A stretch of DNA of 64,000 nt from Octopus sinensis (lineage: Eukaryota): contig NC_043003.1 in NCBI RefSeq assembly GCF_006345805.1, positions 55,366,001 through 55,430,000 of the forward strand, given 5' to 3'. Below, piece by piece: positions 1 to 64,000 of this stretch (its first letter is position 1; each line of letters begins with the position of its first letter). A model generated the notes under the pieces. It was not told the DNA's origin and did no database searches. It saw nothing but the letters and a program-made list of their open reading frames with translations. A program made the position numbers and the translations under genes.

Positions 1-140
1 TCTTATGTACATATGACACTATATATATATATATATATATATGCGAGTGTGTGTGTGTGTTAGTGTGTGTGTGTGTGTGTGTGAGTGTGTGTAAACATCT
101 GCTTGACTACCGAATCTATCTATCTATATTTATATATATG

Positions 141-172
<32 letters not shown>

Positions 173-529
173 TGTATGTATGTATGTATGTATGTATGTA
201 TATATATAATGTCTACGTCTGGGTATTTATATGAAGCCCTTTTTGACAGTTGAATATCAGTTACAAAATTGTCCTCCTGCCTGAGAGACCTTACAACATG
301 CAATCAAGCAATATGCACTGGTAATTAGGGATATACATCAATTACCGATTATGCCAATGTTTAAACATAGATTATTAAGATATGCCATACGCAGATTGAT
401 AGAAATGAAATATTTCCCGACTATACATTTACAAGTAAGACACTTAGGATATTGTATTTCACCATTTTACCGTGGCATTAAGTATATGGGATAAATCTGT
501 CTGTCTATCTGTCTGTCTCTCTTTCTCTT

Positions 530-570
<41 letters not shown>

Positions 571-583
571 ATGTGTGTGTGTG

Positions 584-623
<40 letters not shown>

Positions 624-1462
624 TGTATCTATCTATCTATCTACATATCTCTCCACCTGTCTATCGACTTATATGCGAACTTTACCTTAGTCAAAATACA
701 TTTGTGACGTATTTCAACTCTCAAAGGCAAATTCACTGCAGTTACCTCGGAAAAAAATGTCTCACTTGTTGTAAAAAGTGTTAAAAAGATGATCTCTGTT
801 CACTGATGCTCCCTATCGGATTCCCAGAGGCGTGTCTAGCTCATTGGCTATTATCAATGAAAATATTCCGAAGACAGTTAATTCTGTATAGATTTTAAAT
901 CCGCAGCTTTAATTAAAACGCAGTTCTCAACAATGAATCGGTAGCACTATGAGACCGCCTGTTCGGAAGAAATCCAACAGTATCAGCATCAAGCAGTGTT
1001 TATGCTATTCTAGTTGTGTTAGTTGAAACATGTTTGTAACTCAATTCAACTTCTGAAGGCAAATTCAGTCACCGCGGGAAGGCAAATTCAGTCACTGTGG
1101 GGAAAATTCTAAAAAGTGTTAAAACATCATATCTTCCTAGTGCTCTCCCTGTTGGATTTCCAGATGCGTTAGTAGCTCGCTAAAACAGAGCAGATTTTAA
1201 AACCGTCGGTTTGGTATTTGAATAAATCCATTACAAAATTTAGAAGCGACTACTATACATTTTGAGAGGCAGGTGCATTTTCAAAACTAAGAAGAAATTC
1301 TCCGTTACTTTCTTCTGCGTGAGAATACACACACACACACACACACATACACACACACACACATACACACACACGCACGCACGCACACACACACACACAC
1401 ACACACACATTGTTCGTGCGTGGATGCTTGAATGTGTCTATATAAATATATATATTTTATTT

Positions 1463-1768
1463 ATGCGCCTTTTTCAAGTCTAGCCAGGCTCATGGGCCCG
1501 GTTTCCCAGTTCTATGGCGTATATGTTCCTCCCACCTGGATGGGACGCCAGTCCATCGTAGCGTTACTCAAGAAACAGGAAGAAAGAGTGAGAGGAATTT
1601 GGGGCGAAAGAGTACAACAGGGGTCACCACCACCCCCTGCCGGATCCTCGCAGAGCTTTGGGTGTTTTCACTCAATAAACACACACAACGCATGATCTGG
1701 GAATCGAAGCCGCGATCTTTCAACCGCGTGTCCGCTACCTGAACCACTGGGCCATTGCGCCGCCACAT
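1463..1768 (-). mobile_element. SINE group C (tRNA-derived head)
   Basis: The minus strand shows A-box tggcccagtgg and B-box gcttcgattcc; the body gatggactggcgtcccatccagg is shared with 19886-20133. Confidence 0.8.
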
Positions 1769-3179
1769 AAATATATATGTGTGTGTTTGTGTATTTATGT
1801 GTGTATGTGTCAGAGAGAAAAGGAGATAGAGAGAGTTAGAGAGGTAGTGAGTGAGAAAGAGGGAGGGAGAGAGGAAAGGAGAATGTGTATGTAAATATCA
1901 ATTTCTCAAATTTACCTGCTTCCAATCAAGGTACATAAGTTACGGTAGAAACCACTTACTAGATAGATTCCTTACTAGTAAGTGGACGACTCACGACTAA
2001 TTGACAGAAATGTTGTTATAAACTAAAACTGTTTTGACGTTAAGAGTATTTTAGTCTTGGCTAAACTTTCCAATTTGTCGTAAAACTGAAATGCGATGAG
2101 TAAGTGTTTCTATGAGATTTAGGCTTTCCGTAATACTAAAGAGTCTATTAGGCGAAGATTAGGTGCAGTTTATCTGCTGTGAAATAAAAATAATTTAACT
2201 GCCAGTTAAAAGTAACAAAATACAGTGGGGAGGATATTTTTTAAGCAATTCCAAAATTGCGTTGTATGACCGGTGTTCGAGATGGAGTGCTAGACAAGAG
2301 AAGGTTACGTTATAAGTTGGAAATTGGTGTAAACAGCAAGACAATGTCCCATGTCAGAGTTAGTAATATCAATTCCTTACGGGAGAGAACTGACAAATAT
2401 TTAATAGGCTAAAAAATCTCACGCACTCGTCTAAATCCTAATCGTGATTTTTAAAACATACTTTTATGTCGAAAAATACATACTACCATACAGGGAACTT
2501 TCGTTAACGGAAAGACAACATTCAAGCTATCTATCGTTCTACTAAGTTATATACACTCGATAGCCTACAGTTAATCGAGATATTAATACATGTTTAACAT
2601 CTTTTTAAATCATAGTTAAACAAAGATAGAAGTCGTCTCAGATTACCTATCTCCCACGAGTTTCCTTTGCCAAATATAACTATGATGAACATAATATTTC
2701 TTAAATACATTTAAGTTTTCAAGATTCTCATAAATCTGTAAGATATTTATATCATTATTTTAATTTTCTTTAAAGCTCACTAAGGACTTAGAGGACGCGT
2801 TTCTGATTTTCCATCAACTAGAATAGCATTAAGCGATGCTGCCTCACACTAAAATATATTTTTCGAGCTAGAACTACATTGAAATGAAGCTATAAAGTGT
2901 AATTATCAGGTTTAATCCAACCAATGGATATTTCAACATTCATTCCTTACCTGCCTCTTTCAATTGCTAAGCACAGATAACTCAAACCCTCCAAAAATGC
3001 TACATTCAAAACAGCAGAAAGGAAACGAGCTCATCATGGCTCTCAAAGGAAAGAAATATCTAACTCCAACCATTCTAGTAGATCACTTTCCCTATAGAAT
3101 TCGGGCTACAGGACACGTCAAATCAATAGCAAAAGGTTCAGTAGACAGATCGAAGTAAAAATTTAAACTTGATATTAGA

Positions 3180-3395
3180 AAGGCGGCGAGCTGGCAGAAT
3201 AGTTGGAACGCCAAGAAAAATGCTTAATATCATTTCATCCCACTTTAGCCTGAAAGATAAAATTCCACCAAGTTCTACTTTGTTTTCCCTTTTCGGATCG
3301 ATAAAATACGTATCAGTTGACCACTGGGGTGGATGTAATCGACTTAACGTACGTCTTCCCGAAATTGCTAGCTTCGTGCCAAAATTTTAAATCAA
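3180..3395 (+). mobile_element. SINE family B
   Basis: aaggcggcgagctggcagaat...gatgtaatcgactt. Confidence 0.75.
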
Positions 3396-3414
3396 TATTA
3401 ATTAGCAGTAATAT

Positions 3415-3553
3415 AGGCGTAGGAGTGCCTCTGTGGCAAGTAACTTGCTTATCAACCACATAGTTCCGTGTTCAGTCCCACTGCGTGCCACCTTGGGCAT
3501 GTGTCTTCTACTTGTGAGTGGATTTGGTAGACGGAAACTTAAAGAAGGCCGTC

Positions 3554-3585
<32 letters not shown>

Positions 3586-3609
3586 ATATTATATATATAT
3601 ATATTATAT

Positions 3610-3647
<38 letters not shown>

Positions 3648-3890
3648 TGTATGTATACATGTATGTATATTGTGTATACGTTTGTGTGTCTGTGTTTGTT
3701 GCCCCAACATCACTTCACAACCGATGCTTTTGTGTTACGTCCCCGTAACAAGCGGTTCGGCAATGGAGACCGATAGAATAAGTACTAGGCTTACAAAGAA
3801 TAAGTCCTGCAGTCGACTTGCTCTACTAAAGGCGGTGCTCCAGCAAGGCCACAGTCAAATGACTGAAACAAGTAAAAGACTAAAGAGTAA
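3415..3890 (+). mobile_element. SINE family A (tRNA-like head, CORE-like gcaccttgggca segment, internal microsatellite)
   Basis: ggcgtaggagtg..gtggcaag...gttcagtccc...; tail gactgaaacaagtaaaaga; more than 10 copies in the window. Confidence 0.85.
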
Positions 3891-4107
3891 GAAGACAAGA
3901 CTTGTTGACATATCTTATTAGATAATTTTCAAAAAGAAGTATCAAGAATTTAAACATTGAGAACACAATTAAACTTTAATGGATATATCAAACACGTATA
4001 TAGATATTTGTCTCTCATTAGGAAATGTGAGTTTCTTTAGCTGTGAATAAAAGCATTTTAGTAGTTTTTGTTAACTGAAGTGGTTTTTGCTAACAGCATC
4101 TTAGGAA

Positions 4108-4430
4108 GTGGTACTCCGTCGGTTAATACGAAGAGGGTTTCAAATGATCCGATGAACGTAACGGCTTCCTCGTAAAATTAACGTGCAAATGGTCGTGCAT
4201 GCCACATACACGTGTACCCTTAACGTAGTTCACAGGGAGATTCAGAGTGATATAGAATGTGATAAAGTTGGCCCTTTGAAACACAGGTACTGGTCACTTT
4301 TGCCTGCTGAATGGATTGCAGCAACGTGAAATAAAGTGTCTTGCTCAAGGACACAACGCATCGCTGGTAATCGAACTCACAACCTGAAATTTGTGATCTG
4401 GATACCCCTAACCATTAAATCACTTGCCTT
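4108..4430 (-). mobile_element. SINE group C
   Basis: tRNA-like head plus gtgtccttgagcaagacac core; body shared with 16836-17161. Confidence 0.8.
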
Positions 4431-4479
4431 TAGTCTGATAGACATATAAACGCAATAATTCGTTATATTTTTTACACAT

Positions 4480-4750
4480 TGGGATCGATGTAATCGATTT
4501 AATCCCTTCGTCTGTCCTTGTTTGTCCCCTCTGTGTTTAGCCCCCAGTAAGCAATAAAGAAATAAATAATTATTTATACTTTAGATGCAGGTCGTTTGTC
4601 TTTACGTTCTGAGTTCAAATTCCTACGCGGGCGACTATGCCTTTCTTCTTTTGCGGGGTAGATAAATTAAATACCAGTTGTGTACTGGATTCGATCTAAT
4701 CGCCTAGCCCTCTCCCCAAAGATTTCGGGACTTGTGCCTAGAATAAAAAA
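4480..4750 (+). mobile_element. Two SINE family B fragments with different tails
   Basis: 4480-4568 ends gcaataaagaaat; 4590-4750 ends cttgtgcctagaat. Confidence 0.7.
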
Positions 4751-5339
4751 GTATATTCTTGATGCATTTATTTACTTCTTTTGCTGGTTCGAGAATGGTG
4801 ACTGAATAACAAATAGGAAGATAGCTCAAAAGTAAAGCACAATAACAAAGTATATATAACATAAAAATTATAACGTGGGACTAAAATTTATTCATACATT
4901 TGCCATACAAAAATTTTACTCGTCAATGTTTTCTATGGAAAATAGTCTCATTTTTTAAAACCAAAATTCTGTAATTATTTACGAAATTACTCTAAATAAA
5001 TACATGAATAACTTTTATAAGCAGTGAATTCTTAGCAATATCTACTATAGTGCTTGCAGGCATCGATTATTTTCAGTTTTACTGTCTGGATCTAGAAACA
5101 TATATTTGAAAAGTAATGTAACTTACAACGTAGTTTTACGAAGCATATGTCAGTATTTAAATTTTCATCTACTCTTAATTCACTGGCGTGGTTGCCAGTT
5201 TTGGAGGTGACAACATCCAACGCAACAACTAGATATACGCAGACTCATCAACTATATATGCACACACATATACAATTACACACACACACACACATATATA
5301 TATATACGTACACACACACACACACATACACACACACAC

Positions 5340-5377
<38 letters not shown>

Positions 5378-5919
5378 ATAAGGTAGTCAGCAAATCCAAA
5401 AGGTAGGGTTTCTAGGATTTTCAAATTTATCATTCTCGAAATACGTTGCTAATGGAAATCAGTTTTTATAATTCGAATCCAGAAACGCGTCCATCATTAA
5501 TCGAAGGCTGTTTGATTTCGTTACTTTTTTCTTCTTTTTGCCTTTGTGAGTTACAAATATTGTTATCTGGCGGTAATATCTGTAGTGAAAAGGAATTAAC
5601 TGTCTTTGGCTGCTACTTCTAAATTTTCGTTATGTAGTGAAGCAAGTTGTTGCTAAACCCTTTATTATATATAATTATTTATAAAAAAAATAAAAAATTG
5701 TAGAAGTTACTAACGACAATGGTTCCTTTTCCATACCGAAACTACTTCGTAAAATTTGTTAATAATTAAATTAATAATTCTTTACCCTATATCTGTAATG
5801 AGTATGTATATATATATTGATAGTAATGCTAAGATAACAAAAGAATGAAAGAGACCTCGATTTATGTAAATAGAGGAATTTATCTGTAAATATAAAATGT
5901 GATAATTATTTGGTAGCCA

Positions 5920-5983
5920 TGATAAAACTCTGAGTTTCGGGTGTCGGGGCGGAAAATCCGCAATGGCATCTCTTCAGATACCA
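5920..5983 (-). ncRNA. Degenerate hammerhead motif
   Basis: tggtat-CTGAAGA-gatgcc..gcgga/tccgc..gacaccc-GAAA-ctcagag-TT-ttatca. Confidence 0.5.
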
Positions 5984-6373
5984 GGCCATCAAAGAATGCT
6001 ATGAAAATGGCAGTTAAACAAAGGGAAATTACTATGTGAGTGACCGTTATTAAGACAAAAGTGCTATTAGAATGACCGCTAAATGAGGGGAGAAAGTAAA
6101 AGGTAAAGTAGTTAATATGTTCATAGTAATCGCGTAAGTGCGCATGTCCATACATACACATGTGCGCCGGAACACCCACGTACATGCGCATGTATGCATA
6201 TGCTCATCCACGCTCACTGGAAACACACGCATGCGCACCCACACATTCGCTAAAAATATAAACATACCTGCACACACGCTCAGACACGCACACACGCGTA
6301 CAGTAGACGTGCATATGAATCATTTTTGTACGCGTGTGAATATTTGTATATATATAATTGTGTGCGCCTCTGT

Positions 6374-6405
<32 letters not shown>

Positions 6406-6591
6406 TTCCGCCCCTGTTCTTATGTCCTCGTAACTTTACATTTCGCCAAAAGATATCGATTGAGTGAGTTCCAAGCTTTAATTAGTACTGGGTTCGAAAT
6501 GGTCGACCAACATTTTTTTCTAACAGCCGTTCCAGCATGGCTGTAGCGTAATGATAGAACGAGTAAACAGTAAAAAGATGTATTTTTCTTG

Positions 6592-6984
6592 TATTCTTTT
6601 ATTTGTTTCAGTCATTTGACTGCGACCATGCTGGAGCACCGCCGTTAGTTGAGCAAATCCATCCCCAGAACTTATTCTTTGTAAGCCTACTACTTATTCT
6701 ATCGAGCTCTTTGCCGAAACGCTAAGTTACGGAGACGTAAACACACCAGCATCAGTTGTGAAGCGATGTTTGTGAGACAATCACAGACACACAAACATAT
6801 AAATAAATATATATATATATAAGATGGGCTTCTTTCAGTTTCCGTCTACCAAATCCACTCAAAAGGTTTTGGTCGGCCCGAGGCTATAGTAGAAGACACT
6901 TGCCCAAGGTGCCACACAGTAGGACTGAACTGGGAACCATTTGGCTGGTAAGCAAGCTACGTACCACACAGCCATTCCTGCGCT
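6592..6984 (-). mobile_element. SINE family A
   Basis: Reverse complement of the family A consensus. Confidence 0.85.
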
Positions 6985-7524
6985 TGTTTTTGAAGAATCC
7001 TGATACTTATTTAAAACACCCTTACATCTCCTTACATTCATTTACTTCTCTTGGAAATAATTTTGATATATCATCAAACATAAGCTTTAGTAATAAAATT
7101 TTTAAACAACCAATGGAATTTTCTTTGTGTGAAGAATATACGTAGCATTGAATCGGAAGATTTTATTTAGCAGACTATGCAATATTATCTCACAAAAAAG
7201 AATATATCAACATATATGGTTGATGTGCGTAGCTGTTGTTTCCATTCCACCATGTAATTGAAATAATTTTTTAACTATTCATGTCGTGTGGTATTACGTC
7301 TCATCTCTGTATAGAACCAGGATGGCAGAAACTCACATGCAAGAATAAGTGACTGAATTGTATATGAAAACATTCAGAGACACCCCTCTACATATTCCTG
7401 GCTAATTCGGTCGATTAATTATACGGGAAGATTTTTATGTCACTTACTAGAAAACTAAAGAATATTTTTAGATAAATAGGAAACAAGTGCGCTAATGCAC
7501 TGATCCTGTACACACACATAAATT

Positions 7525-7574
<50 letters not shown>

Positions 7575-7817
7575 AACAGCACTAATGTATGTTTGAATTT
7601 AGCAGGAAAAAGCTTGATTGTAAAGACGCCAATGTTATTTTGAAGGAACTTAAAGTGGATATGTTGAAATTTTCCTTCCACAATCTGAGAAGCTTAATTT
7701 TTAGGTTTCAAACATTAATAATATGCATACATGTACATATAAATATGCAAATATGCATGCATATTTATATATGCACACACACACAGACACACACAAACAC
7801 ACACACATATATATTTC

Positions 7818-9597
7818 CTTGACCTTCGACCCAACCCCCACACCCATTGGTCTGGCCGAACTTGTCCTCTCACTCAACTACTTCTCATTCGCAGGTGATT
7901 TTTACCAGGAAGTCTCGGGAGTGGCCATGGTAACGAGAATGGGCCCCCAACTATTCGAACCTGTTCGTTGGCTACGTTGAGGCCCAAATATTCTCAAGTT
8001 TCAGTGGTTCCACTCCCGAACTATACGACCATTATATTGACGACTTTATTGGTGCGACCTCACTCTCCCTCCAACATCTAGACTCCTTTTTCTCTTTTGT
8101 CAAATCTTTCTATCCTGCCCTCCACTTCTCCTGTACTATCTCTGACACCTCTGTCTCCTTTCTTGACATATCGTTCAGCATTTATCACTCCATTCTCACC
8201 AGCTCCATACACTACAAACACACAGACTCACACTCATACCCCACCTTCTCCTCCTCCCACCCTAAACACACCAAGCTTTCGATCCCCTATTCCCAATTTC
8301 TCCGTCTACGCAGACTCTGTAGTGACGACCATGACTTTGTGACTCAGACTGAACTCATGGCTTGCTACTTCATCCTACGTGGATACTCCTCACCACTATC
8401 CACACTCCCTTGCTAGAGTACGTTCCGTGGTTCGTGCATCTGCTCTCTCACCCCGCCCCCGCCCCGCCATCACCCATCACCCCGTTTCCCCTCACCTACC
8501 ACCCCACGACCCTACCTCACCAACGCACTATTCTCCGAGCTTTCCAGCGACTCCAGTCTTATCCCTCCACTTCACACATCTTCCCTAACCGAGTCCTCCC
8601 CTCCTTCAAACGAGCTCACGACCTACGTGACCTCTTGCACGTTCCCCTGCTGCCGCCCACGCTGCCGCCCACGCTGCCGCCCACGCTGCCGCACTTACCT
8701 CTGCAAAACCACTCTCCTCACCGGCACTCATCATCGATCCTATCACATCACCGACTCCTTCACCTGCACTTCTATCAATATCATCTACTGCATCTCCTGC
8801 ACTCTCTGCCTTTCTCTATACATCGGGCAAACGGGACGCCGCTTCGATGCCCGGTTCGCGAAACACCCGAGACATCCGACTCGGCTATGACATCCTCTCC
8901 TCTCTTGTTCCGACTCCTACTTCTCTTCTCTCCCACTCTCCTTCTCGCTTCTCTTCACTCCTACCCACCTTCTCCATTTCCTCTTCATCGTCACCCATCA
9001 CTCGTAAACCTTACACAGTCAACCCCATCTTCCCTATCCACCCACCACATCCCTAATGTCCACTCCCACATATCCCACCTCTAGCCCCCAACCTTGCTTT
9101 CCCACTCTCGCCTCTCCCAACTCCCAACACCACCATACCACAGCACACCAAACACCACTACACCATACACCATCATACTGCACAATACCACATGACATCA
9201 AATCACACCATTACGCACAGACTAGCACTGACCACTTCGCAAACCCACATCCGAACACGTACACATGCACACACGCACGCGTCAAGGTCACTAGCCCTCT
9301 TCCACACGCACATAATGTTCTCTTATACACACACACGGGCACCTTCATTTTGGGCTCACCACTACTTTATTATCTCCCCTTTCTCCTAGCTCTCCTACTC
9401 GGCATTCACCATGATAGATCGCTAGCCACTATACATTCTTTATTTTCTCTGCTTGTTTCTTTCTGCGTTCATTTCTGTGGACGTGCATAGGCTCGAAAGG
9501 TTGAAGACTTTTTCACTTCCCCAACATTAAACTAATGCATATGTTTGTTGTCTCCAGCACCTGTCTTCGTCTTTTTGTTTTTTGTGAATTCTCCCTA
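7818..9597 (+). mobile_element. Decayed Penelope-like retroelement (RT plus GIY-YIG, probably Neptune-type) with 3' pseudo-LTR tail
   Basis: Frameshifted pieces LAELVLSLNYFSF..FYQ.VSGVAM.TRMGP, YIDD, SFLDI, SIPYSQFLRLRRLCS, and GIY-YIG TCTS.NIIYCISC..C..LYIGQTGR. The tail matches solo copies at 21.3, 22.4 and 55.5 kb. Confidence 0.88.
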
Positions 9598-9619
9598 TAT
9601 ACACAGACACACACACACA

Positions 9620-9652
<33 letters not shown>

Positions 9653-9793
9653 ATATATATATATATATATAATATATATATATATAAAACAATATAAGAG
9701 AGTGGTCAATATATTGCTCACTCTATTGCCACTTGGTGTTGAATAAATATACTATTAAATTAGTATCTAATTCTCTCACCCTTATTAATTAAT

Positions 9794-9827
<34 letters not shown>

Positions 9828-9846
9828 ATATATATAAATAAATAAA

Positions 9847-9878
<32 letters not shown>

Positions 9879-9949
9879 TAATATATATATATATATATAT
9901 ATAATATATATATATATATTATATTACTTGTACTCTTATACACGTACGT

Positions 9950-10280
9950 TGCAGTCATTTGACTGGCCATGATGTAACACCGCCTTAGTCGAACAAATCT
10001 TCCCCAGAACTCATTCTTTGTAGGGCTTGTACTTATTCTATCGGTATCTTTTATCTAAACGCTAAGTTTCGGGGGCATAAGCATGTCAAAATTGGTTGTC
10101 AAGTGATGGTAAGGGGACAAACACAGACACAAAGGCACACATTCATAAGCAAATATAAATAAATAAATATATAAATAAATAAATAAATATAGTAAAAGAC
10201 ACCTGCCCAAATTGCCACGCAGTGGGAATGAAACCAGAATCATGTGGTTGGGAAGAAGTCTTCTTACGACACACACAGTC
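9950..10280 (-). mobile_element. SINE family A, degenerate
   Basis: Matches both the head and tail halves. Confidence 0.7.
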
Positions 10281-10653
10281 GTATATACACATATGTATAC
10301 ATACATATATGTATGATACTTGTCTACATTTGTGTGTGTATGTCTGCCATTCACACAGTTTTCGTCTAGCAAATTCTCTAACATTGGATTAGTCATCCAC
10401 TTGGCGGTATAGTAGAAGACGATTAGTGAAGATGGCATAGCTGCAATGTGAGCTCCTTATCTACGCCTTCATGCTCCTTAACTACGTACCCGTTCTCGCT
10501 CACACTCTCTCTGTCTCCTAACTCTCAGTAAGCTCTCCCTCTCATCCAGAGTCAACTCTAGGCGGCAGCAACAATAGTCCTCAGTAATTATCCCCACGCA
10601 TATATATATATATATATACAATAATATATATATATAATATATTATATATATAT

Positions 10654-10727
<74 letters not shown>

Positions 10728-10853
10728 GCATGTATGCATGTATGTATGTGTGTGTGTTATAGAGAGTAATGGAGAGAGAGAGAGAAAGAGAGAGTGTGAA
10801 AGTGAGAAAAATAGACTGGTAGTTAGGTAGACACATGTGTGTCTAAGTGTGTG

Positions 10854-10904
<51 letters not shown>

Positions 10905-11847
10905 GTATGTGTATGTGTATGTATATATATATATATATGTATATATAAATGTGTCTGTACACATTGATAAAGAGCGGGATATATAGTACACATATAGTAC
11001 ACATATATGTGTTTGCGTGTGTGTTTGTGTGTTCCCAAGATATGAAATCTCATATAAAAGAAGGTGAAATGCTGAGAGAATCAGTGGGACGAAGGAAATT
11101 AGATTCTGTTTGAATGTGAGCGAGAAAAGGAAGAAGGGGCGAAAGGCGGAATGTTTGCGTGATAGAGTTTGATTATTTGTATGTAGAGGAATTCTGAGAA
11201 TACTTTATACACAAGATGAAAATTTTATTGAAGTTTACAAAAGCTAATATGATAATGACATGGGCGTTTGTGAGTTATAATGTGTTATTATTTGTAATTA
11301 CACGTTATTTCTATTTATTTTACGAAGAAAAAATATAAAATAATTATAATAAGATCAAAAGCAACGCCTGAATTTCTGAATTCCTATTATTTATGTGTAG
11401 TATAGTTTAATGGTATTTGCTCTATTATATATTTAAACAGAACAGAAAAGCACATGACTAGCATTAACTATAGGTATATTTAGAAGTTAAACTAATTTGC
11501 ATGTCAAAAAGTTACGAGGAAAGTCTTTTGACAAGGCTCTATACAGCTCATGTTTGACATGAACTTTGAAATTGTTCAATACGAATATTCTATAAAGCCT
11601 ATTTCAGTATTCTTCTCTTGAGAACCACCAAAATAAAAAAGAAAAAAATAACAAAATAAGAAACAGCCTAAGTTTACTTAGCACGTACAATGTTGTATAC
11701 ATAATGAAGTTATTTATTTATTCTTACATTTGAATTGAAGCTGGATCAAATATTCTACAACTGTTGAAATATAATGCAATAAAATGTAATACAATATAAT
11801 GTTGACAGATTGATATAAAATGTACGACAGTTGTATAACGAATCCAG

Positions 11848-11920
<73 letters not shown>

Positions 11921-12359
11921 TACTTGTGAGTGTAAATATATGTAATATGAAAATAGTAATGTTCATTATAGCGGGGTGCATGCATCATATATTTCTGAAT
12001 CAAATGGTAGACCCTCTTTCTGCTAAATATAGTAGCAACATCTTCCTCAAATAACATATTTCTGCCACAAACAAGGATATTCAATTGAAAAACGCAATAT
12101 GATATATTAAATATATATGTATATATATATATATATATATAATATATATATATAATTATATAATATATATATATAATATATATATGTATAGGTGATATAT
12201 ATATAAAAACTTGATTATGGTAACGTTTTGAATATGCAAATGGAGCTCCTATTCCATTATGCCGGTTTATACACATGCATACATACATACATACATACAT
12301 AATACATACATACATACATACATACATACATACATACATACATACATACATGCATTTGT

Positions 12360-12397
<38 letters not shown>

Positions 12398-12684
12398 GTA
12401 TGTACGTATGCATGTACATAAATCTGGATTAGCCGTTTTTCAGAATGTACAAGATACGTGTAAAAGATTAAACTCCTATGTGATTAACGCATTATTACTA
12501 ATTACATTTCGCAAATAAAACTCCACGAAACACATTTCCATATTCATTAGGAATATATCTGAAACGCGGAATGTAATGAGCCTGATATAATGTACAATGC
12601 CGCTATGCATTCAATTCCCTATCCAGAGTGCTAAGAATTCTGCCAGCTCGCTCACAATAATAACAGCAATATTCATTCTGTCAA

Positions 12685-13306
12685 AAGCTGCCCAGCTGGC
12701 ATAATCATTAACACTTCGAACGAAATACCACTGAGTTTTTATTAGCGGCATTTTGTCCACCTATTAAGTTCTAATTTCATATGCCATCGAGATCAATTTT
12801 GCCCTGCATCCCTTCGAGGTCGATTAAATAAGCACCAGTTAAGTACTTGGTCATTGTCATCAGCGTGCTCCCTCCTCCGAATTTAACAGAATGAAAGCTG
12901 ACTTCGAATTTTGGCAGAATGCCAGTTGTTTGAGAGGGAAAGGTCTATTTGATAGTAACGACTTTAGTATTTCACTGGGATTTTATCGATCCCGAAAGTA
13001 TGGAAGGCTATGTTGACGTCGATAAACAAAGAACTGAGAACATAAAAAGCTGGAAGAAAAGTCACTAAGCCATTTCTCCAATGCCTTAAATAATAATAAT
13101 CCTTTCTACCAAAAGCAAAAGGCCTGACATTTTAAGGGACAAGTCGATTACATCGACCCCAGTGTTTCACTGGTACTTAATTTCTGGACCCAAACAGATG
13201 AAATCTAAAGTCGATCACGACTGAATTTGATCCAAAGTCATGCTGACGGACAAAATGCACCTAAGCATTTTACCTGGCGTGCTAACGAGTCTGACAATTA
13301 GCCGCC

Positions 13307-13310
<4 letters not shown>
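12685..13310. mobile_element. Cluster of three SINE family B copies (+ 12685-12880, - 12905-13088, - 13100-13310)
   Basis: Shared gtcgattacatcgacccc / actggtactta / gaatttgaac motifs. Confidence 0.7.
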
Positions 13311-13352
<42 letters not shown>

Positions 13353-13353
<1 letters not shown>

Positions 13354-13975
13354 TTCACTTATTTGCTACTAGGGTGAAGGATGAGGGCTTCAATAGAAAG
13401 ACAGACGTAAAGTGTTGGGGTTAACATATAATGAAATGATAACAAAGTATGTATACACGGTATACACTGAAAAGGAAGGGACATATGCAGAGCATATAAA
13501 GGTTAAAAAAATAGCGGAGAGGATGATAGAGATGTGGCCCTTTGTAGACAGGAAGGCCTTCAGGAATAATCGAGGAACACCGCTGTGCGAGATTTCCCTC
13601 AGAACCGAAGAACAAGTGCCCTCTCCAATTCCTTCTCTCCGAGTCACAGGTCTACACTCGGAGGTAACATCCAATCTTGCCATTTTCACAACTTTCACCC
13701 ATCTTTCAATACACTCACTCGAAGACATCGCTTCTCACTCAACTCTCAATTTCCTTTTCGAATGAAACTTGAAAACAATCAATGGGAGCTTTACGAAAGC
13801 GGAACGTATCTGCCCTCCACCAAACAACCTCTTTTGCCACAGCCACCAGGTAAAGGAAAACCGCTCTGCCTGACCGACTGAAGGAGGGCGGCGTGGCGAT
13901 CATCAGTACAGATTCGGCCAACTGACGGATCCGTCCCACACGTGACAGCAGCTGATCGACATAAACCCGGTCATT
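13353..13975 (-). mobile_element. 5'-truncated Tx1-like LINE fragment (ORF2 C-terminus plus a distinct 3' UTR)
   Basis: YVDQLLSRVGR..LAESV..IATPPSF.R.GRAVF..LVAVAKE.VWW and SSEC..RWV.V..MAR align with the end of ORF2 at 36137-36480. The 3' end abuts (AAT)n. Confidence 0.88.
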
Positions 13976-13989
13976 GAATAATAGCTCCC

Positions 13990-14196
13990 AATTTTGGAAC
14001 AAGGCTAGTAATTTAATTTCATGGAGTGAATCGGTTACTTGCATCCGTGTGCTCAACTGGTACTTATTTTATCGAACCTGGATGAATAAAAAGCAAAGTC
14101 AACCTCTGCAGAATTTGAACACAGAAGTTAAGACCGGATGAAATGCCGTTAAACATTTTGCCCGGCAAAGTAAATACTCTGCCACCTCGCACCCTT
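13990..14196 (-). mobile_element. SINE family B
   Basis: caactggtacttatttt...gaatttgaac...ctgccacctcgc. Confidence 0.7.
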
Positions 14197-14761
14197 CCAA
14201 AATAACACTAATATCAGTATGTTGCTTCATAGGGAATACGCTATGTAATAGACCGCATATCTTTTCGAGTCAGATATATGTTTTTCATTTGTTTCATGTG
14301 ACGAGACTAGAGGGAACATTGGTTCTTGCTAGAACGTTGAGTCATACTAAGTGATGTTTTTGCGCAACATTTGTTACAATAAAATGACGTATACATGTAT
14401 TAAGTCTACATATATAATAAATACTAGAAAAAATAGTTGCGCAGAACATTACTCTTAATCAAAAAATTCGCAACATAAATATGTAAAGCGTGTTAATAAA
14501 TCATCTCTTCCCTCGTGGGCACATCTTTACAGCTGACTAATTGCACATGGATATTTGTCTATATATTTATTTATTCATAAAATACGCTGTATTGGTTGGG
14601 TAGTAATTTTTCTTGCACCAACAGCATTATACAATTGTGTAAATGAGACGTATCAGAGAGTAATTTGTTTACATTTTAGTAAATAGTTTTCTGCTGATAT
14701 CATCGGCTGTTTTGAAGAGATGAGCATTTGTGGTTGAAGATGTAACTCTTATAGACATTAT

Positions 14762-14915
14762 AGGCGTAGGAGTGGCTGTATGGTAAGAAGCTTGCTTCAA
14801 AACAACATGGTTCCGGGTTCAGTCACACTGCGTGGCACCTTGGGAAACTGTCTTCTACTATAGCTTCGAGTCGATCAATGCCATGTGACTGGATTTGGTA
14901 GATGGAAGCCGAAAT
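14762..14915 (+). mobile_element. SINE family A, 5' half
   Basis: ggcgtaggagtggctgtatggtaag...ggatttggtagatggaa. Confidence 0.8.
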
Positions 14916-15153
14916 CTTTTTTATATTCATTATTATTAACGCTTTCGTTCGTTTCTCGAACTTGTCAAATAGAATTTTGTGAATGTACAAACAGCTTGTT
15001 CATTTATATAAAACAGATGTTTTTAGGGGGGTGGGTTAGAAGCGGAGTACATTGTTTTTGTTTGTCTTTTTTGTGGGGGTGGTGAGGTTCCATGACAATG
15101 GAGATAGATAGATAGAAAGATAGGTAGATCAATAGATAGATTGTCAGACAGAC

Positions 15154-15215
<62 letters not shown>

Positions 15216-15460
15216 GTAGAAGAGAGAGGAGGGAAGGGGATCCCCCTTCCTATTCACCATTCATTTATTCATTTCGTCATTTACTATTTTATTGAAATGT
15301 GTTTAAGGATGGTGACCTCTTCAAGAAACAAAAAAAAAACAAGAAACAGGTGTGGTGTGGTGTGGTTATCACTGAAAGTCTTTTTGTTTTCTTTCACTCT
15401 TTTCTCCCTCCTTTTTCCATTTTTTCCCCTCTTTCTTTATTTTCTCCTCTTTGAGTTATA

Positions 15461-15854
15461 TCTTTATATATAAAAGTGAGGTTGTGTGCTGTCTGTCTCC
15501 TACGATTTAGATTCCTAGCTACTTCCACATTTTGCGGTGCAGTTTAACCAAAACCGGGTATCTTATAGTCGTGATTCATATCGAGCCCTTCTGGGTATTA
15601 GCGCGCGTCTACGATGACTCTACGTTTAAAAAAAAAATACCATCAATTTTTCCCATTTTTAATGCATTTTGGCATATATAAGGGAAGCAACTCTCTAAAA
15701 ATTTATTATTAAATCTCAGAACGTAAAAATCTACAGTTAACACCCCCTCTTTGTGGTTAGCCATATTGAGATGGCTATTATACTTTACATCTCTATAAAT
15801 GCTTATATAGTTATTTCCCTTACAAACCCGAGCAACGCTGGGCGATACTGCTAG
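15461..15854 (+). mobile_element. Non-autonomous Helitron (394 bp)
   Basis: A|TC 5' end and CTAG|T 3' end, a GC-rich subterminal hairpin (cccgagcaacgctggg) about 10 nt before CTAG, and no target-site duplication (TSD). Confidence 0.8.
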
Positions 15855-16226
15855 TTTAGAATACAAAATCTCCGCTTTTCTTTCAAGCATTCTATCTTGA
15901 AGAAAACTTTTTTGATGAAATGGAGTTCTATTTCTTTTCGTTATTGCGGATCGTCCCGTGCACATTTGTAAAAGGGCAACATTTTGAATTTTCCGTCACT
16001 GCATATTACCAGATGCTTACTTGATGGAATCTTGCGTAATTCTTCTTGTCCGATATATTGCCTAGGGATTCTTCCACGTTGGTAGAGGGGATTATTTGTT
16101 TCGCCAATGTTTTTGCAGTTTGGACAGGTAATGCAGTATATTCAACACCATATGTATCGTGTGTCTTGTTATTCTAATTTGACGACCTGCTTCACGTGTT
16201 GATATTTGCAGTCCGTGATTAAACAT

Positions 16227-16616
16227 TTATTGCTCTGTTGCTACGTTCTCCGTTCTTCGGGATCTAGTTGGATGGTCACTTCTTGCATCGTTCTCAGAGC
16301 CCATAGTCATAAGCTTTGCATGACAACTTTTTATTCTCTCTGGACGTCGTGAGGCATGCTTGTCTTTCCATGCACGCCAATATCTCTGAACCAAAACAAT
16401 AGAATTCCATACTTCATAGCGTGCTGCTATCTTAGCTCGCTCATCAACAGTCAAAAGACCGGCCATCTGGAAAAAAAAAATACGAAGTAAGAGAATAAAA
16501 AAATAAAAAACCTTCAGTAATGGTGTCTGATTAAGAAAATGTTTTCCTTATGACTTTAGTGATACTACAAATTCTAAAAGCAATTTCTAATGCCTAATTA
16601 TTTTCCACCCACCCCG

Positions 16617-16619
<3 letters not shown>
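16227..16619 (-). mobile_element. Tc1/mariner-superfamily 5' fragment (N-terminal HTH)
   Basis: The terminus TA-CGGGGTG is followed by the ORF MAGLLTVDERAKIAARYEVWNSIVLVQR.WR...L.T.GS..D.RS..P..SR..ENV, which resembles DUF4817-type transposase N-termini. Confidence 0.65.
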
Positions 16620-16697
<78 letters not shown>

Positions 16698-16835
16698 CAT
16701 ATATATATATATATGTATGTATATATGTATATATGTATATATGTATATATATATACATTCATACATACATACATATATATATACATACATACACACTAAC
16801 ATAATTACATATATGTCTTTTTATTTATTACTTAT

Positions 16836-17161
16836 TGGCACTCCGTCGGCCATGACTACGAGGGTTCCATTTAATCCGAACAACGGAACAGCGTTCGTGA
16901 AATTTACGTGCAAGTGATTGAGCACTCCATTGAAACGTGTGCCATTTAAATAATTCGCATGGAGATTCAGTCTGACAGAGATGGTGACAAGGTTGGCCCA
17001 TTGAATTACGAGTACAACTCATTATTAGCAGCTGAGTGAACTGGGCCAGAAACGTGAAGTAAAGTGTCTTTGCTCAGGGACACAACGGGCCACCGGGAAT
17101 TGATCTCACGGTATTAAGATCGTGACTGGAACTAGCTAACAACCAAGTCCCGCACCTTCAC
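16836..17161 (-). mobile_element. SINE group C
   Basis: Same organisation as 4108-4430. Confidence 0.8.
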
Positions 17162-17234
17162 GTTATACATGCATATATACATGCATATATGTGCGTATGT
17201 GTATGTATGTATGTGTGTATGTGTGTATGTGTAT

Positions 17235-17242
17235 ATATATAT

Positions 17243-17287
<45 letters not shown>

Positions 17288-18489
17288 GTAGTTTAATGAA
17301 TGGCAATCAAGCTTTGTGTGCTTCCTACGGAATAATGATTAATACTCGCAGATGACCCTAGTTTAGCATATCAGCTGTATTGAGGGCAAGAGAGTGGTGA
17401 AAGCATAGTAAAAATCTAGACCACAAGCATCAGGAGATTCTTTATCATTTTCCTCTGCACTCCTGGAGCAAGTGGTTCTCTGAAAGTATGCGGAATCTGC
17501 AATGTTCTCCAGACATGAGACACACGGTTAGCGTCTTGTAATGTGGCTTGTATTGATAAATTATTTTCTAAGATATTAATATTTATTCTTCGCACATAAT
17601 ATATTGATTTCGTGCAAACAAAAGCTGTATGTAAGCCCTTTTATGCAAGATCTATAATTGTTAACATATATTGAACATCAACATTTGTGATATTCATTTG
17701 AAATCTTCACAATTTTCTGTAAATGTTGTCGAGTTCCATATCGAATCACAAGATATGATTTATCTAAGAAGCTGAGTCCTGCACTATTTTCTGAATAGCA
17801 CACCTAAGGAAACTATTATCTTGAATTTCAAGATAATCAGCATTGGGGCCCGCTTATCGAAGAGCCATGACTAGTGGATTTAACTTCACAAGAATTGTTG
17901 CCAATGCTTTATAAAGTCACAACAGGAACAGCAGCAGCAGTGACCGCAACTAGAACAACAACAGTAACAATATACTATAAAGAAACACCCAACAACGAAG
18001 AGTTTGGAGACATCCTATGGAGTCGTAGGAACATTCAATATTCCCTTAAGGAAGGATAGAACAGAATAAGCCGTCTTAAACACACTATGCCTCAGTGAAA
18101 TACGGTATTTTGAAATTAGGTTCTAAAAGTTAGCAAAACAGATATATTAAGTTATCGTATAACAACTTGTGACAAACTAGAGCTGAAATATGGATTTTTT
18201 GCGTAATTATTCATACATTTTAGGAGATATATGTATTTAAGTGTAATGTATGTATTTGGAATTTAGAAGCGTGACAAAAGAAAAGTAGTGAGTTCAGAAA
18301 GAAGTGTATATTAAACTCATTACCTTGTAGTTTGTTTATTATATTAAAACAGACGAAAACGACTCTCTAAATTCATCTAGAGATGGGATTTTCTGTATGA
18401 CATTAGAATTATCTATCTATTATCTGCCTACCTACCTACCTGTCTGTCTGTCTGTCTATCTATCTATGTCCTATCAATCTATGAATAAT

Positions 18490-18533
<44 letters not shown>

Positions 18534-19806
18534 ACACACACACACACACATATATATATTATATATATATATATATAATATATATATATATTTATGTAGT
18601 TTAATGAATGGCAATCAAGCTTTGTGTGCTTCCTACGGAATAATGATTAGATACTCGCAGATGACCCTAGTTTAGCATATCAGCTGTATTGAGGGCAAGA
18701 GAGTGGTGAAAGCATAGTAAAAATCTAGACCACAAGCATCAGGAGATTCTTTATCATTTTCCTCTGCACTCCTGGAGCAAGTGGTTCTCTGAAAGTATGC
18801 GGAATCTGCAATGTTCTCCAGACATGAGACACACGGTTAGCGTCTTGTAATGTGGCTTGTATTGATAAATATTATTTTCTAAGATATTAATATTTATTCT
18901 TCGCACATAATATATTGATTTCGTGCAAACAAAAGCTGTATGTAAAGCCCTTTTATGCAAGATCTATAATTGTTAACATATATTGAACATCAACATTTGT
19001 GATATTCATTTGAAATCTTCACAATTTTCTGTAAATGTTGTCGAGTTCCATATCGAATCACAAGATATGATTTATCTAAGAAGCTGAGTCCTGCACTATT
19101 TTCTGAATAGCACACCTAAGGAAACTATTATCTTGAATTTCAAGATAATCAGCATTGGGGCCCGCTTATCGAAGAGCCATGACTAGTGGATTTAACTTCA
19201 CAAGAATTGTTGCCAATGCTTTATAAAGTCACAACAGGAACAGCAGCAGCAGTGACCGCAACTAGAACAACAACAGTAACAATATACTATAAAGAAACAC
19301 CCAACAACGAAGAGTTTGGAGACATCCTATGGAGTCGTAGGAACATTCAATATTCCCTTAAGGGAAGGATAGAACAGAATAAAGCCGTCTTAAACACACT
19401 ATGCCTCAGTGAAATACGGTATTTTGAAATTAGGTTCTAAAAGTTAGCAAAACAGATATATTAAGTTATCGTATAACAACTTGTGACAAACTAGAGCTGA
19501 AATATGGATTTTTTGCGTAATTATATCATACATTTTAGGAGATTATATGTATTTAAGTGTAATGTATGTATTTGGAATTTAGAAGCGTGACAAAAGAAAA
19601 GTAGTGAGTTCAGAAAGAAGTGTATATTAAACTCATTACCTTGTAGTTTGTTTATTATATTAAAACAGACGAAAACGACTCTCTAAATTCATCTAGAGAT
19701 GGGATTTTCTGTATGACATTAGAATTATCTATCTATTTATCTGCCTACCTACCTACCTGTCTGTCTGTCTGTCTATCTATCTATGTCCTATCAATCTATG
19801 AATAAT

Positions 19807-19878
<72 letters not shown>

Positions 19879-19880
19879 AT
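17235..19880. repeat. Tandem duplication of a ~1.31 kb unit, two copies
   Basis: The sequence starting tttatgtagtttaatgaatggc occurs at 17282 and again at about 18590, and runs near-identically to the (CA)n. Confidence 0.95.
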
Positions 19881-19885
19881 ATATA

Positions 19886-20133
19886 TGCGCCCTTTTAAAG
19901 CCTAGACAGGCACATGGGCCCGGTTTCCCGGTTTCAATGACATACGTGTTCCTCAGCTGGACGGGACGCCAGTCCAGCACAGCGGTACTCATTTTTGCCA
20001 GCTGAGTGGACTGGAGCAACGTGAAATGAAATATTTTGCTCAAGAACACACCGCGCCGCCCGGTCCAGGTATCGAAACCACAATCTTACGATCATGATGC
20101 TAACAACCTAACCACCAAGCCACGCGCCTCCAC
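19886..20133 (-). mobile_element. SINE group C
   Basis: Head tggcttggtgg / gtttcgatacc, core cacgttgctccagtccactcagctgg, tail shared with 1463-1560. Confidence 0.8.
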
Positions 20134-20143
20134 ACACACACGC

Positions 20144-20189
<46 letters not shown>

Positions 20190-20193
<4 letters not shown>

Positions 20194-20405
20194 GCGTGTG
20201 GGTGTCTGAGTTTGTCCCCACCATCATCGCTTGACAAACGATGTTGGTGTGTTTACGTACCCGTAACATAGTGGTTCGGCAAAGACCCGACAGAAGAAGT
20301 TCTAGGCTTACAAAGAATAAGTTCTGGGGTAGATTTCTTCGACTAAGGGTGGTGCTCCAGCATGACTTCAGTCAGATTACTGAAACAAATAAATGAATAA
20401 CAGAA
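20190..20405 (+). mobile_element. SINE family A, 3' half
   Basis: tttgtccccaccatcatcgcttgac...ggtgctccagcatg...ctgaaacaa. Confidence 0.75.
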
Positions 20406-20562
20406 TATATATTATATCACCCCACCACCGTACATGTCTCTACGAGAGATTTAGAAATTCAATATTTCTTATTTTGATAATCAGTGAATAGACTTCACTG
20501 AATATAGATATATACAAATACGAAGTCGAGGCAAATATCACCGGCTGACCGGTGTCTGCTAC

Positions 20563-20607
20563 TCTAGGCCGATGAAGGACAACGATCCTGAAACACGTGT
20601 CCCTAGA
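20563..20607 (+). ncRNA. Minimal type I hammerhead motif (U4C variant)
   Basis: tctagg-CCGATGA-agga-caacga-tcct-GAAA-cacgtg-TC-cctaga. Confidence 0.75.
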
Positions 20608-20776
20608 TGCAGTTCTTGCAGCCGGGGGTGTTTGTCTCCCCTTCGTAAATGTATATAAGGACACAGGGAAAAATGTGTCAAAGCCATCAGGAGGCGTTCG
20701 ATGCTTCATAGGGCTATATAGCGGTGGTGTACCCCCTACTGTCACGTTCTTGTTAGATTGACATTATACAACCAGA

Positions 20777-20809
<33 letters not shown>

Positions 20810-21334
20810 CACACACAGAAACATATACATGAATATATATTTATGTAAAATAACTCTACATATATACATATAAATATATACACACGTACATATGAGTTTG
20901 TGTGGGATCATGCCTGCGTCCGCCTATGTGTGTGCAAGCATGTGTATGTATGTATTTTTCAATGATGTTATTGTGTGTGTTGTTGATTTTTTGGCAGCTT
21001 CGACCACCAAGATTTGAACTGTATATAATTGTGATGTGAATGTTAGTAGTAATAACAACAGAAGAATACATTGAAACTGAGAGGTGCCAGCTACCCGTTA
21101 TATCTTTATAATGTAAAAACATATCCCGCACATCATTCATTATTCTCAGGTTTGTGTCCCTTGACAGTTAAATTGACGATTAAACGGATCTCAGAAAACA
21201 TATCTAATTCTCATCATAGCTCTCCACAAATTAATAGAAAATGTGGAAAGAATTTGAATATAATATTGATAAATAGCAATTTTCTGAAAGAAAGACATAC
21301 ACATACGCAATGGGTCGTTAAAATCTTCAGGTTT

Positions 21335-21482
21335 TTATCATTCTCTCTCTGTTTATTGTCTCTTAATCCTTTCTGTTGATGAGCATATGCTCTCGAAACA
21401 TAAAAGACTTTTTCATATTCCCTTGCGTCAAACTAATACACTTGTTTGTCTTCGTCTTTTGTTTTCTATAAATTTCATCTTT
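21335..21482 (+). mobile_element. Diverged solo PLE 3' tail
   Basis: ttctgttgatgagcatatgctctcgaaacataaaagactttttc...gtcttcgtcttttg. Confidence 0.65.
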
Positions 21483-22217
21483 ATATAATTTGGTCTGTTA
21501 TAAGGTAGGCCACCTCAGTTCAGCGATTCTGGCTTGAATGTCAACAAGCGCCATTTTAAGGAATTTTTTTTGTTTGCTGTAACCTCCGCTTAAACCAAAA
21601 TCAAAAGGCGTGCACCATTGGTTAGGCACTCATGTTTGCAAGATGTTAGTTTCGACTCGCGGACTGAGCGGTGCATTGTACACTTACGCAAAATACTTCA
21701 ATTCACGTTGCCTTACTCCATTCAGCAATAAATGTGTTACTCTGCGATGAAACGGAGACCTACTCGGGGACGATGTTGCGATTCATTTCACGTATTCGCC
21801 ATGGGAACAAGGTATATACACCTATGAATCTTGTGACACGAGACAGTAATGATTAGGGAATTAATGTTGATTATGACGAGTTTAATCCAAGCGTTGTGAA
21901 TAAAACTGGAAAGCTAGAAACTGTGAGGAAGCCTCTAAGATAGCTGTAACACAATAAATATACTGTGCCGTGAATTTCACATGTTCCCACGTCTAATGTA
22001 ACTAATTGCTTTAGTGTTTTTAGTAGTTCTTTAGAGTCAGTAGAACCGCATTCATGAATAATGCATTTATCATGTCTGTCTTCTCTCCAATATAACGTCA
22101 GTGGTATAGAAAGCCCCATTATATATATAATATATATATATATATAATATAATATATATATGTGTGTGTGTGTGTGGTGTGTGTGTGTGTGTTGTGCATG
22201 TATATATATTTATATCT

Positions 22218-22251
<34 letters not shown>

Positions 22252-22264
22252 ATCTATCTATCTA

Positions 22265-22300
<36 letters not shown>

Positions 22301-22359
22301 TCTCTCTCTCTCTTCTATATATATATATATATAAAATATATATATATATATAGATATAT

Positions 22360-22525
22360 ATCGTTAGGCACTATACACATTTTTTCCCCTTGTTTTTTAT
22401 GTGCCCCTTTCTGTAGAAGAGCATAGGCTCGAAACGTAAAAGGCTTTTTCTATTCCTGAGCGTTATACTAATACATCTGTTTGTTTTGTTCACCACCTGC
22501 CTTCGTCTTTCGTAAACTCTGCCAA
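22360..22525 (+). mobile_element. Solo PLE 3' tail (pseudo-LTR) in (TA)n
   Basis: Matches 9430-9597 (ttctgtagaagagcataggctcgaaacgtaaaag...cacctgccttcgtcttt). Confidence 0.75.
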
Positions 22526-22871
22526 TATATATATATATATATATATTATATATTATACATATGTACAGACGTGAAAATATGTACACATATGCACAGAATA
22601 TATAAATATGTATGATTGCGCACACAGACATACACATATATATACGCTCACAAAGAGGTGCATATTATACCCTGAATTTTAGTATATATTTTGACTATTT
22701 AATTATGTTTGCTGGCTGGCCACTGTATCATTATTTTTTTAAAGATAATGATTATTAATTTGAATTTTGAATTTAGACTTGCTCGCAAATGTTAGTTTGG
22801 AAGACGCGAGGCCTTCAGCTGAACAGATGCGCATGAAATGATAAATACATTTTTAAAAACAGTTTCTGTAG

Positions 22872-22937
22872 TATGCCTAGCTGAAGAGCTTTAATGCCAA
22901 TGCGGCAAAGAAAGTGAAATCAATTGATACTGGAATA
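22872..22937 (+). ncRNA. Type I hammerhead motif
   Basis: ctag-CTGAAGA-gcttt[..]aaagt-GAAA-tcaattga-TA-ctgg, with a palindromic stem III. Confidence 0.75.
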
Positions 22938-23240
22938 GCTCCCTCCTCTTCGTCTCTTTGCAAATGGGAATGACTGGTTTTTCTTTTAGCATATTTGCTA
23001 CATTCTCCGTGCGTATTTACTTATAGTGAGAGATACTTGGCTTTGGAGAGTTTTAACTCTTCTTGCTAGCAAACAGGTGCGACTTTTAGTATATATTTTG
23101 CATATTTGGTTATGTTTGTCGGCCACTGTATCATTATTTTTTAAAGATAATGATAACTTATTTGAATTTTGTATTCAAATCTATATATAGGTGTGTGTGT
23201 ATGTGTACATACATACATGCATACATACATACATACGTAG

Positions 23241-23286
<46 letters not shown>

Positions 23287-24098
23287 GGGGGGTAGATTGG
23301 TAGATAGATTGATAGATAGTTACATACATACATAAATACATACTACATGCTTATCTACATATAAATACATGTACATATATATGCATCTATGCGTGTATGT
23401 GTGTATTAATACACGAAGGAAGACTTTTGGTTTTACGTTAATTAAAATGTAAAATCGTCTTATCTGTAATAGCTCATTCGTCTCGAAAGCAGCATTGTGT
23501 CTCAATTAAACATGACAGCAGAATATCCAACCAAAAAGTACTTAACTAAAACATACAAAAACATTAAAAGACTCTTCGCAAGTGAAGTTATTTCCAAACG
23601 TATATCAATTACGTTGTGAATTTCGTTGTTATGATTACTATCTCGAAATAAATTTGTTTCGTCTTAAATTTGAATATTTCGAAAAGATTCAAGAAATTCT
23701 ATTATGAGTTATATTCTATTTATCTTTATTTTTCATTACTCTTTATCATTCATATATTTTTCACATACAATATGCCAACTCTGCAAACTGTCATCTCAAG
23801 CCAATGCTAGAAGTAGCAGTGTTTTTCACCATAAATCACCTTCCACGCGTTTAAGCAACGAAGGAATCCTTAGGAAATTCATTTCTAAATACACTTAAAG
23901 TGACGTGATGCTCACAGTTGAAAATTTGTCTTGGGTTACTCAACTACTCCTTTAACTGACATGACGCTCATAGTTCAAAATTTATCTTAGGTTAATCAAC
24001 TACTTCTGTAACTGTCATTGTGATAGCGATTTCCTTTCACAGATTCATAGTTCTTGTGTATGATTTCCCTTCACACTCTACTCAAGAAAATGAAACTT

Positions 24099-24515
24099 AG
24101 CGCAGGAGTGGCTGTGTGGTAAGTAGCTTGTTTACCAACCACATGGTTCCGGGTTCAGTCCCACTGCATGGCACCTTGGGCAAGTGTCTTCTACTATAGC
24201 CTCGGGCCGACCAATGCCTTGCGAGTGGATTTGGTAGACGGAAACTGAAAGAAGCCCGTCGTATATATGTATATATATATATATATGTGCGTGTGTGTGT
24301 TTGTGTGTCTATGTTTGTCCCCCTAGCATTGCTTGGCAACCGATGCTGGTGTGTTTATGTCCCCGTTACATAGCGGTTCGGCAAAAGAGACCGATAGAAT
24401 AAGTACTGGGCTTACAAAAGAATAAGTCCCGGGGTCGAATTGCTCGATTAAAGGCGATGCTCCAGCATGACCGCAGTCAAAATGACTAAAACAAGTAAAA
24501 GAGTAAAAGAGTAGA
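24099..24515 (+). mobile_element. SINE family A, full-length
   Basis: Complete head, internal (TA)/(TG) tract and (gtaaaaga)n tail. Confidence 0.9.
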
Positions 24516-24671
24516 GTAAAGTGTTAGCCTTTTATATTGATAAAGTAATTCCTAACAAACAATCGAGTTTAATTTATCAACTATTTCCTCTCCTTAAAAT
24601 TTTTTCCGTAAATAATATCTATTTTCGAGTCAAATATTATACCTTTTATTATTAACATGTTACTGACCATC

Positions 24672-24858
24672 TAAGGCGGTGAGCTAGCAGTATCGTTGCT
24701 TAGCGGTATTTCATCTGTCTTTACGTACTGACTTCAAAGTCCACTGTGGTCGACTTTACCTTTCATCCTTCCGGCGTCGATAACATAAGTACCAGATAAG
24801 CACTGGAATGAATATAATCGACTCAACTGCTGGCCTTGTGCCAATATTTGAAACCAAA
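24672..24858 (+). mobile_element. SINE family B
   Basis: aaggcggtgagctagcag...ggccttgtgcca. Confidence 0.75.
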
Positions 24859-25865
24859 TTGATTCTCCCTCTGCATATCTCTTACAATTTCTCATTTTAA
24901 TAAGAAGTGTTACAGCCATGCTGATACAGTCTCTTATATATCTTATCTGTCCGATTATATATTTCAGTTTGTATTTTCCTTTGAGGTTGCAGTAACAGGG
25001 ATCTTTAGAATGATTTCACTGGTGTTTCTAGCAAAACCTGCGAGTAACAACGAAAGCCATACGTTTGTGTTATTCCACATATTTCACAATGAAAGCAATT
25101 TTTCTCAGTGGCACCATGCTTTTTCTGCATTTTATTGCTTGAATTTGATGAGATAACTTCTTGAAATGGTTATCAACTTCTTTGTTGATATGGCCTAGGA
25201 TGCCGATAACAATTGGTGGCACTCTCTGTTTATTTGCATTTCTGCATTATTCCTTTACTTTTCTGTGAATTCCAGTCTGTAATATCTTTTGTAGTCTAAT
25301 AGCTTTGCTATTTCCTTTACAGGAATTTTATTGTCAGCTGGACGTGACATATATCGATCGATGTACAGCAATTATCATGCTTAAATTTTTAGTGACACTT
25401 ATCACTGGCATCGTTTTTGCCATCACCATCATCGTCTTATCGAAACTACCGTCTGTATCATCACCAGCATCGTCGTCGTTGTCGACGCCGTCGTTGTTAA
25501 CTTCAGCGGTGATGGCGCTGTAGTTATAATCGTCGTGCTCTCACCCCTCACTTCACCATGACATCATCATTACCATCACCAGTGTCATTTATATATCACC
25601 GTTCTTTTACTCCGACATCATCAGTGATATCACAATTATTTTCTTTGACATCATCAGCAAAATGATACGTCTAATATTTAATTTTACAGATGATAATATA
25701 TAATTAAATTCAATAATCATGATATATAATAGTAGTATTACTCATAATTATTTTCAACGATTTTAAATTCTGTACATTTTATGAGCGTAACAGCATCAGC
25801 ACCACCAACATCAGCAATAGCAAGAGCAGTAGTTGCAGCAGTAGTGGTAGTAGTTGCAGCAGCAA

Positions 25866-25918
<53 letters not shown>

Positions 25919-28830
25919 AATTGTTTTCTTTACCGTAATTAATTCCATGATAGTCCAACGATTCTCAGTCGGTTTTTTTCTTCCATTCAATTAAAGATAT
26001 TTTAAGTAAATCGCATGAACGCTCGTGTGCATATTTACAGCTTTCATTTCGTTTTTTATTTATATCCAAGGCTTATTATAAAGAAGTTGGCTGTTTTCTC
26101 ACAAAGAAACAAATCTCCCTCACTAAAATTTGCACATCGAAAATACATGAATCTAAAATAAAAAGTACTTCTTTTCTTCTATAGTTTTCGTTTGGCTTAT
26201 AAAAGGAATTCTCAGAATATCAATTAACACATCATTCTTTTCTCTGAAAGCCCTAATGTTTTCCAGTTTAACTCTTAAACACCCGGTGTATAAGCGAGCA
26301 TCTCAATGACGTTTTAGTACAAATGAAACTGCAAATGAGACGAATGCATGTTGCCTGTTTCCAATGAGTTGTCTATATGTGTCTTCTTCCTGTCTGGTTT
26401 TTATTAAAAAGATATAGAGTCGAAATATTTGGGCAATTGACTGCCACATTATAGCTTGGTTTTTGCATTGTCACATAATGACTAGGTCAGTGGTGTTGTG
26501 TTTGTCGGATGTTTTAATAGGAATATTTCGCCTACGGGAAGTTTTCTTTCGGTTTCGAAGATGACAAATTATTTGTTCGATCTACTCAATTTACTGCTAA
26601 TTGGATTAACTTCTAAACGGTTGAGCATTTCACATCCATGCAAAAACCTTAATGTAATTTTAAGTAGAATGAATCAGACACAGTGCAAGCATAACTCAAG
26701 ATATATACCTTGAATTATGCTTGCACTGAGGAGTGAAAAGTGCATAAAACTGCACTGATTACGAAATTACAGTGTGACATGTAGCTGAAGTCTGTTTTTA
26801 AATGACTTGCTTCGAGAGTTGGTTTCGGTACGATGTGTTTATTTATTTTAGTAGTTTTGACTTTAAGAGTCCCTCCTAGCGTGTGGCATGTATGTGTAAT
26901 AATGACCTATGTATGTATTATGTATATATGTATGTACGTATGTATGTATATATAAGACCCTTTGGGCCTTCTTGACAACAATACTTCTCATAACCTTGAT
27001 TTCTCACTATCATACATATATATCTATGTGTGTGTGTGTGTGAGTGGTCAATCAAAAGAAAGGGTACTCAAAACATTTATTGGGAGTTAGATGTATTGTT
27101 CAAACCCCTAACGATGTTCTTCGTTAGGCTGGTCAGAATTCGAATCCGACTGGCCTGAAGCTTCGTTTAGGGGTTTCGAAACTTGAAGTAACACGGAATC
27201 TGAATCAGACTGTTTTGAACATCACGCACACACACACACACACATACACACACATGGATAGATACATGGATACCCGTGAATGTTGTTTTCATTTTATTAA
27301 TGTGTACATATGTGTATATGTGTATCTGTATGCGTCAGTCAATGCGCACAGGTCCGTATGTTTGAAGCATGTATTTGTATAAAAGGAAAGTCAGATTCAA
27401 TAGACATTTAGATATACCATCACATGTTATTCGGTGCATTTTTTTCCTTGTTCTTCGTTCAAATCGTTCCCGAATCGACTTCGTCATTCATACTTTCTTG
27501 GGGCAATAAATAATATAAAAGTTTACTACTATGTTCGAATTTAATCAGCCATAACGCTCTTTCTAGATAATATGTAACCTGTGCCTACATTAAAAATCTA
27601 TTTTACACAACATGTAAATTGCTACCATTGTGGTATATTTTTCCATATTCTTTATTGAAAATCTTTTTCCTCATACACATATATAATTGTTCGGTCTACT
27701 ACCCTCTGTTGTCCATCTATAAAATGTCTAGTCGGAAAAACTATTTTGATCTTTATGCCTATTTTAAGTTTTAATACACCAATAGTTCGTCTTCTGATAG
27801 GTACTGGCAAAAGTACCATTGTTTTTCTCTCTCCTTATGTACTATACACGTCCGATGCAGTAGATTATTATATCGAAAATAAAAAAATATCTGGAAATAC
27901 AGATGTAATTTCCATTTCAGTCTCTCTACTTATCTCGGAGAATAAGCGAGTTATTATGTATCGTAAACTTGCTCAAGTTTATGAAAATATTATTTCGCAG
28001 CTGGTAGTTTGAATTCTATTCAAATTTTCTGATGAAAACTGCTAGTAGTCCTGAAATAATATGACTATATGACGATATTAAACCTCACATAGTCTTTTTT
28101 ATTGTCTCCTTCTATTGTCCGTGCATGCAACGGACAAGATCTATCTCGTTCAATATATAATTTTGTTATTAACTTATTCAGAGGTGTTGATCCAGAGCTG
28201 TGATTATTTCACATAGCTGTTATTCTTCTTTTAGACAATAAATATTTTACACATCGATAGTGCGGCTCTCAATGAAACTGCTGGAAATAGCAGCTATGGC
28301 TCTTTCAAATCACACACTACTATCTCTGCAAAAGAGAAACCATAATGGATACTCAAGATCTAGCTTAAACAGTAGTTTACAAAATCTATGATGGTAATAG
28401 CTTAAATGTCCCTTATCATGCATATGTATTATTTAGGTTTGAATAACAACATCTATAGAATATAATGAGTTTTTTGGCAGAAGTGTGAGGCACAATGCGT
28501 AAGATGTACAAAAATTTTGACTTAGAGAAAAAAATGTTTTTCAAGTACTACCATACAAATACTATATCAGCTAAGTAAATGATGTTTTCTAAATGCATTC
28601 AACTAGAACAGAATCTGAACACTATTTCCGAAAGTCATCTCCTTTCTATTTGAGTATATAAAAGACAAGTGTAGTTGTGGCAAAATGAGTATGGCAAGAT
28701 AGGGAAAATTTGCCCCGTCAATTCTCCAGAATTACATTTTAGAAAAGACTTATATACATCAATTTACATCGCAGACGTCAAAACTTGCAGACATGCAAGA
28801 AAAATATAAAATATCAGATGAAATTGATAG

Positions 28831-28999
28831 AGGCGCAGGAGTGGCTATGTGGTAAGTAGCTTGCTTACCAACCACACGGTTATGGGTTCAGTCCTACTAC
28901 GTGGCACCTTGGGCAAGTGTCTTCTACTATAGCATCGGGCCGACCAAAGCCTTCTGAGTTGATCTGGTAGACGGAAACTGAAAGAAACCCGCCGTATAC

Positions 29000-29033
<34 letters not shown>

Positions 29034-29297
29034 ATGTGTGTGTATGTGTGTGTGTGAGTGTGTGTCTGTGTGTTTGTGTATTTGTGTGTTTGTGTTTGCC
29101 CAAGCAACATCGCTTGAAAACCGATGCTAGCATGTTTACATCCCGGTAACTTAGCGGTTCGGCAAAAGGGACGATAAAATACGTACTAGGCATACAAAGA
29201 ATAAGTCTCGGGGTCGATTTTCTCGACTAAAGGCGGTGCTCCAGCATGGCCGCAGTCAAATTACTGAAAAAAGTAAAAGAGTAAAAGAGTAAAAGAG
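28831..29297 (+). mobile_element. SINE family A, full-length
   Basis: Complete head, internal microsatellite and (gtaaaaga)n tail. Confidence 0.9.
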
Positions 29298-29328
29298 AGG
29301 ATCAGGGGAAAATGGCACATAATATGAA

Positions 29329-29462
29329 ATTTAATTTGTCAAAATATTTTCGTCACTTTGAGACTGCGACCTGTTCACTGACAGAACTCCGATGCAGGAC
29401 GGAGTTTTGTCAGTGAACAGGTTGCGGTCTCAAAGCGACGAAAATATCTTAACAAATTAAAT
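29329..29462. repeat. Inverted repeat with 63-bp arms and an 8-nt loop; each arm carries a hammerhead-like motif
   Basis: The arms differ at 6 of 63 positions, all transitions. The left arm on the minus strand reads tgtca-GTGAACA-g-gtcgc[..]gtgac-GAAA-atat-TT-tgaca. Confidence 0.85.
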
Positions 29463-29594
29463 CTAAATGTTGAAGTGAATCTAACGGTTTATGTGTGTTT
29501 CTTAAATGGCTTATAAACACCTTCCGCGCTGCATTTGTTTTTGTTCCAGCACACGATCTCACACAGGTCACTTGCTATGCAAGTAAATCTTCGG

Positions 29595-29653
<59 letters not shown>

Positions 29654-29720
29654 TGTTAAATTGATGGTATTATTAAATTAATATCCAACTTTCCACCCTT
29701 AATTTTTGATATATATATAT

Positions 29721-29751
<31 letters not shown>

Positions 29752-29774
29752 ATATATATATATAATACTAAAAT

Positions 29775-30090
29775 AATGATTTCAGTCATTGAACTTTGGC
29801 CAAGCTGGAGCACCTCCTTCAACGGATTTAGCCGAGCAAATCAACCCCAGTACTTATTTCTGAAGTCCAGTACATGTTCTCTCAGTCTGTTCTGCCGGAC
29901 TGCTAAGTTATGAGGACGTAAAAACATACCAACACCGGTTGACTAACGATGATAGTATACAAAGATGCGCGCAGGCACACACACACATACACAAACACAA
30001 ACACAGCCACCCATATATATATAGATACTCGATAGGCGTCCTATCAGTTTCTGTATGCCAAATCCACTCGCAAATGTTTGGGCAACACGA
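29775..30090 (-). mobile_element. SINE family A, degenerate
   Basis: ttcagtcatt...gctggagcacc...aaatccactc. Confidence 0.7.
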
Positions 30091-30271
30091 TATTATGTTA
30101 AAAAAGAAAAGACACACACACATATATATATATATAGACGCGAGGGTTTGTATATTTACATACATAATCCGTACATACATACATACATATGCATACCTAT
30201 ATAGGTTAAATAAAATGTGACAACCAAGCCAAGGCAGTGTGAAATTTCTATGACATATAAAGAGGAGGGCA

Positions 30272-30318
30272 GCTTTACAGCTGTTTCAGGGTCATAATAG
30301 ATATCCATCATCAGAGAC
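30272..30318 (-). ncRNA. Hammerhead motif with degenerate stem I
   Basis: gtct-CTGATGA-tggatat..atgaccct-GAAA-cagctg-TA; homologous to 59688-59735. Confidence 0.55.
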
Positions 30319-30394
30319 ACAGTTTCTTTTGTATACACAAACGTATTTGTAACAATGCCTATCTATGGACATATGCTCTTTATGCATATGTAAT

Positions 30395-30523
30395 TAGACA
30401 GACAAATAAACAGACAGACGAAGAGACATATAGATAGATATATAGACAAATTGATAGATTGTTATATAGATAGATATACAGATGGTGAGATAGACAGATA
30501 GATAGACAGATAGATTGATAGAT

Positions 30524-30578
<55 letters not shown>

Positions 30579-30601
30579 TATAGATAGACAGATAGATAGC
30601 C

Positions 30602-30681
<80 letters not shown>

Positions 30682-30682
30682 G
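30395..30682. repeat. (GATA)n microsatellite
   Basis: Direct inspection; representative of dozens of (TA)n, (CA)n, (TACA)n and (GATA)n tracts in the window. Confidence 0.95.
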
Positions 30683-31225
30683 GACATATAGGCAACTACA
30701 CTCATTCATCAAGTATCTTCACGTTCTTGTACTACTGTATGGCTTTGTTTAGATAAATTTTCGAATATATGCACACATGTTCATTTACACATATGCATAT
30801 AAATATTAGTATAAGTAGGCTCTTTTAAGCTACATTGAACTTTAAAAAAAATGCATCAGATATGTGATCATTTAAAAAGGCATCTGACAAAAACACACGA
30901 GAATAAACATGAAAAATATAGAAACAAAGTTTATATGAAATAAAGAGAAAATATGTTAGACTGCACAAGTAAACAAAATAAAAAAAGTATAAACAGTAAC
31001 AAAAGTAGTAACGAAAACAAAATGAAAAAAGAAACATGAATAAAATCATGATTGAGATATGTAGAGAAAATGTAGGGACGACAAAAAAAGAAGGAAAAGA
31101 AACGAGGAGAGATAATTATAGAAGAGAAAGAAAACATTTGAAAAGATCGCAATCGGAGAGAAGGTATTTATTTGTACGTCTCCGTGCAGGAGAGACCGGT
31201 CAATGTGCTTAGGCATCTGTGGTGA

Positions 31226-31265
<40 letters not shown>

Positions 31266-31624
31266 TGTGTGTGTGAGTGTGTGTGTATGAGTGTATTTGA
31301 GAGAGAGAGAGTGAGTCAGAGAGTGTGTTTGAGACAGAGAGATAGAGAGAGAGATGTCAGTTTTTAGATTAGAGAATACGAGTAGAAAGATTAAGAAAGC
31401 ACTGGTAAAATTATAGGAAGACATCAGATTGGGATTTTGTGTGTATGATTATGTGTGTGTGCGTGTGTGTGTGTGTGAGTGTGTGTGTGTGTGCGTGCAC
31501 GTTTGTAAACACACAATTTTGGGGAGAAAAACCAGCTATGATAGAGTACGAATGCAGCAAAATAAGCAGATGAAAGGAAGAGAAACGACAAAGTGGTTAA
31601 CAAAAATACTTGTAATATACATAT

Positions 31625-31830
31625 AAGGTGGTGGGGTGGTAGAATCGTTAGCACGCCGAAGAAAGTGCTTAGAGGTATTTCGTCCGTTTTTACGTTCTTA
31701 ATTCTAGTCCTACCGAGGTTGATTTCGATTCTCATCCTTTCGGGGTCGATAAAATAACTACCTGCTGAGCTCTGGGGTCACTGTAATATCCCTTTTCTGA
31801 AATTTCTGGTCTTGTGCTAAATTTTAAACT
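31625..31830 (+). mobile_element. SINE family B
   Basis: agaatcgttagcacgccg...tcatcctttcggggtcgataaa. Confidence 0.75.
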
Positions 31831-31924
31831 ACTATACTATGTATGTGTGTGTGTGTGTGTGTGTGTGCATGATGTAAGAATAATACATGTGCGTAAGCTG
31901 CAAGTCCACACATTTATTCATGAA

Positions 31925-32519
31925 CAGCTCGGTCGCCCATTATAGGCACCTTGCAACTTTTTGTTTCGTGGCCCCATTCCAGCAATAAAAAAAACCATAA
32001 TCATAATCTGCGCACCTTTTATACATAGCTATATATTACTTTATTCTATCTAAAGTTCAATATTACACGTTATCCTAAAGAATATCTTTAACAGAACAAG
32101 TTAAATTTATTTAGCTCTATTACAAATTTCAAATAACTAAAACTTCCAGATATGAATTAAAGAACGCTTTTATCATCCAGGCAAGTTTCAAAGACAAACA
32201 CGGCGGACATTTCTCTTCGCGAAATCATCGATTAGTTCAGAATAATGAAGCTGAGAGCTACGTTCGTGTTCAATAGATATCATTGACAATCCACAGAGTC
32301 TGGTACACGTTCGTGGTACAAAGAGATATTTTTTACAAGTACTTTTGCAGGTACAATGTATTACTATTTTATTTGTTAAAATTTCATTTAACATAAACAA
32401 TTTAATTCTTGTTCAACATCTTAATGAAAGAAAATAGATGACTTATCTTAAGATATCCCCCTACCGACCGCGGAGCCCCCTTTGACTGAAAGTGTTGCAG
32501 GGGCTTAATGACGCCCCTG
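31925..32519 (-). mobile_element. hAT transposon deletion derivative (595 bp)
   Basis: 8-bp TSD ttcatgaa at 31917-31924 and 32520-32527, CAG...CTG termini, and a dimerization-domain remnant LCGLSMISIEHE...YSELIDDFAKRNVRR. Confidence 0.85.
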
Positions 32520-33364
32520 TTCATGAACTCTGGATATGACTATATGTATACTCACTTACACGCTTAGATACACGCACATAGATCCCAAAGATGAGTGAAT
32601 GTGATTCTAATATATATCTAGATATATGTATGCATGTTTTTTTTTTTTTATATGCGTGTATGACTGTGCCTTAGATCTTTCAGAAAACCCAAAAAGAAAT
32701 TCATGTCTCATTTGACAGAATAATATTTTTAAAGTAGCATTAAAATCGATAAACCCACATCAGAGGTCTCTCCAATGTTATATCACAAGTACGTGTAAGA
32801 AAACAAATCTAAGTCTACACAATTAACTGAATTTATTGAACAAAGAAGCGAAACATTTAGCCTCCGTCCACAAGGTGGATAGCAGAATAGAATGTCTGGC
32901 AATTTACCAACCCTTATATTTCATGAAAGGACAAATTTAATCATAGAAATTTTGTTGTAGATCACTCAATACCGCTTTATTGACCCGGCGACTATCGAAA
33001 ATGTGTGATCGCTGGTACATTATACATTTGATCAACAACAATATAATGCAAGCAAGAAACGTTCTATCTTGAAACAATAGCATTTCAGCCATTAAGTTAT
33101 TCAGTGACTTCCGTAATTACAATGGCTGCAATTTTACACAGACATGACGAAAGTCTACTCTTCACTAACCAAATCACGCTTTTGCAAAAGCCTTTGTTTT
33201 GGAGTAAGTGTCGTCAAAGACATACTTGTGTTTAAGATATTGCTGATAAAAAAAAAAGGCCAGTTAGTTCTAAGATTAAGTAAATGTGTCTGGATTCAAT
33301 GAAATAATTCTATTACAAAAAAAACGCATTCATGCACGTCGAATCTGTCTTTGATGATCTTTTA

Positions 33365-33973
33365 CTGATTCAAGTTATCGGAATGAGATCAAGCTGGAGC
33401 AACACCTTGAAGGATTTTAGTCGAACAAATTGACCCCGATACTTATCTTTTGTCTTTACCGAACCACTAACAAGCTGTGTGTGGAAAGAAACAAAGGCGC
33501 AAAACACAAACACACACAGAAACACACACACACACACACACAAACATATATACATATACGGCTGATTTAAGCACTACTTACGTCTACCAAATTCACACAC
33601 AGAGCATTGGTCGGGTCGAGCCTACAGTCGGTGACAATTTCCCAATGTGTGACGCAGTTGATAGGAACCCCAAAAGGACGTGATTGTAAAGCAAGCTTCT
33701 TATTTCTTTACTACCCACAAAGGGGCGACACACAGAGGGAACAGACAAGGACAGACAAACGTAATAAGTCGATTACATCGACCCCAGTGCGTAACTAGTA
33801 CTTATTTAATCGACGCAGAAAGGATGAAACGCAAAGTCGACCTCGGCGGATTTGAACTCAGAACGTAGCGGCAGACGAAATACCGCCAAGCATTTCGCCT
33901 GACGTGCTAACGTTTCTGTCAGCTCGCCGCCTTGTAAAGCAACCTTCTTAGCAACATACACATGCCTGTGCCT
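33365..33973 (-). mobile_element. Old SINE family A copy interrupted by a family B SINE
   Basis: The head resumes after 33950 (..cctgtgcctat). Confidence 0.65.
33703..33933 (-). mobile_element. SINE family B (aaggcggcgagctg head), Tx1-like-tail variant, with ~19-bp TSD
   Basis: B-box gagttcaaatcc; TSD ttgtaaagcaa(g/c)cttctta at 33684-33702 and 33932-33950. Confidence 0.88.
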
Positions 33974-35032
33974 ATATGTATATATACTTATATATATATG
34001 CAAATGTACACGGTTGCTTCAGTGCACCAGTGAAAATATTGACGTCCCCGTTTTTGTCAGCAGATATACACAACAATGGATGACTTCCATGCGACTCTAA
34101 TAATCTCAAATGATGTATAACTATCGCACCTATACAACTCAGCAGCGTCACACTATCTATAACCTCTGGTGTTGTATATGTGGGCGGAAAGCATTGATAT
34201 GTATATTTATGTACATATATACATCCCACTATGTTTCTTGAACAATTTTATTCACATAGATAATATATGCACTTCTGTGAACGTGTCAACCACCTGTAAC
34301 ATACGAAACAAAAGTAATGATCATAAGTGTACATATATATGCACGAACATGTATACACACATGCCTGTAATACTGAACAAATACACTCTGGTTATGACAA
34401 GATATTACATTATATGTTATATAAACTTTAGCATCCATAACAATGCATAATCACGCTTCACACCATGCTGAAAGAATGTCAGATTCTTCGATATTTCTCC
34501 TACCTTACATTCGTCATCCACCTGTCATCTCTTTCATGTCTTTCTTATTTTCCCCCCACCATCCCTAACCTATCCTACACGGTTCCTTCTAACGTATCAT
34601 CCTTATACACTCAGTCTTCTGTCACCTTTTTCTCTATCAGTCATAATCCCCACTCGTTTTTATTCTCTCTTAACATTTCTCACTGTTTTATTATTTTTAA
34701 TTGCTTATCCACACATGCATATTCCATAAGATAAGAATTTTTTTGTACAGTGTTTCATATTTTCTAAATTTAACATGTATATGTAGTTTATAAGTGTTTT
34801 TACAAAAATTTCTTTAAAAGGGTTACATGTTTGGATGTACATGTATCCATAGTTATAAGTAACTTGTATGCATCTATTTACCTGCGCGAACACGTACGGA
34901 TGGTGTGTGTGTCTGTGTGTGTGTGTGTGCATGTATGCGAACATGCCCATATTTTTCAAGAGCATTTGTGTATGCTCAAGAACAGGTGTTCTACTACATT
35001 CGCGCTGCACATACACAGACACACGCACACAC

Positions 35033-35167
35033 ACGCACTTGCACACACACACGCACTTGCACACACACACGAACTTGCACACACACACGCACTTGCACAC
35101 ACACACGCACTTGCACACACACACGCACTTGCACACACACACGCACTTGCACACACACACACTTGCG
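35033..35167. repeat. 18-bp minisatellite (gcacttgcacacacacac) x ~7
   Basis: Direct inspection. Confidence 0.9.
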
Positions 35168-35345
35168 CGAACAAAGACACACACATGCATATGTGTGTAA
35201 GTATGCATATAGTTTAACAGACAGAGAGTTAGATATATAGATCGATAGACAGACAGACAGGAGAATATATAGATAGATGGATAGAGAGCTAGCTTGCTAT
35301 CTAGCTAGACAGATAGATAGATGGACAGCTAGATAGTGAGAGAGC

Positions 35346-35403
<58 letters not shown>

Positions 35404-35414
35404 CATAGATAGAT

Positions 35415-35564
35415 AGAGAGAGAGAGAGAGGTAGATAGACAGATAGATAGACGGAGAGATAGATAAATAATTGGATAGATGGGTAGATAGATAGAAAGAT
35501 GGCTAGATAATTGGATAAATAGATAGACAGACAGAGATAGACAAATAGATACATAGATAGACTG

Positions 35565-35617
<53 letters not shown>

Positions 35618-35762
35618 GATAGACAGATAGATAGACGGATAGATAGATAGATAATTGGATAGATGGGTAGATATATAGAAAGATGGCTAGATAATTGGAT
35701 AAATAGATAGACAGACAGAGATAGACAAATAGATACATAGATAGACTGATAGATAGATAGAT
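35415..35762. repeat. Two copies of a ~180-bp (GATA)/(GA)-derived minisatellite unit, left of the LINE
   Basis: The unit aggtagatagacagatagatagacgga...aattggatagatgggtag...gactgatag is repeated. Confidence 0.9.
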
Positions 35763-36136
35763 ATGTTTCTTTATTAGCCACACAGGGCTGCACACAGATA
35801 GAACAAATTACAAGGTAGAGCTTTTCTTTTGAAGGTTAAAAAAAAAAAAAAAGGAAGGGGTGAGTTTCGATCAAAAGGGATCGTAAAAGGAGAGAAAGAG
35901 GACAAAAAAAAAGGGGGGTTAAAAAAAAGGAGGAGAGGAAAAAAAAAATCGATCAATAGGGATCGTTATCACAGAAATGTCAATATGAAGTGTAAAGGGG
36001 AGGACAGGTGAGGTTTACCCGTGGAAAGAAAAGCCTACGGAAAAGACCACGGTAACCTCGGTCAATGGAGTCACATGTTATATTTCTTTTTTTTTTTTTT
36101 TTGCGAATAAGCAACTCTCTGTTTTCAATTTCTGGT

Positions 36137-38340
36137 TCATAGGATCATGCTCAAGGTGGCTTCGTCATTCATACGTGCCATTCTTGCTACATTCACCCAT
36201 CTTTTTTTAAAACATTCGCTAGACAAAACTTGCCTCTCTACTCTCACTTTCCTTTTCAAGTGGTACTTGAAGAAGTTGATGAGAGATTGACCAGAGAGGA
36301 AAGTGTTTGTCTCCAATCCTTTCAGACGCGTCCACCAGATACATTCTTTCGCCATAGCCACAAGGATGATGAAAATAGCTCTTCCTTCCCGTTTGAAGGA
36401 GGGAGGCGTGACAATATTGACGATAGACTCAGCTGATAAACCGACTCGTCCCACACGTGACAGCAGTTGTTCGACATAAGCCCACAGGTCGGAAATTGTT
36501 GGACACTGCACGAGTGCGTGCAGAACGGTTTCGTCGCTCTGACCGCATCTCGGGCAGGTCGGCCCCGTTTTTCTCGAGCCGTGTCTGTAGAGCTTATCCC
36601 GAACGGGTAGCGCTTTTCGGTAGCACTGCCAGGCCAGGGATCTCTGGAAGTTGTCTATGGGCCCTGGCCCGAAATTCGTCCTGAACAGGCGGGTCAGGTA
36701 CTCCTCGTCGAGGTCCAGGTTCGCCCCGAGCTCGTCGTTGTACCTCCCCTCCACTAAACCCCAATAGAATGCTTTGGTTGTGTTGAAGTCACTCAAGGTC
36801 GACCCAGGACGGCAGAGTTGCTTGAGAGCAACGCGACACTCGCGGTGCCATTCGCCCTTCTTCGGCCTCTTTTTGATCCACGACTGCAGTTCGGTCATGG
36901 AGACGAGCTGCGGGAAAGCGTGCATCACAAACGGCGACCACACCTGTTCACCGTCGTCTACATAGAGCCAGAGATGTCGCAGTCTCAGCGCGTGTCTGCG
37001 TATCATCAACCACGGCATGCCCAGCCCTCCTTTTAACGGGTGTTGACAGCAAATGGATCGCCTGACCATCGGGACGCATCCTTTCCACAAGAAGCGAAAG
37101 AGAATGCGTTGTAGTTTGGTGATGGTAGGGTCGGGACAAGGTACGACGGTCAGGCGGTAGTAGATGACGGACGCGATGTACGTGTTCGCCACCTCCACCC
37201 GACCTTTTAGGGACAGTTTCCTCTCGGCCCATTGCCGGGCGAGAGTGACCACCCTACTCGTTATCTCATTCCAGTTCTTCTCCACTTGGAGGTCTGGACC
37301 AAACCAGACCCCGAGCAACTCAACCGGGCCGTCGGTCCAGCGTCCCACGACGGAGGCGCTGGTGGACGGCATGGGCTTGCTTCTCCAGGTGCCTAGTCGC
37401 AAGCCCACTGACTTTTCCCGGTTGATTTTCGCTCCTGTCACCGCTTCGTAGTTTTTCAGTGTCTCGCCGACCTGCTCGATATGCTCGTGGCTAGACACTA
37501 TGACGGTGACGTCGTCCGCGTATGCAGACACGCTCGTCCCGCATCCCAGTTCTCGCGGGATGCCTCTCAAGGTTGCCAGCTTCCGCAATAATGGCTCGAG
37601 AGCCAATACGTATAGAAGCGACGAGAGGGGGAATCCCTGACGGACCGAACGTGCGATGTCGAAGGGTCTCGATAGATGTCCATTGACGCGAATTACCGAA
37701 CGGATGCCTCTGTACAAAGCGGCTATCCAGCCGCGGAAGACGGGTCCGAAGCCAGCCGCTCCGAGGACCGCCTCCAAGTATCGATGGTCCACCCTATCGA
37801 AAGCTTTCGATTGATCCAAATTGATCAGCGCCCCACCCATGCCAGGTTCGTTAACTACCCTGTCTATGATGTAGCGCATCAGGTGGAGGTTGTCATGGAT
37901 GGTCCGGCCTGGCACGGCGCATGTTTGCGCCCTGTCGACCAGTTTCTCGATGACAAGCGCCAACCTCTTGGCTAGCACCTTGGCCAAAATTTTCAAGTCT
38001 GCATTAAGCAGAGTGATGGGCCTAAAGTTAGCTATTACATTTCCCTTGTTTAGATCTTTCTTCAGCAGTGTTACGGCTCCTCGGCTCACAAAACCAGGAA
38101 TGCTCCCGTTTTGCTGCCTGTTGCAGTACACCGCCGCCAAGAGATCTCCAAACAAGTCTGGCATACAATTGTAAAGCTCGTAGGGTAGACCATCCAAACC
38201 CGGTGATTTGTCCCTCGAGCATTCTGCCATCGCTTCCTGCACTTCCGCCGCCGTGATGGCACCTTCGCAGCACCCTGCCTTTCTTGTCGAGAGTCGTGGT
38301 AGTCTATGTAGGTAGGCACTGAAGTCTACCCTACGTTCTT
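36137..38340 (-). CDS. LINE ORF2 C-terminal part: reverse transcriptase and zinc-binding domain
   Basis: Motifs KSPGLDGLP, FRPITLLNAD.K, DQSKAFDRV, VRQG.PLS, YADD, GGLG.P and CPRC...ETVLHALVQC. The frame is open upstream of 38242 to about 38340 and is separated from the endonuclease part by a frameshift. Confidence 0.95.
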
Positions 38341-39540
38341 GCCCTGAAAGGCCTCACACATTTTACTTGGCTCGAGCAATTCGCGCCCCTGTTCATCTAC
38401 CAGGGACCGAATGGTGGCTTTGTTGCCCTGTTGCGCCTCTGCCACCCGGGCCTCTCTCGCGGCTCCAACACCTTCGTTCCTTAGAGCACGCATCCTAGCT
38501 CTGACAGCACATCCTTCGTGTTTGGCGTTGAAGTGTTGGTCGAGGGCCAACCTCGCCGCCAAAACGTCGGATGCGATGCCGCTTCTAATTGCCTCTTCTA
38601 GCTTCTTAACTAGCTCACCCTCTACTCTATTTCTATCTATGGCTAGTGCTTTGCTGTACCTAATCGCTTCTGCTTTTACTGCTCTCTTGAGGGCAAACCA
38701 CCATTTGTTATTGATGATGGCTCCCGTCAAAGCCTTCTTTACTAGTGTGCTAATCCGGTCTCTGAAAACCTGTCTTGATGGGAAAGACGCGTTTAGTTTC
38801 CAGTATCCGGGACCCTGCCTAAGTGTCTTACCTAAGTCTAGCGTACATGTCACAAGTTTGTGATCCGTGTAGCTGACTATGTGGAATTGTGGACATCCTA
38901 TGCTATCTCTGTCTACTGTCCTACACAGTATCCTATCTAGATACGATCTCGACGACCCGATGCGGTTGCTCCATGTCCACGTTGGCGCATTCGGGTGGTC
39001 TAGTCGGAACCTGTCAGACAGTTGAAAGCGTCTGAGCAGGTCTCTGAGGCATTTGCATCCCCGTCTATTCCTATCTCTACCCACGTAGTCTACATGCGTG
39101 TCCAAGGTAGCATTCCAATCCCCCACTAAGAGTAAAGGACGAGACGTTCCCAAGAATACTTCTAGACGTTGAATGAAATCCGCCCGACCTGTTAAGGGCG
39201 GTGCGTAGACTGATACGAGTCGAAAAGCGCACCCATTGCTGCCGTCGACATCCAGGACGACCAGTCTACCCTCCGGGTCTACGAATATTGTCCTTACTTT
39301 GAGATCCAGACTCTTGTGAAAAAGTACCGCGGTGCCACTACCGCCCATTCTCGGCAGACAGGGGGAAAAATAAATGTTAAACTGTCCGCCAAACATGGTC
39401 TCTAGGGCCCGCGGATTGTGGAGTCTGGTCTCACTTATGGCTATGATTTCTAACTTATGTGACTTTATGTCATTTAAGAGGTACCCTTGTTTCCAAGGGG
39501 ACCCCAAGCCACGCGCATTTACACAACCAATCTTGATCAT
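38326..39540 (-). CDS. LINE ORF2 N-terminal part: APE-type endonuclease and linker
   Basis: Motifs NARGL, SET, VYAP, GDWN, SYLDRI, TDHK and GPGYWKLN are typical of L1/Tx1 endonucleases. Confidence 0.93.
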   Translation of the reverse strand: MIKIGCVNARGLGSPWKQGYLLNDIKSHKLEIIAISETRLHNPRALETMFGGQFNIYFSPCLPRMGGSGTAVLFHKSLDLKVRTIFVDPEGRLVVLDVDGSNGCAFRLVSVYAPPLTGRADFIQRLEVFLGTSRPLLLVGDWNATLDTHVDYVGRDRNRRGCKCLRDLLRRFQLSDRFRLDHPNAPTWTWSNRIGSSRSYLDRILCRTVDRDSIGCPQFHIVSYTDHKLVTCTLDLGKTLRQGPGYWKLNASFPSRQVFRDRISTLVKKALTGAIINNKWWFALKRAVKAEAIRYSKALAIDRNRVEGELVKKLEEAIRSGIASDVLAARLALDQHFNAKHEGCAVRARMRALRNEGVGAAREARVAEAQQGNKATIRSLVDEQGRELLEPSKMCEAFQGKNVG

Positions 39541-39584
39541 AGTCCTAATGAATTAGAATGCAAGTGAAAGGAACAGAGGGTTAC

Positions 39585-41539
39585 TTACTGCTCGAAAGTT
39601 TTTGCTTTCTCCTCCTTTGGTTTGTCCTCGAGGAGATCCCAGTACACTTTCTTTGTGAGATATTTTTGGCATTTACCAACCGCGCTGGGGAAAATGCCTT
39701 TGAGTGTGTGGTGCAGACTTTTGGAGATGTGTAATATTTTGATGTGGTCTGGTGGTGTTGTGTACGGGTGATTGTTTGTTTTTATGTCATCTTCTGTTAT
39801 GTTTGTTTTTGATTGGATGTATTCCACCAAATTTGTGTTTTTGGTGTCTATAGCTGTGAGCATGTTTGCTGTATATATTTTTGTGGTGTTGGTGTGGCTG
39901 TTGTTTGCGTTGGGTTTTGAAATGTCTTCGTGAGATGTATTTCCCCCTGCTTTGTTCGTGTTTGCATTTGGTTTGGTTGTGTTTCTGCTCTTTATTTTCC
40001 TTCTTTTTGTAGCTATTTGCCATTCCTCACTGGTTTCGTCTTCCGACGAAATTTCTGAGGAATCAGTAGGGGGTAGGGGTATGTTGTGGGCTTCTATGTA
40101 TGTCTGTGTAAGTGGTTGTGTTGTTGTTTTCGTTGTTGTTGGTTGTTGAGTGTTTGTGTGTGTTTTCTTTGTTTTTCTGTTCCTTTGGGTTTTGCTGTTG
40201 TTGGTAGTGTTGGTATTTTTTCAGGTGTTGAGTGGTTTTTGGTTGATGACGGATTAGCTTGGTGTGCTTCTCTTGTCGTCTTCTGTGTTGATGGTGGTGT
40301 GGGTAGTAGAGTTTTTGTTTCCGGAGTGCTTTGGTTGTGGTAGTGGTTGTTGTTGTTGCTCTTGGTGTGCAGTGGTTGGGCACGTCTTTTTCAAGTGTGT
40401 TTCGCTTCCACACAAATAGCAGCGTGGTCGCCTGCCCTCTACCACTATAGAGTTTGTAGCCTCCTGGCAGTTCTAAGCGGTGGGTATCTTCTCTCTTGCT
40501 GCTTCATCCAATTGAAGCAGGAATTCGATTGATTTGCCCACATAGTCTTTCTCTCTTAGAACCGCGATTTCAAGGATGTTTGTCTGTGACATTGTCTCTG
40601 TCATTTCAAAGCAGATGGCAGAGACCAACCATTGTGTTTCGACTTCAAGTGGTATGTTTTTTATTTGGACTTTCGTGACCCTTTTGTTTAAATAGACTGG
40701 TATTATTACCAAGTCGTCCGAATGCAGCTCCAATGTGGAAAAACGTTTTGCTAAACTTTCGTTGAGGAAACGTACTTGGACTGTACCAATTTGTTTCCCC
40801 AACTGATATATTCCTTGGAGTCCCATGCAGGACGAAGGCATTTTTCGATTTTTTCCTGCGGGCATTTTTTCTTCTTCTTTTTCTTGTTTATTACTTTATA
40901 AATTATTGTTTTTTTTTTTTGTGTGTTTTCCACGATGTGTTGTGGAATGTGAAGGTGCAATTTGTCTCCTTCTTTGGAGAAGAGTGCCTTTGTGCGGTTT
41001 ATCTCTTGTGTGGTGAATGTTACAATTGTTCTTTTTTGTTTTGTTACGTCCGCAAAATTCGTTTTGAATTTGGCAGTAGAAGTGTTAATTGTGGCAGGTG
41101 AAGTCATGGTAGTGGTGTTGGTGTTGGCGGTATTAGCAGCAGAAGGCTTAGGTGTAGCATTTGACGTCGTAGTAGTGGTGTTGGTGTTGGCGGTGTTGTC
41201 TTTGGTAGGCGGCTTTGTGCCAATTTCGTTGTTGTTGTTGTTGGTGGTGATGGTGGTGGTGCTGGCATTCATGTTTTCGTTTGTATTCATTTTTGAAATC
41301 CCTTTCTCCGTTCCTTTATCATCAACAAGTGGTGTGAGGAGTGAGGGGAAATCTAAGTTAATGTCTTTGGTCGCGGCGATAGTGAATGCGACGTTAGTTT
41401 TGTTGTTGTTGGTGGTGGTGGTGGTGATGGTGGTGACAGCGGTGTTCACGCTGCGATGTTTAGCAGCTAGTAGTAGCAATAGTGTTTTGCTACCGTTCTG
41501 CATGACTGGCGGGCTAGCCACGTTGTTTCTAGTTGCCAT
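39585..41539 (-). pseudogene. LINE ORF1 (nucleic-acid-binding protein), frameshifted
   Basis: Consecutive minus-strand ORF pieces run from MATRNN (ATG at 41539) to a stop at 39585. They include a Thr/Asn-rich N-terminus, an RRM-like segment (GTVQVRF...VQIKNIP) and the knuckle CYLCGSETHLKKTC. At least some breaks are near A-runs and may be sequencing errors. Confidence 0.85.
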
Positions 41540-41760
41540 TTTCAAAATGAAAGATAGGTAAAAAACCCACGAAAGTTTTGAAAGTTTTTTGTAATTTCGC
41601 CCATACAGTGGCGGAATTCTACGTGAATAATTCTCAGGTTTTTTAGTGAATGAACTTGCACAACGATTAAAAGAAAATATTTGACAACAAGGAGTTTTAA
41701 ACATGTAAAAGTGGCCAAATTACGCGGAGCCGATATGACTAGCGTCCGTCCATTGTGAGC

Positions 41761-41767
41761 GAGAGAG

Positions 41768-41809
<42 letters not shown>

Positions 41810-41947
41810 GTAGATAGACAGATAGATAGACGGATAGATAGATAGATAATTGGATAGATGGGTAGATAGATAGAAAGATGGCTAGATAATTGGATAAATA
41901 GATAGACAGACAGAGATAGACAAATAAATACATAGATAGACTGATAG

Positions 41948-41981
<34 letters not shown>

Positions 41982-42116
41982 AGGTAGATAGACAGATAGA
42001 TAGACGGATAGATAGATAGATAATTGGATAGATGGGTAGATAGATAGAAATATGGCTAGATAATTGGATAAATAGATAGACAGACAGAGATAGACAAATA
42101 AATACATAGATATACT

Positions 42117-42193
<77 letters not shown>
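41761..42193. repeat. Two further copies of the same ~180-bp unit plus (GATA)n, right of the LINE
   Basis: Same unit as 35415-35762. Confidence 0.9.
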
Positions 42194-42864
42194 TGCATTT
42201 TATGAGATACTAAATTTGAGTCTCCAAAAACTATACATGAACTTATCATTTCTCACAAATTTCCCCGCTATTATTCTTATTTCATCGCATCTCCTCACTA
42301 TTTAATCCTTCTTCCAGATCTCCAAACACATTGATTTCCCTCAAATATATAAATGCTCTGCTAAGCGCTTCTCACGTTACCTCAATGCCAGATATCTAGT
42401 CTCATTTCATTGCCAACCACACACATTGACACTACTCAACACCGTCCTTTTTTTCTCAAGGTCATTTCAGACATCCTTTCACAATGGACAGCATATCAAT
42501 TTAATCATTCATCTTTCATCGGCATAGCAAAGTAACGCTTAGGTAGTCAACTAGATTGGCGAACACATACACAAATACAATCTCACATCTTCAGCCTCGC
42601 TTTGCAGAACATGTCAATATTTTCAGCTGTTTCTGTTTCATCTCCGGGCGTTACAAATGAAACGTTCTACACATTGCACCTATCCACGTGTATTAGGAAT
42701 CGTCAGAGCATCCAACATAACGTTTACTGTTCTTTTCCTCTTCTCATATTCTCACATTTAAAATGAAACTTCTGTATACAAAGAAATCTTCACCTTAGAA
42801 AACCACTATTTGAACGCATAAGTTTTAACGATAAATCGAGATTAATCAGCCATAGTTCATGTTG

Positions 42865-43076
42865 GTTTCAAAGTTTGGCACAAAGCCAGGTTTTCGGATG
42901 TGAAAGCTAGTCGCCTACCTCGATGACTGTGCTCAGCTTGTACTTATTTCATTGAAACTGAAAGGATAAAAGGCAAAGTTGACCTTGGCGGAATTTGAAC
43001 TCAGAAGGAAATAGATGGACGAAATGCCGCTAAGCATTTTACCCAGCGAGCTAACGATTCTGCCAGCTCGCCACCT
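42865..43076 (-). mobile_element. SINE family B
   Basis: ggcggaatttgaactcag...ttctgccagctcgccacct. Confidence 0.8.
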
Positions 43077-43726
43077 GAGCCATCGTTAATATTCAATGTT
43101 ATTAGAATATATGAACAGCATCTGAGTCATTATTGGAAAAACCGCTACTAAATGTACCGGTTTGTTCCATTTAAACTATCCTCTTAAACAAGCAATTGCA
43201 CAAACTCGCACATGCGGTGTGTGTGTGTGTGGTGTGTGTGTGTGTGTGTGTGTGTGTTTTCGTGTGTGTGTGACTGCGTGTGTATATTTGTATGCGTGCT
43301 TCCGTGCGTAACTGTTGTCTTCATGATAAGACCGTCTTGTACATTGTTCTTTTCTCATAATGAAGACTTGATTTCGAAATTATATTTCCTGACGAGTTTT
43401 CGATGTTAGTTGGGAATAGTATAGTACTCAAGACAAATAAGGTATTTAAAGCTTCTACGTGATATATCCTAATTGAAACTACCACTGGGGTTGTGTATAC
43501 CTGCATTTCTTTAGCCGATAAAAATAATGACAATGATTTTTTTGCTAGAGTGGTATTATCATCGGAGGGAAATTTTTGAATTTTCTCACATTTCTAACAG
43601 AAAGCATTAGGTAGAAAACTTTTGAGCTTACATCCCATTTTGATTCCTTCAGGAAAAAAAGATGAGAAGCAAGCACCTCACTGTGAACGGACAATGCTAG
43701 TATACGCCACATACTTATTCAAAATA

Positions 43727-44769
43727 TTAGGTTGGCAAGAAAGTTCTTTAAATTCAGATGTACATATCTTGCCTCAAACAAAACTTTATTAATCGAAATA
43801 AACACCATCAGAATGAACACAGTTTTACCAACGCGAAACAAGTTTACTTATGCCAGTAGATTAAAGATCCTGCGTTCTGGTGGCGATGCAGTCATTGAAG
43901 GGTTGTATGGCATTGTCTTGGTTTTTGAAGCATTTCTCACGCAGGATGTTGTCGAGATGCTTGAAAAAGTGCTAGATGATAGGGGAAAGATCTGGCGAGT
44001 GTGGCGGTTGAGGCAGAGTTTTGAAGCGCAATTCGTTCAACTTCTGCAGGGTCAGTTGTGTGACGTGCAGCCGAGCGTTGCCTTGGAGAAAAATGATCCT
44101 CTTCTATTGACCAGTGCTGACAGTACTTCGCCGCCGTAATGGTTTCGCCCGGATCCAAAAAGCTGTGATGGATGAGACCTGCCGCAGACCACCAAACAGT
44201 CACCATGGCATTCTTTTGCTGCAACTTTGGCGTTGGGAAGTGCCGTGGAGCTTCGTCGACGTCCAACCACTGAGCTGAGTGTCGTTGGTTGTCGTAAAGA
44301 ATCCACTTTTCATAGCAAGTCACAATCGGGTCGAGAAACGGGTCGTTCTTGTTGCATAAAAGAAGGGAGGCGACAATTCAAAAGTGTTTTTTTGATCAAC
44401 ATCCGATGATCGACCACTACGCTTATCATCTTCAAAACACGTCACTGCTACGAAATTGCTTGCACCACCATTGTGGTTCCTGGGCCAAATGCATTGTTGA
44501 TATCACGAGCTGTTTCAGCAGCTTTTCGACATAGCATGAACTGGAATACGAAAATTGTGCGAATTTGCTTTTTGTCCATGCTGTATTCAACGTTTCGGAA
44601 AAAAATGGCCTAATTATTCAAAAAGAAAAGGAGTAACACGATTAGATAGAGCGAAAAACGGGCTTTAAAATGATATATAAAATCAAAGTCATTTAACGAA
44701 AATTAATTTGCAAATACATCATTTAAAACTAAAATTTAAAATTCCACAAGAACTTTCTTGACAACCTAA
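43727..44769 (-). mobile_element. Mariner DNA transposon, internally deleted
   Basis: TIRs ttaggttg(g/t)caagaaagttctt at both ends, with TA on the left. Transposase remnants TCYEKWILYDN, VTVWWSAAG.IH..FL.PGETIT...YC and HPPHSPDLSP. Confidence 0.9.
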
Positions 44770-45449
44770 ACATTTTGAATTACAACTTCATTGCAATTTT
44801 TAATCAGTTGTTGCTTACATTTATACTGTCTACAATGTGAAGTTCCACAAAGTATTGCCTTGATGCACCAATGGGGTCAATGTACAAGCTTCGTAAACAA
44901 TGTATAGTAGTGACTCTCTCTCTCTCTTTCTCCTCCTCTCTCTCATTCCTTCTCTAATACTGTAGTACTGAACGAAAACGGTCTACGATAAGAAAGGTAA
45001 TCCCTGCAGACGTGTAGTATTATGACAACAGACACGCACACACAAACATACACACACACACACACACACACAAACACGCACACACACACGCACACGCACA
45101 TACACGCACAATCAGTCAAACGCGCATTCATTTATACACAGAAACTTTCGATTGACGTTAAAAGTCACAAACAATGTAGCAATAATATAAGTGAATAAAA
45201 AAAAAAACTCTACCTCTTTCTAAATATGCAACCAACAAAATGGAAGAGAAATGTACGAAGGGTTCAGAAATACGTTAATGTACCAAACAAACGCTAACTA
45301 ATTCAAACGGAAGTATGCAGATAAAATGAGATAACAGTGTTGTTTTCAATAGGATATGATTAAAAGATACGCTGTTCCGTAATCACGCACAAACACACTG
45401 ACGTATATTATATGGATGATAGTTTATGCGGGGTTACTATGCACAATAC

Positions 45450-45528
<79 letters not shown>

Positions 45529-45724
45529 TGTGTATGTGTGTGTTGCGGGCGTGTGTGTACTCCTACTTAACGCATGTCAGCGATTCGGTTTAATAACGCT
45601 CTTCAACATCAAACAGGACCTGTCAGCTTGAATTAATCTCTGCTCTTTTGTAAGACTCGGCTAGAAATTATAAAATGAATCCTTACTGAATACTAGATAT
45701 GCGCTAATAATAAATGTATGTATG

Positions 45725-45840
<116 letters not shown>

Positions 45841-46118
45841 TATCCATGGGCGTTGAATTATATATTTGGGTGTTTATAAAAAACTATTCATTTTTGAATA
45901 TACATGAAGTCTTTACATATATGTTCTACGTAAACATATACACAACACACACTCAGACAATTATATGTATATAAAAATACATGTATATATATAGATAGAT
46001 AGATACATACATGCATACATTTATACATACACACAAATTAATAGGTATATGCATGTGAGTGTATGATTATGTAAATCTTTGTTATTTTGTTAGTGTGCAC
46101 AGTGTGTCCGCGCCCGGT

Positions 46119-46149
<31 letters not shown>

Positions 46150-46324
46150 GGTGTGTGTGTGTGTGTGTGTGTGTATAAACATATCATTTTCTCCCTGAGA
46201 GAACACAGTATTTAAACTCATCAATAAATTATATCGCCATGGCAACTTTTAATATTATTCCATTCCTTCCCTAACATCTTCCGCCGTTTGTCGAATATGA
46301 CACAAACTTACCAATTTTGAGAAT

Positions 46325-46459
46325 GGTGCTGCTGCTGCTGCTGATGATGATGATGATGTCGTGTTTGGTGAAGTGTGTGTAGATGGTGGGCGTCTCCGCG
46401 TTGGTGGAACTGTTAGTTGTAGCATCGTCTTGATTGTGCAGACCATGATGATGATGATG

Positions 46460-46510
<51 letters not shown>

Positions 46511-46547
46511 CATCATAACCATCATTGTCGTCGTCGTCGTTATCTTC

Positions 46548-46582
<35 letters not shown>

Positions 46583-46614
46583 TATTATTATTATTATTAT
46601 TACTATTATTATCA

Positions 46615-46658
<44 letters not shown>

Positions 46659-46659
46659 C

Positions 46660-46702
<43 letters not shown>

Positions 46703-46990
46703 GTGCAGCTGGTGTTCTTGGTGATGATGATGATGCTAATTATATTAGTTTGTATGTCGATAAATATGGCATTGCCGTTCTGTTGATTATGAAGACGATG
46801 ATGGTAATGATGATGATGATGACGATGATAATGATGCTGGTGATGATTATGATAATGATGACAACGACGACGACGACGTTGGTGGTGTTGTTGCTGTTGG
46901 TGGTGGTCATCGTCCTGGTGATGGTGGTGATACTGATGTGGTTGGTGGTGGTGAAGAAGAGGACGACGATGATAATGACCACAATATTGA
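46325..46990. repeat. Compound trinucleotide repeat tract (GCT, GAT, AAT, TCG, TTA, GGT)
   Basis: Direct inspection. Confidence 0.9.
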
Positions 46991-47574
46991 CGTTATAGTT
47001 GTGATAATTGCGACGAAGTTTTCACAACATCAGTATTTATTTATTCATCAGACTATTGTCAGCGATCTTCTCTTCGTGGTAGGGGTGGTGGTATTGATGA
47101 TGTGGTTATATATTTATGTATGTGTCGTGACGCTGGTAGCGGTCAGTGAGGAAATGTTGTCGTCACACTTCTAATTGTGGCATTGCTATCTCTGCAGTAA
47201 AAAGTTAGGGATGGTGTTGGTGTGGCGGGGTTTATACTCACATTGACGTGGTCTTCGTAATTTCACTCATATTCATTTATTAGGAATCTAGCTCCAGATA
47301 TTCTTGTATTCTCAAATAGTATCTACTATGTGTCCTTCTACTGCGGAAATATTGTCCCCTTTCTTTTACTCAAATTTCTTTCTTCAATGCCACCTTTAAC
47401 AAAATAATATTCAGTAAATTAATGCACATTTAAGCCAGAACGTTGCCAGACTCTAATAAGTCCATCTTTTTTGCAAGCGTAGAAATACTCAAATCCTATG
47501 GTTCCTTTTAATCATACGCTTGTTTTTTGCTTATAATTTATACGCATAAAATTCGTTTCCGTTTATTTGGAGGA

Positions 47575-47892
47575 GGAGACCCCCTTCGGTTATGAATGAC
47601 CATGGGATTGCACTAAGAAAGTTACCCTCCGAGGTACAAATTTGGGCAAGATTGTTTATGGAAGGCCAGCAGTCACCCATGCATACCAGCCTCCCCCCTC
47701 CACTCCACAGATGTTATCCAAGGGAAAGGCAGAGGCCGATACAGCTTGGCACTAGTGATGTCGCAACTCATTTCTACAGCTGAGTACACTGGAGCAACGT
47801 GAAATAAAGTGCCTTGTTCAAGAACACAACGCACAGCCCGATCCGGGAATCGAACTCATAACCTCACGATCGTAAGCTCTACGCTCTAACCT
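47575..47892 (-). mobile_element. SINE group C with a third body/tail type
   Basis: Same head and core (gagttcgattcccgg, cacgttgctccagt) with a different 3' half. Confidence 0.75.
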
Positions 47893-49622
47893 TGCGTTTA
47901 TTTACTTTGTAACATATTGATGTATTGTAATATTGCTGATATCGTAAGTGTTAATGTTTTGATTTGGGTTTTGACCGTAGCTCACGAGAATAGTATCATG
48001 GCAAGAATCGAAATCGAAGACAAAGCTATTAAAAAAAGGAGAGAAGTATTTATCGTACTAAATCACCACTTTTAGCCTTATTACTCAGAGAACGCAATAC
48101 CTCCATCTTTGAGAATCAATAATATAGACCCCTTATGCCCATTTGCGCAGACACTACTCCTGATTCTGTGTCATATAAGCGTCTGTGAACAGAAAGCGTC
48201 CCCTTGATCGGGATGTCGAAATATTTGGCTTTAACTTCCACTTGGGAGTTATTTTCATCTGAGTTGACTGAAGCAACGTAAATCGAAATATCGTAGTGGA
48301 AGACACAGTGCGTTATACTCACGTGGCGGATGGGAGTCACTAACCCATGTTCTTGCAGTTGTGTCCTCAACACATTAACCACTAAAAGGTATGGCTGCAT
48401 ATTGTACACTAGTGCTACGATTGGATAGCTTCCTTCATGTGAGGTATCAAAGGATGATTCCGCTTTCTATTCCCTTCTCTCTTCCTCTCCCTATTTCTTC
48501 CTCTGTCTCTCTCTTTCTCTCCCTCTATTTCTCCCCCACCCGCTCTCTATATCTCGCTCTGTACGATAAAGAAAATAAGGAAAGCAAGTTAACATCGCAG
48601 CTATACCAATCTTTTGACCACCAAATTCTGTGTTCTCCGAGAAAGAAAGGGTAGCAGACCCATGCTTTAAAAGTCCTGATGTAGAAGTTCTTGTGGCAAT
48701 ACTATCGCAGTATAGTTTTGGGGTTGCCATGATTTAGTTCCAGCTCGTACCTTCTTCTATCAATCCTATAATTAGTAGCTAGCTAGACGTGACGATCCAG
48801 ACGTACTTTAGTATCCTCTAAAGTACGTCATTCAGTTAAGTTAGTGATAAGTATTGACGTGTGTCGATTGATCCTACAATTGTTTTCTTTTAACTATTCA
48901 GAGGGTGGTGAATAATATATTTAGGTCATTCAATGTGTCCTTCCTTCCGTTAAATATCTTAATACGTAATTTGAGGAAAGCAACGTCCACGTATTGCATG
49001 GTTTCTTCCTTGTAATGTGTGATTACCTACTTAATTGTGGAGAAGATGGTTCACCAGTAGTTCAAAATTAGTGCGGAATGCTCATCCACTTACAAGCTAA
49101 CTCAATGATTATAAACAACACAGTCGTCGAATACTTTCGAAGATCCGTTCATTGTCGGTGTTTCGACTGAAAGTATTGTTTGTGAACCTTTGTTTAAAAA
49201 TTGCTTTGTCTAATCAAAACAACACATTACTTTTATGACAATTGTGATATTGCTAAGCTGGTTGTATCAGTCATTATGCTATTGTATTTGTAGTATTTAG
49301 CTTGTAGCAGGTTGACAGTAAGATGTTGATGCTTACTGTGTGTACTAAGCAAAAATTCAACCGGTCTGTATCTATACGTCTTTTAGGAAAACCTCTGTGT
49401 TTTATCTGCAGCGCAAATGTGAGAACAGCCCGATAGTTTTTGTTTCGTTATTTCCAATAAAACATAATTCTCGATTCGCAATTTTTAGTACAGATAGAAC
49501 AAACCACCAAAAACGATCTTAAGAGAAATCCAATGGGTATCAAGCGCATCCATTGTTTTATTTGCATATCAGGTATATGCATTGACAGTGTGTCTTTCAA
49601 GTTAGGTTGTTGTTGTTTTTTT

Positions 49623-49790
49623 ACACAAGGCCAGTATTTTCGGGGGATGTGCAAGTCGATTAGATCGATCCCAGTGACTCACTGGTTCTTATTTTCTCGA
49701 TCCTGAAAGCATGAAAGGTAAAGTCGTCTTCGGTGGAATTTGAACTTAAAACGTAAAGACGGACGAAATGCCGCCAAGCTTTTTGCTTTA
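49623..49790 (-). mobile_element. SINE family B fragment
   Basis: agtcgattagatcgatcccag...ggaatttgaactt. Confidence 0.7.
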
Positions 49791-50488
49791 ATAATGCATT
49801 GACAAAATATTAGGAGGAATGTGATTGTACTTCTATCTTTATTGATTTCAGTGAATCAAAAGTACTTAGTAGTAACTGAAGTGTCATAGTTTCCTCTCTG
49901 TTTAGCTCAACTAGTTTAAGAGGTTTAACAAGATTTATGAGCTAACATGTAGGAACACAGATTTCGGGAAGGAACACAAGCATAACTGCCAGATTAAGGG
50001 ATTTGCTTTCTAGAAACCTATTGAAATTTCAGTTGAACAGTAAGGAATCGGAGCATACACTTCCTGACAGAGCATCGGTTGGTTGAGCCCTCCTTGTCCG
50101 GAAAACGCTATGGATATATATCGTATAATATTATTGTTCTATTTTGGAATGATTATTTTTCTTGCCAAATTAACACACGCACTATATATTCATTCTTCAC
50201 TTCATCCTTATTATTGTTCTTTTTTGTGTCCTTTGTTTTAAATCTTTCGTCGTTTTAAATCTTTCAGCGAAATTCCATTCCATATGTCTCCTCCTGTCTT
50301 GTATAGTCTATTCTGTCTGTATGTGGTGTGTACCCTTATCCGAGCATGCGTTTGTGCCACTAATTCTGTGTGTATACACGTCTGTAATTGTGTGCATATA
50401 TATCTATATCTATATATGTGTAAATATATATTTACATTTATACATATATGCACGCACTAACATACACACACATACATACATACATACA

Positions 50489-50522
<34 letters not shown>

Positions 50523-51267
50523 CATATATATATACATATCTGTAGAGGGACACTGTCACTCTCACGTGTGTATGTGTGTGTATGCGTCTGTGTTAGTGGT
50601 TAGTGTGGATAATTAGCATATCAACATAAAGAATATATTACATTGCGTTTGAGTCATACCCAAAGATGAAAATATTGGCTGACTTAGATTTTATTCCCTT
50701 ACATGTTTAGTAAATTATATTCCAGACAAAGAAACCGCTTCGATATGACCAACTAAAATTTAACGAATGCTTCAATTAACATGACTGCTCGTCAATAATT
50801 TATGGAATAAACAAATAATAAAAAAAAATCGTGGGATTTTGTTAGACACATCTGATATTACCAATCCATCTTACAGAATTTTATATTAAAATAAAATGCA
50901 GTCTCAATATGTGGAAGATAACAGGCAGTCAAATAGGTGACGCCAAAAAACAGTCATTGATTGAACTAGCAATCTACCAACAGCACAGAACAGTATGCAA
51001 TAAATTTAAACTGAACAAAACCGACATGTAGCTGCACAGCCCCAGAAATTATATTAAAACAAATAAGTGCTAAGATTTCATTTCCGGTATTGGGGTTTAC
51101 GATTAGTAATAATTTATGGATAAAGTATGTATTCCGGTTTGGAATTAGAGCTTATTATTTATTACTTAATAATGTAATTGAAAATAAAAAAAAGTTTCAT
51201 AGGACATTATAGTATTAGTTCGTTTGACAACTATATATAAATTAAGTGTACATATATATATATATAT

Positions 51268-51345
<78 letters not shown>

Positions 51346-51954
51346 GTATGTATGTATATGTATATAGATAGATTCATACATACATACAAATAGATATGTA
51401 TGCATGTATGTCTGTATATATGTATGCCAGAGAAGAGACGAAAGGAAACAGCTCTCAACAACTTTAGTGGGCGTTACATGTATTTTTAATAACAGTTCGA
51501 ATCAGCTCGACTTGACTATTCCTATCGTCTGATGAGTTGCACGCCCACAAAGCGTAAAGCCAAGCGGAACTGAGTGAAATTGTTATATTATATTGCATTG
51601 TATTGTATATTATTATGCGTCTGTATGAGTGTGCGTAGTCTAGTGGTTAGTGTGCTGAACGTTGTGTTCTTGCGTAAGGCATTTCATATCACGCTGCTCT
51701 GCGATCTCTTCGACATCTGAGGTGTGACTGAAGCACCAGTCCACAACCTTCATTTGGTCTACTAAAATAGAGAAATTTTTTTTTGAATGGCATGTACATT
51801 CATTAAAATGCTTTTTGAGATTGTCTCTACTTCTAAATCGGTGTTAATCACAACTCTCAGGCGGTACAAATGTAATTTCTTTGAAAATTAACGTACATAT
51901 ATTAAATCAAGAATTCGTGTCCTATGTTGTTTAATATATATTTTTTATTATATA

Positions 51955-52217
51955 ATTCTTTTATTTGTTAAAGTCATTTGACTGCGACCATGCTGGAGTA
52001 CCGCCTTTAGTTGAAGATATCGTCCCCGCGAAATAATTTTTGTAAACCTCGTACTTATTCTATCGAAGTATTTTGCCGAACCGCTAGGTTACATAGGCGT
52101 AAGCACACCAGCATCAGCTATAGTTGAAGACACTTGCGCAAAGTGCCACACAGCGGGACTGAATCCGTAACCATGTAGTTTGTAAGCAAGCAACTTACCA
52201 CGCAACCACTCCTACGC
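51955..52217 (-). mobile_element. SINE family A, internally deleted
   Basis: Head and tail halves are joined without the microsatellite. Confidence 0.75.
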
Positions 52218-52244
52218 ATATATATATATATGTTTATATATATA

Positions 52245-52349
<105 letters not shown>

Positions 52350-52565
52350 GGGATGGTAATTGAAAACACGAATAGCTAAGTTTTTAAGAATTAATCATAT
52401 TCGAGGATACGATATAAGTATAAGGTGTTATTTAGAGATTCAACTGTGAGTCCAGCACATTTTATACTAGAAACAGCTATAAGCTAATAGAGTTCAGCTG
52501 TATACTAATCCTCCAGCACTTCGTTCTGAAGCATACGTATACTGAGTTCTATAACAGATTATTAG

Positions 52566-52599
<34 letters not shown>

Positions 52600-53371
52600 C
52601 GCACATAAACACACACACGCAGACATATATATAATATATATATATATATATGTATACATATCCATGTGTGGGGAGTGCATATATATACATATATAGAGAC
52701 AGAGATATAGAGGGATAGACAGAGAGACATACAGACAGACAGACTAAATGAATGCTGACATACTCGATGTAGTAAGTTAAGAAAGTAGGAGTAATTAAAT
52801 TTTCACCATTAGAAATGAGAACAATTATTGTCAAATTATCTCTTCTCGGTTAGAAAGTGCACTTAGGTCAAACCCAAAATTTTTATTGAAATTATATTAA
52901 GTATGGAATGCGAAGATTTATGAGTTTGATCTTTAGGAATGCAACAAAAGCTTCAGACTTTTCGGACCAGAATTTGTAATTTACATAAATATATGTTTCT
53001 TAGTACTAATGTTGTAAATTTACTTAATTGAAATTTCGTGGCTTGTAACAATAAGTATGCTATTTCCTACTTTACTATTAAGTTTCCATGCTGCAGATCT
53101 ACGCAGTTTTATTCCCCAGTCAATGTTTGAAAATTCTTAAGCCATACTGTGTTCATTCAAAACACGATCGTAATATATTCTGTACACATGTACGATTCCC
53201 TAATGCTTTTATACTCAGATTTGCTGATATTAGAATATATGCGAAACATGCCCACGGTTTGTACAATCGGGGAAACAAAATCAAGCATACTTACCACTGT
53301 ATCCCGTATTTTATTAATTTTAATTGTTTAATATTTCATACCTGTCTCTCCTTCTTATTATGATTTGTTAT

Positions 53372-53775
53372 AGGCGTAGGAGTGGTTGTGTGGTAAGTAG
53401 TTTGCTTACGACCCACATGGTTTCATGTTCAGTCCCACTGTGTGGCACCATGGGCAAGTGCCTTCTACTATAGATTCGGGCGACCAAAGTCTTGTGAGTG
53501 GATTTGGTAGACGGAAACTGAACGAGACCCGTCATATATATGTATATGTATATATGTATGTGTGTGTATATATGTTTGTGTGTCTGTGTTTTCCCCCCAA
53601 CATCGCTTGACAACCGAAGCTGGTGTGTTAACATCCCCGTAACTTATCGTTTCGGCAAAAGCCACCGATAGAATAAGTACCAGGCTTACAAAGAATAAGT
53701 CCTTTGCTCGACTAAAGGCGGTGATCCAGCATGGCCACAGTCAAATGACTGAAACAAGCAAAAGAGTAAAAGAGT
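53372..53775 (+). mobile_element. SINE family A, full-length
   Basis: Matches 24099-24515 from head to tail. Confidence 0.88.
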
Positions 53776-55436
53776 ATTTGATAATGTTTTAGCTTGTAAG
53801 ATGAATTAAATAATATCTCTTGGTTGACTAAATCAAGTATACTATTGAACATTCATTGTCATCTATATGTGTGTATATGAGAAAGAGAGAGGGTGTGCGT
53901 GTGTGTATGTGTGTGTACACATGTGTATCTCAGACAATATTTTATTTTGTTTTAAATTCATCTTGAACTGGTGAAAATTCCTTCTGAATATTGGAATCGT
54001 TTCAGCAAGGTTGCATGTGATGTTTTCTACCACTTATTATGAGCACTATTTAAGCTGAGGGAAAACATTCTTGATTACTTGACCCATTTCAAAGAACGTA
54101 TGATATATCTCCTTTCGTACGTGCAGCCACGTACCGAATTACGAGTAGCTGCATCGACCGAATATTTTCATTTAAGAGTGGAGCTTTGATTTCTCACTCA
54201 TATATAGCTACCATATCTATGACAAATCGTTCTCTACAACTCTTTCATATTTTTAAATCACTGCGCTGCCATTTCTGTCAGTCTAGTGCCAACGATGAAG
54301 GAAATCCTATATCAAGCAAAATTCCACGACATATCACTATTTTTTATACTACTCTCATCAAAGATCATGTGTGTCCCTAAGTTCTTCATATTTTAAGCAC
54401 TTTTATTGTACCTGCCTTCCAGAATCATACGTAACTCAACAACTAGGATTGAAATGTCACTTCAAACTAGTTCGATGCGTTGCTTTTTATTATGATAGCC
54501 CTAAAAACGAAATTGGAGCCTAATTGCCATCGAATCTTAGCAGAAAGTCAAAGTTGTATTGTGGCCATCAGATTTTCAACAAACGATCATGATAAAAACC
54601 GTGTTGCATGATCATTTGAGCGAAACTGCAGATTTTTTTATGACAGTCCCTGTTTTAGGTTGGCTGCAACCATCTTGGTATTTATCTAAAGGAACTGCGT
54701 ATTTAGGTCAAGAGCCCCAATGACTCGTACTGTGGTTATTACTATTTATTCTCTTCCACTGTAAAAGCGACACTCCTATGCATTCTCGGTACTGTGAACA
54801 GGTTGCGGTTTTTCTTGGCATTGTATGACATGGACATCAATTATATAACTCCTACAACTGCAGCTGAAGAGATTATAATTCTATAATTATTTCCACAATA
54901 GAAGTAATTCGACATAATGTAATAAACAAAAGTGATTTGCCATAAAGAAAACAGTGAAACACAGAAGGCATACTAGTATAAGTTAAACAGAATTTGGTAT
55001 GCTATTAAATTGACTTCTGATGATACTCAGATAACAAGGTCACTCGACAAAATTTTCTTGTTTCTTTAACAGAGCCCCGAGAGTATCAGTCAAATGAAAG
55101 AATGAAACGACATCTCATTTGTTATCTCTTGACCAAATACACTTAGCATGTCTACTAACAATACTTAAACCATTTACAATAGCTGAAGAATAGGCGGTAT
55201 TATTAAATCGCTCCACAAATTATCTCTACAGGACAAATCTGCATAGTTTTGTGTTAGCTACTTGATCCTGCAATGCTTGGTAGATACAGAAAATAACGGA
55301 ATACAGATGAGTTGGAGATATACGTAGTACTATTAAACACGAAACTATGGAAAAAAAAACCTTAATAGATTATATATAAAATGATTGTTTAAAGAGGAAC
55401 CGATAGCTGTTCACGACTCTCTAAAATTCTATCATA

Positions 55437-55484
<48 letters not shown>

Positions 55485-55488
<4 letters not shown>

Positions 55489-55657
55489 AGAGTTTGTGAA
55501 AAAAACAAAAGACGAAGACAGGTGGTGTACAAAACAAACAGATGTATTAGTATAACGCTCAGGAATAGAAAAAGTCTTTTATGTTTCGAGCCTACGCTCT
55601 TCTACAGAAAGGGACACAGAAAAAACAAGGAGAGAAAAATGTGTGTAGTGGCTAACG

Positions 55658-55660
<3 letters not shown>
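55485..55660 (-). mobile_element. Solo PLE 3' tail in (TA)n
   Basis: Reverse complement of the 22360-22525 family, with (TA)n on both sides. Confidence 0.78.
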
Positions 55661-55703
<43 letters not shown>

Positions 55704-55739
55704 CCATGAATGAGAAACAAGTTGGAAAAAATAGCACCC

Positions 55740-56115
55740 GACTACCGGTAATAGAGTTTTATGTTTTATTAATGATAATAATATATATATGTTATATTTT
55801 CTTAAGAACGTAGTACAGTACAGTATAAAGCTAGTCCAGCTTCAGATTTACGCTGTGCTATCCGGCAGTACTATTATATGTACTTCCAAGTTTGCTTTTG
55901 GGTATCTGTCTTGCGTGAATAGATAATTGGAGAAGAATATGTACGGTTGGATGTTGAATCTTTTGATCGCTACATTTGTTTCCACGCAGCCTAGATTCTG
56001 GGGCATGCAGGTACTTGATTATATAACCGCTTCCTTTCATTATGAAATCTAATTGTGCTTCCTCAGGCAATATGTAAATATTCTCTCCGAAATGAGAAGG
56101 TCCAAATTTATGCAA
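55740..56115 (-). mobile_element. Inverted pseudo-LTR homologous to the 3' end of the adjacent PLE
   Basis: The minus strand (cctgaggaagcacaattagatttc...ataatcaagt...gaaacaaatgtagcg) aligns with plus-strand 58611-58710. Confidence 0.7.
55967..56070 (-). ncRNA. Hammerhead motif in the PLE pseudo-LTR
   Basis: ttgc-CTGAGGA-[long imperfect stem II]-GAAA-caaatg-TA-gcga. Confidence 0.6.
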
Positions 56116-56149
56116 TTATATATATATAGATAACTACTCCACAAGTAAT

Positions 56150-57361
56150 CCTATAATACTCAATAAAGCACTCATATTTTCAATAAAAGAATTCTAGTTT
56201 ATCTAGTCAGATGTACACATAATGTTAACAGCACGAGAAACAGTTATGTATTACGACAACAAAATATGGACAACAACAGATAGAACGAATTCTTTCGGCA
56301 AGCCAATAGGTTCGAACGACTCAGCTCAGGTCACGGATATCGTAGGAACGTACAACGTATTGCACATCAAATCTTCATTCTTACAAATAGCGGCGAGTCT
56401 ATACACAGACGATGCCCTTTCCCTATTAAATATTGTACTAAAGTAGAAATGGAGGGATACAGACAAAAGCTACATAAATTATTTTAAAATGTCGGCCTAT
56501 CTATAACCACATACAGTGATTACCGTAAGATAAATTTCCTAGGTGCTACTTTTAACCGAATGTATCTTAGATAAATAAATTCAAAGTCCAATCACCTACC
56601 ATCTATAATCAAAGGAACACTTCAGAACATAGACAGTAGAATATCACGCCTATCAGCCACTGAAACTATATTCAATATAGACGCACCTTACTATAATGAA
56701 ACACCAGCTAGGGTCGGGTATAACGAAAAAAATCAAGCTCACGCCTGGCAAATACTCATGCACTTAAAGTAGAAAACATACACAACACGAAGAACAACAA
56801 AAAACACAAAGCAATAAACACAAAAACACAAGACAGAATCGAAAGAAATGAAAACTATAAACAAAGCCCAAAAGATTAACAATGATAGCGAAAGTGACAC
56901 ACAAACTGCCAACACCACACAAAGCCGATAAAAGGAACCAAACTAAAAATACTGAAATTCCGAGGTCCTCTAGTATAACTTAATTTTCGGATCGCAAATG
57001 TCATTGAAGATAGGTAAATATTTCCTTGCAGCGTTGGATAGGTGCTTCCCTAAAACACATAAATACTATCGTATCTTCAACAAGCACACAGGGTAAGTAC
57101 ACCACATCCAGCAAAATGGAGTACTACATGCACAAAAACAGCAATATAAAATATACATGCAAATAAGGACCACAGATATAGAACAAACAGATCAAAAGAA
57201 CACAGTACATAGGAACAATAAAAAAAAATAAACACAATAGGGATCACAAAACATGGTTAATTCGACACTTATAATAGGATTTAAACAAAAACTCTAAAAA
57301 GAATTGACAAAACAGGCTGTAACATCAAGAATACTTCAGACACTGCTAATTAATCGGAACA

Positions 57362-57451
<90 letters not shown>

Positions 57452-58079
57452 ACATACACACACACACACACACACACAAGAAAATCAACATATAATTACA
57501 AAAATAATAATAGTGCAAATAATTGCAGCTGCCGCAAGAAATCTGACTGTCCGCTCAGGAACCAACGCATACAAAAAAACATCATATACAAATGCACAAT
57601 TACCACACCATAACATAAATACGCATAAATAGGTGCACTCCTGAAACCAATTTAATATCCGTTATCGCAACCAAATTTCCTTATTCCAAAAGATAAGCCG
57701 GTGACACGCAACATTACTAACGGACCTAATAAGGAGATTAATAGAAGGAAAAATGAAATATGAAAGCGAATGGTCAATAATAAAAAATGCACACCTAAGT
57801 AATAGACCATCATACGTATCTGACTTGTGCCTTGTAGAAGCCCTGTGCATCCTGTTAAGTAGCAAAAACTTGGTAAATAAAAAATACCAAAATGTTCCTA
57901 CCGCGTCAAATGTGCATTTTCTAGATTCAAAACTGAAATGATAATAATAATCAAATGAACTCCTTCCTGTCCCCTTTCCCTATCCATGTGTGCGTGTGTA
58001 CTTATATGTGCCTGTCTGCGTATTTACTATATATGAATGTATGTCCCTACATACGTAAATATATATATATATATATATA

Positions 58080-58112
<33 letters not shown>

Positions 58113-58765
58113 GTGTATGTGTTGTTGTGTGTAACTGTGTGTATGCATACGCGAGCATCTCTCTGTATGTATATACGTGCGTGTGTATGTATGTATATAT
58201 ATATTAGTACATGTGTATATATGTGAGTGCGTTTACATATCAGTATATGAGTGCGTGTGAGTGTATATCTGTATGTAAAATATATATGAATATATACGTG
58301 AGTATATGTGTGTGTGAATGTATCCGAGCGTTAATAAGCTTATAAGTCAGGTATGGACAACCGAATGCGTAACCAACCGCGAAGAAAAAAAACAACAATA
58401 CAAAGAAATTAAATGCCAACCACTTTAAAATTGCAAACACTTTAACAGCAGCAAAATCACCATCTCACTACATCTACTCGTTCGTAGCAGTTTACCAAGA
58501 ATCCTTCACCAACAATATACCCTAATATTTTCAGTGACAATTACTAAATTCAGGCAACGAAGATGTTCTTGTAGCCGAGAATTTTGAACGGAGACAATAT
58601 TTGCTTATAACCTGAGGAAACACAACTAGATATCAAATTGCAAGGAAGTGGCTACATAATCAAGTATGTGCACGCAATTAGAACTACGTTGCGTAGAAGC
58701 AATTGTAGCGGTTAACAAATAAATGTTCAACTGTACTCCTTGTTGACTCCAACTTTTCAATTATC
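56150..58765 (+). mobile_element. Decayed Penelope-like retroelement (Naiad-like by motif), interrupted by microsatellites
   Basis: Remnants GS.DSAQVTDIVG, LYTDDAL (YRDD-like), SNHLPSIIK, RISRLS...IFN..APYY, IGKYFL..LDRCFPKTH..YRIFN, NCSCRKKSDCPL..NIIYKC...(Y)IG and LCLVEALCIL. A degenerate hammerhead lies at 58608-58714. Confidence 0.8.
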
Positions 58766-58767
58766 TA

Positions 58768-58832
<65 letters not shown>

Positions 58833-58839
58833 CTATCTA

Positions 58840-58870
<31 letters not shown>

Positions 58871-58901
58871 ACCTCTCTCTCTCTCTCTCTCTTTATATAT
58901 A

Positions 58902-59062
58902 TAGGTGTAGAAGTGGCTGTGTGGTAAGTAGCTTGCTTAAGAACCACATGGTTCCGCGTTCAGTCCCACTGCGTGAAACTTTGGGCAAGTGTCTTCTACT
59001 ATAACCTCAGGCCGACCAAACCTTGTGAGTGGATTTGGTAGACGGAAACTGAAAGAAGCCAT
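58902..59062 (+). mobile_element. SINE family A, 5' half
   Basis: Head through ggaaactgaaagaagcc, then (TA)n. Confidence 0.8.
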
Positions 59063-59075
59063 AGTATATATATAT

Positions 59076-59132
<57 letters not shown>

Positions 59133-59687
59133 GTGGTGTGTGTACATTTATATATAACTAAGGATACACACACTCGCATATATATAGATACACGACATCA
59201 TGATGAATATTGGAGAATTATACATTTCATGGAATATGAAGGATTTTCTTTGATAAATGAATAGTGAAAATGTGTAATTTTCCATTTCGCATTATGATGA
59301 TTTGATCATATACTCAGTAAACAACATAAAATTCACTAGAGCGAACTCGGGATTAAATTAGTACAATTTAGTTGTTCTTAAAGGATTCTAAATGTTCCTT
59401 CTCATTCAATGTGGTAAGAAAATTCTGGAATGTATCGGAGTGCTCATAAGGAGGTACCCGTTCAGATTTCAAATCTGTATTTCTTAATGTATATATATAT
59501 TTATATAAGGAGGTTACGAGAGGTAATGGTGTCATTAATACCCGAAAGTATCAGGTTCCAGGTTCGGGGATAATGCGAATAAGGGGTTCAACGTTGGTCA
59601 TATGTCAGCGTGTGTATATAAAAAGTTTTTTCGTAATGAGATAAAAAACCAAGGCCGTGTAGATTTTAGAACATTTATAGATAGCAG

Positions 59688-59735
59688 GTCTTACAGCTGT
59701 TTCCAGAATATTTGTTATATCCCTTCATCGAAGAC
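59688..59735 (-). ncRNA. Hammerhead motif with degenerate core
   Basis: gtct-TCGATGA-agggatat-aacaa-atattctg-GAAA-cagctg-TA-agac. Confidence 0.55.
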
Positions 59736-60057
59736 GGAGTGTGAGTATGGTTAAGAAATAGTTAATTTAGATAAGATATAAAGTAGAGTAAGGTAGAGTA
59801 AATAAAAGAAAATAGATGTGAGATATGTAGGGATACTGTATTTATAGATTAATTTTTTTAGGCAGAATGGTATACATATAAGATTCCAATACCTTATGAG
59901 TAAAATCCAATAGTATTTAAAATTGGTCATTCCAAGTATAGAGTTTATACACAGTGTCTTTGAAACTATTTTTTTCATTTAAAAAGACCTAAAAATAAGT
60001 AGTGCACTAGTAAGGTCAAATCGAAAAGAGGAAGAGAGGAATTAAGAAAGGGAAAAA

Positions 60058-60097
<40 letters not shown>

Positions 60098-60925
60098 GTA
60101 GTTTTGCGTCAACTAAGAAGTTTATCGGAAATATAAGTTGCACAACACTAACTTGACACCATACATAAATTTTAGATCATATGAACACAAGTGGTATCTG
60201 GAATATTTCAGCAATCATAACCGTGACGTAAATTACGGCATGAAATTCGATAGGGCGGGGAGAAGGGGTATCATATGTCAGTAAACGTAGCGTCAGGCAA
60301 TAACATGTATTTGCTTTCAATAAACTTATCGTAGAAATTTTAAGTTAAAATTTCTAGTGGTTCGAAAATATGTGCATTAAGAAAAACTCACACACATTCA
60401 AAAATAAAACAAAACTAGTTTTGAAATTTTATATTTAAGAAAATTAATATTATATATTTTGTCTTGCAGTTATGTTTGCTTTATGTTTTGCATTGCAGAG
60501 AAATTTAAATGAAAAAAAAAACGTAAATAAATAATTGAATTGAGAATTATTATAATTGAATATATAAATAAATACATTATTTACATATCGCTTAAAATCC
60601 TTTCACGTATTTCAAGTGGTGTATGTCAAACACATTCTGAAAGATTTAACTGAATTTTTCTCATTTTCTCGTTTGGTCAAAAGGCGTATGTATACATGAT
60701 ATATGTAAGTATATATATATATAATATATATATATATATAAATATTATATATATATATATTGCAATATATATATGTATGTATATATATATATTTATGTAT
60801 ATATGTATATATGTCTGTATGTATGTATATATATATGTATATATGTATATATATATATGTGTATATATATGTATATATATATATACATATATGTATATAT
60901 GTATATATATATGTATATATATATG

Positions 60926-60960
<35 letters not shown>

Positions 60961-61516
60961 CAAACACGTACATCGTACATTCCTGTGTGTTTAGTCCTGT
61001 ACGTATATGCTATGCATGTACAAATATGTGTTTGTGTGTGTGTTTTTTTGTGTATATGTTTGTGTATGTATGTGTGAATGTGTGTTTCTATGTGTGTATG
61101 CATATGATTCAGGATTTCGCTTAGGCATAGCGATACTAGTAACCTGCTGTTACGACTCAATATACATTTGGTTCAGAAGAAAGCGCTTTAGAAGAGTACC
61201 GTGTGTAATATAAGAAATTTCATGTACATAGACATGCATATTCATTTATACATATACACATATATTTGTACGCATATATATAGGTAGATAGATACATACA
61301 TACTCACATGCATACGTACAGACACACACACATACATATAAATGTATATATATATATATATATATAATTATGTGAAATAGAAAGATGAATAATCTTGTAG
61401 TAGATTAATCAAAAGTTAACCGATACCTTAGTAGCAAAAATCACAGCAGTGAACAGCACGGTTGGAGGTACAACCATCTGGCGTTGCAACCGTGCGTTGG
61501 TGCGGATAATTGAAAT

Positions 61517-61881
61517 TAAAACATTATTGGTGAATTGAAGAAATGGAGCTGAACGCAGATTGAACAGAAATCGTTTTATTTCATTCTACACGTGTTTCGA
61601 AAGGCACAAATTACCAAAATCCGATTGAATAATGGGACCATATTGTGTCTTTCTCTTCAGGAAGAAAAAAGGAAATCCGTTGGAAAAACAAGCCTCTGTT
61701 CTGTTTTTGTTTTTCCAACGCATTTCCTTTTTTCTTCCTGAAGAGAAAGACACAATATGGTCCCATTATTCAATCGGATTTTGGTAATTTGTGCCTTTCG
61801 AAACACGTGTAGAATGAAATAAAACGATTTCTGTTCAATCTGCGTTCAGCTCCATTTCTTCAATTCACCAATAATGTTTTA
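61517..61881. repeat. Near-perfect inverted repeat with 175-bp arms and a 15-nt spacer
   Basis: 61517-61691 is the reverse complement of 61707-61881, with one mismatch found by eye. Confidence 0.95.
61732..61818 (+). ncRNA. Type I hammerhead ribozyme motif (mirror copy on the minus strand at 61580-61666)
   Basis: ttc-CTGAAGA-gaaagacacaa[loop]ttgtgcctttc-GAAA-cacgtg-TA-gaa: canonical core, palindromic stem III, GUA cleavage triplet. Confidence 0.85.
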
Positions 61882-61978
61882 TATATATATATATATATAT
61901 GAACAAAGAAATGGAGTTAACGCAGGTGTAATCAAATATTTTTACTTTCGACACATGTTTCGAAAATTCCACTGATAC

Positions 61979-62010
<32 letters not shown>

Positions 62011-62031
62011 TATTTATATATAGACACACAG

Positions 62032-62082
<51 letters not shown>

Positions 62083-62759
62083 GAGAGAGAGATATGCAAA
62101 TATACGTAAACACAAATGTGTATGCATAGAGATAGAAGTATTGATAGATAAATGCATAGACAAACAGATAGATACATAGTTAGATAGAATGATAGACATA
62201 TAGATAGAAAGAAAGAGTGAGGGGGTATAGTACATAGTTAAAAATCTTCAATTGAAGAGAAAATGCTGCTTCTTCCTTCGATAAGTATAAATTTTAGCGA
62301 GAGATATATGGCGTAACTTTTTGAAATTTAGAACGATGTGAATGTTACAGCAAGAAACCCTTGAACTCCTTAAAACAAATATGGTTAAAATCTATATCGT
62401 CAGACAGTGTTTGTATTTTACTCAGATGTTGGCGCAAATAGATTACAGTAGCAAAATTTCCTTCTTTTTATGGATATGTGCTCTCCATTTACTTATTGGA
62501 GAGCTGCCTTTGATTTGTAGAAGATTAGATTGTTCTTTCTCGCATGATATTGTTTCTCACATGACTCTGTAACATAGTGGCCCTCCTGCTAGCTGGCTCG
62601 TTTACAGCTCTGAGCTTGGTTGAAACAACTACCACTTTTGCTAGCAATCTTTTACTGATGATAATTGTCATAGATCTTATGCAAAAATTCCTGATGTATT
62701 TTATAACATGGAGACATATTCCTCTATTTTACTATTTTAGTATACCTAGCGTACTATAT

Positions 62760-63633
62760 GTTCATTGACTTACAGATTAACGTTGTTTATATAACCTCAT
62801 GCACCAGAGCATCCCCGTATTTCATGGCGAAATTTCATGATAAATCTACTGGCTGTAACTTCGTTTATCACAACCTCTATTATTCCATAGACCGCATAAG
62901 CTGCGAAGATAATGAAGACATTTCAAAAGCTGTAAAAAGGGTGGTGGAAAATAGACAAGAACAACACATTTAAGCTATCCCTTATTATGCTAGTCATATC
63001 TATGCCAGGCACGAAAGCAATCTATATTTCAGTATTTCTGTTAAGAAGATGCATACACCCGTACGAGTTTGTCATAAAAAATAGAATTGTATTGTTAATT
63101 TGAAGTTCGGATTTTCCTCGAATGGAAACGCTGGTCAGTCTAGCCCATTGGGGTGGAAAAAATTCTCAATGAACCTTACGTGCAGAGTAAATTAAAGTGG
63201 CATTTTACTACTAAACTTTCGCAAATGCAGGATAATTACTTTCAAAGATTCTGAGAACAAAGATCGATGCATCGTAATACGTTTGAAAGAATATTGACCT
63301 GAGTCTCAAACGGCTCAAATGGTTTTAATGAAATAGCTGTCATGATAGGCACAAAATCCAGGTTTCATACCGGAAATGGGTCCACTATCTCGCCAGCTTG
63401 TAAAACTATGGTGGAAATCATGGAGGAAAAAGCTAAAGAAACTATTAACAAAAATTTCAAATGATACAGCACACACAAACACTTAGATCTAAGAAATGAT
63501 CCCTATTTTAGCTAATCAGCTGAAAACACTGGAAGAAAACGTTGACTGCTATTTCCCTAATTGAGCAAAGAAAATTGCAACTGGGGTCAAAAAGACTTCA
63601 TAAATAATCCATTCCAATGGTCGCAAGTTTACA
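62760..63633 (+). pseudogene. Possible highly decayed DNA-transposase fragments
   Basis: PYYASHIYARHESNLYFSISVKKM (Sola-like) and LEENVDCYFPN...FINNPF (hAT-like), with many stops. Confidence 0.3.
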
Positions 63634-63733
63634 ANNNNNNNNNNNNNNNNNNNNNNNNNNNNNNNNNNNNNNNNNNNNNNNNNNNNNNNNNNNNNNNNNN
63701 NNNNNNNNNNNNNNNNNNNNNNNNNNNNNNNNN
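63634..63733. other. Assembly gap (100 N)
   Basis: Run of N. Confidence 0.99.
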
Positions 63734-63860
63734 NCTTTCAGTTTACGTCTACCAAATACACTTAAAAGTCTTTGGTCGAGGCTAGAGCGGAAGACACCTT
63801 CCCAAGGTGCCGCGAAGTAGGACTGAACTCGAAACCATGTGGTTGGGAAGCAAGCTTCTT
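63734..63860 (-). mobile_element. SINE family A fragment next to the assembly gap
   Basis: ctttcagttt..gtctaccaaat...ccaaggtgcc...aaccatgtggttgg. Confidence 0.7.
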
Positions 63861-64000
63861 TATTTTATCAAATTAACCATAAAGGCTTTACATAGATGGA
63901 ATCAAATTCTGGATGGACAATAACACAAATGAAATAAATAATGAGTAAAATAGTGATACTGATGAGGGAAGGAGACTACGCTTCATCAATTTGTTTCTCT

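What the first reader, a model, noticed from the sequence alone, without database searches (positions are those of the whole stretch)
61368..61881. Young palindromic cassette with two intact, divergently oriented hammerhead ribozymes
Seen: 175-bp arms (one mismatch, 15-nt spacer). Each arm holds a canonical core CUGAAGA...GAAA-cacgtg-UA with an 11-bp stem II. A unique ~150-bp extension lies on the left, and the unit sits between (TA)n tracts. Known: PLE pseudo-LTRs carry minimal type I hammerheads with palindromic stem III, which are thought to act as dimers, and PLE insertions often have inverted 5' segments. Inference: this is a recent, non-coding PLE-derived insertion. Transcription from either strand would give both a ribozyme and a 175-bp dsRNA that could sequester it and serve as an ADAR or Dicer substrate.
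Basis: partly seen in the sequence, partly recalled or inferred. Interest (0 to 1): 0.72.

Follow-up and report, generated by a model that had tools for sequence, protein, structure and literature searches.

The report
Head-to-head stump of Hydra-type Penelope element
This 515-base mirror-image sequence is one short, promoter-less insertion of an abundant young Penelope-type jumping gene, likely made when both strands of a cut in a TA repeat copied the same RNA from two fixed start points, and its two ribozyme motifs are predicted to be locked in a hairpin rather than active.

Summary
The palindrome is real: 175-nt arms, one mismatch, and a hammerhead motif in each arm. It is not a special ribozyme cassette. 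It is one 5'-truncated, head-to-head insertion of a young Penelope-like element (PLE) family with about 1,600 insertions in (TA)n. Full-length copies encode RT plus a GIY-YIG-type endonuclease and carry Hydra-clade motifs. The 'unique' 150 nt is the element's tail, and the 'spacer' is element sequence. In 56 of 75 sampled insertions a tailed arm faces a tail-less inverted arm. The arms share variants and often stop at the same point, which fits priming from both target strands on one RNA. Arm 5' ends cluster at a likely transcription start (24 of 129) but not at the ribozyme cut (2 of 129). This copy lacks that start. Any read-through RNA meets the antisense arm first and is predicted to sequester the ribozyme. 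The structure is published (PMC4209133, PMC3846280, PMC8557442), and this scan noted it often on other DNA (490 notes). Two features differ from the published descriptions: a 150-nt tail, and loss of the cysteine linker proposed to aim at (TA)n, although targeting persists.

The parts
61340..61366 (.). Left (TA)n tract, part of the target site
   Evidence: Sequence; 810 + strand tailed ends are followed by TATAT genome-wide
61367..61691 (-). Tailed arm: PLE pLTR from -104 to +221 (positions counted from hammerhead H17), 5'-truncated
   Evidence: blastn against the natural tandem copy L055, 100% identity
61367..61516 (-). 150-nt tail between the two fixed 3' ends (site A about +57 to +70, site B +219 to +221); in full-length copies it runs on into the ORF start
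61456..61495 (-). Hairpin in the tail (+92 to +131); 9 of 129 arm 5' ends in the family stop at +125 to +141, next to its 3' base
   Evidence: fold z = -2.2; end histogram
61579..61667 (-). Type I hammerhead motif of the tailed arm (C3 61660, H17 61587)
   Evidence: mirror of the right arm
61691..61692 (.). Head-to-head junction, no overlap between arms, unique in the genome
61692..61881 (+). Tail-less arm: pLTR from -119 to about +70, including the 15-nt 'spacer' 61692-61706; carries a private G>C at 61721 (1 of 67 arms)
61731..61819 (+). Type I hammerhead motif: weak stem I, CUGAAGA 61738-61744, stem II 61745-61755/61789-61799 with a 33-nt loop, GAAA 61800-61803, palindromic ACGU loop 3, predicted cut after 61811
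61880..61900 (.). Right (TA)n tract, shared with the older remnant
61899..61978 (-). Solo tail-less remnant (3' half of the hammerhead plus its site A) of a sister PLE family, about 95% identical to its members and 75% to the young family
   Evidence: (942 matches, 0 control)

Best explanation
The sequence is a single 5'-truncated, promoter-less insertion of a young, abundant Hydra-type Penelope-like retrotransposon into a TA microsatellite, likely built when the element's enzyme primed reverse transcription from both cut DNA strands on one sense RNA, once at the tail end and once 150 nt upstream, and the two short cDNAs were then joined head to head. Shown: family membership, the coding parent, (TA)n flanks, two fixed 3' ends, one of each per insertion, arms sharing variants, and 5' ends clustering at -167. 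Inferred: -167 is the transcription start (Inr-like and DPE-like motifs, consensus recalled); both arms come from one uncleaved RNA; the second RT displaces or follows the first. The hammerhead is a passenger here. It probably works only as a dimer through the ACGU palindrome in the parent's tandem transcripts, and in this copy it is predicted to be sequestered on either strand. The copy most likely has no function.
For: L062 is pLTR-ORF-pLTR ending in (TA)n; several copies have open frames of 863-923 codons. On the + strand there are 810 tailed ends and 820 tail-less ends next to TA (- strand counts are inflated by overlapping matches), and only 74 places read on into the ORF. Of 75 insertions sampled by their tailed end (74 on C1 plus the window), 56 have an inverted tail-less partner, 17 look single and 2 are complex; 7 of the 17 have a 12-24-nt inverted tail-less stub. 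Arms of one insertion differ at 0.50% of sites and share non-majority letters at 0.88%, against 2.0% and 0.13% between insertions. At family-polymorphic sites, 62 cases have both arms with the minor allele and 6 have one arm only. The 5' ends lie within 15 nt of each other in 16 of 52 simple pairs (3.4 expected by permutation) and in 11 of 47 without start-site pairs (1.7 expected). The tail-less arm is the longer one in 24 pairs and the tailed arm in 12, which a one-way fold-back cannot give. In vitro, the Anolis PLE protein nicks and extends both strands, starts at two internal RNA sites that bound the tail, is predicted to be a dimer and does not need hammerhead cleavage (PMC11167929). Hammerhead stem pairs have probability 0.000 in the whole-cassette fold.
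Against: Gene conversion between arms after insertion could also make them share variants. Equal ends at internal palindromes (for example L181 at -1707) also fit a snap-back. Up to 10 of 75 insertions show no partner, L217 may be tailed+tailed (partner ends at +208), and L018/L019 is tail-less at both ends. The sample comes from the first 101 Mb of one contig and was picked by its tailed end plus TATAT, so it cannot show tail-less pairs. The window's own junction was not among the joints shown from four independent runs; 24 rows were not displayed. No target-site duplication can be read in (TA)n.
Confidence: 0.75

Rival explanations
1. Snap-back: one cDNA (or an antisense template) folds on itself at a short palindrome and copies itself, which gives the inverted arm. 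This is the self-priming model proposed for Adineta PLEs.
For: Proposed in PMC3846280. Arms share variants and often end together, sometimes at internal hairpins (L181, L187, L208).
Against: A fold-back from the tailed cDNA leaves the extra sequence on the tailed arm. The tail-less arm is longer in 24 of 52 pairs, by up to 1.4 kb (L158), and by 15 nt in this window. A fold-back from the tail-less cDNA cannot create the tail. Ends at A-167, in two cases with an extra G before them (L186, L189; read by eye), suggest a capped sense RNA as template.
Confidence: 0.15
2. The cassette is a functional unit: a host or element-derived RNA switch that yields active ribozymes, or a selected ADAR/Dicer substrate.
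For: The motif letters are intact, and a read-through RNA would fold at -334.7 kcal/mol. Any such hairpin in a host transcript would be a plausible editing or dicing substrate (general knowledge).
Against: The junction occurs once in the genome. Insertion sizes run continuously from 86 to 4,968 nt. Near-identity is explained by youth. Neither arm contains the -167 start. Each strand has one sense ribozyme, preceded by its antisense. Minimal PLE hammerheads do not cleave as monomers (PMC4209133).
Confidence: 0.05
3. Assembly or library fold-back artefact.
For: The locus sits between microsatellites, and no displayed short-read contig bridged this junction.
Against: The arms are unequal in a family-typical way, end at the family's two fixed sites and differ by a private base. 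Head-to-head joints of other copies appear in contigs of at least three independent runs (table 5). The flanks are present at single-copy depth in all four runs.
Confidence: 0.03

Closest known systems
Hydra clade of C-terminal EN+ Penelope-like elements, e.g. Hydra-1_Obim (Craig et al. 2021, PMC8557442; section 11 read whole, passages, supplement hits)
   Same: RW-type N-terminal motif (RIRWL), DKT, YRDD RT, C-terminal endonuclease with CxxC before E and CxH after N, hammerhead in the pLTR, (TA)n targets. By eye the RT resembles the Hydra-1_Obim sequence printed in the supplement.
   Different: Unit is 3.6 kb rather than under 3 kb. The CxCX5C linker is missing (0 of 27 readable copies) and Asn/Ser-rich sequence lies there instead. 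The hammerhead differs from that listed for Hydra-1_oBim. The tail is about 150 nt.
EN+ PLE insertions with an inverted 5'-truncated pLTR and a one-sided tail (Adineta Pen2a, PMC3846280, passages; PMC8557442 fig. 2 legend)
   Same: Head-to-head inverted pLTR, with the tail on only one of the two ends.
   Different: Tail of 150 nt against 30-40 nt. Here the whole insertion is two stubs with no ORF. No TSD can be read in (TA)n.
Minimal type I hammerheads of metazoan PLEs (Cervera and de la Pena 2014, PMC4209133; parts 1-2 of 4 read)
   Same: Long helix II, short weak helix I, G10.1-C11.1, small palindromic helix III, and dual motifs 100-700 bp apart on opposite strands.
   Different: No extra nucleotide between A9 and G10.1; 33-nt loop 2; A.C mismatch in helix II.
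PAc/Poseidon of Anolis in vitro (Frangieh et al. 2024, PMC11167929; parts 1-2 of 4 read)
   Same: Two internal RT start sites that bound the tail, AT-rich target, both strands extended, uncleaved RNA as the main template.
   Different: A different clade. The sites there are inside the ORF and bound a short tail. The parts read do not address pairing of one site per strand in single insertions.
Metazoan non-LTR retrozymes (PMC7229834, passages; bioRxiv 10.64898/2026.07.22.740005, part 1 of 5)
   Same: Type I hammerhead in a short non-coding repeat related to PLE pLTRs.
   Different: Retrozymes are direct tandem repeats of a fixed monomer. This is an inverted, one-off truncation of a coding element.

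Membership tests
EN+ Penelope-like element | [quoted passage not shown] | tested here: met
   P0001/P0002 align end to end with 8 homologues. The Atlas gives RVT_1/GIY-YIG clusters at 0.95-0.96. Pfam alone gave no hit.
EN+ Penelope-like element | pLTRs in tandem or partial tandem around the ORF | tested here: met
   L062, L054/L055, L219
EN+ Penelope-like element | Inverted 5'-truncated copy with a tail at one end | tested here: met
   56 of 75 insertions; the tail is 150 nt, longer than the published 30-40
Hydra clade | RWK motif and DKT instead of DKG | tested here: met
   RIRWL (K replaced by L) and SDKT in P0002. Among 150 homologues, DK[TS] occurs in 107 and ADKG in 0.
Hydra clade | CxxC and CxH flanking the conserved E and N of the endonuclease | tested here: met
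   CNLCVSE ... MVN ... CPH in P0001
Hydra clade | CxCX5C linker between RT and EN | tested here: not met
   All 27 readable of 30 distinct copies read GCRSRN, none with the motif. 28 of 38 long homologues have CxC-x4-6-C. The family is therefore called Hydra-type, not filed as a typical member.
Hydra clade | Insertion into (TA)n | tested here: met
   55 of 56 tail-less outer flanks, which were not selected for TA, have (TA)5 within 40 nt
Hydra clade | Groups with Hydra in an RT tree | not tested
   Named reference sequences were seen only as supplement text and compared by eye
Type I hammerhead ribozyme | Core CUGANGA / GAAA / UH with three helices | tested here: met
   Helix II forms (p 0.93-0.99). 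Helices I and III are not favoured in a monomer (p up to 0.07). No Rfam hit.
Type I hammerhead ribozyme | Self-cleavage after H17 | not testable with these tools
   Indirect genomic test was negative: patterns for a 5' end at +1, +5 and -1 gave 16, 15 and 23 hits
Non-LTR retrozyme | Direct tandem repeats of a hammerhead-bearing monomer | tested here: not met
   The arms are inverted; no tandem repeat over 61367-61881

The most novel reading that the evidence does not exclude
This family is an autonomous Hydra-type PLE that has lost the cysteine linker proposed to aim PLEs at microsatellites and still inserts almost only into (TA)n. Its roughly 1,600 insertions record an asymmetric two-enzyme reaction in vivo: one RT starts at each of two sites 150 nt apart on a single capped, uncleaved sense RNA, one per target strand. 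The targeting determinant would then lie elsewhere, and the family would be a ready test system for how PLE inverted ends form.
Probability: 0.45. Interest if true: 0.55.

Novelty: new member of a known kind. Interest (0 to 1): 0.3.

Why it matters
The locus itself is an ordinary transposon stump. The family bears on two questions that Craig et al. name as open: how PLE tandem/inverted structures form, and what causes microsatellite bias (PMC8557442). The one-tailed, one-tail-less rule, the shared variants and the run-off at a likely RNA start link the 2024 in vitro result (two start sites, both strands) to genomic products. Loss of the cysteine linker with TA targeting retained argues against the linker being required, unless another family supplies the protein. 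About a third of sampled insertions (25 of 75) carry two whole divergent hammerheads, so such hairpins are common in this genome and could feed dsRNA pathways where they lie in transcripts; that was not tested.

Tried and rejected
Rfam scan: no hammerhead family among 59 matches, only hairpin-like microRNA models below their thresholds. DNA search with the arm scored only 2 candidates, which was misleading; patterns showed thousands of copies. Pfam found nothing in P0001, P0002, P0004 or P0005. In vivo hammerhead cutting: 2 of 129 sampled 5' ends lie at 0/+1. Genome-wide patterns gave 16 hits at +1 (9-10 true junctions by eye), 15 at +5 and 23 at -1 (by eye about half of each control are indel variants, flanks not inspected). 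There is no clear spike, unlike notes e1-8622537 and e1-9820663 on other genomes. ADAR signature in the template: 2 of 30 private variants shared by both arms were A>G, no enrichment. Host gene: of 126 short frames from 43,000-64,000 and the next 10 kb, only mariner transposase pieces passed Pfam cut-offs; short exons would be missed, so an intron is not excluded. Empty-site allele: the laid contigs skip the microsatellites, so presence/absence polymorphism could not be judged. A planned tblastn of sister-family loci failed inside, so their linker was not examined. Print searches; none listed a paper on this family or on pairing of the two start sites, but the library lacks most subscription papers. 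Supplements were read only for PMC8557442; those of PMC11167929, PMC4209133 and PMC13282606 (repeat library) were not opened and may describe this family or such pairing.

Full report
Observation. The arms are at 61517-61691 and 61707-61881, 175 nt each, with one mismatch at 61721/61677. The right arm carries CUGAAGA at 61738, GAAA at 61800 and H17 at 61811. Stem II has 10 of 11 pairs, stem III is two pairs around ACGU, and stem I is weak. Rfam did not report a hammerhead. In an isolated arm only stem II is predicted to form (p 0.93-0.99; stems I and III up to 0.07). Two copies can pair through the palindrome at -12.3 kcal/mol. This is the anatomy of the PLE hammerheads thought to work as dimers (PMC4209133, parts 1-2 of 4).

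It is one of many. The window lies in a 2.72-Gb animal assembly; other notes of this scan call it an octopus, which I did not test. The core pattern has 3,533 matches against 6 for the control, and most of the 100 listed are this family, often as minus-then-plus pairs. The 'unique' extension has 884 candidates, and all 40 scored were 99-100% identical. The window's junction occurs once, so the palindrome does not spread as a unit.

The parent. L062 reads pLTR, ORF, pLTR, (TA)n, and L054/L055 and L219 hold tandem units of about 3.6 kb. The protein has an RT and a C-terminal endonuclease and aligns end to end with homologues. Most assembled copies are broken by small indels, but several have open frames of 863-923 codons. 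RIRWL, DKT, CxxC/CxH, the hammerhead and (TA)n targets match the Hydra clade of Craig et al. (PMC8557442, section 11; Hydra-1_Obim compared by eye). One defining motif fails. The CxCX5C linker is absent in all 27 readable of 30 distinct copies, while 28 of 38 long homologues have it. No tree was built, so I call the family Hydra-type.

How the arms are built. Counting from H17, copies end 3' at two sites: A (+56 to +70 in 54 of 56 partners) and B (+219 to +221). The 150 nt between them is the tail. Ends next to TA number 810 (B) and 820 (A) on the + strand, which implies about 1,600 insertions; 74 places read on into the ORF. I fetched all 74 distinct tailed ends listed (first 101 Mb of C1) and added the window. 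Of these 75, 56 have an inverted tail-less partner, 17 appear single and 2 are complex, one of which (L217) may be tailed at both ends. Seven of the 17 singles have a 12-24-nt inverted tail-less stub. Among 28 pairs picked by their hammerheads (counted by eye; they overlap the first sample), 25 are A+B, 1 is A+A, 1 has a broken flank and 1 is not fully in view (for the exceptions). The window is typical: tailed arm -104 to +221, tail-less arm -119 to +70.

One source, probably one RNA. Arms of an insertion differ at 57 of 11,363 overlapping sites and share 100 non-majority letters; between insertions the rates are 2.0% and 0.13% (pairs with under 30 nt of overlap left out). At 34 polymorphic sites, 62 cases are concordant for the minor allele and 6 discordant. 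In 52 simple pairs the 5' ends are within 15 nt in 16 (3.4 expected), the tail-less arm is longer in 24 and the tailed arm in 12. A one-way fold-back cannot give both directions, so two priming events are the simpler reading. This matches the Anolis PLE in vitro: both strands are nicked and extended, RT starts at two internal sites that bound the tail, and a dimer is predicted (PMC11167929, parts 1-2 of 4). Gene conversion between arms, and snap-back in some equal-ended cases (PMC3846280, passages), are not excluded.

What the 5' ends record. Of 129 ends, 24 lie at -175 to -158. There the element reads ACAGTT with the A at -167, and AGTTC at +28 to +32 from that A. These resemble the Inr and DPE consensus, which I recall from Drosophila and did not test. 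By eye, seven tailed arms begin exactly at A-167 (L146, L178, L180, L186, L189, L190, L195). In L186 and L189 a G that neither arm templates precedes it, as copying a cap would leave (recalled). Nine ends lie at +125 to +141, at the 3' base of a tail hairpin. Only 2 lie at the hammerhead cut, and genome-wide patterns show no clear excess at +1 (16 hits) over +5 (15) or -1 (23). Inserted copies therefore come mostly from uncleaved RNA, as in vitro. Both arms in the window start 48-63 nt downstream of -167 and lack this start.

What this copy can do. On either strand a read-through RNA carries the antisense arm first and one sense hammerhead second. The whole cassette folds as one hairpin (-334.7 kcal/mol; none of 100 shuffles comes close), and the five hammerhead pairs tested have probability 0.000. 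No host gene was identified nearby, and RNA coverage of the locus was not examined. Contigs of four runs show single-copy flanks, very high depth on the element and head-to-head joints of other copies; this junction was not among the rows shown. The most likely state is a neutral stump.

Comparison and novelty. Dual hammerheads 100-700 bp apart on opposite strands were reported in Schistosoma PLEs (PMC4209133). Inverted pLTRs with a one-sided 30-40-bp tail are standard (PMC3846280; PMC8557442). This scan holds 490 notes with these words in at least 45 genomes, several proposing the same two-strand priming, and one on another repeat in this genome (e1-8807173); these are unchecked AI notes and not independent support. 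In searches I found no paper on this family or on pairing of the two start sites; unread supplements and subscription papers may hold it. What differs is the 150-nt tail, the lack of a cut-site signal, and TA targeting (55 of 56 unselected flanks) without the linker that was proposed to cause it. Mobilisation in trans by a finger-bearing relative remains possible. Verdict: new member of a known kind, interest 0.3.

Noticed in passing
G000, genome-wide: A broad hammerhead pattern gives 56,201 matches against 2,986 for the reversed control, in many unrelated families. By eye, 67 of 93 readable listed loop-3 tetramers are perfect palindromes of 10 kinds (1 in 16 expected by chance), which suggests selection for dimer formation. 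For scale, PMC7229834 gives 126,247 motifs in axolotl and PMC6962438 gives 235 Rfam hits in giant squid (passages).
   Followed up: partly
L062:4160-4560 and L246-L275: The RT-EN linker lacks the CxCX5C motif and holds an Asn/Ser-rich low-complexity stretch of about 100 residues, reminiscent of the Asn-rich inserts in Adineta PLEs, yet the family still targets (TA)n.
   Followed up: partly
L062:5520-5560 (element position -167): Likely transcription start with Inr-like ACAGTT and DPE-like AGTTC at +28 to +32; two junctions show an extra G before it.
   Followed up: partly
window 61899-61978 (-): Solo remnant of a sister hammerhead-bearing PLE family (942 pattern matches). The young insertion sits in the TA tract next to it. 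The sister's stem I has different letters but still pairs (read by eye).
   Followed up: yes
window 36137-41719 (-): LINE with an AP-type endonuclease frame (38329-39552) and an RT plus zf-RVT frame (36140-38353), with ORF1-like frames upstream.
   Followed up: no
window 43940-44609 (-): Broken mariner/Mos1-type transposase remnant (Transposase_1, HTH_48).
   Followed up: no
window 61088-61220: Short non-microsatellite island left of the cassette with 2-5 times the flank depth in four runs; possibly a low-copy repeat, not identified.
   Followed up: no
L220, L221 (G000 C9658 and C4): Two near full-length copies joined head to head through short pLTR stubs, each arm running into its own ORF.
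   Followed up: no
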